Part shown: in pieces, positions 1-64,000 of the stretch | How the letters are laid out: the number at the start of each line of letters is the position of its first letter | Numbering within the stretch: position 1 is the stretch's first letter | Source: Eledone cirrhosa | Lineage: Eukaryota | Length of the DNA: 64,000 nt | NCBI GenBank assembly: GCA_964016885.1 | Contig: OZ024740.1 | Coordinates: 145,638,001-145,702,000, forward strand | Direction: 5' to 3' | Translations under genes and position numbers: made by a program | The notes under the pieces: model-generated | Databases searched by the model: none | What the model was told of the DNA's origin: nothing | What the model saw: the letters and a program-made list of their open reading frames with translations, nothing else

Positions 1-250
1 TGTAACAACAACGAAACTAGTTCAATATTCCTTGTCTGGCTTTCTGGAGAATAGAGGAAAGGTGTTTCCTCAAAAACCAGTATGACTCTAAAAACCGGTT
101 TGTCTGTGTGTTTACATACAGAATAGCTGGACACTCACGGTAAAGTGACCAGTGAAAAACTTGGTACATCTACATATGTATACGTGTGTGTATTCATATG
201 CATACTAGTATTTCAGTATACATATGTGGATGTACATTTTTAACTTAATT
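1..250 (+). mobile_element. Diverged arm of the hammerhead-bearing foldback (Penelope-like pLTR) family, cut by the window start
   Basis: Colinear with 30683-30930. Carries the 3' half of an HHR (tgt-aaca-acaac GAAA ctag TT caatatt, 1-29) and ends at the same ttaacttaatt|TA junction. Confidence 0.8.
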
Positions 251-375
251 ATATATATATATACACATATATATATATACATACATACATACATATATAT
301 ATATACATACATATATATATACATACATATATATATACATATATATACATAGATATATATATATATATATATATA

Positions 376-408
<33 letters not shown>
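251..408. repeat. (TA)n/(TACA)n microsatellite
   Basis: Direct reading. Confidence 0.95.
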
Positions 409-409
<1 letters not shown>

Positions 410-3346
410 GATCGGGGGAACACACAAGCCAGGTAGATTATATCCTTACCAGAAGACGTGACAGAGTGTCTGTTGTTAACACTAAATCCCACCCCCATGA
501 AGAATTCACCTCCCAACATAGACTGATAATTAGCGACCTCATAGTCAGGACGAGACGTACTAGACAGCGGAAGAGGACTATCCTCAGGAGAAAAATATGG
601 AAGCTAAAGGACCCCATAGCCAGAAATAAATTCCAAAGCATATTACTTGACGCTTTCGACAGTAAGGAAGAGCAATTAGAGTCGTATAATATAGAGGAAC
701 AGTGGGAATTCCTGAGAGCAAACCTGCTGACGGCGGCAGACGAAGTCTGTGGCTGGAGCAGGCCTGTAGGTAGGAGGAGAGTAACATGGTGGTGGAACAG
801 TAAGGTGGAGGAGTCAATTAAGGCCAAAAAGCAGGCTTGGAAAGTATGGCGGGATGGGGGAAGTAGAGAAGACTATCAAGTGGCCAGGAGGGAAGCTAGG
901 AGACAAGTGTACTTCGCAAGAAGGGAAGCAGAGGAAAGAAAGTTCAAGCATGTTCTACAACGTGAGGACCAAAAACGTGAGGTGTTCAGGATTGCCAGGC
1001 AATGTGTCAAGGAAAACCGTGATATTGTCGGGGAGAAGTGTGTACTTAACGATGATGGCATACTTGCCATCACCGACGCTGATAAGAAGGTAGCTTGGAA
1101 GTGTCACTACGAAAGGCTTCTAAATGAGGAGAACAAATGGGAGAAAGACAGTCTCCCCCAGATCGATCCAATAGAGGGACCAGCAGTGTTAGTTGAAGGT
1201 AGTATAATAAGTAAGGCAATCAAAGATATGAAGACGGGTAAGGCGGCTGGGCCTTCGGAAATAGTTGCTGAGATGCTGAAGGCATCTGGTTCGGTGGGAC
1301 ACACCATGGTCACCCGGATAGTTAACCAAGTCGTACAGAATGGGGTTGTTCCGAAGGAATGGCGTAGCAGCATCATCGTTAACTGCTATAAGGGAAAAGG
1401 AGATGCCCTAGATAGGAGTAACTATAGAGGCATTAAATTAATCGACCAGGTCATGAAGGTCACGGAAAAAGTAATAGCGCAACTAATCAGAGAGAGAATT
1501 GATCTAGATGAAATGCAGTTCGGGTTTGTGTCAGGCAAAAGTACCACAGACGCTCTTTTCATTGTACGACAACTACAGGAGAAGTACCTAGCTAAAAGTA
1601 AACCCCTATACTTAGCTTTCGTCGACTTGGAGAAAGCCTTCGACAGAGTCCCCCGTTCCATTATCTGGTAGTCTCTTAGAAAACTAGGTGTTGACGAATG
1701 GCTTGTGAGAGCTATACAAGCCATGTATAAAGAAACAGTCAGTAAGGTTAGAATTAACAACGAATATAGTAAAGAGTTTAGCGTAAAAGTTGGTGTCAAT
1801 CAGGGCTCTGTTCTTAGCCCCCTACTATTTATTATTGCCCTTCAGGCTATAACAGAGGAGTTCAAGACCGGCTGCCCATGGGAACTCCTATACGCAGATG
1901 ATCTAACGCTCATAGCTGAATCAATGACCGAACTAGAGAAGAAATTCCAAACGTGGAAGCACGGCCTAGAATCAAAAGGCCTTAAAATTAACCTGGCTAA
2001 GACTAAAGTTCTAGTTTGTAGGAAAGAAAATAAGGCGGCGGTCCCATCGGGGAAATGGCCATGCTCAGTGTGTAGGAAAGGCGTAGGTAGAAACTCCATT
2101 TTATGTCCCAAATGCAAAGTATGGGTGCATAAAAGATGTAGTGGGATCACAGGTAAGCTAACTAAGAACATAAATTTTACATGTGGCCGGTGCTCTGGTG
2201 CAATAAGTAGCAGCAAGTGCCCACAAATACTAGCTCCTTCAACTGCGCAGAGGGTTCTATAGAAATAGTGGACAGCTTCCGTTATCTGGGTGACAAAATC
2301 AGCAGTGGGGGAGGGTGCTCTGAAAGTACAGTAGCTAGAGTCAGAACTGGATGGAAAAAGTTCAGAGAGCTTATACCACTATTAGCCGCTAGAGGGTTCT
2401 CCCTAAAAATGAAAGGCAGGTTATACGATGCTTGCATACGAACAGCAATGCTGCATGGCAGTGAGACCTGGGCATTGTGTGCAGAGGATATACGCAGACT
2501 AGAGAGGAACGAAGCTTGCATGCTCCGCTGGATGTGCAATAGTAATATACGTGAACGGCAAAGCATAAACGAACTAAGGAAAAAATTAGAAATAAGAGGG
2601 ATCAGATGTTGTTTACTCGAGAGAAGGCTACGTTGGTACGGTCACGTGATGCGCATGAAAGACGACAGCTGTATAACAAAGTGCAGGGCAATAAAGATAG
2701 ACGGTAGCCACGGAGTAGGCACACCCAGAAAAACATGGGACGAGCTGATAAATTCCGACCTCACACGCTTACACCTCTCCAAGACAATGTCACTGGACCG
2801 AGACCTTTGGCGGTACTCAGTAATAGAGAAGACCCGCCTTACCTAAATACAAAGTAAAAACCTTCTACAGTCAGTAGGCATCTCTATCAAAACACACCCC
2901 TGTCCCACCACCTCCACCCCATCCACACCGCCCCTTTCAATGTAAAGTTATGTTGGTCCCACAACATCCAGGCCGAAACAAATGAGATCGTGTAGGTGTC
3001 ACGACAAAAAAACACACAGTCCACGCTGTAATTGTGGCCGTGTAGGCAACACGGTAAAAACCTCCCAGCCCCACACTGTAAATGTGGTTGGTGTTAGGAA
3101 GAGCATCCAGCTGTAGAAAACCCGCCAGACAGTCTACGCTGTAATGTGGCCGTGTAGGCAACACGGTAAAAACCTCCCAGCCCCACACTGTAAATGTGGT
3201 TGGTGTTAGGAAGGGCATCCAACTGTAGAAAACCCGCCAGACAGTCCTATGCGAGCAAGACAACCACTCTTGCCTCAAGTGGGAAAACCCCCGTCCAAAC
3301 CCATGCAAGCGTGGAACACGGACGCTAAACCTGATGATGATGATGA
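409..3346 (+). mobile_element. 5'-truncated RTE-clade LINE (APE end, RT, PHD finger, thumb, 3' UTR, (GAT)n tail); disrupted
   Basis: ORFs 466-1671, 1705-2262 and 2217-2846 carry [25 protein letters not shown] and LRWYGHV. TAG replaces Trp at 1669; frameshift near 2220-2260; tail tgatgatgat at 3332-3346. Confidence 0.95.
3016..3245 (+). repeat. ~112-bp tandem duplication in the RTE 3' UTR
   Basis: acagtc..cgctgtaa..gtggccgtgtaggcaac.. occurs at 3016 and 3129; only one unit in the related copy at 29486-29943. Confidence 0.85.
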
Positions 3347-3425
3347 TACATACATATACATACATACATACATACATATACATACATACATACATACATA
3401 CATACATACATACACACACACACAT

Positions 3426-3492
<67 letters not shown>

Positions 3493-3536
3493 TACATATA
3501 TACATATATACATTCATACATATATATATATATATA

Positions 3537-4197
3537 TGTGTGTAAATATGATAATAATGGAGCTGCGTCGTTGCAAATGGGTTACATATGAAAAAGTTTG
3601 TCCTTCATCGGTGGCCTTCCAACCATCGTAGGCATTTCGTCACTTTAAAGGCCATATACCTCAGGTTGGTGCGAGCAACGGCTAAAAAAAGTCGTTGGGA
3701 CACGTAAATAAAGGGGACGCTAGGGTAAACAAACACAATGGTTTAAGCAACAGAAAGTGATGAAGAAGAAAGAAACAAGTCCCAGATTTCTATGAATATA
3801 AATTCGGTGGAATCGTGAACGAGAGAATAAAAACCATCAAACCTGGTTGAAATGTGAGCAAGGAAGGAATTTCGCACAGGTCTAACGGGAGGAAGAAAGG
3901 GTCTGGTCTGCGAATTCGGTAAACATAAGTTCTGTGAAGTCGCAGACGAGAGAGAGAAAAAAAATTCATACCGGCTTGGCCAAGTGCGCGCGAGAAAAGG
4001 ATTACGGACAGGTCAAACGGGAAGAAAGGGGAGGAGGAGAGGTAGTGACAGAATGAGTGAGTGAAAGGTGAGGAAGAGGCTAACAGAGAGAGAGAGACTG
4101 CTAGAAAGGCTAAAGATACAAAGTATCTTTGTATCTTTAGCAGCGGAGGAAAAAATATATGTGTAAATATGATAATAATAGAGCTGCGGCGTTGCAA

Positions 4198-4200
<3 letters not shown>
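3537..4200. mobile_element. Unclassified ~660-bp element in a TA array with ~40-45-bp terminal direct repeats
   Basis: tgtgtaaatatgataataat(g/a)gagctgcg(t/g)cgttgcaaatg at ~3539 and ~4160; microsatellite on both sides. Confidence 0.55.
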
Positions 4201-4262
<62 letters not shown>

Positions 4263-4326
4263 CATGATGGCTGCCCCCTCGTTATCGATTATGGCCATTG
4301 CACGAGGAGAAAGAAAAAAAAAAAAA

Positions 4327-4359
<33 letters not shown>

Positions 4360-4479
4360 AAAATTAAAAAAAATAAAAAAAAAAAAATATATATATATAT
4401 ATACATATACATACACATATACACACACACACACATGCACACTCACACACACATATACACACACACATACATTAATAAC

Positions 4480-4511
<32 letters not shown>

Positions 4512-7137
4512 CAATAATAATAACGACAACAACAATAATAATATACATATACATATATATATACACACACACGCACACACATAAGCATATCTACACACAC
4601 AGACACACGATAGCAACTAACAGCGCTGCGATCGAATATGGCTTTTTAGCCCAGCCAATGGTCTAAAATGTCTTGCACAGAGTCGGCAATCAAAACATTC
4701 ACTGGGAATAGTGGGCTGTGGTTGGAGTTTGTGTACTTTTGCATGTCGCTTGAGCCCTCCTGCTGATTTACATTCTCTACCACATGTTTGGCAAGCATGA
4801 TGAGTAGCATCTCCAACAGCAGCCTGGTAGTCAACCACTGGTCTTACTTTATGACTGCGAAGATGACTTTCTAGTCCAGCTTTGCTTAGGCAGAGTCTCG
4901 TACATACGCTGCATGTCAGCACCATAGGAGGACCCTCGCCGTCTGGAAGTGCAACAGCAATGCCCTTCCTCACATCCCGCTTTACTTTCTCGTATGCGAT
5001 TCGAGATGCCTCAAAGGCAACTTTTCCCTCATATACAGTCTTTCTCCATTTATTACGATCAGCAGCAATATTCTCCCATGTATCAGCAGAGATGTTAGCG
5101 TCTTTCAGAGAGGCTTTCAAGGAATCCTTATACCTCCTTTTTGGTTTATGTGGCGGTCGTTTTCCTTTAACCAACTCTCCATAAAAGAGTTGTTTTGGTA
5201 CTCTAGAATCCTTCATCCTGGCAAGGTGACCACTCCAACGGAGCCGTTGCTTAAGCACAAGAGCTTCTATACTGACACACATAGAGCTTTCCAAAATCTC
5301 GACATCACTGATGTGGTCCCTCCAGTGAACGCCATGGATCCGTCTGAGACACATCTGATGGAAACGCTCCAATTGCTTAAGGTGGTGTCGATATGTGACC
5401 CAGGTCTCGCAGGCATAAAGAAGACAAGAGAGCACACATGCCCTGTACACCTTTACCTTTGTCCTCCTGCATATGTCTCGCCGACCCCAGAGTCGCCTTT
5501 CTAGCTTTCCGAAAGCATCACTTGCTTTCCTAATCCTAAGTGAGATTTCACTGTCAAGGTTGCTGTATCGATTGTCAGTGCTTCCCAGGTAGACAAACTG
5601 ATGAACCACTCCAACTCGTTTGCCATACACATAGATATTTGGTTCAGTGTACTGCTTACCAGGGGCAGGTTGGTACATGACGACGGTTTTCTTGAGACTG
5701 ACAGTCAGACCTAGGGCAGTGCAAGCGTCAGAAAATGCATTCAAAATGTGCTGCATATCAGTCTCTGTGTGCGCTACAAGATCGCAATCATCTGCATACA
5801 AGAGGTCTCTTATGATTGATGTAAACACTTTTGTCTTCGCAGCAAAGCGCCTGATGTTAAATACGCTGCCTGAGGTTCAATATCGGATGTAAACACCATG
5901 CTCGCAATTCCTCGGTGCTGGAATATCCCCCCGTTTCACTCCATTTTTTACTGAGATAGGCTCCGACATGTTACCCCCGACATTAACCCAAGCCTTCATG
6001 TCGTCATGGAAAGGAACTTATCAGGGCAACCAAGTTTCTGGAGAACCTTCCACAATGCATCTCTGTTAACAGTATCGAAAGCTTTTGTCAGATCGACAAA
6101 AACCTGATACAGATTCAAGCCTTGTTCCATGCACTTCTCCTGGAGCTGTCTAGCTGAGAAGATCATATCAGTAGTGCCGCGTCCAGCACGAAAACCAGAT
6201 TGACTTTCAGGAAGAACACAATCTGCAATGTGTGTCAGCAGACGGTCCAGAAGCATCCTACATAAAACTTTCCCTACGACAGAAAGCAATGATATACTTC
6301 TGTAGTTCCCACAATCGTTCCTGTTACCCTTTCCCTTGTACAAGACCACCATTACTGCATCTCTCCAGTCCTCAGGTACGGATTCATTAGCCCATATCCT
6401 GCCAAACAAAGAGTGAAGATGTTGCAGGAGTCTCTCACCACCATATAGTAGGAGCTCAGCATGTATGCCATCCATACCCGGAGATCTTCCACTGTTCAGC
6501 TTCGAAATAGCCACACTGCAACCTCCACAAGCGTCGGAGGTTCTGCGAGAGCTACTTTCACAGGACTTTCTGGAATGAGATTGAGGAAATCTTCACTGAC
6601 GACAGACGGCTGATTCAAAAGATCATCAAAGTGCTCTCGCCACCTTCGTAGAACTCCCTGTGAGTCACGAAGAAGTTCTTGGCCATCCTTGCTGCGAAGC
6701 GGTGTCACCAGAGAAGAAGACGGTCCATAAACCTCACGCAAGAGACTGTACAACAGCTTTGTGTTATTGGAATCTGACGCAGTTTGTATCTCACCAGCCT
6801 TCTCATTCCACCACTGATCCTTCATCTGAGAAAGACTCCGCCTAACACGTGATTTTACATCCCTGAGTTCCTCATGCAACGTATTCCTTTCCTGTGGTTT
6901 TGCAGTCAAGTAACGTGAGAGAGCACGCCTCTTATCAGCCAACAAGTCTTCTATATGTACATCATTCTCATTAAACCAGTCCTGATGTTTTCTCTGCACC
7001 AATCCCAGAACACGCCTGCCTACATCATGAACCGACTTTTTAAGGGTCAGCCAATCCTCACCAAGATCTGCAGCCTGCATCTCTTCTTCCAATGTCCTCT
7101 TCACATTTTTATCCTTAAGACGAGCAGCATTCAATCT
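4263..7137 (-). mobile_element. 5'-truncated RTE (BovB/RTE-1-like) LINE with three C-terminal C2H2-type fingers; disrupted
   Basis: ORFs 6496-7137, 5996-6514 (QSGFRAGRGTTDMIF, FVDLTKAFD) and 4617-5828 (LLYADD, LRWSGH, CxxC-x12-HxxxH). RTE-like terminus tggccataatcgataacgagggggcagccatcat at 4263-4296. Confidence 0.9.
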
Positions 7138-7154
7138 ATATATATATACATACA

Positions 7155-7188
<34 letters not shown>

Positions 7189-7561
7189 CATACATATATA
7201 CATACATATATACATACATACATATATATATATATACATACATATACATACATATATATATATATACATACATATACATACATATATATATATATACATA
7301 CATATACATACATATATATATATATACATACATATACATACATATATATATATATACATACATATACATACATATATATATATATACATACATATACATA
7401 CATATATATATATATACATACATATACATACATATATATATATATACATACATATACATACATATATATATATATACATACATATACATACATATATATA
7501 TATATATATACATACATACATATATATATACATACATATACATACATATATATATATATAT

Positions 7562-7592
<31 letters not shown>

Positions 7593-7988
7593 CATACATA
7601 TATATATATATACATACATATACATACATACATATACATACATACATACATATACATACATACATATACATATATATATACATATACATACATATATATA
7701 TATACATACATATACATATATATATATATATATACATACATATACACACATATATATATATACATACATATACATACATATATATATATATACATACATA
7801 TACATACATATATATATATATACATACATATACATACATATATATATATATACATACATATACATACATATATACATACATATACATACATATATATATA
7901 TACATACATATACATACATATATATATATATACATACATATATATATATACATACATATATATATATACATATATATATATATACATA

Positions 7989-8029
<41 letters not shown>

Positions 8030-8161
8030 ACATACATATATATATACATATACATACATATATATATATACATACATATACATACATATATATATACATA
8101 CATACATATATATATACATACATACATACATATATACATATATATATACATACATACATAT

Positions 8162-8192
<31 letters not shown>

Positions 8193-8278
8193 CATACATA
8201 TATACATACATACATATATACATACATATATATATATAGATACATATATATATACATACATATATATATACATACATA

Positions 8279-8318
<40 letters not shown>

Positions 8319-8390
8319 CATACATATATATATACATACATATATATATACATACATATATATATACATACATATATATATACATACATA
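7138..8390. repeat. Compound (TA)/(TACA) microsatellite with a ~24-bp higher-order unit
   Basis: Direct reading; source of the long spurious YI/MYV ORFs. Confidence 0.95.
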
Positions 8391-11300
8391 CAACACAGTT
8401 GTAGAATTAAAAACTAACTGAAAAGAAATATTACCCAAGCTGTGAATAACTTTAAATTTGATTCTGAGAGAACTTTGTTGAAACTTTTAAAGAAGATCAT
8501 CGACTATTTTGAAAAATAAATACGAAATATTAGTGAATAGACGAACTCATCATGGCAAAAAGTACAAGTCTCCTTCGACCAAATCGCAACTACAACCGTT
8601 GTACACAGTGGAGCTACGAGCTTAACAAAGTATTATATGAAGCATACAAACAATCTGAACCCCAAAAGTTTGGTCTTATGCAAAGGCTAAAAACTTTATG
8701 GAACTCCAAACACCCAGAATTAGACTTTTCTCCAAAGCATTTAAATGAACAGGCAAAACGTATCATTATATGTAAATTGATACATCTAACAGAATTGAGT
8801 GATACTACAAATACAGCCCTTGTAGACAACCACCCCACCTCCACTGACAGACAAAGAGAATGGCCAGCTAAATCTAACAGTGAACAGCTCACCAACAATT
8901 TTGCTGAAATCCATCCCACTTCCACTGAAGGGCAGCGAGAAAGGTCAGCTAACTCTAGTAGTAATTGTCACCACATCAACAACGAGGCTGAAATTCATGA
9001 CTCTACTGAACAAACAGAGCACCAAAAACTTGTGGGCACCCGACAAGTGATATGGAACGATATGTTTCAAGAGATACACAGCCTTAATGTGAGTGACAGA
9101 CCATACAACACCAGAATCAGTAAAGAACCCACTAAATTGGAATTGTAAGCGGTGAACGAAATAGCTGGCAATTATCTGAAGGCTATACGATCTAAAGGTG
9201 GAGAAACGACATTTGAAACGCTTAATGTTTTGTTATATGTTTCAGCTGTCACATTGCTATCATATAACACACATCTAAAAGCACGCAATCAAGATACAAA
9301 CAGAAAGCCTGAACCAGCGTGGATGCGAAATTTAAAAACCAAAATTTTGTCCCTGAGACGAAGTATCTCACACATCGCAGTCATTATGAAATGCAACATA
9401 GAGAGCAACTTCACACGAGACCAGGAAGACCTAAAGATAAAGTTAGAGAGACGATTTGGAGATACAAAATTTAAAACTTTGAACTCAAAATTACACCAGT
9501 TGAAACAACAACTCACAGCTACAACAGAAAGACTAAAATATAAGTCAACAGCACATAAACGACAAGTGCTAAATAGATTGTTTGCCAGAGATCCTAAATC
9601 AGTTTATCGCAGCTTCGGTGGCAAAAGCTCAATCCCTGTAAATGACACCCCTTCAAAAGAACAGGTTGAGAGCTACTGGAGATCTGTATGGGAAACGGAT
9701 GACGGATTCAACAGACAAGCTAATTGGCTAAAAGAACTGGAACAGGACTACTGCCAACATGTCCAGATAAAACAATATGACATAGATGGGTCAATACTGG
9801 AAACAGCTCTACAGAAAATGTCGAATAGGAAATCGCCAGGTCCAGACCTCATTACAGGATACTGGTTGAAGAATTTCACTTTCTATCGGCAAGATCTCAT
9901 ACGGCTGTTTACAGAAACCATTAAAGGCACACAAGAACTGCCCAGATGGTTATCAACTGCCACTACTCTCCTCATTCCCAAAAATAGCCAAACCACCCTT
10001 GCTAAAAATGACTGCCCAATAGCCTGCCAAAACATCATGTATAAATTATATACTGGGTGCCTTAACCTGTTCTTACAGGATCACTGTGCTACCAACAACA
10101 TCATAACACCTGAGCAAGCTGGTGGAAAGAGGGAGATGTGGGGTTGCATAGATCACCTACTAACCAACAAAATGATTCAGGAAAAAACAACAAAGAATCG
10201 CAGAAACATGACTGTGGTGTGGCTGGACTATCAAAAAGCATTTGATAGTGTACCTCATGGGTGGATTATTAAGGCTTTACAGTTAGCTAAAGTCCCACAA
10301 CCATTGGTAGCTGCTGTTGAACGCCTGACCAAGAACTGGTACACCAATTTGATCCTTAGAGGTGAGAAGGAGCAAGTTAAGACTGATAAGATACATTACC
10401 AGAAGGGCATCTTTCAGGGTGATAGCTTGTCAGTGCTACTCTTCGTTCTCTCACTGAATCCACTATCTTACCTACTCAGGAAACAAGGTGGACAAAGAAG
10501 TGGGCCCAGAAGTATCTCCCATCTTTTCTTTGTTGATGACCTGAAGTTGTATGGACCAAATATCAATGACATCAAGAAACAATTGGACCTCATTACACAA
10601 TTTTCAACCGACATCAAACTGAAATTTGGTGAGTCCAAGTGTGCATATCTGGCAGTAAAACGTGGAAGAGCTGTGCCCTCCTCTAGAAATCTAGAGATGA
10701 ACGGCCTGACAATACAACCTCTACAGTCAGGTGACAACTACAGATATCTTGGACAGGATGAGAATGTCAGATATGATGGACCCATAAATAAGGAGAGAAC
10801 CAGAACTGAATACCTCAGAAGAGTAAAGAAAATATGGTCATCAGAACTGTCAGCATACAACAAATACATTGCCCACAATACTTATGCTGTGCCAATTCTA
10901 ACGCCAACATTTGGCCTGCTGAACTGGTCATTGCAAGAACTAAGTGAGGTGGATGTTAGAACTCGAAAACTTCTCAGTGTTACTGGGAACTTTAACATCA
11001 ATGGTGATGTGGATAGGCTATACTTCTCACGCAAGGAAGGTGGCCGGGGTCTAAAATCAATATTAACAACATATTAGACCCAGATAGTAACACTGAAGCA
11101 ACACCTTCAACAGAGGATAAAGGTTGGCAACCATCTTGCCCAGGTTTATGAGCATGAAAAAAAAAATATCATTAGAATAGCAACTGATCTGGAGGAGAGA
11201 TATGGAATAAAGCTTGATATAAATCTCTCACCCAGAGAAATCGGAAGATCCCATTCAATGTTCAAACAAGATAAAAAAATTGACCAATTTACAGAAAGAG

Positions 11301-11912
11301 TTGTGCATGGATACTTGAGGCATAAAACACAGACCATAGAGGGGATAAACCACTCAAAAAGCCTGGCATGGAGTTCCGAAAAGTTTATGACATCACACCT
11401 CTATGCAATACAGGAACTCCCTACCAAATATCTGCTGCACAAAAGAGGAGGGCCAGCAGCTGACAATAAATGTAGGCTATGTAAAACAAAGATCGAGGAT
11501 GTAAGCCACATTGTTGCCAGCTGCGAAAGAATGTCATCTCGCTACTACCTCCCCATGAGACACGATGGGATAGATAGAACCATCTGGAACGCACTTCGGA
11601 AAACAAAATTAACAACAAACGAGGAGGAATATATTGAGACAGATGGCACTAAGGAATACTGGTGGAACCTGAAAATAAAAACTGCCACCAAATTAAAGCA
11701 CAACCGGCCTGATATTGTTGTTTGGAACCACACATTGAAAACGTGTTCTGTTGTGAAGATCAGCTGCCCACTTGATGTAAACGTTGTCAGAAAAATACAG
11801 GAGAAGGAGGACATCTACGGACCATTGATGAGTAGTTTACAAATCCAGTATCCAAGATACACCTTTAGCTTCTTACCCATCATTATTGGAGCTACGGGTT
11901 ATATACCAACCC
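8391..11912 (+). mobile_element. R4/Dong-like non-LTR retrotransposon (single ORF: myb-like N-terminus, RT, CCHC, restriction-like endonuclease); disrupted, 3' end missing
   Basis: ORFs 8552-9148, 9152-11077 (KSPGPD, WLDYQKAFDSVPH, GIFQGDSLS, HLFFVDDLK) and 11258-11912 (CRLC..H..C, RHD, NRPDIV). Stops at 9148 and 11077; frameshift near the A-run at ~11160. Confidence 0.88.
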
Positions 11913-11914
11913 GC

Positions 11915-12171
11915 TTGGCTGCTCAGCCGTTAATTTTCATAAGGAAAGTATATACTTTCGAACGTTCATCTATCTGGCAGATGGGTAAACGGTGCTGATG
12001 ATAGCTAACAAGCTTGAAACTAGTACATCGTTCCTGTGTCAGTGTTGAACAAAAAGGTGACGTGGTTGCCTTAACACCGTATGGCATAAATTCAGGCTGT
12101 TCAGTTTGTTGACAAACGAACAAAGCAGTCTGCTAAACTGATGCGTGCATATATGTATGTGTACCTGCATG

Positions 12172-12202
<31 letters not shown>

Positions 12203-12325
12203 GCATGCTACTGTACGTCTGTATACATATATGTATGTACGTATACATACATACTTACATTTAAGTAAGTGCCATACTAAGAGTGAGAAATGAAATTTCG
12301 TTTTTCGTTTTCATTTTTTTTTCCA
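11915..12325 (+). mobile_element. Divergent member of the HHR-bearing pLTR/retrozyme family, with tail hairpin
   Basis: Shares taattttcata, agatgggtaaa, the HHR, ttcctgt, cgtatg and the 3' ttaag..catac..aa.agtgag plus gaaa/tttc hairpin with 30583-31002. Confidence 0.75.
11988..12032 (+). ncRNA. Type I hammerhead ribozyme
   Basis: aacggtg CTGATGA t-agct aaca agct-t GAAA ctag TA catcgtt. Stem I 7 bp; stem II 4 bp with a T.T closing mismatch; palindromic ACTAGT stem III. Confidence 0.82.
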
Positions 12326-12327
12326 CT

Positions 12328-12358
<31 letters not shown>

Positions 12359-12498
12359 ATATATATATATATATATATTAGAAAGTGAGGTTTTTTTTAC
12401 AAATTGAAAAATAACCGAGGTGTCCTACACGAGTGAAAGTATAAAGAAAGTATAGAGAAAAGTATAGAGAAAAACCACAGACCCTCCATCTCAACTCA

Positions 12499-12536
12499 CC
12501 TTTTGAAAAGCAGAAGAACTGCGAAACCGGTAAAGG
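12499..12536 (+). ncRNA. Minimal type I hammerhead, U3-A8 core variant
   Basis: cctt TTGAAAA gcag aagaa ctgc GAAA ccgg TA aagg; palindromic ACCGGT; lies in a ~220-bp island between TA runs. Confidence 0.7.
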
Positions 12537-12735
12537 AACCAAATAAATATATATATTTAAAAAAAAAAAAAAAGACTCCAGTTGCATTTTCGATTTCATC
12601 TCTTTTTCTTTATATATATATATATATACATTCACATAGAGAGAGAGATTATAGTAGTGATCAGATTTAGTCAGGGGAAATCGAAGACTGTGTCAACATA
12701 CAGTGGTTTTTTTACTCAACAAGTGAATCACTTAT

Positions 12736-12771
12736 AGTTGATCACCACAGAAACATCTGTGGTGATCAACT
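12736..12771. repeat. Perfect 16-bp hairpin
   Basis: agttgatcaccacaga-aaca-tctgtggtgatcaact. Confidence 0.9.
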
Positions 12772-12825
12772 GTGGGTACAATGAAGTTAATTCTCTGAAT
12801 GTTTCCATATAATTAATATATATTA

Positions 12826-15800
12826 TCTATATATATAAAACTGAGGATGTCTGTCTGTGTGTGTGTGAGTTTGAATCACTAAAACTCAAGAAGCACCCAA
12901 TCGACTGTTTTCAAACTTTACACATGTAATACTTATGTTTCATGGAGTGTTCTGAGCAAAAAAAATTTCAAAGTTTCAATGCCCTAGGGAGCGCATTAGG
13001 CAATTTAGTGATCTCTCTCTATAATTCTTAGTCTTTCCCTTTTTAGAGAGATACATATAACGTTACGCCCTTATAATATCTGACTGTATGTCTGGCTGTC
13101 TGCATTACGTCACTTCCTACAATTCCATCTGCGTCCAGAACGCGCCCTTATAATATCTGTCTATGCCTGGCTGTCTATTGCCTCCGGTAATTCCGCCACC
13201 CTTGCTCAAGACAAATCTCACACTCATTCCCTAAACAGTTGCTAAGTGCACACAACTCTTCCTCACGTTTTAAGCCACAGTGTTGCTTACTTACGTACCA
13301 TGCTTTCGGGCGACTTCAGGCAGACCCTCCCTGTAATTCCCAAAGGTACACGAGCTGACTAGGCCCAAGCATGTCTGAAGTCATCTCCCCTATGGCGCCA
13401 TGTCAGGAAACTGACTCTTACAACCAACATGAGGGCTCAATTGCACGGTGACCAAACGTCCACTGACTTTGCACGGGACATTCTGAAGCTTGGCAACGGC
13501 AACATGCCTCTTGATGCTGAAGGCGAACTGGAAGTGTGGCCATTTGCAACTTCTGTTAATTCTGCAGCAGAGCTCAAAGACAAAGTGTTTCTGGATTTGC
13601 AACACCATTTCCAGGACCACGCATGGTTGTGCGGAAGAGCAGTGCTTGCTCCAAAAAACGCCACTGTTAACAATTTTTTCAACAACCTGCTACTGGATTC
13701 CCTTCCTGGTGCTCTTCGCAACTACAAGTCTGTTGGCACGATGTCCGATCTAAATGAAGTGGTGAACTTTCCACCAGAATTGCTAAACTCCTTACAGCCT
13801 CCGGGACTACCGCCCCACATGCTATGCCTTAAAGTAGGGACTCCTGTTATGTTGCTGCGGAATTTGCAGCCACCAAGGCTGTGCAACGGAACACGCCTGG
13901 CTGTAAAGAAAATGACGGACCATGTTATCGAAGCAACAATCCTCTCTGGGTACAGAAGACTGCAATTCCCGCTTCGGGTCTGTTTTGCCATGTCCATTAA
14001 CAAGTCCCAGGATCAGACTCTTTCTGTGGCCGGACTTCTATTGGAGGAGCCCTGTTTCTCCCACGGACAATTTACGTTGGGTGCACTAGAGTTGGCAGCA
14101 GAGAGAGGCTTTTTACATTTGCACAACGAGGGAAAACAAGGAACATTGTTTACAATGAGGTGTTATAAATGCAACAGCGACAAGGTAGGTTCATTATTGC
14201 CCTTTCTTAAACCAATCTGGTCGCAATTCGTACGGGCTACTTACTGAAACGTGTTTTTTCTACGGTTTAACCCTTTAATGTTCAACTGGCCAAAACCGGC
14301 CAAAACCGGTCAGAATTCTCTACCTCTTTCTGTTGAAACTGGCTGTAACTGGTCGCTCAAACTGATGTTAAGGGATTGTTCTCAAAATAAATACTTTCAA
14401 AATCTCATAGACTCGATATTATGTGAGATAATTATGCAAGGTAAAGCCTTTACCATGAAAATATAATAGTATATATAGAGTAATGTGAATGTTTAAGGGT
14501 TAAGAACCTTCAGCTAAGAACCTTCCCCTTCACAATTGGTGCGGCAATGTAAGGTCGTTAAGCGGATCGTTGTTTGTTGGGTGCTCTAGAGTTGGCAGCT
14601 AGGAGAGTCTTCTTGCATTTGCACAAGGGCGAGGTATGTTCGTTATCAACATTTCTTAAGGCAATCTGGTTGCCATTCATACGGCCTATTACCTGAAATA
14701 CATTTTCCCTCGGATTCAGGTGACTACCTTCAGAGATGGACCTTCCGCTTCGCACTCGGCGCGTCAATGTATGGCTGTTAAACGGACCGCGAACACATTC
14801 TGATTCATTCTAAAGGCTACCAGTGGAAGCAACCATAACACCTTCCTTCAAATGTCAGAGAACACAGTCAAAGTCACTATTAAGGGCTACAAGTGAACGC
14901 TCACATAGCCCTTTTTAGGGCCACCACTTGAAATTGTTGATGGTTACCCCTCCTTACTGGGGTGTCAGTGAACAGCTTACACGGCCCTTTTAAGAGCCCT
15001 TGAAATAGCTGATGGCGACCATTTTGTTTAAGGCTGCCAGTGAACGCGCACACGCCTCGGGGGCCCATTTTATTGCACCATTCCTCTTTAAATTTGTTAA
15101 ATTATACCCACAGTTTGGTAAACGTTTGTCCAGTTGCGTTTACTTACTAAGGTGCGGTGGACTCCTTCGAGAAGACTCCACATGCTGTCCGATTGCACGT
15201 CATGCCTTGCTCAAGCATTGCAGACTTCTCTCTGACATAAGTGGTGACATCTGTCCTGCTGACTCATGCCACTTTGATAAAGTACAAAAGCACCAAGCCG
15301 ATTTTCTCCATGTGGAAGGAGAAGCATACCTAATACTAATTGCATCAGAGTTTATTTTCTTTACATATCGTGCAGGCATGCAGTTGTCCCATAATTAGGT
15401 CTGTTGGCGGCCCATGTCGTGTTTCAGATGCATATAAAAAATTCAACTTTTTGATCCCCTAGGGCCCGCATTAGGTGAAAAAACTGTGTTTTTTCAGCTT
15501 TTTAGGGGTAATTTGACCGATTTCCTTGAAATTGTAACTATGTATTAGTCAGTCTCTTCTTCATACCGTGGTATGAATCCAACTTTTTTATGGCCTAGGG
15601 CGCACATTAGCCGATTTTCCTGAAATTTCAAGGCATATTATGCACATAAAAAAAAATTCATTTTCTTGGTGCCCTAGGTCCCGCATGAGGTGAAAACCTG
15701 CATTTTTTCCTGCTTCATCGAGGAAAATCTTAAAGATTATCCAGCCATCAGAGTATTCGGTTTATTTTCTTTACATATTGTCGAAGCATGCAGTTTTTCC

Positions 15801-15869
15801 ACGATTAGGTCTGTTGGCGGCCCGTGTTCCAAAATCCTTATCCTGTGCAACGCCGGGTACCACTGCTAG
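12826..15869 (+). mobile_element. Non-autonomous Helitron with a Pif1 helicase remnant
   Basis: 5' a|TCTATATATATAAAA; 3' cctgtgcaacgccggg..CTAG|t. ORF 13429-14247 (AVLAPKN, GLPPHMLCLKVGTPVMLLRNL, LCNGTRL, QFPLRVCFAMSINKSQ) with GDFRQTLPV upstream. Confidence 0.9.
14271..14499 (+). mobile_element. piggyBac-like MITE nested in the Helitron
   Basis: ttaa|ccctt...aaggg|ttaa; near-identical to 60389-60600. Confidence 0.8.
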
Positions 15870-15934
15870 TATATAATATAATAAATCACATGAATACAAC
15901 AATTTCAAAGTTAAAGGACTAACATTTATTACAT

Positions 15935-16061
15935 AACTGACATGTTTCGCCAATAGTCAGGTGAGCAATATCTAGAGTTGCTAATCTGATAGGATTTATC
16001 GGAAAACTTGATTTCCAATACTTTTGCATTAGCACCGTGACAAATCGGTTTCTTCAGAGTC
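15935..16061 (-). ncRNA. Type I hammerhead with a long (~105-nt) stem II domain, partly degenerate
   Basis: Minus strand: gact CTGAAGA aa-ccgat..gtca.ggtg ... cacc tgac.attgg-c GAAA catg TC agtt; ACATGT palindrome; AATAAA just downstream. Confidence 0.62.
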
Positions 16062-16395
16062 TAACAATGTTTTCATCTGTATAAGGTGTCTTTAATATAT
16101 ATATGATTTTTCGTTTCATATTATATCACACTCTGCTCTGTAAGAACATAGATTGCTCAACTGGCATACTGCCTATGGAAGCATCATAGCTACCATTAAA
16201 CACACACAAACATATATATATATATATATAGGGAAAGAAAGCAGACGTAAAAACAAAATCATTTCTCTCACTATTAACGTATAAGTGTGCACTCTGCTTC
16301 CCTCTTTGGTTGGTATCCTAATGATGCTGGCTTAAGTAAAGCATTGAATGAGTGACACAATGGCCAGAGATACATCAGTTCTTCCGATGACTTTG

Positions 16396-16556
16396 TTGGA
16401 CGCCATGCTTTGATGCATAGAGTTACGTCCCTTGCCATTCTGAGTTCAAATCCTGCCGAGGTTAACTTTGCCTTTCATCCTTACGGGGTCGATAAAATAA
16501 AGTACCAGTAATACACTGGTAATATTGCTGGCCTTGTGCCAAAAGTAGAAACAATT
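16396..16556 (+). mobile_element. tRNA-derived SINE (Deu/Nin-like domain), 5'-truncated
   Basis: gagttcaaatcc box B, then gcctttcatccttacggggtcgataaaataaagtaccag; matches 41696-41885. Confidence 0.8.
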
Positions 16557-16589
16557 ATGATATATATCATGATAAACAATCATGATATA

Positions 16590-16623
<34 letters not shown>

Positions 16624-17367
16624 CTGTCCATATGGGTCAGCTGGCACATTTCTATCCAACTGCTCATAATCCATACACATATGTGCAGTCTTCTCTCTTG
16701 CATACTATATATCATTCCTGCTATACCCAGTTTTTCTCTCCACTCACCTGTGTCATGCCATTCATACAAACTAACTTGCTAGCAAGGAAAACTGATGTTA
16801 AATGATGATGATGATGATGATAATAATATACATACATACATTCTCTCTCACACACACACACACACACTCACAAAGGAGGAGCATAGCAAGCTCCAACATA
16901 CACAGTTACCGCCATATGTTCAATATAACTACAAGAACACCATCCAAATAAATAAACACTACCTCTCCCACAAACACACAAGTAACAGTTGTATCAATAA
17001 CTTCATTAGTGTCCTGTTGGTGTGTTGGGATGCACACCTCCATTGATAAGTGCAGTGGATCAACAACCGAAGTGTTCCAAACAAGTCCACATTCATTGTT
17101 TCTGTTGTAGCAACCACAAGAATCTATAGTACAGTAGAGAAAAGACAGCACATAATACCCATTTATGTCACAGAACTACCAGTATGTGTGCACAAAATAA
17201 TCCTCAATGGACAAAGGCATATGGGGGTGCAGTAGGTTTGTAGATTGCAGCTGTTCAAATGACTGCCAAAGTCATTAAACAGAGTTACACAAAAACATGG
17301 GATAATTTCATTATACGTGAAAGTAATTACTATATATAATTGTTATATAAGCAGAGAAATATGTGAC

Positions 17368-17398
<31 letters not shown>

Positions 17399-17477
17399 AT
17401 GGAGGAATGGAGAAGTCAGCTTATATTTGTTGATTTTCACCAACTTCAAAATTCTATGTAAATGAGGTGCTAAAACA

Positions 17478-17640
17478 TTTTCACTTTGGGGTGAATATTC
17501 TACCGGTTTCACTTTCGTGGTGAATGTTACATCGGTTTCACTTTGGAGGGGAATATTACACCAGTTTCACTTTCGTGGTGAATGTTACATCGGTTTCACT
17601 TTGGAGGGGAATATTACACCAGTTTCACTTTCAATGTGAA
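17478..17640. repeat. Minisatellite, 28-bp unit with 56-bp higher-order alternation
   Basis: gtttcactttcgtggtgaatgttacatcg alternates with gtttcactttggaggggaatattacacca; ~6 units. Confidence 0.85.
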
Positions 17641-17859
17641 ATTGTTTTTTTATGATTTGAATGAATACAGAATTTAGTATTAAAAAAAAAAAAAAAAAAT
17701 TATGTAATGGAGATCTGAAAAAAAACTATATTCTAAACCTAACCCATGCTAGCATGAAAGATGGATGTTAAACGAAGATGATGATGAATTACATTTTAAA
17801 TCTCAAAATATTTAAAGTTCATAAATATATTTTATCCCCATGTGAATTATGTTGATTAG

Positions 17860-17969
17860 CTGCCTTGACTTATGCATGGGGTTTGGATTTTTGCCCATTT
17901 TTCAGACGTAAAATGTGTGTGTGTGTGGGGGGGGGGGGGGGTCCAACTTATATTCGAGTATATACAGTA
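17860..17969 (-). mobile_element. One end of a Tc1/mariner-type MITE
   Basis: acttatattcgagtatatacag|ta terminus; internal match to 58195-58260. Confidence 0.6.
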
Positions 17970-18548
17970 ATTAAAACCTTATGTGATTAAAGAGAAAATT
18001 ACTGGAAGATGTGAATAAGTGGATTTATGATTGGATAAGGAGCAGAGTTAAAAGCTGCAATCATTTCCAATAAGTATGGATCAGCTTCTTAGTTGAATTA
18101 TGCAGATTAATGATAAGCATCAATCATAAGAAAAACACTACAAGAACTGAGAGGAGAAGTGACAGTGTACAGATGTGCATGTACATATGTATGCACATAC
18201 ATTATGTTTTAATCAATTTCAAACTAGCAGAAATCTATAATTATTTATATAGAATTATAAAACAAGTATTTACCACAGCTCTATAAACAGGAACTTGCCA
18301 AAACCCAGTAGAGATGCATTGCAAAATGGTGCTAGGAGCTATAAAAGAAACAAAGAATTATATTTAAAAATCATAATAGAAAGAAAAAAAAAAAACCAAT
18401 GTTATACACACACACACACGCACACACACACACACAGATATGAATAGAAAAAAGAGCAATCAACAGAAAATGTGGAAGTTGAAAATATTTATATTACCAA
18501 CAATTTCATATACATAAATAAATATAATTCATTCAGATGTTTAAATTT

Positions 18549-18589
<41 letters not shown>

Positions 18590-21419
18590 CACTAAGTATT
18601 AGAAGGTTGAATTGGACATGTGGTAGAAAAATACTTTTTGAATTATTAGTGGGTAAGCTTAGCAAGTGAAAAGTGGGACTTATTCTATTTATAACTCCCA
18701 CCCATGAAGCTTACTAAAAAGACTAGCTATCAGAGATATAATTACATTACATGGTTTTAGAACAAGTTCCTGAGATAATGGATGCCAAATTTCATATGTA
18801 GTTGACAAAAGAGCAAACGGCTTTAATTGGAAAGTCTAGAAAGATTAACAGTTGTATGGTTGTTTGAGTGGGTATGGGATAGGATAACATGCTCATGGGT
18901 CATGAGTTCAAATTTACTATTTCTGAGTTTCTATATTGCCTCAGTTCACCTAGATGTCAGAAATAGGTACCAAATAATCTGGGAATCTGACATATGATTG
19001 ACTAATGTTCTATTAAGGGGAGATTTTATATCTTATCTACATTATGCCACGAAAACAGAGCTAAGTATCAGCTCTCAAAAATCCTTGGGGATATACAAGG
19101 TACATTATATTTATATTGTGTAGCCAGATAAGTAATATCAAAGATTAGGTGAATAGCTCAAGTTACAAAGTCAAAATTATGTTTATAATTACAGTGAAGA
19201 TCAGCAATACAATCAGCTTTATCTATAGAGATTTTTGCAAAAGCAAGTCAAAACTATAAATTCATAAAGTTTAGAGAACTTTAGGAAAAATTTGAAATTT
19301 AAAATAAGTTATGGGGCTTGAATGTAAAGATAACCAAATCTGAAATGCTAAATTGTGGTAGGTGGATGTTTCATGGGGGAGGGGGCACTGAATACAGAAA
19401 TAGCTATGCACAATATTTTAAATGAATCAGTTGCGCCCCCCCCCCCCCCCTCCCGCAAAAGAGACAATTAAAACTTCAATTACAACAAATCCATAACAAT
19501 GAACAATAAAGACCATTAATTGTTCTGCTTTGGAGACTAAGGCTCAGCATACTGTGATGTATGGCAGTGGAACAAAGGCAATAACAAATTATTAACTGAA
19601 ATAACTGAATGAGTTACAATGAATGTGCAACATAAAAATTATCTTTCATATCCTCACTAGTTTAATGTGCATTTTTTTCATATAAATATAATTATGGAAC
19701 TGCTCTAAAACTGACTTATAAACCAGATAGATACACAGAATTGAAAACAAACAATTGATAAAATGCTGTGAAATAGAAGGTCCATTGAATGCAGATCAGC
19801 TTTAAAGAGTGTCTGTGATAATGTAATCAGATCATAGCATAAACAATCAGAACTTTTCAAAACATTAAATTTTATATAAACTTATTCTGCATGACCTAAA
19901 ACAGTTATTTTTAAAATATCTTATAATTATATCCATGGTATAATGTTAGATTGTTAGTTTCCCACGTCAAATTTAAATACAATTAATGGTGATTTTTCAC
20001 TTTGATTCCCTCTATCAAAAAGAATCAGGTTACAATAGAAATTTTTTTAATGTCACAGTTTGTGATAGAGTATAGTTGTTCAATTGAGAGACACAGAATG
20101 GGCTTCTGCTGGTTTTGATGATGACTGTTCCAATTGTTCGATTAATGTGTAAGTGGCTGGGCATCCCACAGATGTGTACACTTAACATACTTCTCAGGAA
20201 GATTCAATGTGATGCAGTGTGTAACAAGCTGGTTCTTTGAATTACAGGCAGTCCTTCCATCAGGCTTCCAACCAGGTTCTATCTACTCATTTTCACTCAC
20301 AAGGGTCAACCTGAGGCTATGGTAAATGACACTTGTTAAAATGCGACATAGTGGGATTGAATCTGGGACCTAATGGTTGTAAAGTGTCATATGTATGTTT
20401 GGTCAGGGCTGACCTGTACGACACGACATATTAAAAGTAAACAATCTAAAACCAATTACAAAAACATTTTATTCTAAAATAAGTATTTAACTAAAAATGT
20501 ATCTTATGAATGAATTAGCTGTTAGAATTTCAACATAAAGCAATATTAGACATTATAAAATCCAAGATGAGACATAAAAGAGAAACAGGCCCCTGATAAG
20601 ATCTAAACTACATATTAATCACTTGCTGAGAAACTGTAACTGATTACACTAGAGAAATGATCCCATGGATCAAATTATGAATAAACAACCGCTAAAATGT
20701 TCAATGTAAAATGATAAACATCATAAAAACCATAGAAATAATGTTTGGGAACCTATTTGGAAGCCTGGTTGATTTCCCTTTTCCAACTCAAATTAGTTCT
20801 TAACATCACAAAATTTATCATTAACTAATCATTAGATTAACTTAATCAAAATATTTTATCAAATTAAAACAAAAAAATAATGCAAAACATTAACGGAATG
20901 AACAGAAAAGATGTGGGTTCCACAAATCACTCACTTGCAACCTGCTCAGGAAAGAAACAACTAATACGAATATACTCCTTATGTCTATGGCAGGCATCCT
21001 CTTCTGTACCTGTGACACAATAAAATGGTCCCAGTCAACACCATAAAGTGGCTGGTCATGAGAGGAGCATCCATCCATGAAAACTATGCCATAAATACTG
21101 TAACCTGTCCAAACCATGCCAGCATCATAAAAACAAATGATGGTGATGATAATGTTAACTATTACTTTGCAGAATTATGTAACTGATTGGCAAATACAAA
21201 ATGAAAACATGTTAATACTATTTATAAGACAAAAAACACTTGCTTCTGCTTGATGATACTGGCTATCTTTGCTATAATCATCTCCCATCTGCTATTAATA
21301 CTACTGAAAAGCAATAACTTTTCTATCAATTTATGTTATTGCCTAGAAGAGATAATGGAATAATAATCTATACTCGAACGAACCCAGTACACAAATACAA
21401 TAACAATACAACAAGCATT

Positions 21420-22110
21420 TTAAGGCCATTTTCCCTGTTGGTGCAAGGGTTAACTGGGGAGAGGGGGGGGGGGGGGGGGGGGGCAAAATAAGCTTCTCCA
21501 CTTTGGCCTATTGGTTCCACCCCCTCACCAACCTCCAGACTTTCATTTCTTCCTCTATCATCTCCACCTATATCTTTCTTGGTCTTCTCTTCCTCTACAT
21601 ATATTTCAATCACTCCTCTCACCTACTCATTTTCGTCTTTCCTTAACACATGACCCAATCATCTCACTTCATTTCTCTTCATAACATTCATCATTGACTA
21701 TATTCACATCATCTTTTGCAATTCATTGTTTGTCTTCCTCTCTCTGAGTGATACACCACTCATCCACCAGACAATTCTCATTTTCATTCTTTCCAGCCTT
21801 CTCTGCTGCTCCACATTCACCACTCAGCTTGCTCCCATAAATCAGTCACTTCTCACCTTTCCCTTCAGTTTCAATGATACACCCCATCTCATTAGCATAC
21901 CACTCAGTACCCAGAACTTCTATGCACATCTAACTCTATTTACTGTCACCGAGTCTGGTCCACCTTCTCTATTCAACATGTCTCTGAGATAACCAAATGT
22001 TTTCACACCTTTCATCATCATAACATTCCCAAGATCCAGTTCAACATCTCCACCTGTAGCTCCTGTCATACACACTTTACACTTAAATGTAGCTGCTATA
22101 TGATTTAATA
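21420..22110 (-). pseudogene. Decayed RTE LINE 3' fragment
   Basis: FKCKVC..VKTFGYLRDML..VRCA; W.GHVLRKDE remnant. Confidence 0.6.
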
Positions 22111-22984
22111 GTCCCTTCACATCACTATATACAATAATAATGATGAACTACCTTCAATGAGCAGGTGGAAAATGGTCTATCATTAAGGAAAACAATGATA
22201 AGAGTAAAAATAAAAAGGAAACCAAGGAGAAGCAGAGTGGGTAAAATCAAAAGTTTTTATATTGTAAATATATTTTGATGAATATTTTTTATTTTGTTTG
22301 CATTTTCTATTTTCTAAATTTGGTTAAGAAATTTGCTTCACAACTACATGGCCTTGGGTTCCCACTGCATAGCACCATAGTCTTCTACTAAAACCTCAGA
22401 TGAACCAATGCCTTGTGAGTGAATTTAATAGGTGGAAACTGTAAGGAACCCTAGCATCATCATCATTATCAATTTACATGCATTTTACCATACTTGCATG
22501 GGTTGGATGGGTCCTTTCTAGCATAACCACACCACTTATAGTGTTCCATCATCATTTCATTTAGAGATCCTCCTACACACTGATGAACATGTAGCAGTTA
22601 GAGAAGGAATTCCAGATACAGAAATAAGTACTGGAATCAAAAGGCTTTACAGTAAATTTAGCAAAGACTAAAGTTTTAGTAAGTAGGAAAGAAGATAAGT
22701 CTTTGATACAGGCTAATGAAGAATTTAGACTTCATATGCAGCACATATGCCACATCTTATCTAAAACTATCCTTCAGGGCACAGTTGAAGGGAGGGCAAA
22801 GGAGAGGCAGAAAAAGAAAGTCCTAGTCTGACATCAAAGACTAGACTGTGCATAACAGAGAATAGAGACCAGTGGCGACAGCTGACTACAAAAAGGTCCA
22901 CAGTGGTACCTTATCGACTGGCTGCATCAGTTTGCAGGAATATGACTGATTGATTGATGCAGCAGATACACAAGCACTAACAAT

Positions 22985-23865
22985 CATCATCATCATTTTA
23001 CGTCCGCTTTTCCCTGCTTGCAAGGGTGGGACGGGTCTTATTCAGAACAGCATCTCTCCACTCGTCACGGTCCCTCGTCATCTCCACCGTGAGCTTCAAT
23101 AGATCTGAGGTCTGTTCTCACCACCTACCGCCCATGTTTTTCGTGGTCTACCTCTACCACGTCTTCCTTCAACTGGCATTTCCTGGCACTTCTTCACCCA
23201 TCGGTCATCCTCCATGCGCATCACATGTCCATACACCCCAGTCTCCTCTCCCGTACACTACATTCTATCCCTCTCAGACACAGTTTCTCTCTCAACACAT
23301 TTATGCTGGGTCGTTCCACGCACATTTACACTGCACATCCAACGGAGCATGCTTGCCTCATTTCTCTCCAAGCCGTCGCATATCCTCTGCGGTTGCTGCC
23401 CATGTCTCACTACCCATGCAGCATCGCGCTCCTCACACAGGCATCATACAACCGGCCTTTCGTACGCAGGGAGAAACCCCCTTCTTCGTCAACAGAGGAA
23501 GCAGCTCCCTAAACTTCTTCCAACCCGTCCTTATTCTAGATACTATGGCTCGGAACACCCTCCTCCCATGCTAATCTGATCTCCTAGGTACCGGAAGCTA
23601 TCCACCACTTCTATAGCGCCCCCTCGCATTTGAAAAAGTGTCTATCAGTGCGACTTCTACTGTCTAATTTCCCTGTACATCTACTGCATACATATTTCTC
23701 CCTACCTGTTAGTTTGCCTGCTATCCCGCTACATCTCTTGTGTACCCAGGACCTTCATTGTGTGCATTTTATAGAATTTATGCCAGTTCCTTTTCTGCAT
23801 ATCGAACATGGCCTATTTCCCTGACGGAATCAGGGTTTTGTCCTCTTTTCTACTCATCAATACAC
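22985..23865 (-). mobile_element. RTE (PHD family) 3' fragment with (GAT)n tail
   Basis: The minus strand reads PCSICRKGTGINSIKCTQ..WVHKRCSG, FRYLGD and KKFRELLPLL; tail catcatcatcat at 22985. Confidence 0.85.
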
Positions 23866-24276
23866 AACATAATAGATTCTCTCAAATATTCATTACATCT
23901 TGCTTCCATGTAACACAGCAGTTCGCACACAGATGAAATCTCAAGCTGTCAATAACTTTAAATTTAATAACAAAAGTTCATCAAATCTTCTAAAAACCAA
24001 CACTATCTGTTTAACTTAAAATATACATTAACAGTAATTTGAGTGTTCTAACGATGACTGTTACCATAATATAATGTGTAATTACCATCTTACCAAGGAG
24101 TTATATGGCACACAAACAATATGTGCTTAAATATAACAGCCTTAAGCAAAGACTAAAAACAATTATAGAATATTAGAGACTGAGAACTTGACAAAAACCC
24201 AAGACACTTCAACAAACAAGCTCAAAATGTATTGTCTATATAACTGAATTGTCTAATTCAACACAGACATTTGTAC

Positions 24277-24424
24277 CTTAAACAAAACATTCAATAATGA
24301 TATAGAGTACATGAACAATATCAATGCCAACAGCAAGGGTAATGTCACAAAACCCCAGTAATAGTCGACAGCAGCCTGAATTCTCCCATGGTAAATGGCA
24401 ATTCAATTGAAGTTCAAACCATAG
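24277..24424 (-). other. Candidate exon or pseudo-exon encoding a transmembrane-like segment, with an in-frame TGA
   Basis: ttcatttag| ... AAG|gtacaa; YGLNFN*IAIYHGRIQAAVDYYWGFVTLPLLLALILFMYSISLLNVLFK. Confidence 0.3.
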
Positions 24425-26790
24425 CTAAATGAACAGATTAATGATAATTTCTTTAAAACTTTACAAAGGGATTTGGGGTGATATATTAGAACAAGTATAA
24501 AAGATGGACTGAAATACAGTTCTTTTAATACAAATATAAGAAAAGAGCCTTCCTATTTTTAAGATAGTATGGTAGGGTTTGGAGGTTTGGTTGTTAATTA
24601 TTGTTCCTTAACTCTCATATACACTGTTCTAATTACTACTGACATAAGTAAAGTTTTTCAACTCCATTCTCTGCTATCCTGTTACTTAGCAATTCGACAA
24701 ATAAAGATCAATGAAATAAGTACCAGACTTAAAATAAGCACTGGCGTCAATATAACTGACTAAATCTTGAAGGTGGTACCCTAGTATAGACACCATCAAA
24801 TGACTGAAAGTAGTAAAAGAATATAGTTTATATTATATTAAAAAAGGAGAAAAAATATACCACTAGCTCTCACACACAGCAGTTTAATGAAAAAGAATTC
24901 AAGCATAGATGAGTGGTTTATTCAATTTTACAGGTAGGCTTGCTCTTATTTATTATAATTTTCCAAGCCATGAAAGAGAAATTGTGAGAAAACAACTGGG
25001 AATGGTTGATTTGTTATCAATACTGTTTTATGTACATTTTCCATGCTGGTATGGATTGGATTGGATAGGTTGCCACATTCTGAGACTAGACAGGTCAGAG
25101 GACCATGTCTTGCTTATACATTCCATTTTTCTATGGTTAGATGCCCTTCCTAATTCCAACCACTTTAGAACATGTACTGGACCACAATTTATCATGGCAC
25201 TAAACACTACCACTTTACAAATGATCATGATAATCTGGGAAATAGTTAATGCAGGTTAGGTAAAAAAAATTGTAAATAGCTGGTAGAGTTAGCTAAGTCT
25301 TACAAGAATTGTAAAATCTAGCTAACCCATGAAATCATCATCCTAAATGTTTTACAATGCTAATTAGAAATTTATGATATTTTTCTTATTTATTTGTAAG
25401 GCAAAAACCATTTGATATTAATTAACAGATTATTCGAGTAGATCAAACTCAAGAATTCTAATAAATTGATCAATTTTCAATTAACTTTAAATGTTCAACC
25501 AATACTGCATATAGTTTTTGCAAAATTGGGTTTATTTCCATAGCAATTAAAGAAATCATTAATTAATCTCTAAACTTAAATCAAATAATTAGTTGAATTT
25601 GTATTAGTTTTCACATTTGTTAACTGAAGTAACTAATGGTGTTATAAATGATAGTTTATAAAATGTCTTGGGAGACAACATTCTTCATCATATACTCCAT
25701 TTTGTCTGCTCCATCAACCCATCCTCTTTAATGGTTTAACTAAAGATGAATTGCTACTCTGCAAGCATAAAACCAAATCTTCAACATCTGGAAGTTATCA
25801 GCCACTGTTACTAACTTTACAAGTAGCAGATTGTGCAAAGCGACAAATTCAAAATCAAAAGACAACAAATTTTCCTTCCTCTCCAAATGCAGTTGTATAT
25901 TTTTGTCCCTTGCTGAGCACATGTGTATTAACTTTAGTTTATCTTCTTTTTTTCTACTCATCAACCTAGTTAATGCCATGAACTAAAGTTGGTATCTTTG
26001 TTACTATTTGCTTCAAAACCTACCCACATCATTTAAATAAATAAAAATGTATATATATAATAATATATAATATAATATAATATAATATATAATATATATA
26101 TAATATATATATATAATATATATAATATATATCTATATATATATAATATATAATATATAATATAATATATATAATAATATATATATAATATATATATCAT
26201 ATATATATAATATATATAATATATATAATATATAATATATATATAAAATATATAATATATAATATATAATATAAATAATATATATTAATAATATAATATA
26301 TATATAAAATATATATATAATATATAATATATATATAAAATATATATATAATATATAATATATATATAAAATATATATATATATATAATATATATATAAA
26401 ATATATATATAAAATATATATATAATATATAATATATATATAAAATATATATATAATATATAATATATATATAAAATATATATATAATATATATATAATA
26501 TATAATATATATATAAAATATATATATAATACATATATATATATAAAATATATATATAATATATAATTATATATATAAAATATATATATAATATATATAT
26601 AATTATATAATATATATATAAAATATATATATAATACATATATAATATATATATAATATTATATATAATATATAATATATATATAAAATATATATTATAA
26701 TATATATATAATATATAATATATATATAAAATATATATAAATATAATATATTATATAATATATATATATATATATATAGTATATATATAT

Positions 26791-26851
<61 letters not shown>

Positions 26852-27093
26852 ATATATATTATATATATATATATAATATATATATAAAATATATATATAA
26901 TATATAATATATATATAAAATATATATATAAATATATATATATAATATATATATATAATATATATAATAATATATATATAATATATAATATATATATAAA
27001 ATATATATAAAATATATATATAATATATATATAATATATATATAATATATATATAATATATATATAATATATAATGTATATATAAAATATATA

Positions 27094-28175
27094 TCATCAT
27101 CATCATCACCGTTTTACGTCCGTTCTTCCCACGCTAGCATGGGTTAGACGGGTTGTCCTGTTGTGGGCAGTGTCTGGTCGGTCTGACCCATGCCTTGCTC
27201 ATACAGGAACTGATCTGGCTTGATTTCTACAGCTGGATGCCCTTCCTAACACCAACCTCATTTACAGTGAGTGCTGGGTGCTTTTTCGTGGCGCCTACAC
27301 GTCCACTTTACAGTGTGGGCTGGGGTGCTATTTTTGCCGTGGCGCCTACACGACCACCTTGCGGTGGGGGGGGGGGGGCATATTGTTTATATGCTTCAGC
27401 ATGTACCCATGGGAGGTCGGGTACCCTGTATTACTGCGTGACGCCAGAAGTCACGGTCGTGTGTCATTGACTTTGAGAGGTGTAGTTGGGTAAGGTCGGC
27501 CTTTTATCACCTCATCCCAAGTCATCTTGGGTCTCCCCCACTCCGCGGTTTTCCATCAACTTCTAGTGCTCTGCACCTTTTTATGCAGCTGTCATCCTTC
27601 ATACGCATCACATGTCCATACCAGCGTAACCGCCTCTCCTGCACGCAGCATTTGATTCCTCTTATGCTCAGTCTCTCTCTCAATTCCTTTATGCTTTGTC
27701 GTTCACGTATATTACTGTTACACATCCATCGGAGCATGCAGCTTCGTTTCTCTCTAATCTACGTAAGTCTTCCACCTTCAGCACCCAGGTCTCACTACCA
27801 TGCAACATCGCTGTTCGGATACACGCATCATACAGTCTGCCTTTCATTCTGAGGGAGAAGCCTTTTGCAGCTAGCAGTGGTAGTAGTTCCCCTAAACTTC
27901 TTCCATCCCGTTCTTACCCTAGTTATTGTACTTTCTGAGCACCCACCTCCGTTGCTAATTCGGTCACCTAGGTAGCAGAAGCTGTCTACTGTTTCTACAG
28001 GGCCCCTCCCAGAGATTGGTGAGGTACTTGTTTCCTGTGGCTGTTTGCTTGCTGTTTCAGCACAGCTGCTGCATGTGAATCCTACATTCTTAATTAAGCT
28101 TCCTGAGATCCCGCTACATCTCTTGTGTACCCATTGTTTGCATTTGGGGCAGAGAATGGAGTTCCTACCTACACC
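27094..28175 (-). mobile_element. RTE 3' fragment, near-identical to 42721-43795
   Basis: Same sequence apart from scattered single-base indels; TA flanks on both sides. Confidence 0.92.
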
Positions 28176-28188
28176 TATATATATATAT

Positions 28189-28219
<31 letters not shown>

Positions 28220-29107
28220 ATATAATATATATAATATATAATATAATATATAATATAATAAATATATATATATATATATATAATATAAATATAATATATA
28301 TATAATATATAATATATATATAATATATATATAATATAAATATAATATATATATATAATATATATATAATATATATATATAATATATATATATAATATAT
28401 ATATATAATATATATATATAAATATATTATATATAATATATATATAATAATATATATATATAATATATATATATAATATATATATATAATATATATATAT
28501 AATATATATATATAATATATATATATAATATATATATATAATATATATATATATATAATATATATATATAATATATATATATAATATATATATATAATAT
28601 ATATATATATATAATATATATATATAACATATATATATTATAATATATATATATAATATATATATATATACTATATATATATAATATAATATATAATATA
28701 TATATAATAATATATATATATAATATATATATAATATAATATATAATATATATATAATATATATATAATATATAATATATAATATAATATATAATATATA
28801 TATATAATTATATATATATTAATATATATATATAATATATAATAATATATATATAAATATATATATATAATATATAATATAATATATAATATATATATAA
28901 TATATATATAATATTAATATATATATATATATATAATATATATATAATATATATAATATATATAATATATTATATAATATATAATATATATATAATATAT
29001 AATATATATATAATATATATATATATAATATATATATAATATATAATATATATATATATATATAAATATATAATATATATATAATATTATATATATATAT
29101 AATATAT

Positions 29108-29138
<31 letters not shown>

Positions 29139-29173
29139 ATAATATATATATATATATATAATATATATATAAT

Positions 29174-29204
<31 letters not shown>

Positions 29205-29223
29205 TATATAATATATAATATAT

Positions 29224-29329
<106 letters not shown>

Positions 29330-29485
29330 ATATATATATATATTATATATATATATATATATATAATATATATATATATATATAATATATATATAATATA
29401 TATTATATAAATATATATATATTTAATATATATAATATATATATATATATATGTAATATATATATATATTATAATATATATATAT

Positions 29486-29943
29486 CCAAGACAATGTCAC
29501 TGTGACCGAGACCTTTGGCGGTACTCAGTAACAGAGAAGACCCGCCTTACCTAAATACATAGTAAAACCTACTACAGCCAGTAGGCATCTCTAACAAAAT
29601 ACACCCGTCCCACCACCACCACCCACACCACCCCCATTCTATGTAAAGTTATGTTGGTGCCGCGCCATCCAGGCCGAAACAAATGAGATCGTGTAGGTGT
29701 CACGACAAAAAACACACAGTCCATGCTGTAATGTGGCCGTATAGGCAACACGGTAAAAACCTCCCAGACCCACACTGTAAATGTGGTTGGTGTTAGGAAG
29801 GGCATCCAACTGTAGAAAACCTGCCAGACAGTCCCTATGCGAGCAAGACAATCACTCTTGCCTCAAGTGGGACTACACCCCGTCCAAACCCATGCAAGCG
29901 TGGAACACGGACGTTAAACGTTGATGATGATGATGATGATGAT
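29486..29943 (+). mobile_element. RTE 3' end (subfamily of 409-3346)
   Basis: Matches 2779-3346; (GAT)n tail. Confidence 0.9.
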
Positions 29944-30418
29944 ATAATATATATAATATATATATATATATAATATATATATATAATATATATATATAAT
30001 ATATATAATATATATAATATATATATATAATATATATAATATATAATATATATAATATATAATATATATATATATAATATATATAATATATATATAATAT
30101 ATATATAATATATATATAATATATATAATATATAATATATACTATAAATATATATAATATATATATATATAATATAATATATATATATAATATATAATAT
30201 AATTAAGTTAAAGTGTACATCTACATATGTATACGGAAGTATTAGTATGCATATAAATACACACATGTATACATATGTACATGTACTCAGCTTTTCACTA
30301 GACACTTTACAGTGAGTGTCAGCTAGTCTGTATGTAACCACACAGGCGGACCGGGTTTTAGAGTCATACGAGTTTTCAAGGAAACACATTTCCTCTATTC
30401 TCCAGAGGGCCAGACAGG

Positions 30419-30463
30419 AATATTGGACTAGTTTCGATGTTATTACATCTCATCAGCAATATT
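30419..30463 (-). ncRNA. Type I hammerhead ribozyme (left arm)
   Basis: Minus strand: aatattg CTGATGA gatgt aata acatc GAAA ctag TC caatatt. Confidence 0.9.
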
Positions 30464-30666
30464 TACCCATCTTCCGGCTTCTCTGGAGAATTGTAAAAGC
30501 ACATATCGTTATATGCTTTTTCTATGAAAATTAGTAGTGGGTAGACTAATTTGCAATAGAACGTGAGTCATTGTACGCACCGGTCTACCCACTACTAATT
30601 TTCATAGAAAAAGCATATAACGATATGTGCTTTTACAATTCTCACAGAGAAGCCGGAAGATGGGTA

Positions 30667-30712
30667 AATATTGCTGATGAGATGTAATAAACATCGAAAC
30701 TAGTCCAATATT
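30667..30712 (+). ncRNA. Type I hammerhead ribozyme (right arm)
   Basis: aatattg CTGATGA gatgt aataa acatc GAAA ctag TC caatatt; predicted cleavage after C30705. Confidence 0.9.
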
Positions 30713-31274
30713 CCTGTCTGGCCCTCTGGAGAATAGAGGAAATGTGTTTCCTTGAAAACTCGTATGACTCTAAAACCCGGTCCGCCTGTGTGGTTACATA
30801 CAGACTAGCTGACACTCACTGTAAAGTGTCTAGTGAAAAGCTGAGTACATGTACATATGTATACATGTGTGTATTTATATGCATACTAATACTTCCGTAT
30901 ACATATGTAGATGTACACTTTAACTTAATTGTTTAAGCGTCAGTCATACAAAAGTGAGTTAGAAGCGAAACGAAATTTAATTTCGTTTCGTTATTTGTTT
31001 TTATATATAATATATATATATATAATATAATATATATATAATATATATAATATATATATAATATATATAATATATATATAATATATATAATATATATATA
31101 ATATAATATATATATATAATATATATAATATATATATAATATATATTAATATATATATAATATATATAATATATATATAATATATATAATATATATATAA
31201 TATATATAATATATATATATATATATATAATATATATATATAATATATATAATATATATATATATATAATATAT

Positions 31275-31316
<42 letters not shown>

Positions 31317-32566
31317 TATATATATAATATATATAATATATATATATATAATATATAATATTTATAATATATATATATATATAATATATATTTATATATA
31401 TAATATAATATATATATAATATATATATAATATATATATATATATAATATATATATATATATATAATATATATATAATATATATAATATATATATATATA
31501 TAATATAATATATATATATATATATATATAATATATATATAATATATATAATATATATTTATATATAATATATATATAATATATATATATATATAATATA
31601 TATATAATATATATATAATATATATAATATATATATATATATAATACATATATAATATATATAATATATATATAATATATATAATATATATATATATATA
31701 ATATATATATATATATAATACATATATAATATATATAATATATATATAATATATATATATATATAATATATATATATATATAATATATATATAATATATA
31801 ATATATAATATAATAACATATATAATATATAATATATATATATATATATATTATATATATAATTATATATAATATATCATATATAATATATAATATATAT
31901 ATAATACATATATAATATATATAACTATATATATAATACATATATAATATATATAATATATATATAATACATATATAATATATATAATATATATATAATA
32001 CATATATAATATCTATAATATATATATAATACATATATAATATATATATATATATAATATATATAATATATAATATATATATAATCTAATATATATATAT
32101 ATATATATATTATAGATATATATATAATATATATATATTATATATATAATATATATAAATATATATAAATATATAATATATACTATATATATAAATATAT
32201 ATATAGAATATATATATATAATATAATATATATATAATATATATATATATATAAATATATATACTATATATAATATATATTATATATATATATATATATA
32301 AATATATATATATATAATATTTATATATATATATATAATATATATTATATATATATATTATATACTATATAATATTATATATATATATATATATATAATA
32401 ATATATATATAATATATATAATATATATATTATAATATATATATAATATAATATATATATATATTAATATAATATATATATATATAATATATATATATAA
32501 TATATATATATATAATATATATATATAATATATATATAATATAATATTAATATATATATATAATAT

Positions 32567-32598
<32 letters not shown>

Positions 32599-32702
32599 AT
32601 ATATATAATGTATATATATAATAATATATATATATATATATATAATATATATATATATAATATATATATAATATATATATTATAATATATATATTATATA
32701 TA

Positions 32703-32750
<48 letters not shown>

Positions 32751-32782
32751 TATATATAATATATATATATATATATAATATA

Positions 32783-32823
<41 letters not shown>

Positions 32824-33018
32824 TTATATATATATAATATAATATATATAATATATATATATATAATATATATATATATATACTATATATATATATATAT
32901 ATAATATATATATATATATAATATATATATAATAATATATATTATAATATATATATATATATATATAATATATATATATAATATATAATATATATATATA
33001 ATATATATATATATATAT

Positions 33019-33180
33019 AGGAACGATCGACTTTCGTCAAATCGGACCGAGGGAACAATGTTTCCGTTGGTCTTTCCAATTGCTAATACTATCTATCGGT
33101 CGCAACTCCAGGTAGAAGGAGCAACGTGAAATAAAGTGTCTTGCTCAAGGACATAACGCATCGCCTGGTCCAGGAATCGA
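33019..33180 (-). mobile_element. Short island ending in a CORE-like SINE fragment; duplicated at 38200-38363
   Basis: Minus strand tcgattcctggacc..gtccttgagcaagacactttatttcacgttgct matches the SINE at 51290-51355. Confidence 0.7.
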
Positions 33181-33280
33181 TATATATATAATATAATATA
33201 TATATATATATATAATATATATATATATAAATATAATATATATATATATATAATATATATATATATATAATAATATATAT

Positions 33281-33381
<101 letters not shown>

Positions 33382-33409
33382 ATTATATATATATATATAT
33401 ATTATATAT

Positions 33410-33459
<50 letters not shown>

Positions 33460-33465
33460 ATATAA

Positions 33466-33497
<32 letters not shown>

Positions 33498-33516
33498 GTA
33501 TATATAATATATATAT

Positions 33517-33548
<32 letters not shown>

Positions 33549-33796
33549 ATATATATATATATAAATATATATAATTATATATATATAATATATATATATA
33601 ATATATATAATATATATATATATATATATAAATATTATATATATATATATATATTATATATATATATATAATATATATATATATAATATATATATATATA
33701 TATAATATATATATATAATAATATATATATAATATATATATATAATATATATAATATATATATAATATATAATATATATAATATATATTATAATAT

Positions 33797-33889
<93 letters not shown>

Positions 33890-33920
33890 ATATATATATA
33901 TAATATAATATATATATAAT

Positions 33921-34304
33921 CTCTCAAAGTCAATGACACACGACCGTGACTTCTGGCGTCACGCAGTAATACAGGGTACCCGACCTCCCATGGGTACATG
34001 CTGAAGCATATAGACAATATGCCCCCCCCCCCCCCACTGCAAGGTGGCCGTGGAGGTGCCACGCAAAAAAGCACCCAGCCCACACTGTAAAGTGGACGTG
34101 TAGGCGCCACGAAAAAGCACCCAGCACTCACTGTAAATGAGGTTGGTGTTAGGAAGGGCATCCAGCTGTAGAAATCAAGCCAGATCAGTTCCTGTATGAG
34201 CAAGGCATGGTCAGCCGACCAGACACTGCCCACAACAGGACAACCCGTCTAACCCATGCTAGCGTGGAAGAACGGACGTAAAACGGTGATGATGATGATG
34301 ATGA
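33921..34304 (+). mobile_element. RTE 3' end (same subfamily as 42721-45750, opposite strand)
   Basis: Reverse complement of 42721-43102; (GAT)n tail. Confidence 0.9.
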
Positions 34305-34346
34305 TATAATATATATATATATAATATATATATATAATATAATATA

Positions 34347-34384
<38 letters not shown>

Positions 34385-34480
34385 TAATATATTATATATA
34401 TTATATATATTATTATATAATATATATATATATATAATATATATATATATATAATATATATATAATATATATATATATAT

Positions 34481-34513
<33 letters not shown>

Positions 34514-34514
34514 A

Positions 34515-34545
<31 letters not shown>

Positions 34546-34566
34546 ATATATATAATATATATATAT

Positions 34567-34597
<31 letters not shown>

Positions 34598-34695
34598 ATA
34601 TATATAATATATATATATAATATATATATATATTTTATATATATAATTATATATATATATGTAATATATATATATATATAAATATATATATATAT

Positions 34696-35152
34696 CCAAG
34701 ACAATGTCACTGGACCGAGACCTTTGGCGGTACTCAGTAACAGAGAAGACCCGCCTTACCTAAATACATAGTAAAACCTACTACAGCCAGTAGGCATCTC
34801 TAACAAAATACACCCCGTCCCACCACCACCACCCACACCACCCCCATTCTATGTAAAGTTATGTTGGTGCCGCGCCATCCAGGCCGAAACAAATGAGATC
34901 GTGTAGGTGTCACGACAAAAAACACACAGTCCATGCTGTAATGTGGCCGTATAGGCAACACGGTAAAAACCTCCCAGACCCACACTGTAAATGTGGTTGG
35001 TGTTAGAAGGGCATCCAACTGTAGAAAACCTGCCAGACAGTCCTATGCGAGCAAGACAATCACTCTTGCCTCAAGTGGGGACTACCCCCGTCCCAAACCC
35101 ATGCAAGCGTGGAACACGGACGTTAAACGTTGATGATGATGATGATGATGAT
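34696..35152 (+). mobile_element. RTE 3' end, duplicate of 29486-29943
   Basis: Near-identical, with the same truncation point. Confidence 0.9.
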
Positions 35153-35630
35153 ATAATATATATAATATATATATATATATAAATATATTATATATAATAT
35201 ATATATATAATATATATAATATATATAATATATATATATAATATATATAATATATATATAATATATATAATATATATATATATAATATATATAATATATA
35301 TAATATATATATTAATATATATATATATATAATATATATAATATATAATATATATATAATATATATAATATATATATAATATATATAATATATATATAAT
35401 ATATATAATATAATTAAGTTAAAGTGTACATCTACATATGTAATACGGAAGTATTAGTATGCATATAAATACACACATGTATACATATGTACATGTACTC
35501 AGCTTTTCACTAGACACTTTACAGTGAGTGTCAGCTAGTCTGTATGTAACCACACAGGCGGACCGGGTTTTAGAGTCATACGAGTTTTCAAGGAAACACA
35601 TTTCCTCTATTCTCCAGAGGGCCAGACAGG

Positions 35631-35675
35631 AATATTGGACTAGTTTCGATGTTATTACATCTCATCAGCAATATT
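35631..35675 (-). ncRNA. Type I hammerhead ribozyme
   Basis: Identical to 30419-30463. Confidence 0.9.
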
Positions 35676-35879
35676 TACCCATCTTCCCGGCTTCTCTGGA
35701 GAATTGTAAAAGCACATATCGTTATATGCTTTTTCTATGAAAATTAGTAGTGGGTAGACTAATTTGCATAGAACGTGAGTCATTGTACGCACCGGTCTAC
35801 ACCACTACTAATTTTCATAGAAAAAAGCATATAACGATATGTGCTTTTACAATTCTCCAGAGAAGCCGGAAGATGGGTA

Positions 35880-35924
35880 AATATTGCTGATGAGATGTAA
35901 TAACATCGAAACTAGTCCAATATT
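35880..35924 (+). ncRNA. Type I hammerhead ribozyme
   Basis: aatattg CTGATGA gatgt aata acatc GAAA ctag TC caatatt. Confidence 0.9.
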
Positions 35925-36244
35925 CCTGTCTGGCCCTCTGGAGAATAGAGGAAATGTGTTTCCTTGAAAAACTCGTATGACTCTAAAACCCGGTCCGCCT
36001 GTGTGGTTACATACAGACTAGCTGACACTCACTGTAAAGTGTCTAGTGAAAAGCTGAGTACATGTACATATGTATACATGTGTGTATTTATATGCATACT
36101 AATACTTCCGTATACATATGTAGATGTACACTTTAACTTAATTGTTTAAGCGTCAGTCATACAAAAGTGAGTTAGAAGCGAAACGAAATTTAATTTCGTT
36201 TCGTTATTTGTTTTTATATATATATATATATTATATATATATAT

Positions 36245-36276
<32 letters not shown>

Positions 36277-36415
36277 TATATAATAATATATAATATATAT
36301 AATATATATAATATATATAATATATATAATATATATATAATATATATAATATATATATATAATATATATATTATATATATATATATATATAATATATAAT
36401 ATATATATATATAAT

Positions 36416-36500
<85 letters not shown>

Positions 36501-36515
36501 TAATATATATATAAT

Positions 36516-36561
<46 letters not shown>

Positions 36562-36599
36562 ATATATATATATAATATAATAATATAATATATATATAT

Positions 36600-36636
<37 letters not shown>

Positions 36637-36691
36637 ATATAATATATATAATTATATATATATATAATAATATATAATATATATATATAAT

Positions 36692-36723
<32 letters not shown>

Positions 36724-36767
36724 ATATATATATATATATAATATATATATATATATAATATATATAT

Positions 36768-36804
<37 letters not shown>

Positions 36805-36898
36805 AATACATATATAATATATATAATATATATATATATATATAATATTATATATATATAATATATATATATATATATAATACATATATAATATATAT

Positions 36899-36931
<33 letters not shown>

Positions 36932-37276
36932 ATATATATAATATAATATAATATATATATAATATATATATATATATAATACATATATAATATATATATA
37001 TATATATAATATATATATATATATATAATATATATATATCATATATAATATATATATATATATAATATATAATACATATATAATATATATAATATATATA
37101 TAATACATATATAATATATATAATATATATATAATACATATATAATATATATAATATATATATAATACATATATAATATAATATATATATATAATAATAC
37201 ATATATAATATATATATATAGATAATATATATATATATATATATATATAGATATATATATATACATATATATATAT

Positions 37277-37330
<54 letters not shown>

Positions 37331-37425
37331 TAATATATATATATATATATAATATAATATATTATATATATATATATATAATATATATATATATATAATA
37401 TATATAATATATATATATATATAAT

Positions 37426-37458
<33 letters not shown>

Positions 37459-37504
37459 TATAATATATATATAATATAATATATATATAATATAATATAT
37501 ATAT

Positions 37505-37535
<31 letters not shown>

Positions 37536-37567
37536 ATATATAATATATATATATAATATATATATAT

Positions 37568-37635
<68 letters not shown>

Positions 37636-37731
37636 TATATAATATATATATATATAATATAATAATATATATATAAATATAATATATATAATATATATAT
37701 ATATAATATATATATAATATATATATATAAT

Positions 37732-37774
<43 letters not shown>

Positions 37775-37820
37775 ATATATAATATATAATATATATATAT
37801 AATATATATATATAATATAT

Positions 37821-37863
<43 letters not shown>

Positions 37864-37880
37864 ATATATATATATATATT

Positions 37881-37911
<31 letters not shown>

Positions 37912-37928
37912 TATATATAATATATTAT

Positions 37929-38028
<100 letters not shown>

Positions 38029-38056
38029 TATATATAATATATATATATATAATATA

Positions 38057-38115
<59 letters not shown>

Positions 38116-38122
38116 TATATAT

Positions 38123-38168
<46 letters not shown>

Positions 38169-38365
38169 ATATATATATATAATATATATATATATATATA
38201 GGAACGATCGACTTTCGTCAAATCGGACCGAGGGAACAATGTTTCCGTTGGTCTTTCCAATTGCTAATACTATCTATCGGTCGCAACTCCAGGTAGAAGG
38301 AGCAACGTGAAATAAAGTGTCTTGCTCAAGGACAATAACGCATCGCTCTGGTCCAGGAATCGATA

Positions 38366-38565
38366 NNNNNNNNNNNNNNNNNNNNNNNNNNNNNNNNNNN
38401 NNNNNNNNNNNNNNNNNNNNNNNNNNNNNNNNNNNNNNNNNNNNNNNNNNNNNNNNNNNNNNNNNNNNNNNNNNNNNNNNNNNNNNNNNNNNNNNNNNNN
38501 NNNNNNNNNNNNNNNNNNNNNNNNNNNNNNNNNNNNNNNNNNNNNNNNNNNNNNNNNNNNNNNNN
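38366..38565. other. Assembly gap (200 N)
   Basis: Run of n. Confidence 1.
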
Positions 38566-38601
38566 TATATATATATAATATATATATATATATAATTATA
38601 T

Positions 38602-38644
<43 letters not shown>

Positions 38645-38660
38645 TATATATAATATATAT

Positions 38661-38750
<90 letters not shown>

Positions 38751-38756
38751 ATATAT

Positions 38757-38843
<87 letters not shown>

Positions 38844-39045
38844 TATATATATATAATATATATATATAATATATATATATATATATAATATATATATAAT
38901 ATATAATATATATATATATATAATATATATATATATATAATATATATATAATATATATATATAATATATATATATATATATAATATATATATAATATATA
39001 ATATATATATATATATAATATATATATATATATAATATATATATA

Positions 39046-39088
<43 letters not shown>

Positions 39089-39094
39089 TATAAT

Positions 39095-39157
<63 letters not shown>

Positions 39158-39397
39158 TATATATATAATATATATATAATATATATATATAATATATATA
39201 TATATATATAATATATATATATATATAATATATATATATAATATATATATATATATAATATATATATATATATAATATATATATATATATAATATATATA
39301 TATATAATATATATATATATAATATATATATATAATATATATATATATAATATATATATATATAATATATATATATATAATATATATAATATAATAT

Positions 39398-39440
<43 letters not shown>

Positions 39441-39466
39441 TATAATATATATATATATAATATATA

Positions 39467-39649
<183 letters not shown>

Positions 39650-39689
39650 TATATATATATATATTATATATATATATATATTATATATA

Positions 39690-39739
<50 letters not shown>

Positions 39740-39813
39740 TATATATATATAATATATATATATATATATAATATATATATATATATAATATATATAATAT
39801 ATAATATATATAT

Positions 39814-39905
<92 letters not shown>

Positions 39906-40145
39906 ATATATAATATATATATATATATATATAATATATATATAATATATATATATATAAATATATAATATATATATAATATATATAATATATATATATA
40001 TATAATATATATAATATATATATATATATAATATATTATATATATATATAATATATAATATATATATATATATAATATATAATATATATATAATATATAT
40101 ATATATAATATATAATATATATATATATATAAATATATAATATAT

Positions 40146-40188
<43 letters not shown>

Positions 40189-40249
40189 TATATATATAAT
40201 ATATATATATATATAATATATATATAATATATATAATATATATATATAT

Positions 40250-40280
<31 letters not shown>

Positions 40281-40290
40281 ATATATATAT

Positions 40291-40351
<61 letters not shown>

Positions 40352-40420
40352 ATATATATATAATATATATATAATATATATATATAATATATATATAATA
40401 TATATATATAATATATATAT

Positions 40421-40478
<58 letters not shown>

Positions 40479-40617
40479 TATATATATAATATATATATAT
40501 ATATAATATATAATATATATATTATATATATTATATATATAATATATATATTATATATATAATATATATATTATATATATTATATATATTATATATATTA
40601 TATATATTATATATATA

Positions 40618-40669
<52 letters not shown>

Positions 40670-40900
40670 ATATTATATATATATATATTATATATATATA
40701 TTATATATATATATATATATTATATATATATATATATATTATATATATTATATATATAATATATATAATATATATATATATATATTATATATATTATATA
40801 TATAATATATATATTATATATATAATATATATAATATATATATTATATATATAATATATATTATATATATTATATATATTATATATATAATATATATAAT

Positions 40901-40934
<34 letters not shown>

Positions 40935-40937
40935 ATA

Positions 40938-40992
<55 letters not shown>

Positions 40993-41052
40993 ATATATTA
41001 TTATATATATATATATATTATATATATATATATATTATATATATATATATAT

Positions 41053-41150
<98 letters not shown>

Positions 41151-41157
41151 ATAATAT

Positions 41158-41199
<42 letters not shown>

Positions 41200-41695
41200 A
41201 TATATATAATATATAATATATATATAATATATAATATATATATATAATATATATATATATAATATATATATATATAATATATATAATATATATATATATA
41301 TATATTCATATGAGCCACAAGAAATAAAACATTCTTAAGGAATAACTTTCCACCAAAATTCTTGCAACACCTCCCCCAAAGCAGGAGAAATAAAAGAGAA
41401 CTAAAGCCATCATAATTTACAGTAAAGAGCCTGGTAAAGAAATTCTAGATGTAAAGCAAATAAAAAGGTCAGGACCAACTTCAAGATTAATACCACATTT
41501 CCTTAAAATGTCTACAACTGTAAAAGTATCACAGAAAAAATATATTAACAGCTATCTGGACTAAGAAAACTAAAAGAGATTATTCTGCCCTGTTGAAGTT
41601 TAGATCTGAACAACATGGAAACAATGATGATCAGAAAAAATAATGAAATCATAAATAACTGAACATATTTAGAAAACAAATTATTTACCATTATT

Positions 41696-41885
41696 GGCGG
41701 TGGATTGGCAGTATCGGTAGAGGGTCGGACGCCATGCTTTCCAGCATAGTTACGTCCCTTTACGATCTGAGTTCAAATCCCGCCGAGGTTGACTTTGCCT
41801 TTCATCCTTACGGGGTCGATAAAATAAAGTACCAGTAATGCACTGGGTAATTGCTGGCCTTGTGCCTAAAGTAGAAACAATTATT
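41696..41885 (+). mobile_element. Full-length tRNA-derived SINE (Deu/Nin-like)
   Basis: Box A-like tggcagtatcggt, box B gagttcaaatcc and the conserved domain; attattgg repeated at both ends (TSD-like). Confidence 0.85.
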
Positions 41886-42628
41886 GGAAGAGCTTCCTAC
41901 ATTTTACATATATAATTTGCTTAGTTGTGGTATATTATGCCCTTACCATGTTTGGTCTCAGACACATTGAAAAAGACATTGATGCTGCCCTTCCTCTGAC
42001 TTAGCCAAACTATATATCATCACCATTTAACATCCATTTTCCCTGCTAGCAAGGATATACACATACACACACCTGCATATTTATACATATATATTATCCT
42101 CATCATTTAACATCAATTCTCCCTTCTAGCATGGGTTGGAGAGGTCATCAAAGATGAAGTCAGTACTTAGAGCTACTGACCTCTCAGACGAGTTACAGTC
42201 CATATCTCACATATATGTTCCCGCACTCTCACTACCAAGTGTGCCTGATGAATGTTATCATAGCACCAGCACAAGAAAGGTTGTTGCACCTTTGACACAA
42301 CTAAAGAGTCTTCTTGCCCTGTTTGACATGCTTTCTACAGCTGGATGTCTTTCTTACACTCAATCACCTGCAGGAGGCATTTTTTGTGGCATCAGCACTA
42401 GAGAAGTTGCTGTGTCTTGACTAAAGGATTTTCCCATCCTTTTGGCTTGGTTTCTATGGCTGGAAACTAACACCAACCACTTTACAGAGTATACCAGCTG
42501 CGTTTTTTACATAGCACCAGCACTAGGGAAGTTACCAGTTCATTGACTGAAGTGCCTTCTCTACCCTCCGAGAGAGATAGGCAGTGTGTCACAGGAGGGT
42601 GTGAAAAAATGTCATGACTGTATAATAG

Positions 42629-42697
42629 ATGTGGTGAAGTTTGACGTGGTGAAATTTTACGTAGTGAAATTTGACGTGGTGAAATTTGACATGGTGA
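42629..42697. repeat. 15-16-bp tandem repeat (gtggtgaaatttgac), ~4.5 copies
   Basis: Direct reading. Confidence 0.85.
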
Positions 42698-42720
42698 TAA
42701 AAGGGGAAGGATAGGATATG

Positions 42721-45700
42721 ATCATCATCATCACCGTTTTACGTCCGTTCTTCCACGCTAGCATGGGTTAGACGGGTTGTCCTGTTGTGGGCAGTGTCTG
42801 GTCGGCTGACCATGCCTTGCTCATACAGGAACTGATCTGGCTTGATTTCTACAGCTGGATGCCCTTCCTAACACCAACCTCATTTACAGTGAGTGCTGGG
42901 TGCTTTTTCGTGGCGCCTACACGTCCACTTTACAGTGTGGGCTGGGTGCTTTTTTGCCGTGGCACCTCCACGAGCACCTTGCGGTGGGGGGGGGGGGGGG
43001 GCATATTGTTTATATGCTTCAGCATGTACCCATGGGAGGTCGGGTACCCTGTATTACTGCGTGACGCCAGAAGTCACGGTCGTGTGTCATTGACTTTGAG
43101 AGGTGTAGTTGGGTAAGGTCGGCTTTTATCACCTCATCCCAAGTCATCTTGGGTCTCCCCACTCCGCGGTTTCCATCAACTTCTAGTGCTCTGCACCTTT
43201 TTATGCAGCTGTCATCCTTCATACGCATCACATGTCCATACCAGCGTAACCGCCTCTCCTGCACGCAGCATTTGATTCCTCTTATGCTCAGTCTCTCTCT
43301 CAATTCATTTATGCTTTGTCGTTCACGTATATTACTGTTACACATCCATCGGAGCATGCAGGCTTCGTTTCTCTCTAATCTACGTAAGTCTTCCACCTTC
43401 AGCGCCCAGGTCTCACTACCATGCAACATCGCTGTTCGGATACACGCATCATACAGTCTGCCTTTCATTCTGAGGGAGAAGCCTTTTGCAGCTAGCAGTG
43501 GTAGTAGTTCCCTAAACTTCTTCCATCCCGTTCTTACCCTAGTTATTGTACTTTCTGAGCACCCACCTCCGTTGCTAATTCGGTCACCTAGGTAGCAGAA
43601 GCTGTCTACTGTTTCTACAGGGCCCTCCCAGAGATTGGTGGTACTTGTTTCCTGTGGCTGTTTGCTTGCTGTTTCAGCACAGCTGCTGCATGTGAATCCT
43701 ACATTCTTAATTAAGCTTCCTGAGATCCCGCTACATCTCTTGTGTACCCATTGTTTGCATTTGGAGCAAAGAATGGAGTTCCTACCTACACCTTTCCTAC
43801 ATACTGAGCAAGGCCATTTCCCTGAGGGGATCTGGGTTCTGTTTTCTCGTCTACTTATAAGGACCTTAGTCTTTGTCATGTTGACTTTGAGGCCCTTTCT
43901 CTCTAGTCCCTGCTTCCAGGTTTGGAATTTATTCTCTAGTTCTACCATAGATTCAGCTATGAGTGCGAGGTCATCAGCATACAGGAGTTCCCATGGGCAT
44001 CCGGTCTTAAACTCCTCCGTTATTGCCTGCAGGACTATGATGAACAGGAGAGGGCGAAGAACAGAGCCCTGGTGGACCCCAACCTGTACGCTAAATTCCT
44101 CGCTATACTCATTGCCAATCCTAACTTTGCTGACTGCTCCCCTATACATGGCTTGTACCGCTTTCACAAGCCATTCATCTACTCCTAGTTTTCTAAGAGC
44201 CCACCAGATTACTGCACGTGGAACTCTGTCAAAGGCTTTCTCAAGGTCGACAAATGCCAAGTAGAGTGGCTTACTTTTAGCTAGGTACTTTTCCTGTAAT
44301 TGCCTCACAAGGAAGAGCGCATCAGTGGTGCCTTTCCCTGGAACAAACCCAAATTGCATCTCGTCTATATTCACCCGGTCCCTAATCAGCTGTGCTATAA
44401 CTCTTTCTGTTACTTTCATGACCTGGTCCATCAACTTTATACCTCTATAGTTTCCTCTATCTAGTGCATCGCCTTTACCTTTGTAGCAGTTGACAATGAT
44501 GCTACTGCACCAATCTTTTGGTATGGCCCCCTCTAGTATTACCTGGTTAACGATACGTGTGGTTATAGTGTGACCTACAGACCCAGATGCCTTCAGCATC
44601 TCGGCAGCTATACCCGATGGACCGGTTGCCTTCCCTATCTTCATATCTCTGATTGCCTTACTTACTACGCTGCCGCTGACTTGTACTGCTGGTCCCTCTA
44701 TAGGGTCTACGTGGGGTAGGGTCTCTTCTTCCCATGCATTCTCCTCATTTAGTAATCTATCATAATGACTCTTCCATGCATCTTTCTTCTCAGCACTTGT
44801 GAGGGCAAGCTCACCTTTATCATTCCGGATACACTTCTCTCCAATGACATCACAACTATCTCTGACACACTGCCTCGCAATCTTGAATACCTCCTGTTTC
44901 TGGTCCTCACGTTGTAAAACATGCTTGAATTTTCTATCCTCTGCTTCCCTCCTAGCTAAGTATACTTGTCGCCTAGCTTCCCTCTTGGTCTCTATGTAAT
45001 GTACCCTGCTCCCCCCGTTCTTCCATTCTTTCCATGCCTGTCTCTTGGCCTTGACTGCTTCATCTACCTTATTGTTCCACCACCAAGTCACTCTCCTCCT
45101 GCTTGAGGTCTTACTCCAGCCACAAACCTCATCCGTCGCCTCTAGTAAGTTATTTTTTAGGAACTCCCAGTTCTCTTCTACGTTAAATGTCTATCTGTTC
45201 TTCTTTACTGTCGTAGGCGTTGAGTAAAATATCTTTAAATCTGTTACTGGTTGAGGGGACTTTCAGCTTCCAGATCTTTCTTCTCCAGGTTGGCCTCTGT
45301 TTCAGGGCTCGTCTAGTTCTGACCGTGAGGTCGCTGACAACTAAGCTATGTTGGGATGTACATTCCTCACTAGGGAAGGCTTTTGTGTTTACGACCGTCC
45401 ATCTGTCACGTCCTCTGATGAGGATAAAATCTAACTGACTAGAGTGCTCCCCTGATCTATAGGTGATCAGGTGGTTGTCGGGTTTTTTAAAGTTTGTGTT
45501 ACATATCGACATGTCATTGGCGTCGCAGAATTCTAGAAGTCTGAATCCTTCCTCATTCCTTGTGCCAACTCCATGGCCTCCATGTACTCTATTGAAGCCG
45601 TCGCAGTGTTTACCTACGTGTCCGTTAAAATCTCCTGCAATGATTAGGAAGTCCTTGTCGTCTGTTAGAGCAGTAGTGTGTATTAGGGACTCGTAAAACC

Positions 45701-45745
45701 TATCCTTAAGTTCGTCTGGCAGCCCCGATTGGGGTGCGTAAGCTG

Positions 45746-45750
<5 letters not shown>
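42721..45750 (-). mobile_element. Young RTE LINE (PHD family), 5'-truncated within the APE domain
   Basis: IISAYAPQ..IIAGDFNGHVG..QLDFIL (45750-45183), one frameshift near 45185, then an open ORF to 43019; (GAT)n tail. Confidence 0.95.
43019..45091 (-). CDS. RTE ORF2 reverse transcriptase with an internal PHD-type finger (uninterrupted 690 aa)
   Basis: [45 protein letters not shown]. Confidence 0.9.
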   Translation of the reverse strand: MTWWWNNKVDEAVKAKRQAWKEWKNGGSRVHYIETKREARRQVYLARREAEDRKFKHVLQREDQKQEVFKIARQCVRDSCDVIGEKCIRNDKGELALTSAEKKDAWKSHYDRLLNEENAWEEETLPHVDPIEGPAVQVSGSVVSKAIRDMKIGKATGPSGIAAEMLKASGSVGHTITTRIVNQVILEGAIPKDWCSSIIVNCYKGKGDALDRGNYRGIKLMDQVMKVTERVIAQLIRDRVNIDEMQFGFVPGKGTTDALFLVRQLQEKYLAKSKPLYLAFVDLEKAFDRVPRAVIWWALRKLGVDEWLVKAVQAMYRGAVSKVRIGNEYSEEFSVQVGVHQGSVLRPLLFIIVLQAITEEFKTGCPWELLYADDLALIAESMVELENKFQTWKQGLERKGLKVNMTKTKVLISRRENRTQIPSGKWPCSVCRKGVGRNSILCSKCKQWVHKRCSGISGSLIKNVGFTCSSCAETASKQPQETSTTNLWEGPVETVDSFCYLGDRISNGGGCSESTITRVRTGWKKFRELLPLLAAKGFSLRMKGRLYDACIRTAMLHGSETWALKVEDLRRLERNEACMLRWMCNSNIRERQSINELRERLSIRGIKCCVQERRLRWYGHVMRMKDDSCIKRCRALEVDGNRGVGRPKMTWDEVIKADLTQLHLSKSMTHDRDFWRHAVIQGTRPPMGTC

Positions 45751-45825
<75 letters not shown>

Positions 45826-46409
45826 TATTGAGGACATACACACACATACTTTATTTTAATATTTTGACATCTTCCATGCTGACAAAAATTAGACTGAACT
45901 TTATGAGAGTGTTTTATGGCCAGGTGTGATTTCTGAGGCCAACCCTTTCTGTCACCTATTATAAAAACTGGGCTATACATGTTAAAGATGACTGGACTCC
46001 ACAAGGCACAGCAAAGGCTACTCATCAAATAACTGTGAATAAAAACTGATACAGGGTAGATGAAGTTCTATTGGCTTCTAATATGAGACAGTGTAGACTA
46101 GGTGTATTTTATTGTGTTAACACTTTTTTTTTTTTTTAAATGACAATGTATACTGCAACAAATGAAAAATGCTATGAGACCTGTGTAACTCATGCCAGCA
46201 TGGACATAATATGATGCAATCACCATCATCCTCATCATTTTTATATCAAATGATGATGCTTTTCCATGCTGGCATTGGTTAGTTGTGTGAAACTTTTCTG
46301 AGGCAGTATTCTATGGCTGGATGCACTTCCTGGCACTACCTGTACTTCATCAAAAGAACCGCTAAGAGACAAACTCCCACACACATATATCACGGGCTTC
46401 TACACATTA

Positions 46410-46546
46410 TCCGTCAAACAAATTTCACTCGTGAGGCATTTGTCATCGTGAGAGTATAGTGGAAAACACTTTCCCAAGGTGCTACCCAGTAGCATGAAAC
46501 CTGAAACCACATAGTTACCAAGGAAACTTCTTACATACACAGCCAT
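46410..46546 (-). mobile_element. Decayed CORE-like SINE; relatives at ~20270-20385, 22320-22450, 51815-51920, 56800-56935 and 57760-57892
   Basis: Shared gacacttgcccaaggtg..agtgg.attgaacc..gtggttg..cttcttaaccacacagc motif. Confidence 0.65.
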
Positions 46547-46639
46547 GTGTGCTTGTGTGTAGATCTATTCCACAAACATGTCAAAATTAACAATAAAAAT
46601 TGTAGCCCAAAAAGAAGAGACAGGTGGAAATTAAACCCA

Positions 46640-47800
46640 CATATCTTTGCTGACACTAAAGTGATTTACAATTATGTTGCTTTATTCCCAGTCTCTTTGT
46701 TAACCCTATAAGCACAATCTTGTTCAACAGTACCAAAACACAGACACTATACATTATCTAGAAAACATACCTACACTACACTCTCTAATCATAAACATAC
46801 ACATCATGATTTTATAATTTTTTATGAACTGCCACATGAATTAGACATTTAGATCACGAAAGTTGTGTTTCGCTATCAGAGACAGGAAATATGTCAACCT
46901 TGAAGCTGATTTGCAATGCTTTGGAATATGGTGAAACTTTATCATGTTAAAAAGGCCATCTATTTACATATGCAAGCCTTTACTCAGCAACACTAAACAA
47001 AGGCCATCTATCTACATAACCAAGCTTTTACTTAACAACATGCTACAAACTCCAGGTCCAAATGCCAACAATTTATAACCACCACTAGAAATAAATGGCA
47101 GAATCAATAACAGTACTGAAATACATTCTAGTAAACCTGAAAAGGCTAACAATCTCTTTAAAGACCAATTACACACAGCAAAAGTAGAACCATCCTACCA
47201 CAAAACACCTAACTAAAATCAGCACAAGCCACTAACTACCTAGCACAAAACAATCCTAATACAAATCTTAAGTAATTAGGACATGTCACTTTACCCAATC
47301 ATATCAATTGTCACAAAACATCTTCAATATACTGCATAATAAAACTCAACATAAACATTTAAAAAAATAAATAAATAAAACAAGCAGCTTATACTTAAAA
47401 TCCAAAACAAACCATCATCTAAGCTGTTCTATGCCACAACAGCAAAAACTTACACATAGTGTATTGCAATATTAATGACATTAAAAATATATGCATCAAC
47501 CTAAAATGTTTGCCAATATAGAGAAAACCCATAAAACATTTGTAAAAAAAAAAAAATGAAAGCAACAAAAATTAATATGCAACACCCACCACTCAATAAA
47601 TCTCAAGTTACACCCTCATAATACAGGACAGGCAAATCATGGGAAATGCTCTCATGACATAAGTAAAATTAATATATCACATATGAATAAATTAATTATA
47701 TATAAGAAAGTGTTTCTACTCTTACTGCATTGAAGTTGATGAGACCTAACTAGGTCAAAATCTCACTCCTTTCATTATCTCTAAAGGTTATATATCTCTC
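46640..47800 (+). pseudogene. Heavily decayed Penelope-like element ending in a degenerate hammerhead
   Basis: Broken motifs YLHYT-SNH (~46770), YNPP (~47075), HF..IFN (~47290-47330), KLFY (~47420) and LNKS (~47592); HHR relic at 47732-47769. Confidence 0.4.
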
Positions 47801-49136
47801 AAATTGTTTTAGAGCAATGTTAGAAATACTTATATAGAATGAAATATTATATATAGGAGACATCATAACAGGTATAATGAAAACAAGTGATTTAAATATT
47901 CAGTAATTCTAAACACATTAACAGTCACATATAAAATCATACCACCACTAATCTCAGCTACATTTTCACCAACTCACACTTCATTTATATTACCTAAAAT
48001 CCCACCAAAATAATTTCAATATATACATCATAGTGCAAACAAATATAAAGAATATATTATTCCAACTAAAATTTCTAAATGACTCACCAATATACCAATA
48101 TTTATTTATATTCAATAAAGGCAAGAAAAAACAAGTCATAGAAACAAAGTTGCTAAATCAATAAAAATCAGGATGGACATAACTGGAATGAAATTAAACA
48201 TGGATCCACTAAATAAACTAAAAATAACTCCTATGAAAGAAAGGCTAAAATACTTCAGATACACTTCATAGATGGATCAGCAACACTCAAGAACATTACA
48301 ATACCATCCTATGTCATTCAATATGCACATTCTCAATTTAAAAAAATGAATCTTTTTGACCTTATAAAAGCCAATAAACAATAAAACAGACATCATGTGC
48401 TAACCACAACACTATTCAACTGAATATTGCATGACAAAATGTACTATATGTATCAAATAACACAGACACATTGCATATCCAAAATACTAGACATGTGGAT
48501 TGCACAAAGCTATTTGAGTGATTAACTCAGCATCACAAATTTGAGAAGAACTGATCATGATAAAAGCACTACCAATACTGGAAAATACTGCTCATTAAAT
48601 TTCAAAGCCGTTGTAATACTGGAATTTCCATTTCTCAACATTATCATTTTCGCATTCAATCTTAATTTAACTTTCCCTTCAATTCCCCCTTTCTTGGAGA
48701 CTTTCTCACTTTCCCTCTCTCCCTTCACAGACACATTTTTCTCCCTCATCTTCATGTGTGTGTCACTCACACACGTGTGTAGAATATCATGTATATTCAC
48801 GTGTATGTGCTGGTATTTGTGTGAGATGGGTAGTGTGGTTCTGTGAATGAATTCATATAAGTACATAGCACGTTTAGAAATGAATCTGTATATGTAAATA
48901 ATCATGCATAATGTGCTTGCGTTTGCATGCACATGTAAAGATGTGTGTATAAATTTATATATATGTATTATGAGTTGCACAGATTGTACTGGGTTACATG
49001 TTACCAGTAGCGCTGAAGAGTTACCTGACACACATACACATATATATATACATACACACACACATATATATACACATATCTGTATACATTATATATATAT
49101 ATACACACATGTATACATCATATATAGATTTACACA

Positions 49137-49189
<53 letters not shown>

Positions 49190-50079
49190 GCGTGTGGAAG
49201 ATATCAATAAGTGTAAGCTAATGTGTAAATGGCCATGTCACCGTGTCCCTAAGTGTATGTTGCTAGTAACTATACATATTTCGAACTTAACATAAATTAA
49301 GTGTAAGTTAAATCATTTAAGTTAAACAAACAAATAACTTCTTTTTACATATTTCGAACTCCTAGTAAAAATATAAAAGAAAGGATTTGTTCGAAAATTT
49401 ATTTGTAATATTTGGGGAAATATATATTAATTCTAAACCCTCTTTTTGCAAATTTTCTAATACTAATTGATAATATATATATAGAGAAATACTATTTTTT
49501 TTTATTATAATCATATTATTAATAGAATTATAGGTGGCAAATTTAGCAGAGCCACTAGAATGTCGGATAGAATACTTTGAAGTGTTCATTGTGGTATCCT
49601 GCCAAAGTTAACTTTGCCTCTTATCCTTTTGTGTTGATATTGTGGTCAATTCTTCCTCTATATCTTTCTATCACTTCTATCTCTCTCATTTTCTCTCCTT
49701 CACTTGAAGAAATTGGTTGTGTTCAGACCTGGCGAGGGATGGGTCCTGCCAAGTTTAAAATACCAAAGAAACGCTGTGTATCACTATGACATCCCTACAA
49801 CTCTACCAGGAGTTACAGGTACATACATTCATATTAATAGAATTGAAAACATTAACGATGGTAAGAAAGTTGGGCATCTTTCTGTCTCAAGTTCAAATTT
49901 CACTCGGAACAACTTTACTTCTTGACCTCCAGAATTAATTAAGTTCCCATAGTATAGTGGAATCCATGCAACTATGTATGAGTGACCCCGTAACTCCTGA
50001 GTCATAGGGGCACTCCAGCTCTGAACACAGCCAGTAGCTGAGAGAGATAGACAATGTGAGAAAGCTATATAGAAGAAGA

Positions 50080-50225
50080 ATTGACCCCAGTACTGAGCTG
50101 GTAATTTTTTTATCGGCCTTGAAAGGATGAAAGGCAAAGTTAACTCCACCATGTTTTGAACTCAGAGTACAGAGAGCAAAACATTCTATCTGACATTCTA
50201 ACAACTCTGCCAATTTGCCACCGTT
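50080..50225 (-). mobile_element. Deu/Nin-like SINE, decayed
   Basis: aaggatgaaaggcaaagttaac..tttgaactcaga (reverse complement of the 41696 family). Confidence 0.65.
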
Positions 50226-50289
50226 TAAGTAACTATAGTTTGCCATTAAATATTTAGCTAAAGCAAAAGAAATCAATGATAATACTTAC

Positions 50290-50303
50290 ATAGTTGTAAC
50301 TTG
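50290..50303 (-). other. Candidate 14-nt micro-exon
   Basis: TACTAAC branch site, ttttgttaatgttgttttag| CAAGTTACAACTAT |gtaagtat. Confidence 0.4.
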
Positions 50304-50606
50304 CTAAAACAACATTAACAAAAGTTAGTAAAGAACCACCCTTCTATTTGATATTCCATAATAGCTATTGTGAGTAGTCCAATGTATTCAATTATTACAA
50401 CTTTATCATCAATGCTTTGATTATATAAGAGTGGAGTATATCCACACACATATAAATAAATAAAAATTATGACTTATGTTAACGAATTGTGAAGGACTAT
50501 TTTTAGGAATGAGTAAATACATTTTTTTTTCTAAATATATATATATATATATGTTACCACAGCTGTCTTATATAAAATTATCTTTTAATCTGGATGGTAT
50601 TATTTT

Positions 50607-50607
<1 letters not shown>

Positions 50608-50691
<84 letters not shown>
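50608..50691. repeat. (GA)n microsatellite
   Basis: Direct reading. Confidence 0.95.
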
Positions 50692-50692
<1 letters not shown>

Positions 50693-50824
50693 AAATATTT
50701 ATTTAGAGAGAGAGAGAATGTTTTTATATAGCGACCGATGGCAACTTCTTTTTCCCGTCTTTAAGGGTCTTCCTATTGTATAAGCTATTTTACTACATCT
50801 CTGTAGCATGAGCATTTCATTCTT

Positions 50825-50861
<37 letters not shown>

Positions 50862-51200
50862 TATTATTCTTATCTTTACAACAGAGTATTTTATCAATTT
50901 AGGAACTATATAATCCCTTAAATGATGATATCTAATTTAAGCACAAAGCCAACTGTTTGGGGGAAGAGATAAATGATAAATCAATTACATCAACCCAGTA
51001 TTTCACTGGTACTTTATTTTATCAACCCTAGAAGGATGAAAGACAAAGCTGATTTTGACAGTTGTTTTCCTATGCTATATGGGATGAACAGTCTGCTTGT
51101 GAAATTAACATGTAAATGGCTGAGTATTCCACATTCACCCTTATAGTAATTATCAGGGAAATTCAGTGTGACAGAGTGTGTGACAAGATGGCCTCTTTAA

Positions 51201-51773
51201 TCCTTTAACATTTACATTATGGAGGCACATGGCTTAGATGGAGGCACATGGCTTAGTGGTTAGAGCATTGGCCTTGCAATCGAAAGGTTGTGAGTTCAAT
51301 TCTCAGACCGAGTGATGTGTTGTTTCCTTGAGCAAGACTTTATTTCACATTGCTCCAGTTTACTCAGCTGTAGAAATGAGATGATAGGGACTGGGGTCCA
51401 TATCATTCCACTGCAAAGTAGTCATGGAGGTGCCACGGCAAAAAAGCACTCAGCACTCACTGTAAATGAGGTTGGTGTTAGGAAGGGCATCCAGCTGTAG
51501 AAATAAAGCCAGAATCAGTTCCCGTCCCACCCTTGCAAGCAGGGAAAAGTGGACGTAAAATGATGATGATGATTACTCTATATTTACTATTGTATTTCAC
51601 GGTAAACACTTTATTTCACAAAATTATCTTACATAATATCGAATCTACAAGATTTTGATATTTATTTTGAGAACAATACCTTAACATAAGTATGAGCAGC
51701 CAGTTATAGCCGGTTTGAACAGAAAGAGGTGAGAGAATTCTGGCCGGATATAGCTGGTTTAAATGCTAAAGAG
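51201..51773 (-). mobile_element. piggyBac-like MITE split by a SINE insertion
   Basis: ttaa|tcctttaacatttacatta ... ctctatatttactatt...gctaaagag|ttaa; same family as 14271 and 60389. Confidence 0.75.
51220..51573 (+). mobile_element. tRNA-head CORE-like SINE with an RTE-derived 3' tail
   Basis: tggcttagtggtt (box A), gagttcaattc (box B), ccttgagcaagac CORE-like; ends gttggtgttaggaagggcatccagctgtag..ggacgtaaaatgatgatgat as in the local RTEs. Confidence 0.82.
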
Positions 51774-52759
51774 TTAATTAAATTACAGGTACAATCCATC
51801 CTATGGGATTCCTAGCAGTTTCCATCAACCCCATTTCACTCACAAGGCTTGGATCTACCTGAGGCTATGGTAAATGACACTTGCCCAAGATGTCATGCAG
51901 TGGAATTGAACCCAGGACGTTATTTGCATTACCATCCATACCACTGCTCCTCTAACAAATAACTAAACAAATGACTGGCATAACCCCATCTTATCTTGGT
52001 AATTTTAGTATATCAAAAATTAAACCTAGAAGTTTTTCAAGTTTTCATGGCTTCATGTCCTCAAATAATTTTTGTCTTCTTGTCCTTAAATTTTACTCAC
52101 CATTTTGAAAGCCAGCTCCTCGATAGCTCACATTAGTTCTTGTCCTACATATTATTCCTATTCTATAACCTTTGTACATGACACTTCCATGTTGCTTTTC
52201 TGCATTATCACTGAGCAAACACACCCATACTTTATATATATTTCTCTCTATAACATCGTGAATTATCTTAACACATTATCATATATTTCGAAACACTTCA
52301 GTCCTCTTATTCTTGTGGATGTACAACCTTGCTAAACTTCTGGGGAAACACAGCATTTATCTTCTACCTCAGCTCAAGTATTTTTCACTATCTTCATTCT
52401 TCCACTATCTCTAATACTTTCCTGCTTGATCTATAACATTATTCTAACACTATGTTGCCTGCTGTCTGGCTGGCCCTCTGCTTCCACCACACTACTGGTC
52501 AGTAAATTATCTCTGATAATCAATATAAAATATTTCATGAAGAATCTAGTTTTTTTAAAATGTACTACACAAATCTATAGCGAGACTATATCAGATAAAC
52601 AGATTAATGCTATATTCAAATTAATCAGTAGAGGATTCAAGCAAGAATTCACAGCAAATTTTATAAAATTGTTGATCAGTTCAAATCACCAGGAAATTAC
52701 AGCTGTGTGTGTCTGTATAAGAACACCAGTGAAATAAAAGTAGTAGTAGTTGATAGTTT

Positions 52760-53322
52760 CTGTTACTTATGTGACCTAATTACTAGTGGAAGAGGTTGCT
52801 CTAAAAGCAGAGTAGCTAGAGTAAGAACATGATAGAAAAAGTTCAGGAAACTACCCTCTGTTGACAACAAAGGCGTTTTCTCTCCAAAGGGTAGATTGTA
52901 TGATATCCAAGTGAGAAGCACAATGCTGATTGGCAGTAAATGCAGAGGATATGCAAAGGCTGGAAAGAAATGAAGTATGTTCTGTTGGATGTTTAATATT
53001 AATGTGCATAAACAAATGAACTGAGAGGAAAACTGGGTATAAGAGGAATTAGATGCAATACGCAAAAGAAAAGACTGCATTGGAATAGACACATGATGTG
53101 TATGGATGATGATCATTGGATGAAGAAGTGCCAAGAGTTCCCAGTGGAAGAAAGCTGCAGTAGAAGACTGAGGAAGAGCTAAGTAAAAGTAGTGAGAGCT
53201 AATCTCAACATCATGAATCTCACAAAGGAGATGATGAAGGAAGTGTAGGCAGGCTGTGCTTGAGTAAACTCATTCAATCCCTGCAAGCATACAAAAAGGA
53301 TGTACAATATTGAAGATGATAT
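52760..53322 (+). pseudogene. Decayed RTE 3' fragment
   Basis: CYLCDLITSGRGCSKSRVARVRT*, KKFRKL and RLHW remnants. Confidence 0.75.
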
Positions 53323-55293
53323 TGAAATTTGCTTCAGAATCACATGATTTTATGTTCAGTTCCACAGCATATCAAATTGTAAAAGTGTCCTCTTGGACCA
53401 ACCAATGCCTTGTGAGTGAATTTGATAGATGGAACTTGTAGAAGGCTTATATATATAGGGGGGGGGGTACGTGTGTGTGTGTGTGTGTGTGGTGTGTGGC
53501 GTGCGGTGTGTGGCGTGTGTGCGTGCGTGTGTGTGTATGGGTTTGGGTATATGGATGTATATCTGTGTGTATGTGAGTATGCCAGTCACTGCAAAACATC
53601 ATAACATTTATAGAAAAAAAACCATTAAAAGTAACATTGCTGATATCCCCAACAATACATCTTGCAGTGTAGTGGTTTGATGAATATCAGCAGTATATAC
53701 CATACATAAAATAAAGTATGAGTTGACGTCAGGAAGGATATCCAGTCAGAGAAAACCCGTCTTCAAAAGCTTCATCGCAACCCATACAAGCATGTAAAAA
53801 GCAGATGTAAAAATGATGATGATGAATTTCTGTAAAAATATCCTGAAGAGAAAATCAAATGGTGGAAATGCTGCAACAGCTATGAGTAAATACTACTCTT
53901 ACCAGTGAAAATATAATTGATTTGACAACTACTTTTGGTATTTTATAGTATTAAATATTTACTACTAAAAATGAATTAGCTGTTTGTTGCTAAGATACAT
54001 AAAATATAATCCAATAATTTGAGCCAATGAAGGAGCCCATAGGTAGTTGCATAAATTGTATCAGTAGCCTCACACACTACTTTTTTTGATTTGGTGTGGA
54101 AGAAAAGCTGAAATGGCACAAGAATAGCCAGTACCAAGGATTAGAGCCACTGTAGTAGCCATAGTGAAGGCCAGAGGTTCAAATTTGTTACTTCCTGAGC
54201 AATTTCCTGAGACTCAGTCAAATGGCCTGTTTTAAAATGTGTCTAAAATGTCTGTAGTTGGACCATGCCAGGTATTGGAACAATATTTGTATTGTGTTGT
54301 TGGGAAATGAAATATTTTCTGACCCTAAAGAAGACCAATCTTTGTGATGCAGAATTTGTTATATTGATGTGAGATCATTGGGAGAGATGATCATTGATGG
54401 TCTGCCATGACTTTCATGCTTCTAGTTGTTTTGTTTTTTCATGTTTAAGAATGAGGATACAACACTGCTTGATATGTGTAGTGATTTTGACATTTGAAAA
54501 GTTTATTATTTCTTTTTTCAACCTTGACATTTTGTGAAGTCTAGTCGGTGTTAGCATATTGTGCAATCACAATAACCCCCTGCCAGGAACCTAGTCTGAA
54601 TGCTTGCAATAGAATGAATTTCATTAAAGGCGCATATAGGCCAAAAAATGGTATTAAACAAAGCAGAGTTATATGTCTCCTTCTCCAAATAGAAATATCC
54701 TCTACATGGTCACTCAGCCCACCAAAGATAGCAGGACAACATTGGATAATTTAATGTTAATCACATCCTAACTGAATGAAAGAAAATCATGACGAAAACA
54801 CTATCCTAAAATACCCTATCCGTCTCACTCCAGACAAACATAAATAAGAACATACACACTGATAGTGTTGCAACTTTAATAACCACATTATATCCAAACA
54901 CTGCATTAAGATACACTCAATTAATGATAATTGCAGAACAGCAATTATGACACTGATCGAGTTCACTTTGCCCCAACTCAGCTGTGACCACCACCAGAAT
55001 CTGTAAATGTACTAAAGTAGATTGGACAGTGGTGAGGTTCTATGTTCAGACTGTCACACTGCATCCAATACAATTAACCAATGGATGTTAGAATTGCAGC
55101 ACAGTCATCAGCTTAGTAGAAGCATAGTATATTTAAAACACTAGATCTGTGGATTATATCTAATCTTTTAACTGATTTTCATATATACCTAGCTCTGATT
55201 GATGCGAGGTTACCTGAACCTACAATATAACCATGTAATTTATGTAGAAAAATGTTAGTTATTCAATTCTGATACTTTTTAATATTTTAATTC

Positions 55294-55496
55294 TTAATGT
55301 CCTGCACCACATGAAACTGCAGTAGCAAAGTAATCTTGAAAACTACAAAACAGTACTCCAGCTGCATCACATTAAAAATTTAAGTCCTTAATTTACTGCA
55401 CAATCTGTCCATGAGTAAAAATACTATAGACATTTGAATCAACAAACCTGTTTTTATACATTTTCTACTAAATCATTACAAAATCTTAAGAGTTAA
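55294..55496. repeat. ~200-bp dispersed repeat, second diverged copy at ~56500-56705; both end at gttaa (probable TTAA MITE)
   Basis: catgaaac..cagtagcaa, attaaaaat, catttgaat and gttaaaatt.ggcattt are shared. Confidence 0.5.
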
Positions 55497-58194
55497 AATT
55501 GGCATTTATCAACTGAATTGCAGCAGCACATACAAGAGTAATCAATAATACCTTGGGGGGGTACAATACTTATTAATTTTAAAACCTTAATCAACTTTGA
55601 ATGATAAATTTGGAACTAAAATGCCTCAAAAGGACAAAGAACTACTACACAAAGATGTACAGCTTGGGGAATACTGTAACTATAAAGAGATTGAGGAATA
55701 TTAAAATATTCCAACATATGTATTTATATGATCAATCTTAAATCAATAAAATTAAATTAAATTTTCATTACAGAAGTAAGAAAGTGGAAAGAAAATGTAT
55801 AGCGTCCTAATTTTATCTTCAAACTAAAATAATTTAAATGAATGTCTAATATACAATTCATGATTGATCGTTTTCATATTTCTTTACAATCAGTCTCAAA
55901 AACATGTACCACAACATTTGCTTGATTTTCATCAAAAAATTGTGCTCATTTAATTTGATTATCTAAAGTTGAAACATTTAAATTCATATGCTAATATTTC
56001 AATATCAAGTCGAATGAAAGTTTTATTGCCAAAGTATGCAGTACAATAGTGATGAAACAAGTATTCAGATATACTGTTGTTGTTGTTACTTAACCTTCAG
56101 GTCAACTATTGAGCAGACCTATGACACACAGGGAATCAGTCAATTGACAAAGCAGAAACTACAAATCTATTGTCCAGATGTCCCATGCTTTAGTCTAGTG
56201 TAAAACATAAGTACACCATGACATGCAGTGATTCATCATCTGACAAGTAATGTGGTGGTCCAGGCATGTTAAATATTTCACTGCCCAACTGTTTTTGTAG
56301 GCCAGTAGTAGCAGTTTAGCTGCAGGTCAGTCTTGATTGAGTAGACCTATAATCAAAAGCATTCCAGCCTTGACCACTGTCTTCTTTTTCAGGCATGGTG
56401 TATAAAAAATTTATACTTTGGAATGAAACTTTAAAAATTAATACTTTAATGAAACTGAATCAACAACTATGAAAATCCAAAGCACTATTATTTTACTTTA
56501 ACACAATGACCTGTGCTGCATGAAACCACAGTAGCAAGACATTTTTTGAAAAGTATTATACAAAACAGCACTGTGACTGCACTTCATTAAAAATACAAAT
56601 TTCCACAATGATATGTCCATCAGTAAAGCTACTATAAACATTTGAATTAACACACACTATTTAAAAATATTTTCTGCTGAATCATTGCAGGAGGCTGACA
56701 GTTAAAATTTGGCATTTTTATTGAATTATTGATATTGCATATTATCCCAATTAACAACAGTAATACTGTACATAATTTCTTCTGCATACTTCCAGACAAT
56801 TTCTGTCTACAAAATTCCACTCGGAATATTTTAGTTGACCCAGGGCTATGATAGAAATGCCTTATTCAGGGTGCTATGAAGTGAGATTGAACCTAAAACC
56901 ATCTAGTTGTGAAGCAAACTTCTTAACCACACAGCAATTACAAAAGGAAATTTCCAAATTCTGATTTCTTGCATTGAAACAAAATCAAAAATTCATCAGG
57001 GAACTGAGTTGACTGAATATATTACTGGTACGTATCCCAACATCATCAGAGATAAAAGTAAAAGATTTCAATTCAAAACACAAAAGTATATAACTACTGC
57101 AGAGCATTTCTTGCAACTTCTGTTTGTATACTTCTAAATATTACAGTCTTTTCTACCCAACTAGTTCAATATGTAATTATAAAGAAATATATATTTAAAA
57201 AAACTGTAAAAACAAAAATTGTAATTAAAAGAAGATAAAAAAAAACAACTGAAACTCCCTATAGTGAAATAGCAACAAAGAACCAATCTGTACTAAGAAT
57301 TTAAGTCATACTAATTAACAGACACATTATGCAATACTGAATTCATAAGAAATCAATATTACTTCAAACTTAAATGCTGAAGCAAATTATGATGTAACAT
57401 TAAGAACACTGTCAACAATTGTTTTCAAATGAAAAACAAAACTAATTTAGAAAATTCAATAGAAAAATAGTCTATTGACAAATGTAATAAAACTGACTAT
57501 ATTTGAAGGAACATGTACTGCAGATCAATTTTTAATTGCTCCCTTTTATATATATATATGTAAATATTACACAACTAATTCAGTTTATTTCTACTTGAAA
57601 TCAATAGTCATTACACAGCTTCTTTATATTTTTGTGACATATGTGGAATTTTAAATCCATCATCATTATCATTTAACATCCATTTTCCCTGTTAGCAAGG
57701 CGTGACATAAGTGGAATTTAAATTAACATTATATAATCAACAGACATAGGTATGCCTCTGTGATTAATAAAGTTGCTTCAGAACCATGTTGTTTCAGGTT
57801 CAGTCCCACTATGTGATACCTTGGACAAATGTCTTCTACAAAAGCCCAATGCAAGTGAATTTGGAAGATGGAAACTGTAAGGAAGCCTGTTGTATATATA
57901 TAGCAGGAAAAACAGACATTAAATGAAGATGATATATATGTGTGTGTGTATCATTTTGACACTGTATACAAACAAAAAAAAAATCAGTGACATTATGTCC
58001 TCCATAAACAATATGTCCTGCATTGTAGCAGTTCAACAAATGTTTGTCATTTATACCATACTTTAAAAAAGCTTAAGGTCTAGGTTGACATCAGGGAGGA
58101 CATCTAGACGTTGAAGACATATCAAAAAATCTTGTCCCAACCCATGCAAGCATGCCAAAAGCAGATGTAAAAAGAATGATATATTAGCAAGATA

Positions 58195-58832
58195 CAGTAT
58201 ATACTCAAATATATGCCAACCTCCTATTTTATGTTTGAGAAATGGGCAAAAATCCCAAAACTTTTAAGCCAAGGCAACTAATCAATACATTGTTTACTTC
58301 TGGCTACTCGGAGGAAATCGAAACTATGTGCAAAGGTACATAATGAATAAGGAACAGTTGAAAGAAAGAAATTGACTAAGAAAACATTGTATAAAGATCC
58401 AGAGCAGGGAGAGACAGCAAGTGCACGAGTGTGTGTGTATGTGGAGGCAGAGCAAGAAAAAGAGAAAACAAGAACAATATAATACAAGACAGAAGTACAA
58501 TTGAAAGAAACAGTATAACTAAGCTACAGAGAAAAACAGCAGATGTGTGGATGCATGTGTGTAGAGATATTTATGTATCAAAAAGTTCAAATTATAAAAG
58601 TTTATTGAGAATGTTCTCAAAGAATGCATAAATAACATTCACGACGATGTAGTAAATATAGAAAAACAGTGTTTCACTGTAAAATAATCACTCCAGATAT
58701 TTTAGCAACTTATTTACATAGAATTTCAAGTTGGTGAAAATCATCAAAATATTGGCCTCGAATATGAGCCAACCCTGATTTTACCATCGATTTTTCTGTC
58801 ATATTTTTTGGCTTATAAACGAGTATATACAG
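58195..58832 (+). mobile_element. Tc1/mariner-type (pogo/Tc2-like) MITE
   Basis: ta|cagtatatactcaaatatatgcca ... tggcttataaacgagtatatacag|ta; imperfect ~24-bp TIRs, TA TSD. Confidence 0.72.
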
Positions 58833-58842
58833 TAATTATTAC

Positions 58843-58920
58843 CTTCAATACTATTCAAAACTGTTTTATATTTTCCCAGTTCAGCTTGGATTTTACAAGT
58901 TTGCCACTTTCTTACAGTTC
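58843..58920 (-). CDS. Candidate 78-nt phase 1-1 host exon, unknown gene
   Basis: ttctgaacag| ... GAAG|gtaata; open frame TVRKWQTCKIQAELGKYKTVLNSIE. Confidence 0.3.
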
Positions 58921-60388
58921 CTGTTCAGAATTTAATTAGATTATCAAATAATTTGAATTCTTTAAAAAAAACAAAAAAAAATTGTTGTGTGGAAATTGAT
59001 TCTTATCTTTCAGAAAAAGAAACAAACCAAAAGATTCTGTATAAATTTTAATTGAAAGATGTAGAGCATTAAAAAAAATTGGTTCCCTATTTAAACAAAC
59101 ACTTAATCTGAAATTGCTATGGTTATGCTTTTAATCATAGTGCCCTTGCTTGTGACAAGGTACAACTCAGATATCAGTAATTTATATTTTGATACCAGTA
59201 CTGTATTGTGTCCATAGTCAAGGCATTTAACTCTCAAGAGCCTTGGTCTTGTCAAAATCTAAGTAGGTGCTCAACAGAGGGGTACTTCAGTTGTCAACTA
59301 GTACATTTGAGCCAAATAAAATGTCTAATTAAAATTATACTCACAATGAAAAGAATAAATCATACCCAACCACCTAAAAGTGCTCATGGTTCTATTCATA
59401 AAACTATTTATTTTAAAGTGTTTATATTTATCTAAAAATATATCATTTATGTAGGAAAATTTGATAAGTTATGTTTCAAACACCAGATAAATAACTCCTC
59501 CAAATTCTTGAATATTTTCAAAATGAGTAAAAAATATGGTGATGAAAGAGTTAACGTTCAATTATTGTCAGGAACGGCAAGGGAGATAACTACAAAATCC
59601 AAAGCAAAAATTGAATGGGAAGAATGCAGTGGAGAGTAAGTTTGATTTTAGTTAGTAGAGTGACAATTCTGGACATTTGGGTCTTATAAAACCTCATTGA
59701 CAAAACAGTCTGACTTGTACTTGCCAGATCTTAGATAATTTGAGAGAATAATAGAGATTTTGAATGAAAACATTCACTGATGTAGCAACCTAATATAATG
59801 AGTAGAGAACATTTTTCAGAGATGGCTTCTGAATGAAGAGTATATAGTCACTAAAATTAAATCCATAATGAAGAGAAAAATCATTAGCTTTAATGATCAA
59901 TTTTCTTCAAAAACGATAAGGAAAACGATTCTGAAATCCAAATTGATTAAAAGTTAAATGTGGGCATGCAACATTCTCCAATACATGCTGTTGCAGTACT
60001 GTAAAATTTATGACAGCTTAATTAATTCACAAGACATAATTCAAATTTCCACAAGAATGAAAGAGCCATTTTTCAGAAAAATGGCAGCTTTGAAAATGGA
60101 CTAGCCTCCTGTTTTTGTAAAAAAAAAAAACACACAATGGTACAAAAATGACATAAGATCTTATGTAAAAAGCTGTACTAGAAAAAAAAAGGTATAACCA
60201 GAGAAAAAAAATGAAAAGCAACACTATCTGCAGAAAGTATTTCTAATGGAAGAATTTAGTATATATAAGAAATAAGTATTGTATTACTCCTCCCACCCTT
60301 TACAAAAAATATATATCATTTGAAATCATCTATGAAAAATTAATTCAGAATAAGTTTAGGACAGTTAGACTTTGTTCATAAAGTTTAA

Positions 60389-60600
60389 CCCTTTAATGTT
60401 CAAACCGGCCAGAATTCTCTACTCTTTTCTGTTGAAACTGGCTGTAGCTGGTCACTCAAACTGATGTTAAGGTATTGTTCTCAAAATAAATACTTTCAAA
60501 ATCTCATAGATTCGATATTATGTGAGATAATTATGCAAGGTAAAGCCTTTACCATGAAAATATAATAGTATATATATAGAGTAATGTGAATGCTAAACGG
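60389..60600 (+). mobile_element. piggyBac-like MITE; another partial reverse copy at 61244-61445
   Basis: ttaa|ccctttaatg...gctaaacgg|ttaa. Confidence 0.8.
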
Positions 60601-61796
60601 TTAAATACAAAGCAAACATTAATAGTTTTATTTTGATAATCTTAAAGAGATAAAATGGGGAAGGAAATAGTATATTTCTTATATCATCTAACATTTAGAC
60701 TACATACACCTGTGCATATGTACTTGAATTAGATATATTCAGAAGGGTAGGAGGAATCATATTACTTATCATAGTTAACTGGGAACAGCAAGTGGTCACA
60801 GTCTTTCCAGGCAAAGAAATTGTTTACTGTGGCCTGCCTGCTCTTATCTAAAGATATGAGGAAGTAAAGGTTGAAACTTTATCTGTATTGGTAGAAGTGC
60901 TAGCTACTTATATCCAGTTCTACATATTAAAGCAGTAGATATTATTACTAATGTCACTATCAAGCTTCTTAATTAAATATATATGTTTGATTATAATATT
61001 TCAGTTAGACTGGTTTTCTGCCGAAATGATTATAGATTTTTATTGATCCCAAATATGTGCAACAAAGATAAGTTTCTTCAGTAGATAAAGGATATGGGTT
61101 TTATAAGCTGCATAGATACAGTTAATATTTATATTGTAGCCTGACTGATAAAACAAATACTCTAGATAATGAATTGATCCCAATTAGGTTTCCAGGGCTT
61201 GAACCTGCAATTTGCATGTGTCTCTTTTAGAAAGACCGATTAACCCTTTAGTATTTACATTACTCTATATTATACTATTGTATTTTCACGGTTAAGGCTT
61301 TATCTTACATAATTATCTCATAATATTGAATCTATGAGATTTTGATGTTATTTATTTTGAGAACAATACCTTAACATCAGTATGAGCGGCCAGTTACAAC
61401 GGAAAGAGGTGAGAAAATTCTGGCAGGATATGGCTGGTTTAAATGTGGTTTGAGAAGAATATTTTTAATGACCAGAAAACTTTATAACAATAATAATTGG
61501 AGCAACTGTAAAGAAGAGCTACAAAACAAATTTCATAATATAAAACAGTAAAATATGCAAAAATAGAGCCTTTGCATTTGGCTAAAAGCTGTTCATGTTC
61601 AGAGTATTTATTATTTAAAACAAAAGAACAAATCTTAAATTTGTTTTCATTTTTGTATCAAATTTAAATTGAATTACTGAATAATTCCACTTTGTTTTCT
61701 CTACATAATTATCCAGTAATCTATTTTTTTTTTTTCTTTTAATCCAAGGTTAATTATTCAGTAATTTAATTTAGTTGTATACAATTTCATGATAAT

Positions 61797-61830
<34 letters not shown>

Positions 61831-61836
<6 letters not shown>

Positions 61837-64000
61837 TTAAGACTAGGTCTAAATAGAACTACTGTGACAATAATATCCGCTTATGCACCCCAATCTGGTC
61901 TACCTGACATTATAAAGGACAGGTTCTATGAGATGCTAATGCACACTACCTCCCAAATAACCGACAGCAACTACTTAATTATTGCTGGCGATCTAAACGG
62001 TCACGTTGGACAACATAGTGATGGCTATGATATAATCCATGGAGGCTATGGGGTTGGAAATAGAAATGAGGAGGGCTTCAGAATCCTGGAATTCTGTGAC
62101 GCAAATAGCCTAACTATCTGTAACACAAACTTCAAAAAACGTGAAAACCACTTGATCACCTATAGATCAGGGGAACACGCCAGCCAGATAGATTATATCC
62201 TTACTAGAAGACGGGACAAATGTCTGTTGTAAACACTAAATCCCTCCCCCGTGAAGAATGCACCTCCCAACATAGCCTAGTAGTTAGTGACCTCAGTCAG
62301 GAATAGACGTACTCGATGACAGAGGAGGCCTAGCTTGAGGAAAAGAATATGGAAGTTAAAGGACCCCATAGCCAGTGACAAATTTAAAAGCTTATTACTT
62401 GATGCCTTTGACAATAAGGAAGAGCAATTAGAGACGTGCAATATAGAGGAACAGTGGCAATTCTTGAAAGTGAACCTGCTGAAAGCAACGGATGAAATCT
62501 GTGGCTGGAGCAGACCTATTGGCAGGAGGAGAGTAACTTGGTGGTGGAACAGTAAGGTGGAAGAGACAATCAAAGCCAAAAAGCAGGCTTGGAAAGTATG
62601 GCAGGATGGGGGAAGTAGAGAGCACTATCAAGTGGCCAGGAAAAAAGCTAGGAGACAAGTGTACCTTGCAAAAAGGGTAGCAGAGGATAGAAAGTTCAAA
62701 CATGTTCAAACATGTTCTACAACGTGAGGACCAAAAACGTGAGGTGTTCAGGATTGCTAGACAATGTGTCAAGGAAAACCGTGATATTGTCGGGGAGAAG
62801 TGTGTCCATAATGATAACGGTGTACTTGCCCTCACTGATACTGATAAGAAGATAGCTTGGAAGTGTCACTACAAGAGACTACTAAATGAGGAGAATAAAT
62901 GGGAAAAAGATAGTCTGCCCCAAATCGATCCAATAGAAGGACCAGCAGTGCAAGTTAAAGGTAGTATAATAAGTAAGGCAATCAAACATATGAAGACAGG
63001 CAAGGCAGCTGGGCCTTCAGAGATAGTTGCTGAGATGTTGAAGGCATCTGGTATGGTGGGACACACTACGGTCACCTGTATAGTTAACCAAGTAATACAG
63101 AATGGGGTCATACCAAATGACTGGCGTAGCAGCATCATCATTAACTGCTACAAGGGTAAAGGGGATGCTCTACATAGGGGAAACTATAGAGGCATTAAGT
63201 TAGTTGACCAGGTCATGAAGGTCACAGAAAGAGTTATAGCGTAACTAATCAGAGAGCGAATTGATCTAGATGAAATGCAGTGTGGGTTTGTGTCAGGTAA
63301 AAGTACCACAGACACTCTTTTCCTTGTACGACAACTACAAGAGAAGTACCTAGCTAAAAGTAAACCTCTCTACTTAGCTTTTGTAGACCTGGAGAAAGCT
63401 TTTGACAGAGTCCCCTGCTCCATTATCTGGTAGGCTCTTAGAAAACTAGGTGTAGATGAATGGCTTGTGAGAGCTATACAAGCTATGTATAATGAAACAG
63501 TCAGTAAAGTTAGAATTAACAATGAATATTGTGAAGAATTTAGTGTAAAAAAGTTGGTGTTCACCAAGGCTCTGTCCTTAGCCCCCTCCTATTTATTATT
63601 GCCCTTCAGGCTATAACAGAGGAGTTCAAGACCGGCTGCCCATCGGAACTCCTATATGCAGATGATCTAACGCTCATAGCTGAATCAATGGCTGAATTAA
63701 AGAAGAAATTCCAAACATGGAAGCATGGCCTAGAATCAAAAGGCCTTAAAGTTAACTTGTCTAAGATTAAAGTTCTAGTTTGTAGAAAGGAAAATAGGGC
63801 ACAGGTGCCATCAGGGAAATGGCCATGCTCAGAGTGTAGGAAAGGAGTAGGCAAAAATTCCATTTTATGTCCCAAATGCAAACTATGGGTACATAAAAGA
63901 TGTGGGATCACAGGTAAACTATCTAAGAACGTTGACTTTATATGTGGCCAATGTTCAAGTGCAATAAGTAGCAAATGTCCACAGGATACTAGCTCCTCCT
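61831..64000 (+). mobile_element. RTE LINE (PHD family), 5'-truncated and disrupted, running off the window
   Basis: TIISAYAPQ, IIAGDLNGHVG, QIDYIL, VTWWWN, RT motifs; multiple stops and frameshifts; 10-bp duplication at 62694-62716. Confidence 0.93.

What the first reader, a model, noticed from the sequence alone, without database searches (positions are those of the whole stretch)
11915..12325. Distant family member preserves the ribozyme by covariation
Seen: the sequence has largely diverged from the 30-kb element, yet CTGATGA, GAAA, ACTAGT, upstream agatgggtaaa and downstream ttcctgt are identical. Stem I changes to aacggtg/catcgtt, stem II to agct/agct, and the triplet to GTA. The tail hairpin is retained. 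Inference: selection on RNA structure across subfamilies; the conserved GGGTAA bulge and AAYA loop II may form the loop I-loop II tertiary contact. The T.T pair closing stem II may impair this copy.
Basis: partly seen in the sequence, partly recalled or inferred. Interest (0 to 1): 0.8.

Follow-up and report, generated by a model that had tools for sequence, protein, structure and literature searches.

The report
Hammerhead retrozyme monomer with family-wide U·U
This is one nearly complete unit of a 470-base, protein-free repeat that carries a hammerhead motif predicted to cut its own RNA and occurs in thousands of copies in this animal genome; its subfamilies keep the RNA's stems through paired changes, and it is likely a new member of a known kind of jumping element copied by Penelope-type retrotransposons.

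Summary
11917-12330 is one near-complete monomer of a 471-bp tandem repeat with a type I hammerhead (core 11995-12025). Its exact 52-nt ribozyme occurs 8,079 times in the genome (control 0). Against the 30-kb element (61% identical overall), six stem pairs change, all on both sides. Further subfamilies add compensations, and a long-range helix outside the ribozyme also covaries. Selection on RNA structure is supported, although there are few independent lineages.

The T·T is not damage to this copy. It is in 98 of the first 100 listed of 25,219 matches with this stem II, and U10.1·U11.1 is documented in active hammerheads. This copy's real handicap is that it is solo: its palindromic helix III likely needs a partner ribozyme.

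The adjacent R4-like LINE is unrelated and truncated at the junction. Insertions end at two fixed sites in (TA)n and are head-to-head with a one-sided tail, the Penelope-type pattern.

Verdict: new member of the animal non-LTR retrozymes. The Penelope link is already proposed in print, and this scan noted the same pattern on other DNA, including a sister subfamily in this genome. Cleavage, expression and the loop contact are untested.

The parts
11917..12330 (+). Retrozyme monomer, subfamily A. Lacks about 47 nt of the 471-nt unit, has a 14-nt deletion near 12128 and 3 substitutions against a tandem copy.
11964..11987 (+). 5' arm of the extended (distal) helix I, ending in G-G paired to C12034/C12033 and a UA bulge (11986-11987)
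   Evidence: predicted folds; alignment
11988..11994 (+). Helix I proximal 5' strand AACGGTG
11995..12001 (+). Hammerhead core C3-A9 (CTGATGA)
   Evidence: consensus as given in PMC3088659
12002..12015 (+). Helix II: U10.1.U11.1 mismatch, 4 bp AGCT/AGCT, loop AACA
12016..12025 (+). G12-A14, palindromic helix III ACTAGT (12019-12024), A17; predicted cleavage between 12025 and 12026
12026..12050 (+). Helix I 3' strand CATCGTT-CC and distal 3' arm
12079..12086 (+). 5' strand of a long-range 8-bp helix (pairs with 12270-12277); 3 of 8 pairs change on both sides among subfamilies
12140..12255 (+). TA-rich long hairpin, conserved in all subfamilies
12260..12263 (+). 'Short' fixed insertion end (TTTA|AG, unit position about 250); used by other copies, not by this one
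12264..12330 (+). 'Tail' of about 65 nt with a purine/pyrimidine hairpin; this copy ends at the second fixed site (unit 315) and runs into (TA)n
12331..12378 (.). (TA)n target microsatellite
8389..11918 (+). Unrelated non-LTR retrotransposon (RT, zinc knuckle, restriction-like endonuclease; the R4/Dong-like label is recalled from motifs), truncated at both ends; joined to the retrozyme through a 2-nt GG overlap
30200..31003 (.). Subfamily B insertion (469-nt unit, G-C closing pair, GTC), head-to-head, left arm without and right arm with the tail; locally duplicated at about 35410-36205

Best explanation
The stretch is a solo, slightly shortened monomer of a 471-bp tandem repeat carrying a type I hammerhead motif; the family is likely an animal non-LTR retrozyme whose array transcripts are predicted to self-cleave as ribozyme dimers, would be ligated into circles, and are likely copied into (TA)n microsatellites by a Penelope-type reverse transcriptase. 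Shown: core and stems, tandem arrays, copy numbers, compensatory changes between subfamilies, two fixed insertion ends, head-to-head arms. Inferred: (1) transcription through an array; (2) two neighbouring ribozymes pair their ACUAGU palindromes into a 6-bp helix III and cut after GUA, releasing 471-nt monomers; (3) ligation by a host RtcB-type ligase, by analogy to PMC7229834; (4) nicked (TA)n ends prime at two conserved UUUA sites in mid-monomer and the enzyme runs round the template for several turns, giving back-to-back arrays. Covariation reflects selection on the source elements that founded each subfamily, not on this genomic copy. U.U at the base of helix II is a tolerated, lineage-fixed variant. 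This copy has no partner ribozyme in cis and is likely a dead end; it arrived after the LINE and replaced the LINE's last 200 or so bases.
For: Tandem units of 471, 469, 422-424, 467 and 434 nt with one ribozyme each. 8,079 exact copies; 88 of the first 100 lie in clusters of up to 15. Between subfamilies the core varies only at N7 and H17, the two free positions of the consensus. Covariation. A monomer with a 1-bp helix III costs 7-8 kcal/mol against the best fold, while the palindrome self-duplex gains 6.8. Circular folds are stable (z -8.5 to -10 for four monomers, -3.4 for D; inflated by TA repeats). 86 of 103 distinct 3' ends fall at two homologous sites and 88 of 103 abut TA runs; 28 of 28 inverted junctions are head-to-head. 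16 of 24 two-armed clusters have one short and one tailed arm. These match the PLE hallmarks in PMC8557442. GIY-YIG elements that end in (TA)n exist in the genome. 0 of 29 other LINE copies carry the ribozyme at this junction.
Against: No cleavage or expression data. No autonomous partner with a homologous end was seen in the 30 GIY-YIG loci fetched (of 150 scored, 10,597 candidates, output partly cut). The tail is 56-69 nt, longer than the 30-40 nt given for PLEs. The best monomer fold sequesters C3-G5 with the palindrome in A, B and C, and D misfolds helix II (p about 0.3). Only 1 of 9 Xenopus retrozyme dimers cleaved in vitro (preprint). The Rfam HH9 score is 18.5 against a gathering score of 52. 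Pair-count measures do not beat shuffles. C-family loci L121-L145 were fetched with a query ending at the tail, which biases ends toward that site.
Confidence: 0.75

Rival explanations
1. The ribozyme of subfamilies A, C and D is largely inactive or vestigial. The element is an orphan Penelope-type terminal repeat copied from uncleaved read-through transcripts, and its stems are kept because the carrier protein recognises the fold.
For: Non-standard 10.1-11.1 pair in A, C (U.U) and D (C.A). Insertion ends never sit at the cleavage site. Low in vitro activity of PLE hammerheads (PMC4209133) and of 8 of 9 Xenopus dimers.
Against: All catalytic letters and the palindrome are invariant across 61%-identical lineages while N7 and H17 vary (0.615^16 = 4e-4). 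A U.U axolotl ribozyme cleaves 22% as a monomer and much better as a dimer.
Confidence: 0.13
2. The arrays are satellite DNA that grew locally by unequal crossing-over from single pLTR-like seeds, as the 2026 preprint discusses, with no circular RNA step.
For: Long homogeneous arrays exist (one B array spans about 18 kb). The model is discussed in 10.64898/2026.07.22.740005.
Against: Many dispersed short arrays with both arms multimeric, both outer ends at fixed mid-unit sites in (TA)n and uniform head-to-head polarity look ready-made. Very long arrays may still have grown secondarily.
Confidence: 0.07
3. The hammerhead unit is part of, or is mobilised by, the adjacent R4-like LINE (3' UTR ribozyme or template-switch chimera).
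For: Direct fusion at 11917-11918 with a 2-nt overlap; microsatellites on both outer sides.
Against: 29 of 29 other LINE copies continue into their own 3' end and a mostly (CATA)n-type tail. No LINE 3' end directly abuts a retrozyme in those loci. The LINE piece is about 3% from its relatives while the monomer has 3 substitutions in about 400 nt.
Confidence: 0.05

Closest known systems
Animal non-LTR retrozymes (Cervera and de la Pena 2020, PMC7229834; parts 2-4 of 6 read)
   Same: Non-coding, low-GC tandem repeats with one type I hammerhead per unit, weak palindromic helix III, self-paired predicted circle, thousands of copies in several families.
   Different: Unit 422-471 nt, at or above the quoted 150-450 bp. 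(TA)n targeting, head-to-head arms and fixed ends are not described in the parts read. Expression and cleavage are shown there and untested here.
Axolotl HHR_Amex2 / Rtz_353 (PMC7229834) and U10.1-U11.1 variants (Perreault 2011, PMC3088659, passages)
   Same: U.U mismatch at the base of helix II in an amplified family; still cleaves, better as a dimer.
   Different: Amex2 has a 2-bp helix III with a tetraloop. Here helix III is 1 bp plus a palindromic tetraloop, like Amex1, so both weak features are combined.
Penelope-like elements and their pLTR hammerheads (PMC4209133 parts 1-2 of 4; PMC8557442 passages; Li, Clavereau and Pollet 2026, 10.64898/2026.07.22.740005, parts 1-3 of 5)
   Same: Partial tandems, inverted 5'-truncated arm, tail on one end only, (TA)n bias, dimer-type type I hammerhead. 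The preprint already argues that retrozymes are non-autonomous PLE derivatives.
   Different: No ORF, and no homologous autonomous PLE found here. Tail 56-69 nt. Canonical-type extended helix I rather than a minimal hammerhead. The preprint's evidence is co-occurrence and pLTR homology in vertebrates, not insertion anatomy.

Membership tests
Type I hammerhead ribozyme | Core C3 U4 G5 A6 N7 G8 A9, G12 A13 A14 A15, U16 H17 | tested here: met
   consensus from PMC3088659
Type I hammerhead ribozyme | Helices II and III closed, helix I open and pairing across the cleavage site | tested here: met
Type I hammerhead ribozyme | Standard pair at 10.1-11.1 | tested here: not met
   U.U; a documented tolerated variant, so not exclusionary
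Type I hammerhead ribozyme | Loop II to helix I tertiary contact | tested here: inconclusive
   AAYA and GGTA invariant in 9 of 9; no covariation possible
Type I hammerhead ribozyme | Self-cleavage | not testable with these tools
   needs in vitro transcription
Rfam hammerhead models | Score at or above gathering | tested here: not met
   0 hits at gathering in the window; HH9 18.5 bits against 52, E 0.11
Animal non-LTR retrozyme | [quoted passage not shown] | tested here: met
   (the family; the window copy is solo)
Animal non-LTR retrozyme | Non-coding, GC below 50%, no LTR pair | tested here: met
   GC 0.35-0.38; no own ORF of 120 aa in the window copy; PBS/PPT not searched
Animal non-LTR retrozyme | Expressed as linear and circular monomer RNA | not testable with these tools
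   no RNA run available for the stretch
Animal non-LTR retrozyme | Target-site duplication | not tested
   ends lie in (TA)n, where a duplication cannot be read
Non-autonomous Penelope-like element | Inverted 5'-truncated arm, head-to-head | tested here: met
   28 of 28 junctions (two are one duplicated insertion); 12 of 12 two-strand clusters among 100 listed hits
Non-autonomous Penelope-like element | Tail at one end only | tested here: met
   16 of 24 two-armed clusters; 5 of the other 8 end at an alignment limit; tail longer than published
Non-autonomous Penelope-like element | Homology to the pLTR of an autonomous PLE | tested here: inconclusive
   none seen in 30 GIY-YIG loci of 150 scored (output partly cut)
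3' part of the adjacent R4-like LINE | Linked in other LINE copies | tested here: not met
   0 of 29

The most novel reading that the evidence does not exclude
The family is a natural tuning series of one ribozyme. The most numerous lineages (about 25,000 matches, U.U; an older one C.A) outnumber the G-C lineage because a weakened, dimer-only hammerhead keeps RNA circles and multimers intact long enough for a Penelope enzyme to copy them from two conserved UUUA priming sites at once. The whole 470-nt fold, not only the ribozyme, is the recognition signal.
Probability: 0.2. Interest if true: 0.65.

Novelty: new member of a known kind. Interest (0 to 1): 0.33.

Why it matters
As a ribozyme it is ordinary: a dimer-type type I hammerhead in a retrozyme, with a known tolerated mismatch. 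Its value is as test material. Sister subfamilies with G-C, U.U and C.A at the most conserved helix II pair and GUC, GUA or GUU triplets have each amplified, so cleavage rate can be set against copy number. The fixed ends and one-sided tail make the proposed Penelope dependence of retrozymes and the priming mechanism directly testable. I found no description of this family in the held literature. Supplements of PMC7229834 and of the 2026 preprint were not seen and could list it.

Tried and rejected
Ribozyme as the LINE's 3' UTR: rejected. T.T as copy-specific decay: rejected.

Search for an autonomous partner: 30 GIY-YIG loci gave no homologous end (output partly cut); the neighbour element 12378-12612 led to no linked ORF in 25 loci. 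Rfam: nothing at gathering; the miRNA hits are TA-repeat artefacts.

Expression: no RNA holder listed. Other organisms' runs: of 8 runs laid, one (X1) holds the family at very high depth; X4, X6, X7, X11 and X20 hold scattered low-depth pieces; X5 and raw DNA run X23 (same organism label as X11) gave 0. Not used as evidence of host range or transfer.

R-scape-type phylogenetic significance could not be run; the alignment has only about two deep lineages. A by-sequence look-up of earlier findings gave nothing.

Full report
Observation. The motif is a complete type I hammerhead: helix I AACGGTG/CATCGTT, core CTGATGA, helix II T-AGCT-AACA-AGCT-T, GAA, palindrome ACTAGT and triplet GTA, with the predicted cut after 12025. 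The 30/36-kb element aligns at 67%. Homology extends outside the core (score 86 against a shuffle maximum of 34), except in the middle segment.

What the element is. A genome search with 11915-12135 gave 1,231 candidates; the 40 scored are about 100% identical over 212 nt and spaced about 470 bp apart. The loci show head-to-tail arrays of a 471-nt unit. The window holds one unit minus about 47 nt, with 3 substitutions and a 14-nt deletion. The exact 52-nt ribozyme has 8,079 matches, control 0. The 30-kb element is a sister family with a 469-nt unit, also in arrays. Further subfamilies were found: C (422 nt, CTGACGA, 15,010 pattern matches), D (C.A closing pair, GUU) and variants of B. The genome is 3.0 Gb and rich in TA repeats. 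I guessed a cephalopod from that, and earlier scan notes say the same; I did not test it.

The neighbour. 8389-11918 is a non-LTR retrotransposon (RVT_1 E 1e-22; the R4/Dong-like label is recalled). All 29 other copies leave the window sequence at 11918 and continue into their own 3' end. The join has a 2-nt GG overlap. The LINE is also 5'-truncated and about 3% diverged. The simplest reading is a later retrozyme insertion, or a later deletion, that removed the LINE's end; a template switch cannot be excluded from one case.

Covariation. Between A and B, three helix I pairs and three helix II pairs differ, all on both sides. Five stay paired and one goes from G-C to U.U. Random substitution keeps all 12 pairs in 21 of 500,000 trials. 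On nine representatives, 6 of 16 pairs change on both sides, 93.8% of cells pair, and slid controls give 35-48%. Pair 1.3-2.3 is G.U, U-A or U.G in three lineages. The counts of pairs and pair types do not beat the shuffles, so formal significance is not established. Within the core only N7 and H17 vary. On 10 full monomers, 17 of 78 predicted pairs have double-sided changes, including 3 of 8 in a helix joining 12079-12086 to 12270-12277. Single circular folds share one layout. Selection therefore acted on the RNA of the founder elements, beyond the ribozyme.

The T.T pair. 25,219 genomic matches have the AGCT/AGCT helix II; 98 of the first 100 listed have T at both closing positions. In the deepest public run the alternative A at 12015 is 0.1% of depth. 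U10.1.U11.1 is reported as the best-tolerated mismatch (PMC3088659, passage). An axolotl retrozyme with it cleaves 22% as a monomer and much better as a dimer (PMC7229834). It may slow the ribozyme, but it marks a successful lineage, not a decayed copy. What likely disables this copy is isolation. Helix III can form only 1 bp in a monomer (7-8 kcal/mol above the best fold, in which C3-G5 pairs with the palindrome), whereas two palindromes form a 6-bp duplex (-6.8 kcal/mol). The nearest same-strand relative in the window is 18.7 kb away.

Tertiary contact. Loop II is AAYA in all nine. The helix I bulge strand is GGTA in all nine, with GG paired to CC, leaving a UA bulge. Type I hammerheads use conserved reverse Hoogsteen contacts between these regions (PMC6155905, passage). 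Invariance fits that idea but is not a test.

How it moves. 86 of 103 distinct outer ends fall at two homologous positions (A 250/315, B 225-230/299, C 219/275), both at conserved TTTA motifs. 88 of 103 abut TA runs. Seven listed at the cleavage position are alignment limits, and C loci are biased toward the tail end. All 28 inverted junctions are head-to-head, as are 12 of 12 two-strand clusters among 100 listed hits. 16 of 24 two-armed clusters have one short and one tailed arm. Partial tandems, an inverted 5' arm, a one-sided tail and (TA)n bias are PLE hallmarks (PMC8557442, 12 of 15 passages shown). Because copying starts mid-monomer and passes the cleavage site repeatedly, the template is a circle or an uncut multimer (inference). 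TA-ending GIY-YIG elements exist in the genome, but none seen among the 30 inspected shares the retrozyme's ends (output partly cut).

Comparison. This fits the animal non-LTR retrozymes (PMC7229834) on every feature I could test. The PLE link was suggested there and argued in a 2026 preprint from co-occurrence and pLTR homology. Searches for retrozyme with octopus, hammerhead ribozyme with cephalopod and two broader ones listed no description of this family; supplements were not read. My reading was registered before I saw earlier scan notes. Those notes report the same anatomy for subfamily C and other units in this genome and in other genomes; they are not independent support.

Verdict. Real, structure-selected hammerhead in a solo monomer of a very abundant retrozyme family; new member of a known kind; interest 0.33. 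The most novel open reading, that a weakened ribozyme favoured amplification, has probability about 0.2.

Noticed in passing
window 12378-12612: A second small (TA)n-inserted, head-to-head element (730 candidates) with two 3' ends about 66 nt apart and a minimal hammerhead whose core reads TTGAAAA, i.e. U3-A8 in place of C3-G8, with palindromic CCGG. This variant is described for Schistosoma PLEs in PMC4209133.
   Followed up: partly
window 8389-11918: R4-like LINE about 97% identical to other copies, with stops at 9146 and 11075; intact copies end in (CATA)n-type repeats. It sits beside a microsatellite that cuts off a minus-strand RTE-like element (4617-7119).
   Followed up: partly
window 29068-33182 and 34304-38365: Local 4.2-kb duplication (93%) carrying the subfamily B insertion twice.
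   Followed up: no
L002-L120 and window: At least six further unrelated hammerhead families occur in these loci (helix III palindromes such as TATATA, CGCG, TGCGCA).
   Followed up: no
G000:C1:127666107-127685142: A subfamily B array of about 40 units of 469 bp.
   Followed up: no
L166-L194: Older subfamily D closes helix II with C.A and has a GUU triplet (most of the 100 listed of 1,159 matches).
   Followed up: partly
L196-L225: C-terminal GIY-YIG elements with a CxxC finger upstream (Neptune-like by the description in PMC8557442); one family ends in a purine/pyrimidine hairpin followed by (TA)n, a structural analogue of the retrozyme tail.
   Followed up: partly
window 13363-14247: Fragment resembling a Helitron PIF1 helicase (label recalled from motifs, not tested).
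   Followed up: no

Follow-up and report, generated by a model that had tools for sequence, protein, structure and literature searches.

The foldback at 30201-31004 of the window (the whole 64,000-nt stretch of DNA that we analysed) is best explained, with a probability of about 70%, as a single, non-propagating insertion of a non-LTR retrozyme that was mobilised in trans through twin priming by a Penelope-like element (PLE). Its foldback shape is probably the scar of a PLE-type enzyme that copied RNA from both ends of a break. The element is a non-LTR retrozyme with hundreds of copies in the genome, and the window copy is an ordinary, dead one. Since the retrozyme class is already known and the locus itself is inert, the point of interest is the footprint of the family, which connects retrozymes with the PLE machinery and opens PLE integration to testing. 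This footprint bears on which enzyme moves animal retrozymes, and on why insertions of PLEs carry an inversion and have their tail on one side.

The preliminary description of this DNA had reported near-perfect inverted arms around a 36-bp spacer, embedded in (TA)n, with a tail on the right arm only. All of this was confirmed: the paired arms at 30201-30546 (346 bp) and 30583-30930 (348 bp) have the same sequence save for two added bases in the right arm, and (TA)n lies on either side. The foldback is not the unit: each arm derives from part of a non-coding monomer of 469 nt. What looked like a spacer belongs to the left arm, as its surplus 5' part, and the tail is the following stretch of the circularly permuted monomer. 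The features are as follows, with monomer position 1 being the first base past the ribozyme cut.

23-250, plus strand: short end of a separate two-armed insertion (L031), from a subfamily with 88-89% identity to the reference monomer
29942-30200, no strand: left (TA)n target array
30201-30584, minus strand: short-end arm, monomer 312-469, then 1-225
30412-30472, minus strand: second copy of the hammerhead, CTGATGA at 30456-30450, C17 at 30426
30547-30582, minus strand: unpaired centre of 36 nt, monomer 312-348, in the left arm only
30583-31004, plus strand: long-end arm, monomer 349-469, then 1-299
30658-30719, plus strand: type I hammerhead with extended stem I, core 30674-30705, predicted cut after C30705
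30845-30916, plus strand: long hairpin with imperfect pairing, immediately 5' of the short end, monomer 140-211
30931-31004, plus strand: tail of 74 nt between the short and long ends, monomer 226-299
30961-30992, plus strand: 13-bp hairpin within the tail
31005-31800, no strand: right (TA)n target array, the beginning of a longer array
35412-36217, no strand: second copy with exactly the same junction, in a local duplication of ~5.2 kb

The two arms overlap by 2 nt at 30583-30584. Neither is a full unit, and monomer 300-311 is missing from the locus entirely. Since the right arm's two added bases are found neither in the reference monomer nor in the duplicate at 35412, they may be consensus errors. 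The long imperfect hairpin has a mirror copy at 30215-30286, is kept in the related family B, and is a candidate enzyme-binding site. The L031 insertion runs on upstream of the window.

A duplication of ~5.2 kb (~33500-38365) covers the foldback together with the repeats on its flanks. It carries scattered single-base indels, adjoins a 200-N assembly gap at 38366-38565, and is probably false or very recent. We rejected the copy at 35412-36217 as an independent insertion because the duplication takes in its flanks and abuts the gap, and both copies are therefore counted once. Other dispersed repeats, which end in (GAT)n or begin with (CAT)n, are nested in the same TA arrays (window 29490-29940, 27100-28170 and 33500-34900).

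Each strand of the foldback carries one type I hammerhead ribozyme, as had been described. On the plus strand, CTGATGA (30674-30680) and GAAA (30696-30699) are followed by ACTAGT, and C17 falls at 30705, in agreement with the cut that had been predicted there. Stem II has 5 bp, stem I has 7 bp and can be lengthened beyond a bulge, and stem III consists of one base pair and a palindromic loop. The motif is not a chance occurrence, since its 31-nt core has 1,463 exact matches in the genome compared to 0 for the reversed control; conservation of the core among genomic copies, proposed earlier as a test, is thus borne out. In the Rfam profile search proposed alongside it, no match in the window reached the gathering score. 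The best relevant weak match was to Hammerhead_HH9, on both strands, at 31.8 and 26.2 bits where gathering requires 52. When the ribozymes of families A and B were compared, 7/20 pairs were changed on both sides with the core fixed, in a set of 8 sequences whose relatedness inflates the control for this count.

Stem III of one pair and a palindromic loop is of a type that cleaves well only as a dimer (PMC4209133; PMC7229834), and this likeness supports the earlier suggestion that the minimal stem III would need a dimer. In our calculations, the isolated stem III palindrome pairs at -4.8 kcal/mol, and the minimum-energy fold of two cofolded ribozymes does not contain the stem III dimer, which we take from the literature. 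The window locus has no tandem pair of ribozymes on one strand. With one ribozyme per strand and monomer 300-311 missing, it cannot make a circle, and it can give neither a cis dimer nor a circle. At least two ribozymes lie on one strand in 25/42 two-armed loci of the family, and those loci could supply a circle.

Our search of the 3.0-Gb genome returned 546 candidate places, of which 38 were scored, and the matches were spaced 469 bp apart, which is the tandem period. Insertions are arrays of 0.1–15 units. The longest open frame in the monomer is 84 codons, and there is no RT or GIY-YIG ORF. The family thus displays the sequence features by which retrozymes are recognised, namely a short non-coding tandem monomer with a type I hammerhead in every unit, dispersed copies, target duplications of >4 bp, and no LTR. 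Three related non-coding families were found, with 8,640 (B), 1,687 (C), and 234 (D) motif matches, C and D being older. Families A and B are about 65% alike, and B keeps the element anatomy, with long and short ends at all three young two-armed loci that have both ends in view.

The B/C/D families form a sister lineage with units of ~440-500 nt, (TA)n inside the long hairpin and a U-U at the base of stem II; this lineage has >10,000 ribozyme motif matches overall and the same two-ended insertion (L117:7571-9901, L120-L193). Separately, a satellite-like array of >28 kb and about 60 units, ~96% identical to the reference monomer, starts at a normal short end (L084-L086, G000:C1:95.62-95.65 Mb). 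This array is a retrozyme insertion that grew into satellite DNA.

Non-LTR retrozymes have been described in metazoans (Cervera & de la Peña 2020, PMC7229834; Li, Clavereau & Pollet, preprint 10.64898/2026.07.22.740005). As in those, the element is a low-GC, non-coding tandem monomer with one type I hammerhead per unit, is both dispersed and in satellite-like arrays, and coexists with PLEs. Its stem III, one pair and a palindromic tetraloop, is like that of the axolotl Amex1 ribozyme. At 469 nt, the monomer lies above the range of 170-400 nt in PMC7229834 and within that of 51-972 in 10.64898/2026.07.22.740005. On the other hand, the accessible parts of these two sources do not describe head-to-head insertions with two arms, long and short ends at fixed positions, or (TA)n as a target, and we found no pLTR homology here in the PLE loci examined, compared to 21/57 frog families in the preprint. 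Retrozymes accumulate as circular RNA, a form that the element here may also take, with read-through of the cut site (below) as indirect support. Across the accessible text of PMC7229834, PMC7761336, 10.64898/2026.07.22.740005, PMC11722881, and PMC8490949, neither two-armed retrozyme insertions nor a strict rule of one long and one short end appears; subscription journals, Repbase entries, and supplements may hold cases.

We mapped 66 loci, comprising 32 of the best matches, 33 of 35 taken in positional order along one chromosome, and 1 window neighbour. Excluded from all counts were L062 (a duplicate of L061), L002 (a local duplicate), and the >28-kb array. Two-armed loci made up 42/66, and all were head-to-head, pointing outward from the centre. 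Two canonical ends, a long one at 297-301 (~299) and a short one at 224-231 (~225/230), were present at 36 loci, and each of these 36 combined one long with one short end (binomial p 1.5e-11, where independent choice expects half). The position-ordered subset gave the same result, with long and short ends in 18/18 (p 3.8e-6). The second end was non-canonical at 6 two-armed loci, while 24 loci were apparently one-armed and ended long or short, several of them hiding arms of 8-45 nt. TA runs were found on both flanks of 28/42 two-armed loci, and direct repeats of 9-16 nt, end microhomology included, were found at four non-TA targets (L039, L059, L078, and L083). The inverted arm that lacks the tail and the targeting of (TA)n, both noted before at the one locus, are supported by these loci. 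An inverted 5'-truncated arm, a one-sided tail, and a microsatellite target together make up the insertion signature of PLEs.

The same counts bear on whether the inversion could be a foldback-read or assembly artefact, as might be suspected of a locus that is surrounded by kilobases of (TA)n, has a duplicate next to an assembly gap, and shows read-error-like indels. However, the palindrome ends at the family-wide fixed end, its centre is asymmetric and its tail one-sided, and the same anatomy recurs at 36 loci, in several subfamilies, and with target duplications at some loci. An artefact thus has a very small chance, and on these genome-internal grounds (fixed ends, a non-palindromic centre, target duplications, and subfamilies) the window inversion appears to be real.

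The preliminary description had further proposed that the foldback may work as a switch, its RNA either cleaving itself or folding into dsRNA that would feed siRNA or ADAR pathways. A 346-bp near-perfect duplex would indeed form on read-through (MFE -659 kcal/mol), and small RNAs arise from rotifer PLE copies (PMC3846280). However, the ribozyme stems, with a predicted pairing probability of 0.86 in a lone arm and 0.98 in a circle, drop to <1e-11 in the foldback transcript, and likewise in the nascent transcript just past stem I. Forcing the stems costs 66 kcal/mol, a gap at which the two conformations are not of comparable stability, and the ribozyme fold is never competitive in the foldback. 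With 42/66 loci two-armed and junctions evenly spread over the monomer, the foldback is a routine insertion product, and the random junction positions and arm lengths across loci argue against design. The window copy also matches the youngest subfamily, and so the locus gives no sign of selection. The switch is thus unsupported, and we regard it as very improbable. If read through, the window foldback could be a passive source of dsRNA, and the genome's hundreds of near-perfect hairpins could feed small-RNA or editing pathways.

The inner structure of the arms is informative about the template. Nine loci whose junctions were mis-called through internal hairpins or nested copies were left out of the junction and 5'-end analyses, and L040, L041, and L049 were left out of the allele-sharing and arm-against-arm comparisons. 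The 95 arms had a median length of 673 nt and a maximum of 6,907, and their 5' ends were uniform over the monomer (KS p 0.42). The ribozyme cut site was crossed 170 times with 0 ends at positions 1-5 (upper 95% bound on the stop rate, 1.7%), although the loci were chosen by full-length matches or by an intact ribozyme core, which makes arms running across the cut more likely to be included. At the centre junctions (n=38), the cDNA ends overlapped by 1-6 nt in 24, were blunt in 2, and had an insert in 12. Arms of the same locus were concordant at 122/123 subfamily alleles (18/39 loci; permuted mean 0.10, maximum 0.30, from a permutation that mixes subfamily ages), and 6/39 loci had locus-private variants common to both arms. 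This sharing could also reflect one dominant source locus or later conversion. While 37 private variants occur in all units of their locus, 23 variants (18 private, 5 shared) are confined to some units. At the outer ends, 228A was found in 10/23 terminal units compared to 0/199 internal units, and position 296 was altered in 6/56 terminal and 1/152 internal units. These target-like mismatches fit a target primer that imperfectly overlaps the RNA; creep of the TA array could mimic them.

We propose that such insertions arise in five steps. A tandem array would be transcribed, neighbouring hammerheads would pair via the palindromic stem III and cut, and a host ligase would close the 469-nt circle, a step that we infer from other retrozymes. 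The RT/GIY-YIG protein of a PLE, probably as a dimer, would then bind the RNA near the long hairpin and tail and make a staggered break in (TA)n. From there, both target 3' ends would prime cDNA inside the RNA, at the two positions (~299 and ~225-230) where the arms are seen to end, presumably through a few bases of imperfect pairing. Each cDNA would run past the ribozyme site and on round the monomer, to a length that varies at random; the read-through indicates an uncut template, which may be a circle or a long multimer. Finally, the cDNA ends would be joined, via the 1-6 nt of microhomology or the short inserts observed, into the head-to-head palindrome with a one-sided tail and a target duplication of ~9-16 bp that the loci display. 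The window copy stopped short of one unit in both arms, which left a foldback whose strands each carry one silent ribozyme. In this scheme, we infer the enzyme, the single template, and the circle, whereas the fixed ends, the rule of one each, the cut-site read-through, the shared alleles, and the duplications are direct observations at the mapped loci.

A different origin for the second arm would be snap-back or self-priming, in which either the first cDNA or an antisense template is copied to make it. This was put forward for palindromic junctions in rotifer Penelope elements (PMC3846280); it accounts for the allele sharing, and 3/33 loci (L019, L022, and L082) are near-perfect hairpins. At 8/33 loci, the window included, each arm holds sequence missing from the other, so neither arm was copied from the other, and for the window copy and these 7 others snap-back is excluded. 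Of the other 25 loci, 22 would require loops of 20-426 nt, and the second arm's other fixed end with its target-like mismatches would be left unexplained. As a general account, snap-back is therefore quite improbable.

Our preferred reading, PLE twin priming, could also have operated on a long, uncleaved linear array transcript, making the ribozyme dispensable for insertion. Uncleaved RNA is the dominant substrate in vitro and ribozyme mutants still insert (PMC11167929), cleavage was seen for 1/9 frog dimers (10.64898/2026.07.22.740005), and an array of >28 kb exists. Moreover, a single monomer circle would not be expected to yield the variants that only some units of a locus carry; these count against our best explanation and need later exchange, dimer circles, or multimer templates. 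On the other hand, the ribozyme has retained its core and stems, with compensatory changes between families that are about 65% alike, and the 5' ends do not pile up anywhere on the monomer. The 37 private variants in every unit of their locus also speak against a linear multimer, as does the finding that most loci have <3 units per arm, yet one young arm has 14.7. Taken together, a linear template seems unlikely, although it deserves serious consideration. Inside the arrays of L032 and L070, unit variants alternate, which suggests dimer templates or later unequal exchange.

Arrays might otherwise have been assembled by end-to-end template jumps between cleaved linear monomers, since template jumping by RT is known for R2 elements. 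We give this reading only a slight chance, because the unit junction at the cut site is precise in its commonest form (228 motif matches, with loci overlapping), none of the 170 crossings stops at positions 1-5, and private variants are common to the units. The proposed twin priming has a parallel in L1, where both target ends prime on one RNA and the cDNAs join by microhomology to give an inversion. Two target-end primers, microhomology joining, and inversion are common to both. Unlike in L1, priming on both sides begins at fixed internal sites of the RNA and the two arms have sequence in common, so that a circular or multimeric template is needed.

PLEs have already been proposed as mobilisers of retrozymes (PMC7229834; PMC7761336), and in frogs co-occurrence and pLTR homology support PLE mobilisation (2026 preprint, 10.64898/2026.07.22.740005). 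EN+ PLEs form partial tandems with an inverted 5'-truncated copy and a (TA)n bias (Craig et al. 2021, PMC8557442), their tail of 30-40 bp is often at one end only (PMC8557442), and PLE target duplications are 8-10 bp (Arkhipova et al. 2013, PMC3846280). The retrozyme insertions share with EN+ PLEs of Neptune-type insertion structure the partial tandems, the inverted 5'-truncated copy, the one-sided tail, the microsatellite target, a hammerhead near the end, and similar duplications (9-16 here compared to 8-10 bp published). They differ in that the retrozyme has no ORF, both arms can carry many full units, and the tail of 69-74 nt is longer than both the published 30-40 bp and the ~55-65 nt of the candidate partner described below.

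The closest biochemical comparison is the anole Poseidon element PAc, which has two internal RT starts bounding the tail, and whose protein, a predicted dimer, cleaves both strands and extends them (Frangieh et al. 2024, PMC11167929). As in PAc, the start sites here lie beside a stem-loop, downstream of the hammerhead, and the target is AT-rich. In vitro, however, the PAc strands are alike in start site, priming proceeds without homology, and uncleaved linear RNA is the main substrate (PMC11167929), whereas here each arm has one site, in 36/36 loci, and its ends have short imperfect target pairing. The in vitro results on start site, homology, and substrate count against our best explanation.

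A genome scan for GIY-YIG domains gave 10,597 candidates, of which 150 were scored, and the 33 PLE loci that we examined from these fell into four related families and one distant family. The four have RT, a cysteine-rich linker, and GIY-YIG at the C terminus, and judged by the linker as described in PMC8557442 they appear to be Neptune-type. The best candidate partner, by activity and anatomy, is the young autonomous family L110/L213, which has a 4,135-bp unit with RT and GIY-YIG, copies 98-100% alike, a hammerhead with palindromic stem III, and foldbacks in (TA)n with one long and one short end (L213, L214, L118, and L211). It has no sequence in common with the retrozyme beyond (TA)-like matches. 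Similarly, nothing above shuffles except (TA)-like matches was found between the monomer and the four C-terminal-EN families (33 loci); one monomer-PLE match scored 39 compared to 28±3 in shuffles. The search for copies linked to an RT/GIY-YIG ORF, suggested at the outset, found none in the loci viewed. This was equally so for the B, C, and D relatives, and four looser ribozyme patterns run genome-wide yielded further non-coding relatives only, with no ORF-linked form in the loci viewed. That no autonomous partner with common sequence occurs among the PLE loci examined counts against our best explanation. The earlier view of the element as a non-coding PLE derivative or retrozyme thus survives in the form of a PLE-dependent retrozyme, while descent of its sequence from a PLE finds no support in the PLE ends examined.

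Two of these PLE copies illustrate the anatomy. The hammerhead-bearing PLE at L213:868-8657 lies in a foldback with one long and one short end and has tandem units 99.98% alike; this copy lacks 73 nt present in L215 and L216, and its frame is split. The PLE at L109:2275-5562 has an intact frame of 1,096 codons (RT and GIY-YIG), an inverted short-ended copy upstream, a 40-nt tail, and copies 98-99% alike, with the same anatomy as the L110/L213 family; our hammerhead pattern search found none in L109, nor in the L107 and L115 families. At L058:3420-5888, a retrozyme arm abuts 2.4 kb of a PLE copy that ends at its own short end. It looked like a retrozyme-PLE chimera, a reading that we set aside: divergence from the closest siblings is 2.2-2.4% for the PLE part, whereas 1,268 nt of retrozyme contain 3 changes, each in a single unit, making the PLE part several times older and probably just an older neighbour. 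Since the parts differ in age, L058 is not counted as evidence.

A more specific version of PLE twin priming is tentative, and we hold it at somewhat less than even odds. Here, a PLE protein dimer would load one retrozyme circle at two fixed sites ~70 nt apart and reverse-transcribe it, with both cut ends extended at once and each active site rolling round the circle. If true, this would explain the inverted arm, one-sided tail, and partial tandems of PLEs generally, and an old, sequence-unrelated lineage of RNA circles would be parasitising PLEs by structure alone. The family offers a countable rule, namely one long and one short end per insertion, arms of one haplotype, and no stop at the ribozyme cut, and the 469-nt circle with a co-active PLE of the same genome would give the in vitro PLE assay that already exists a compact substrate.

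Two further observations concern single loci and other ribozymes. In one one-armed insertion (L063:4111-4231), the 5' flank consists of host DNA duplicated in inverted orientation about a TA run. Dispersed type I hammerhead-like motifs of at least three other kinds, which differ in their stem III sequences, occur in the loci viewed (L003:493, L004:3335, L009:558, L058:950 and 1481, L079:5925, L112:533, L115:603, L116:8486, and L119:5462).
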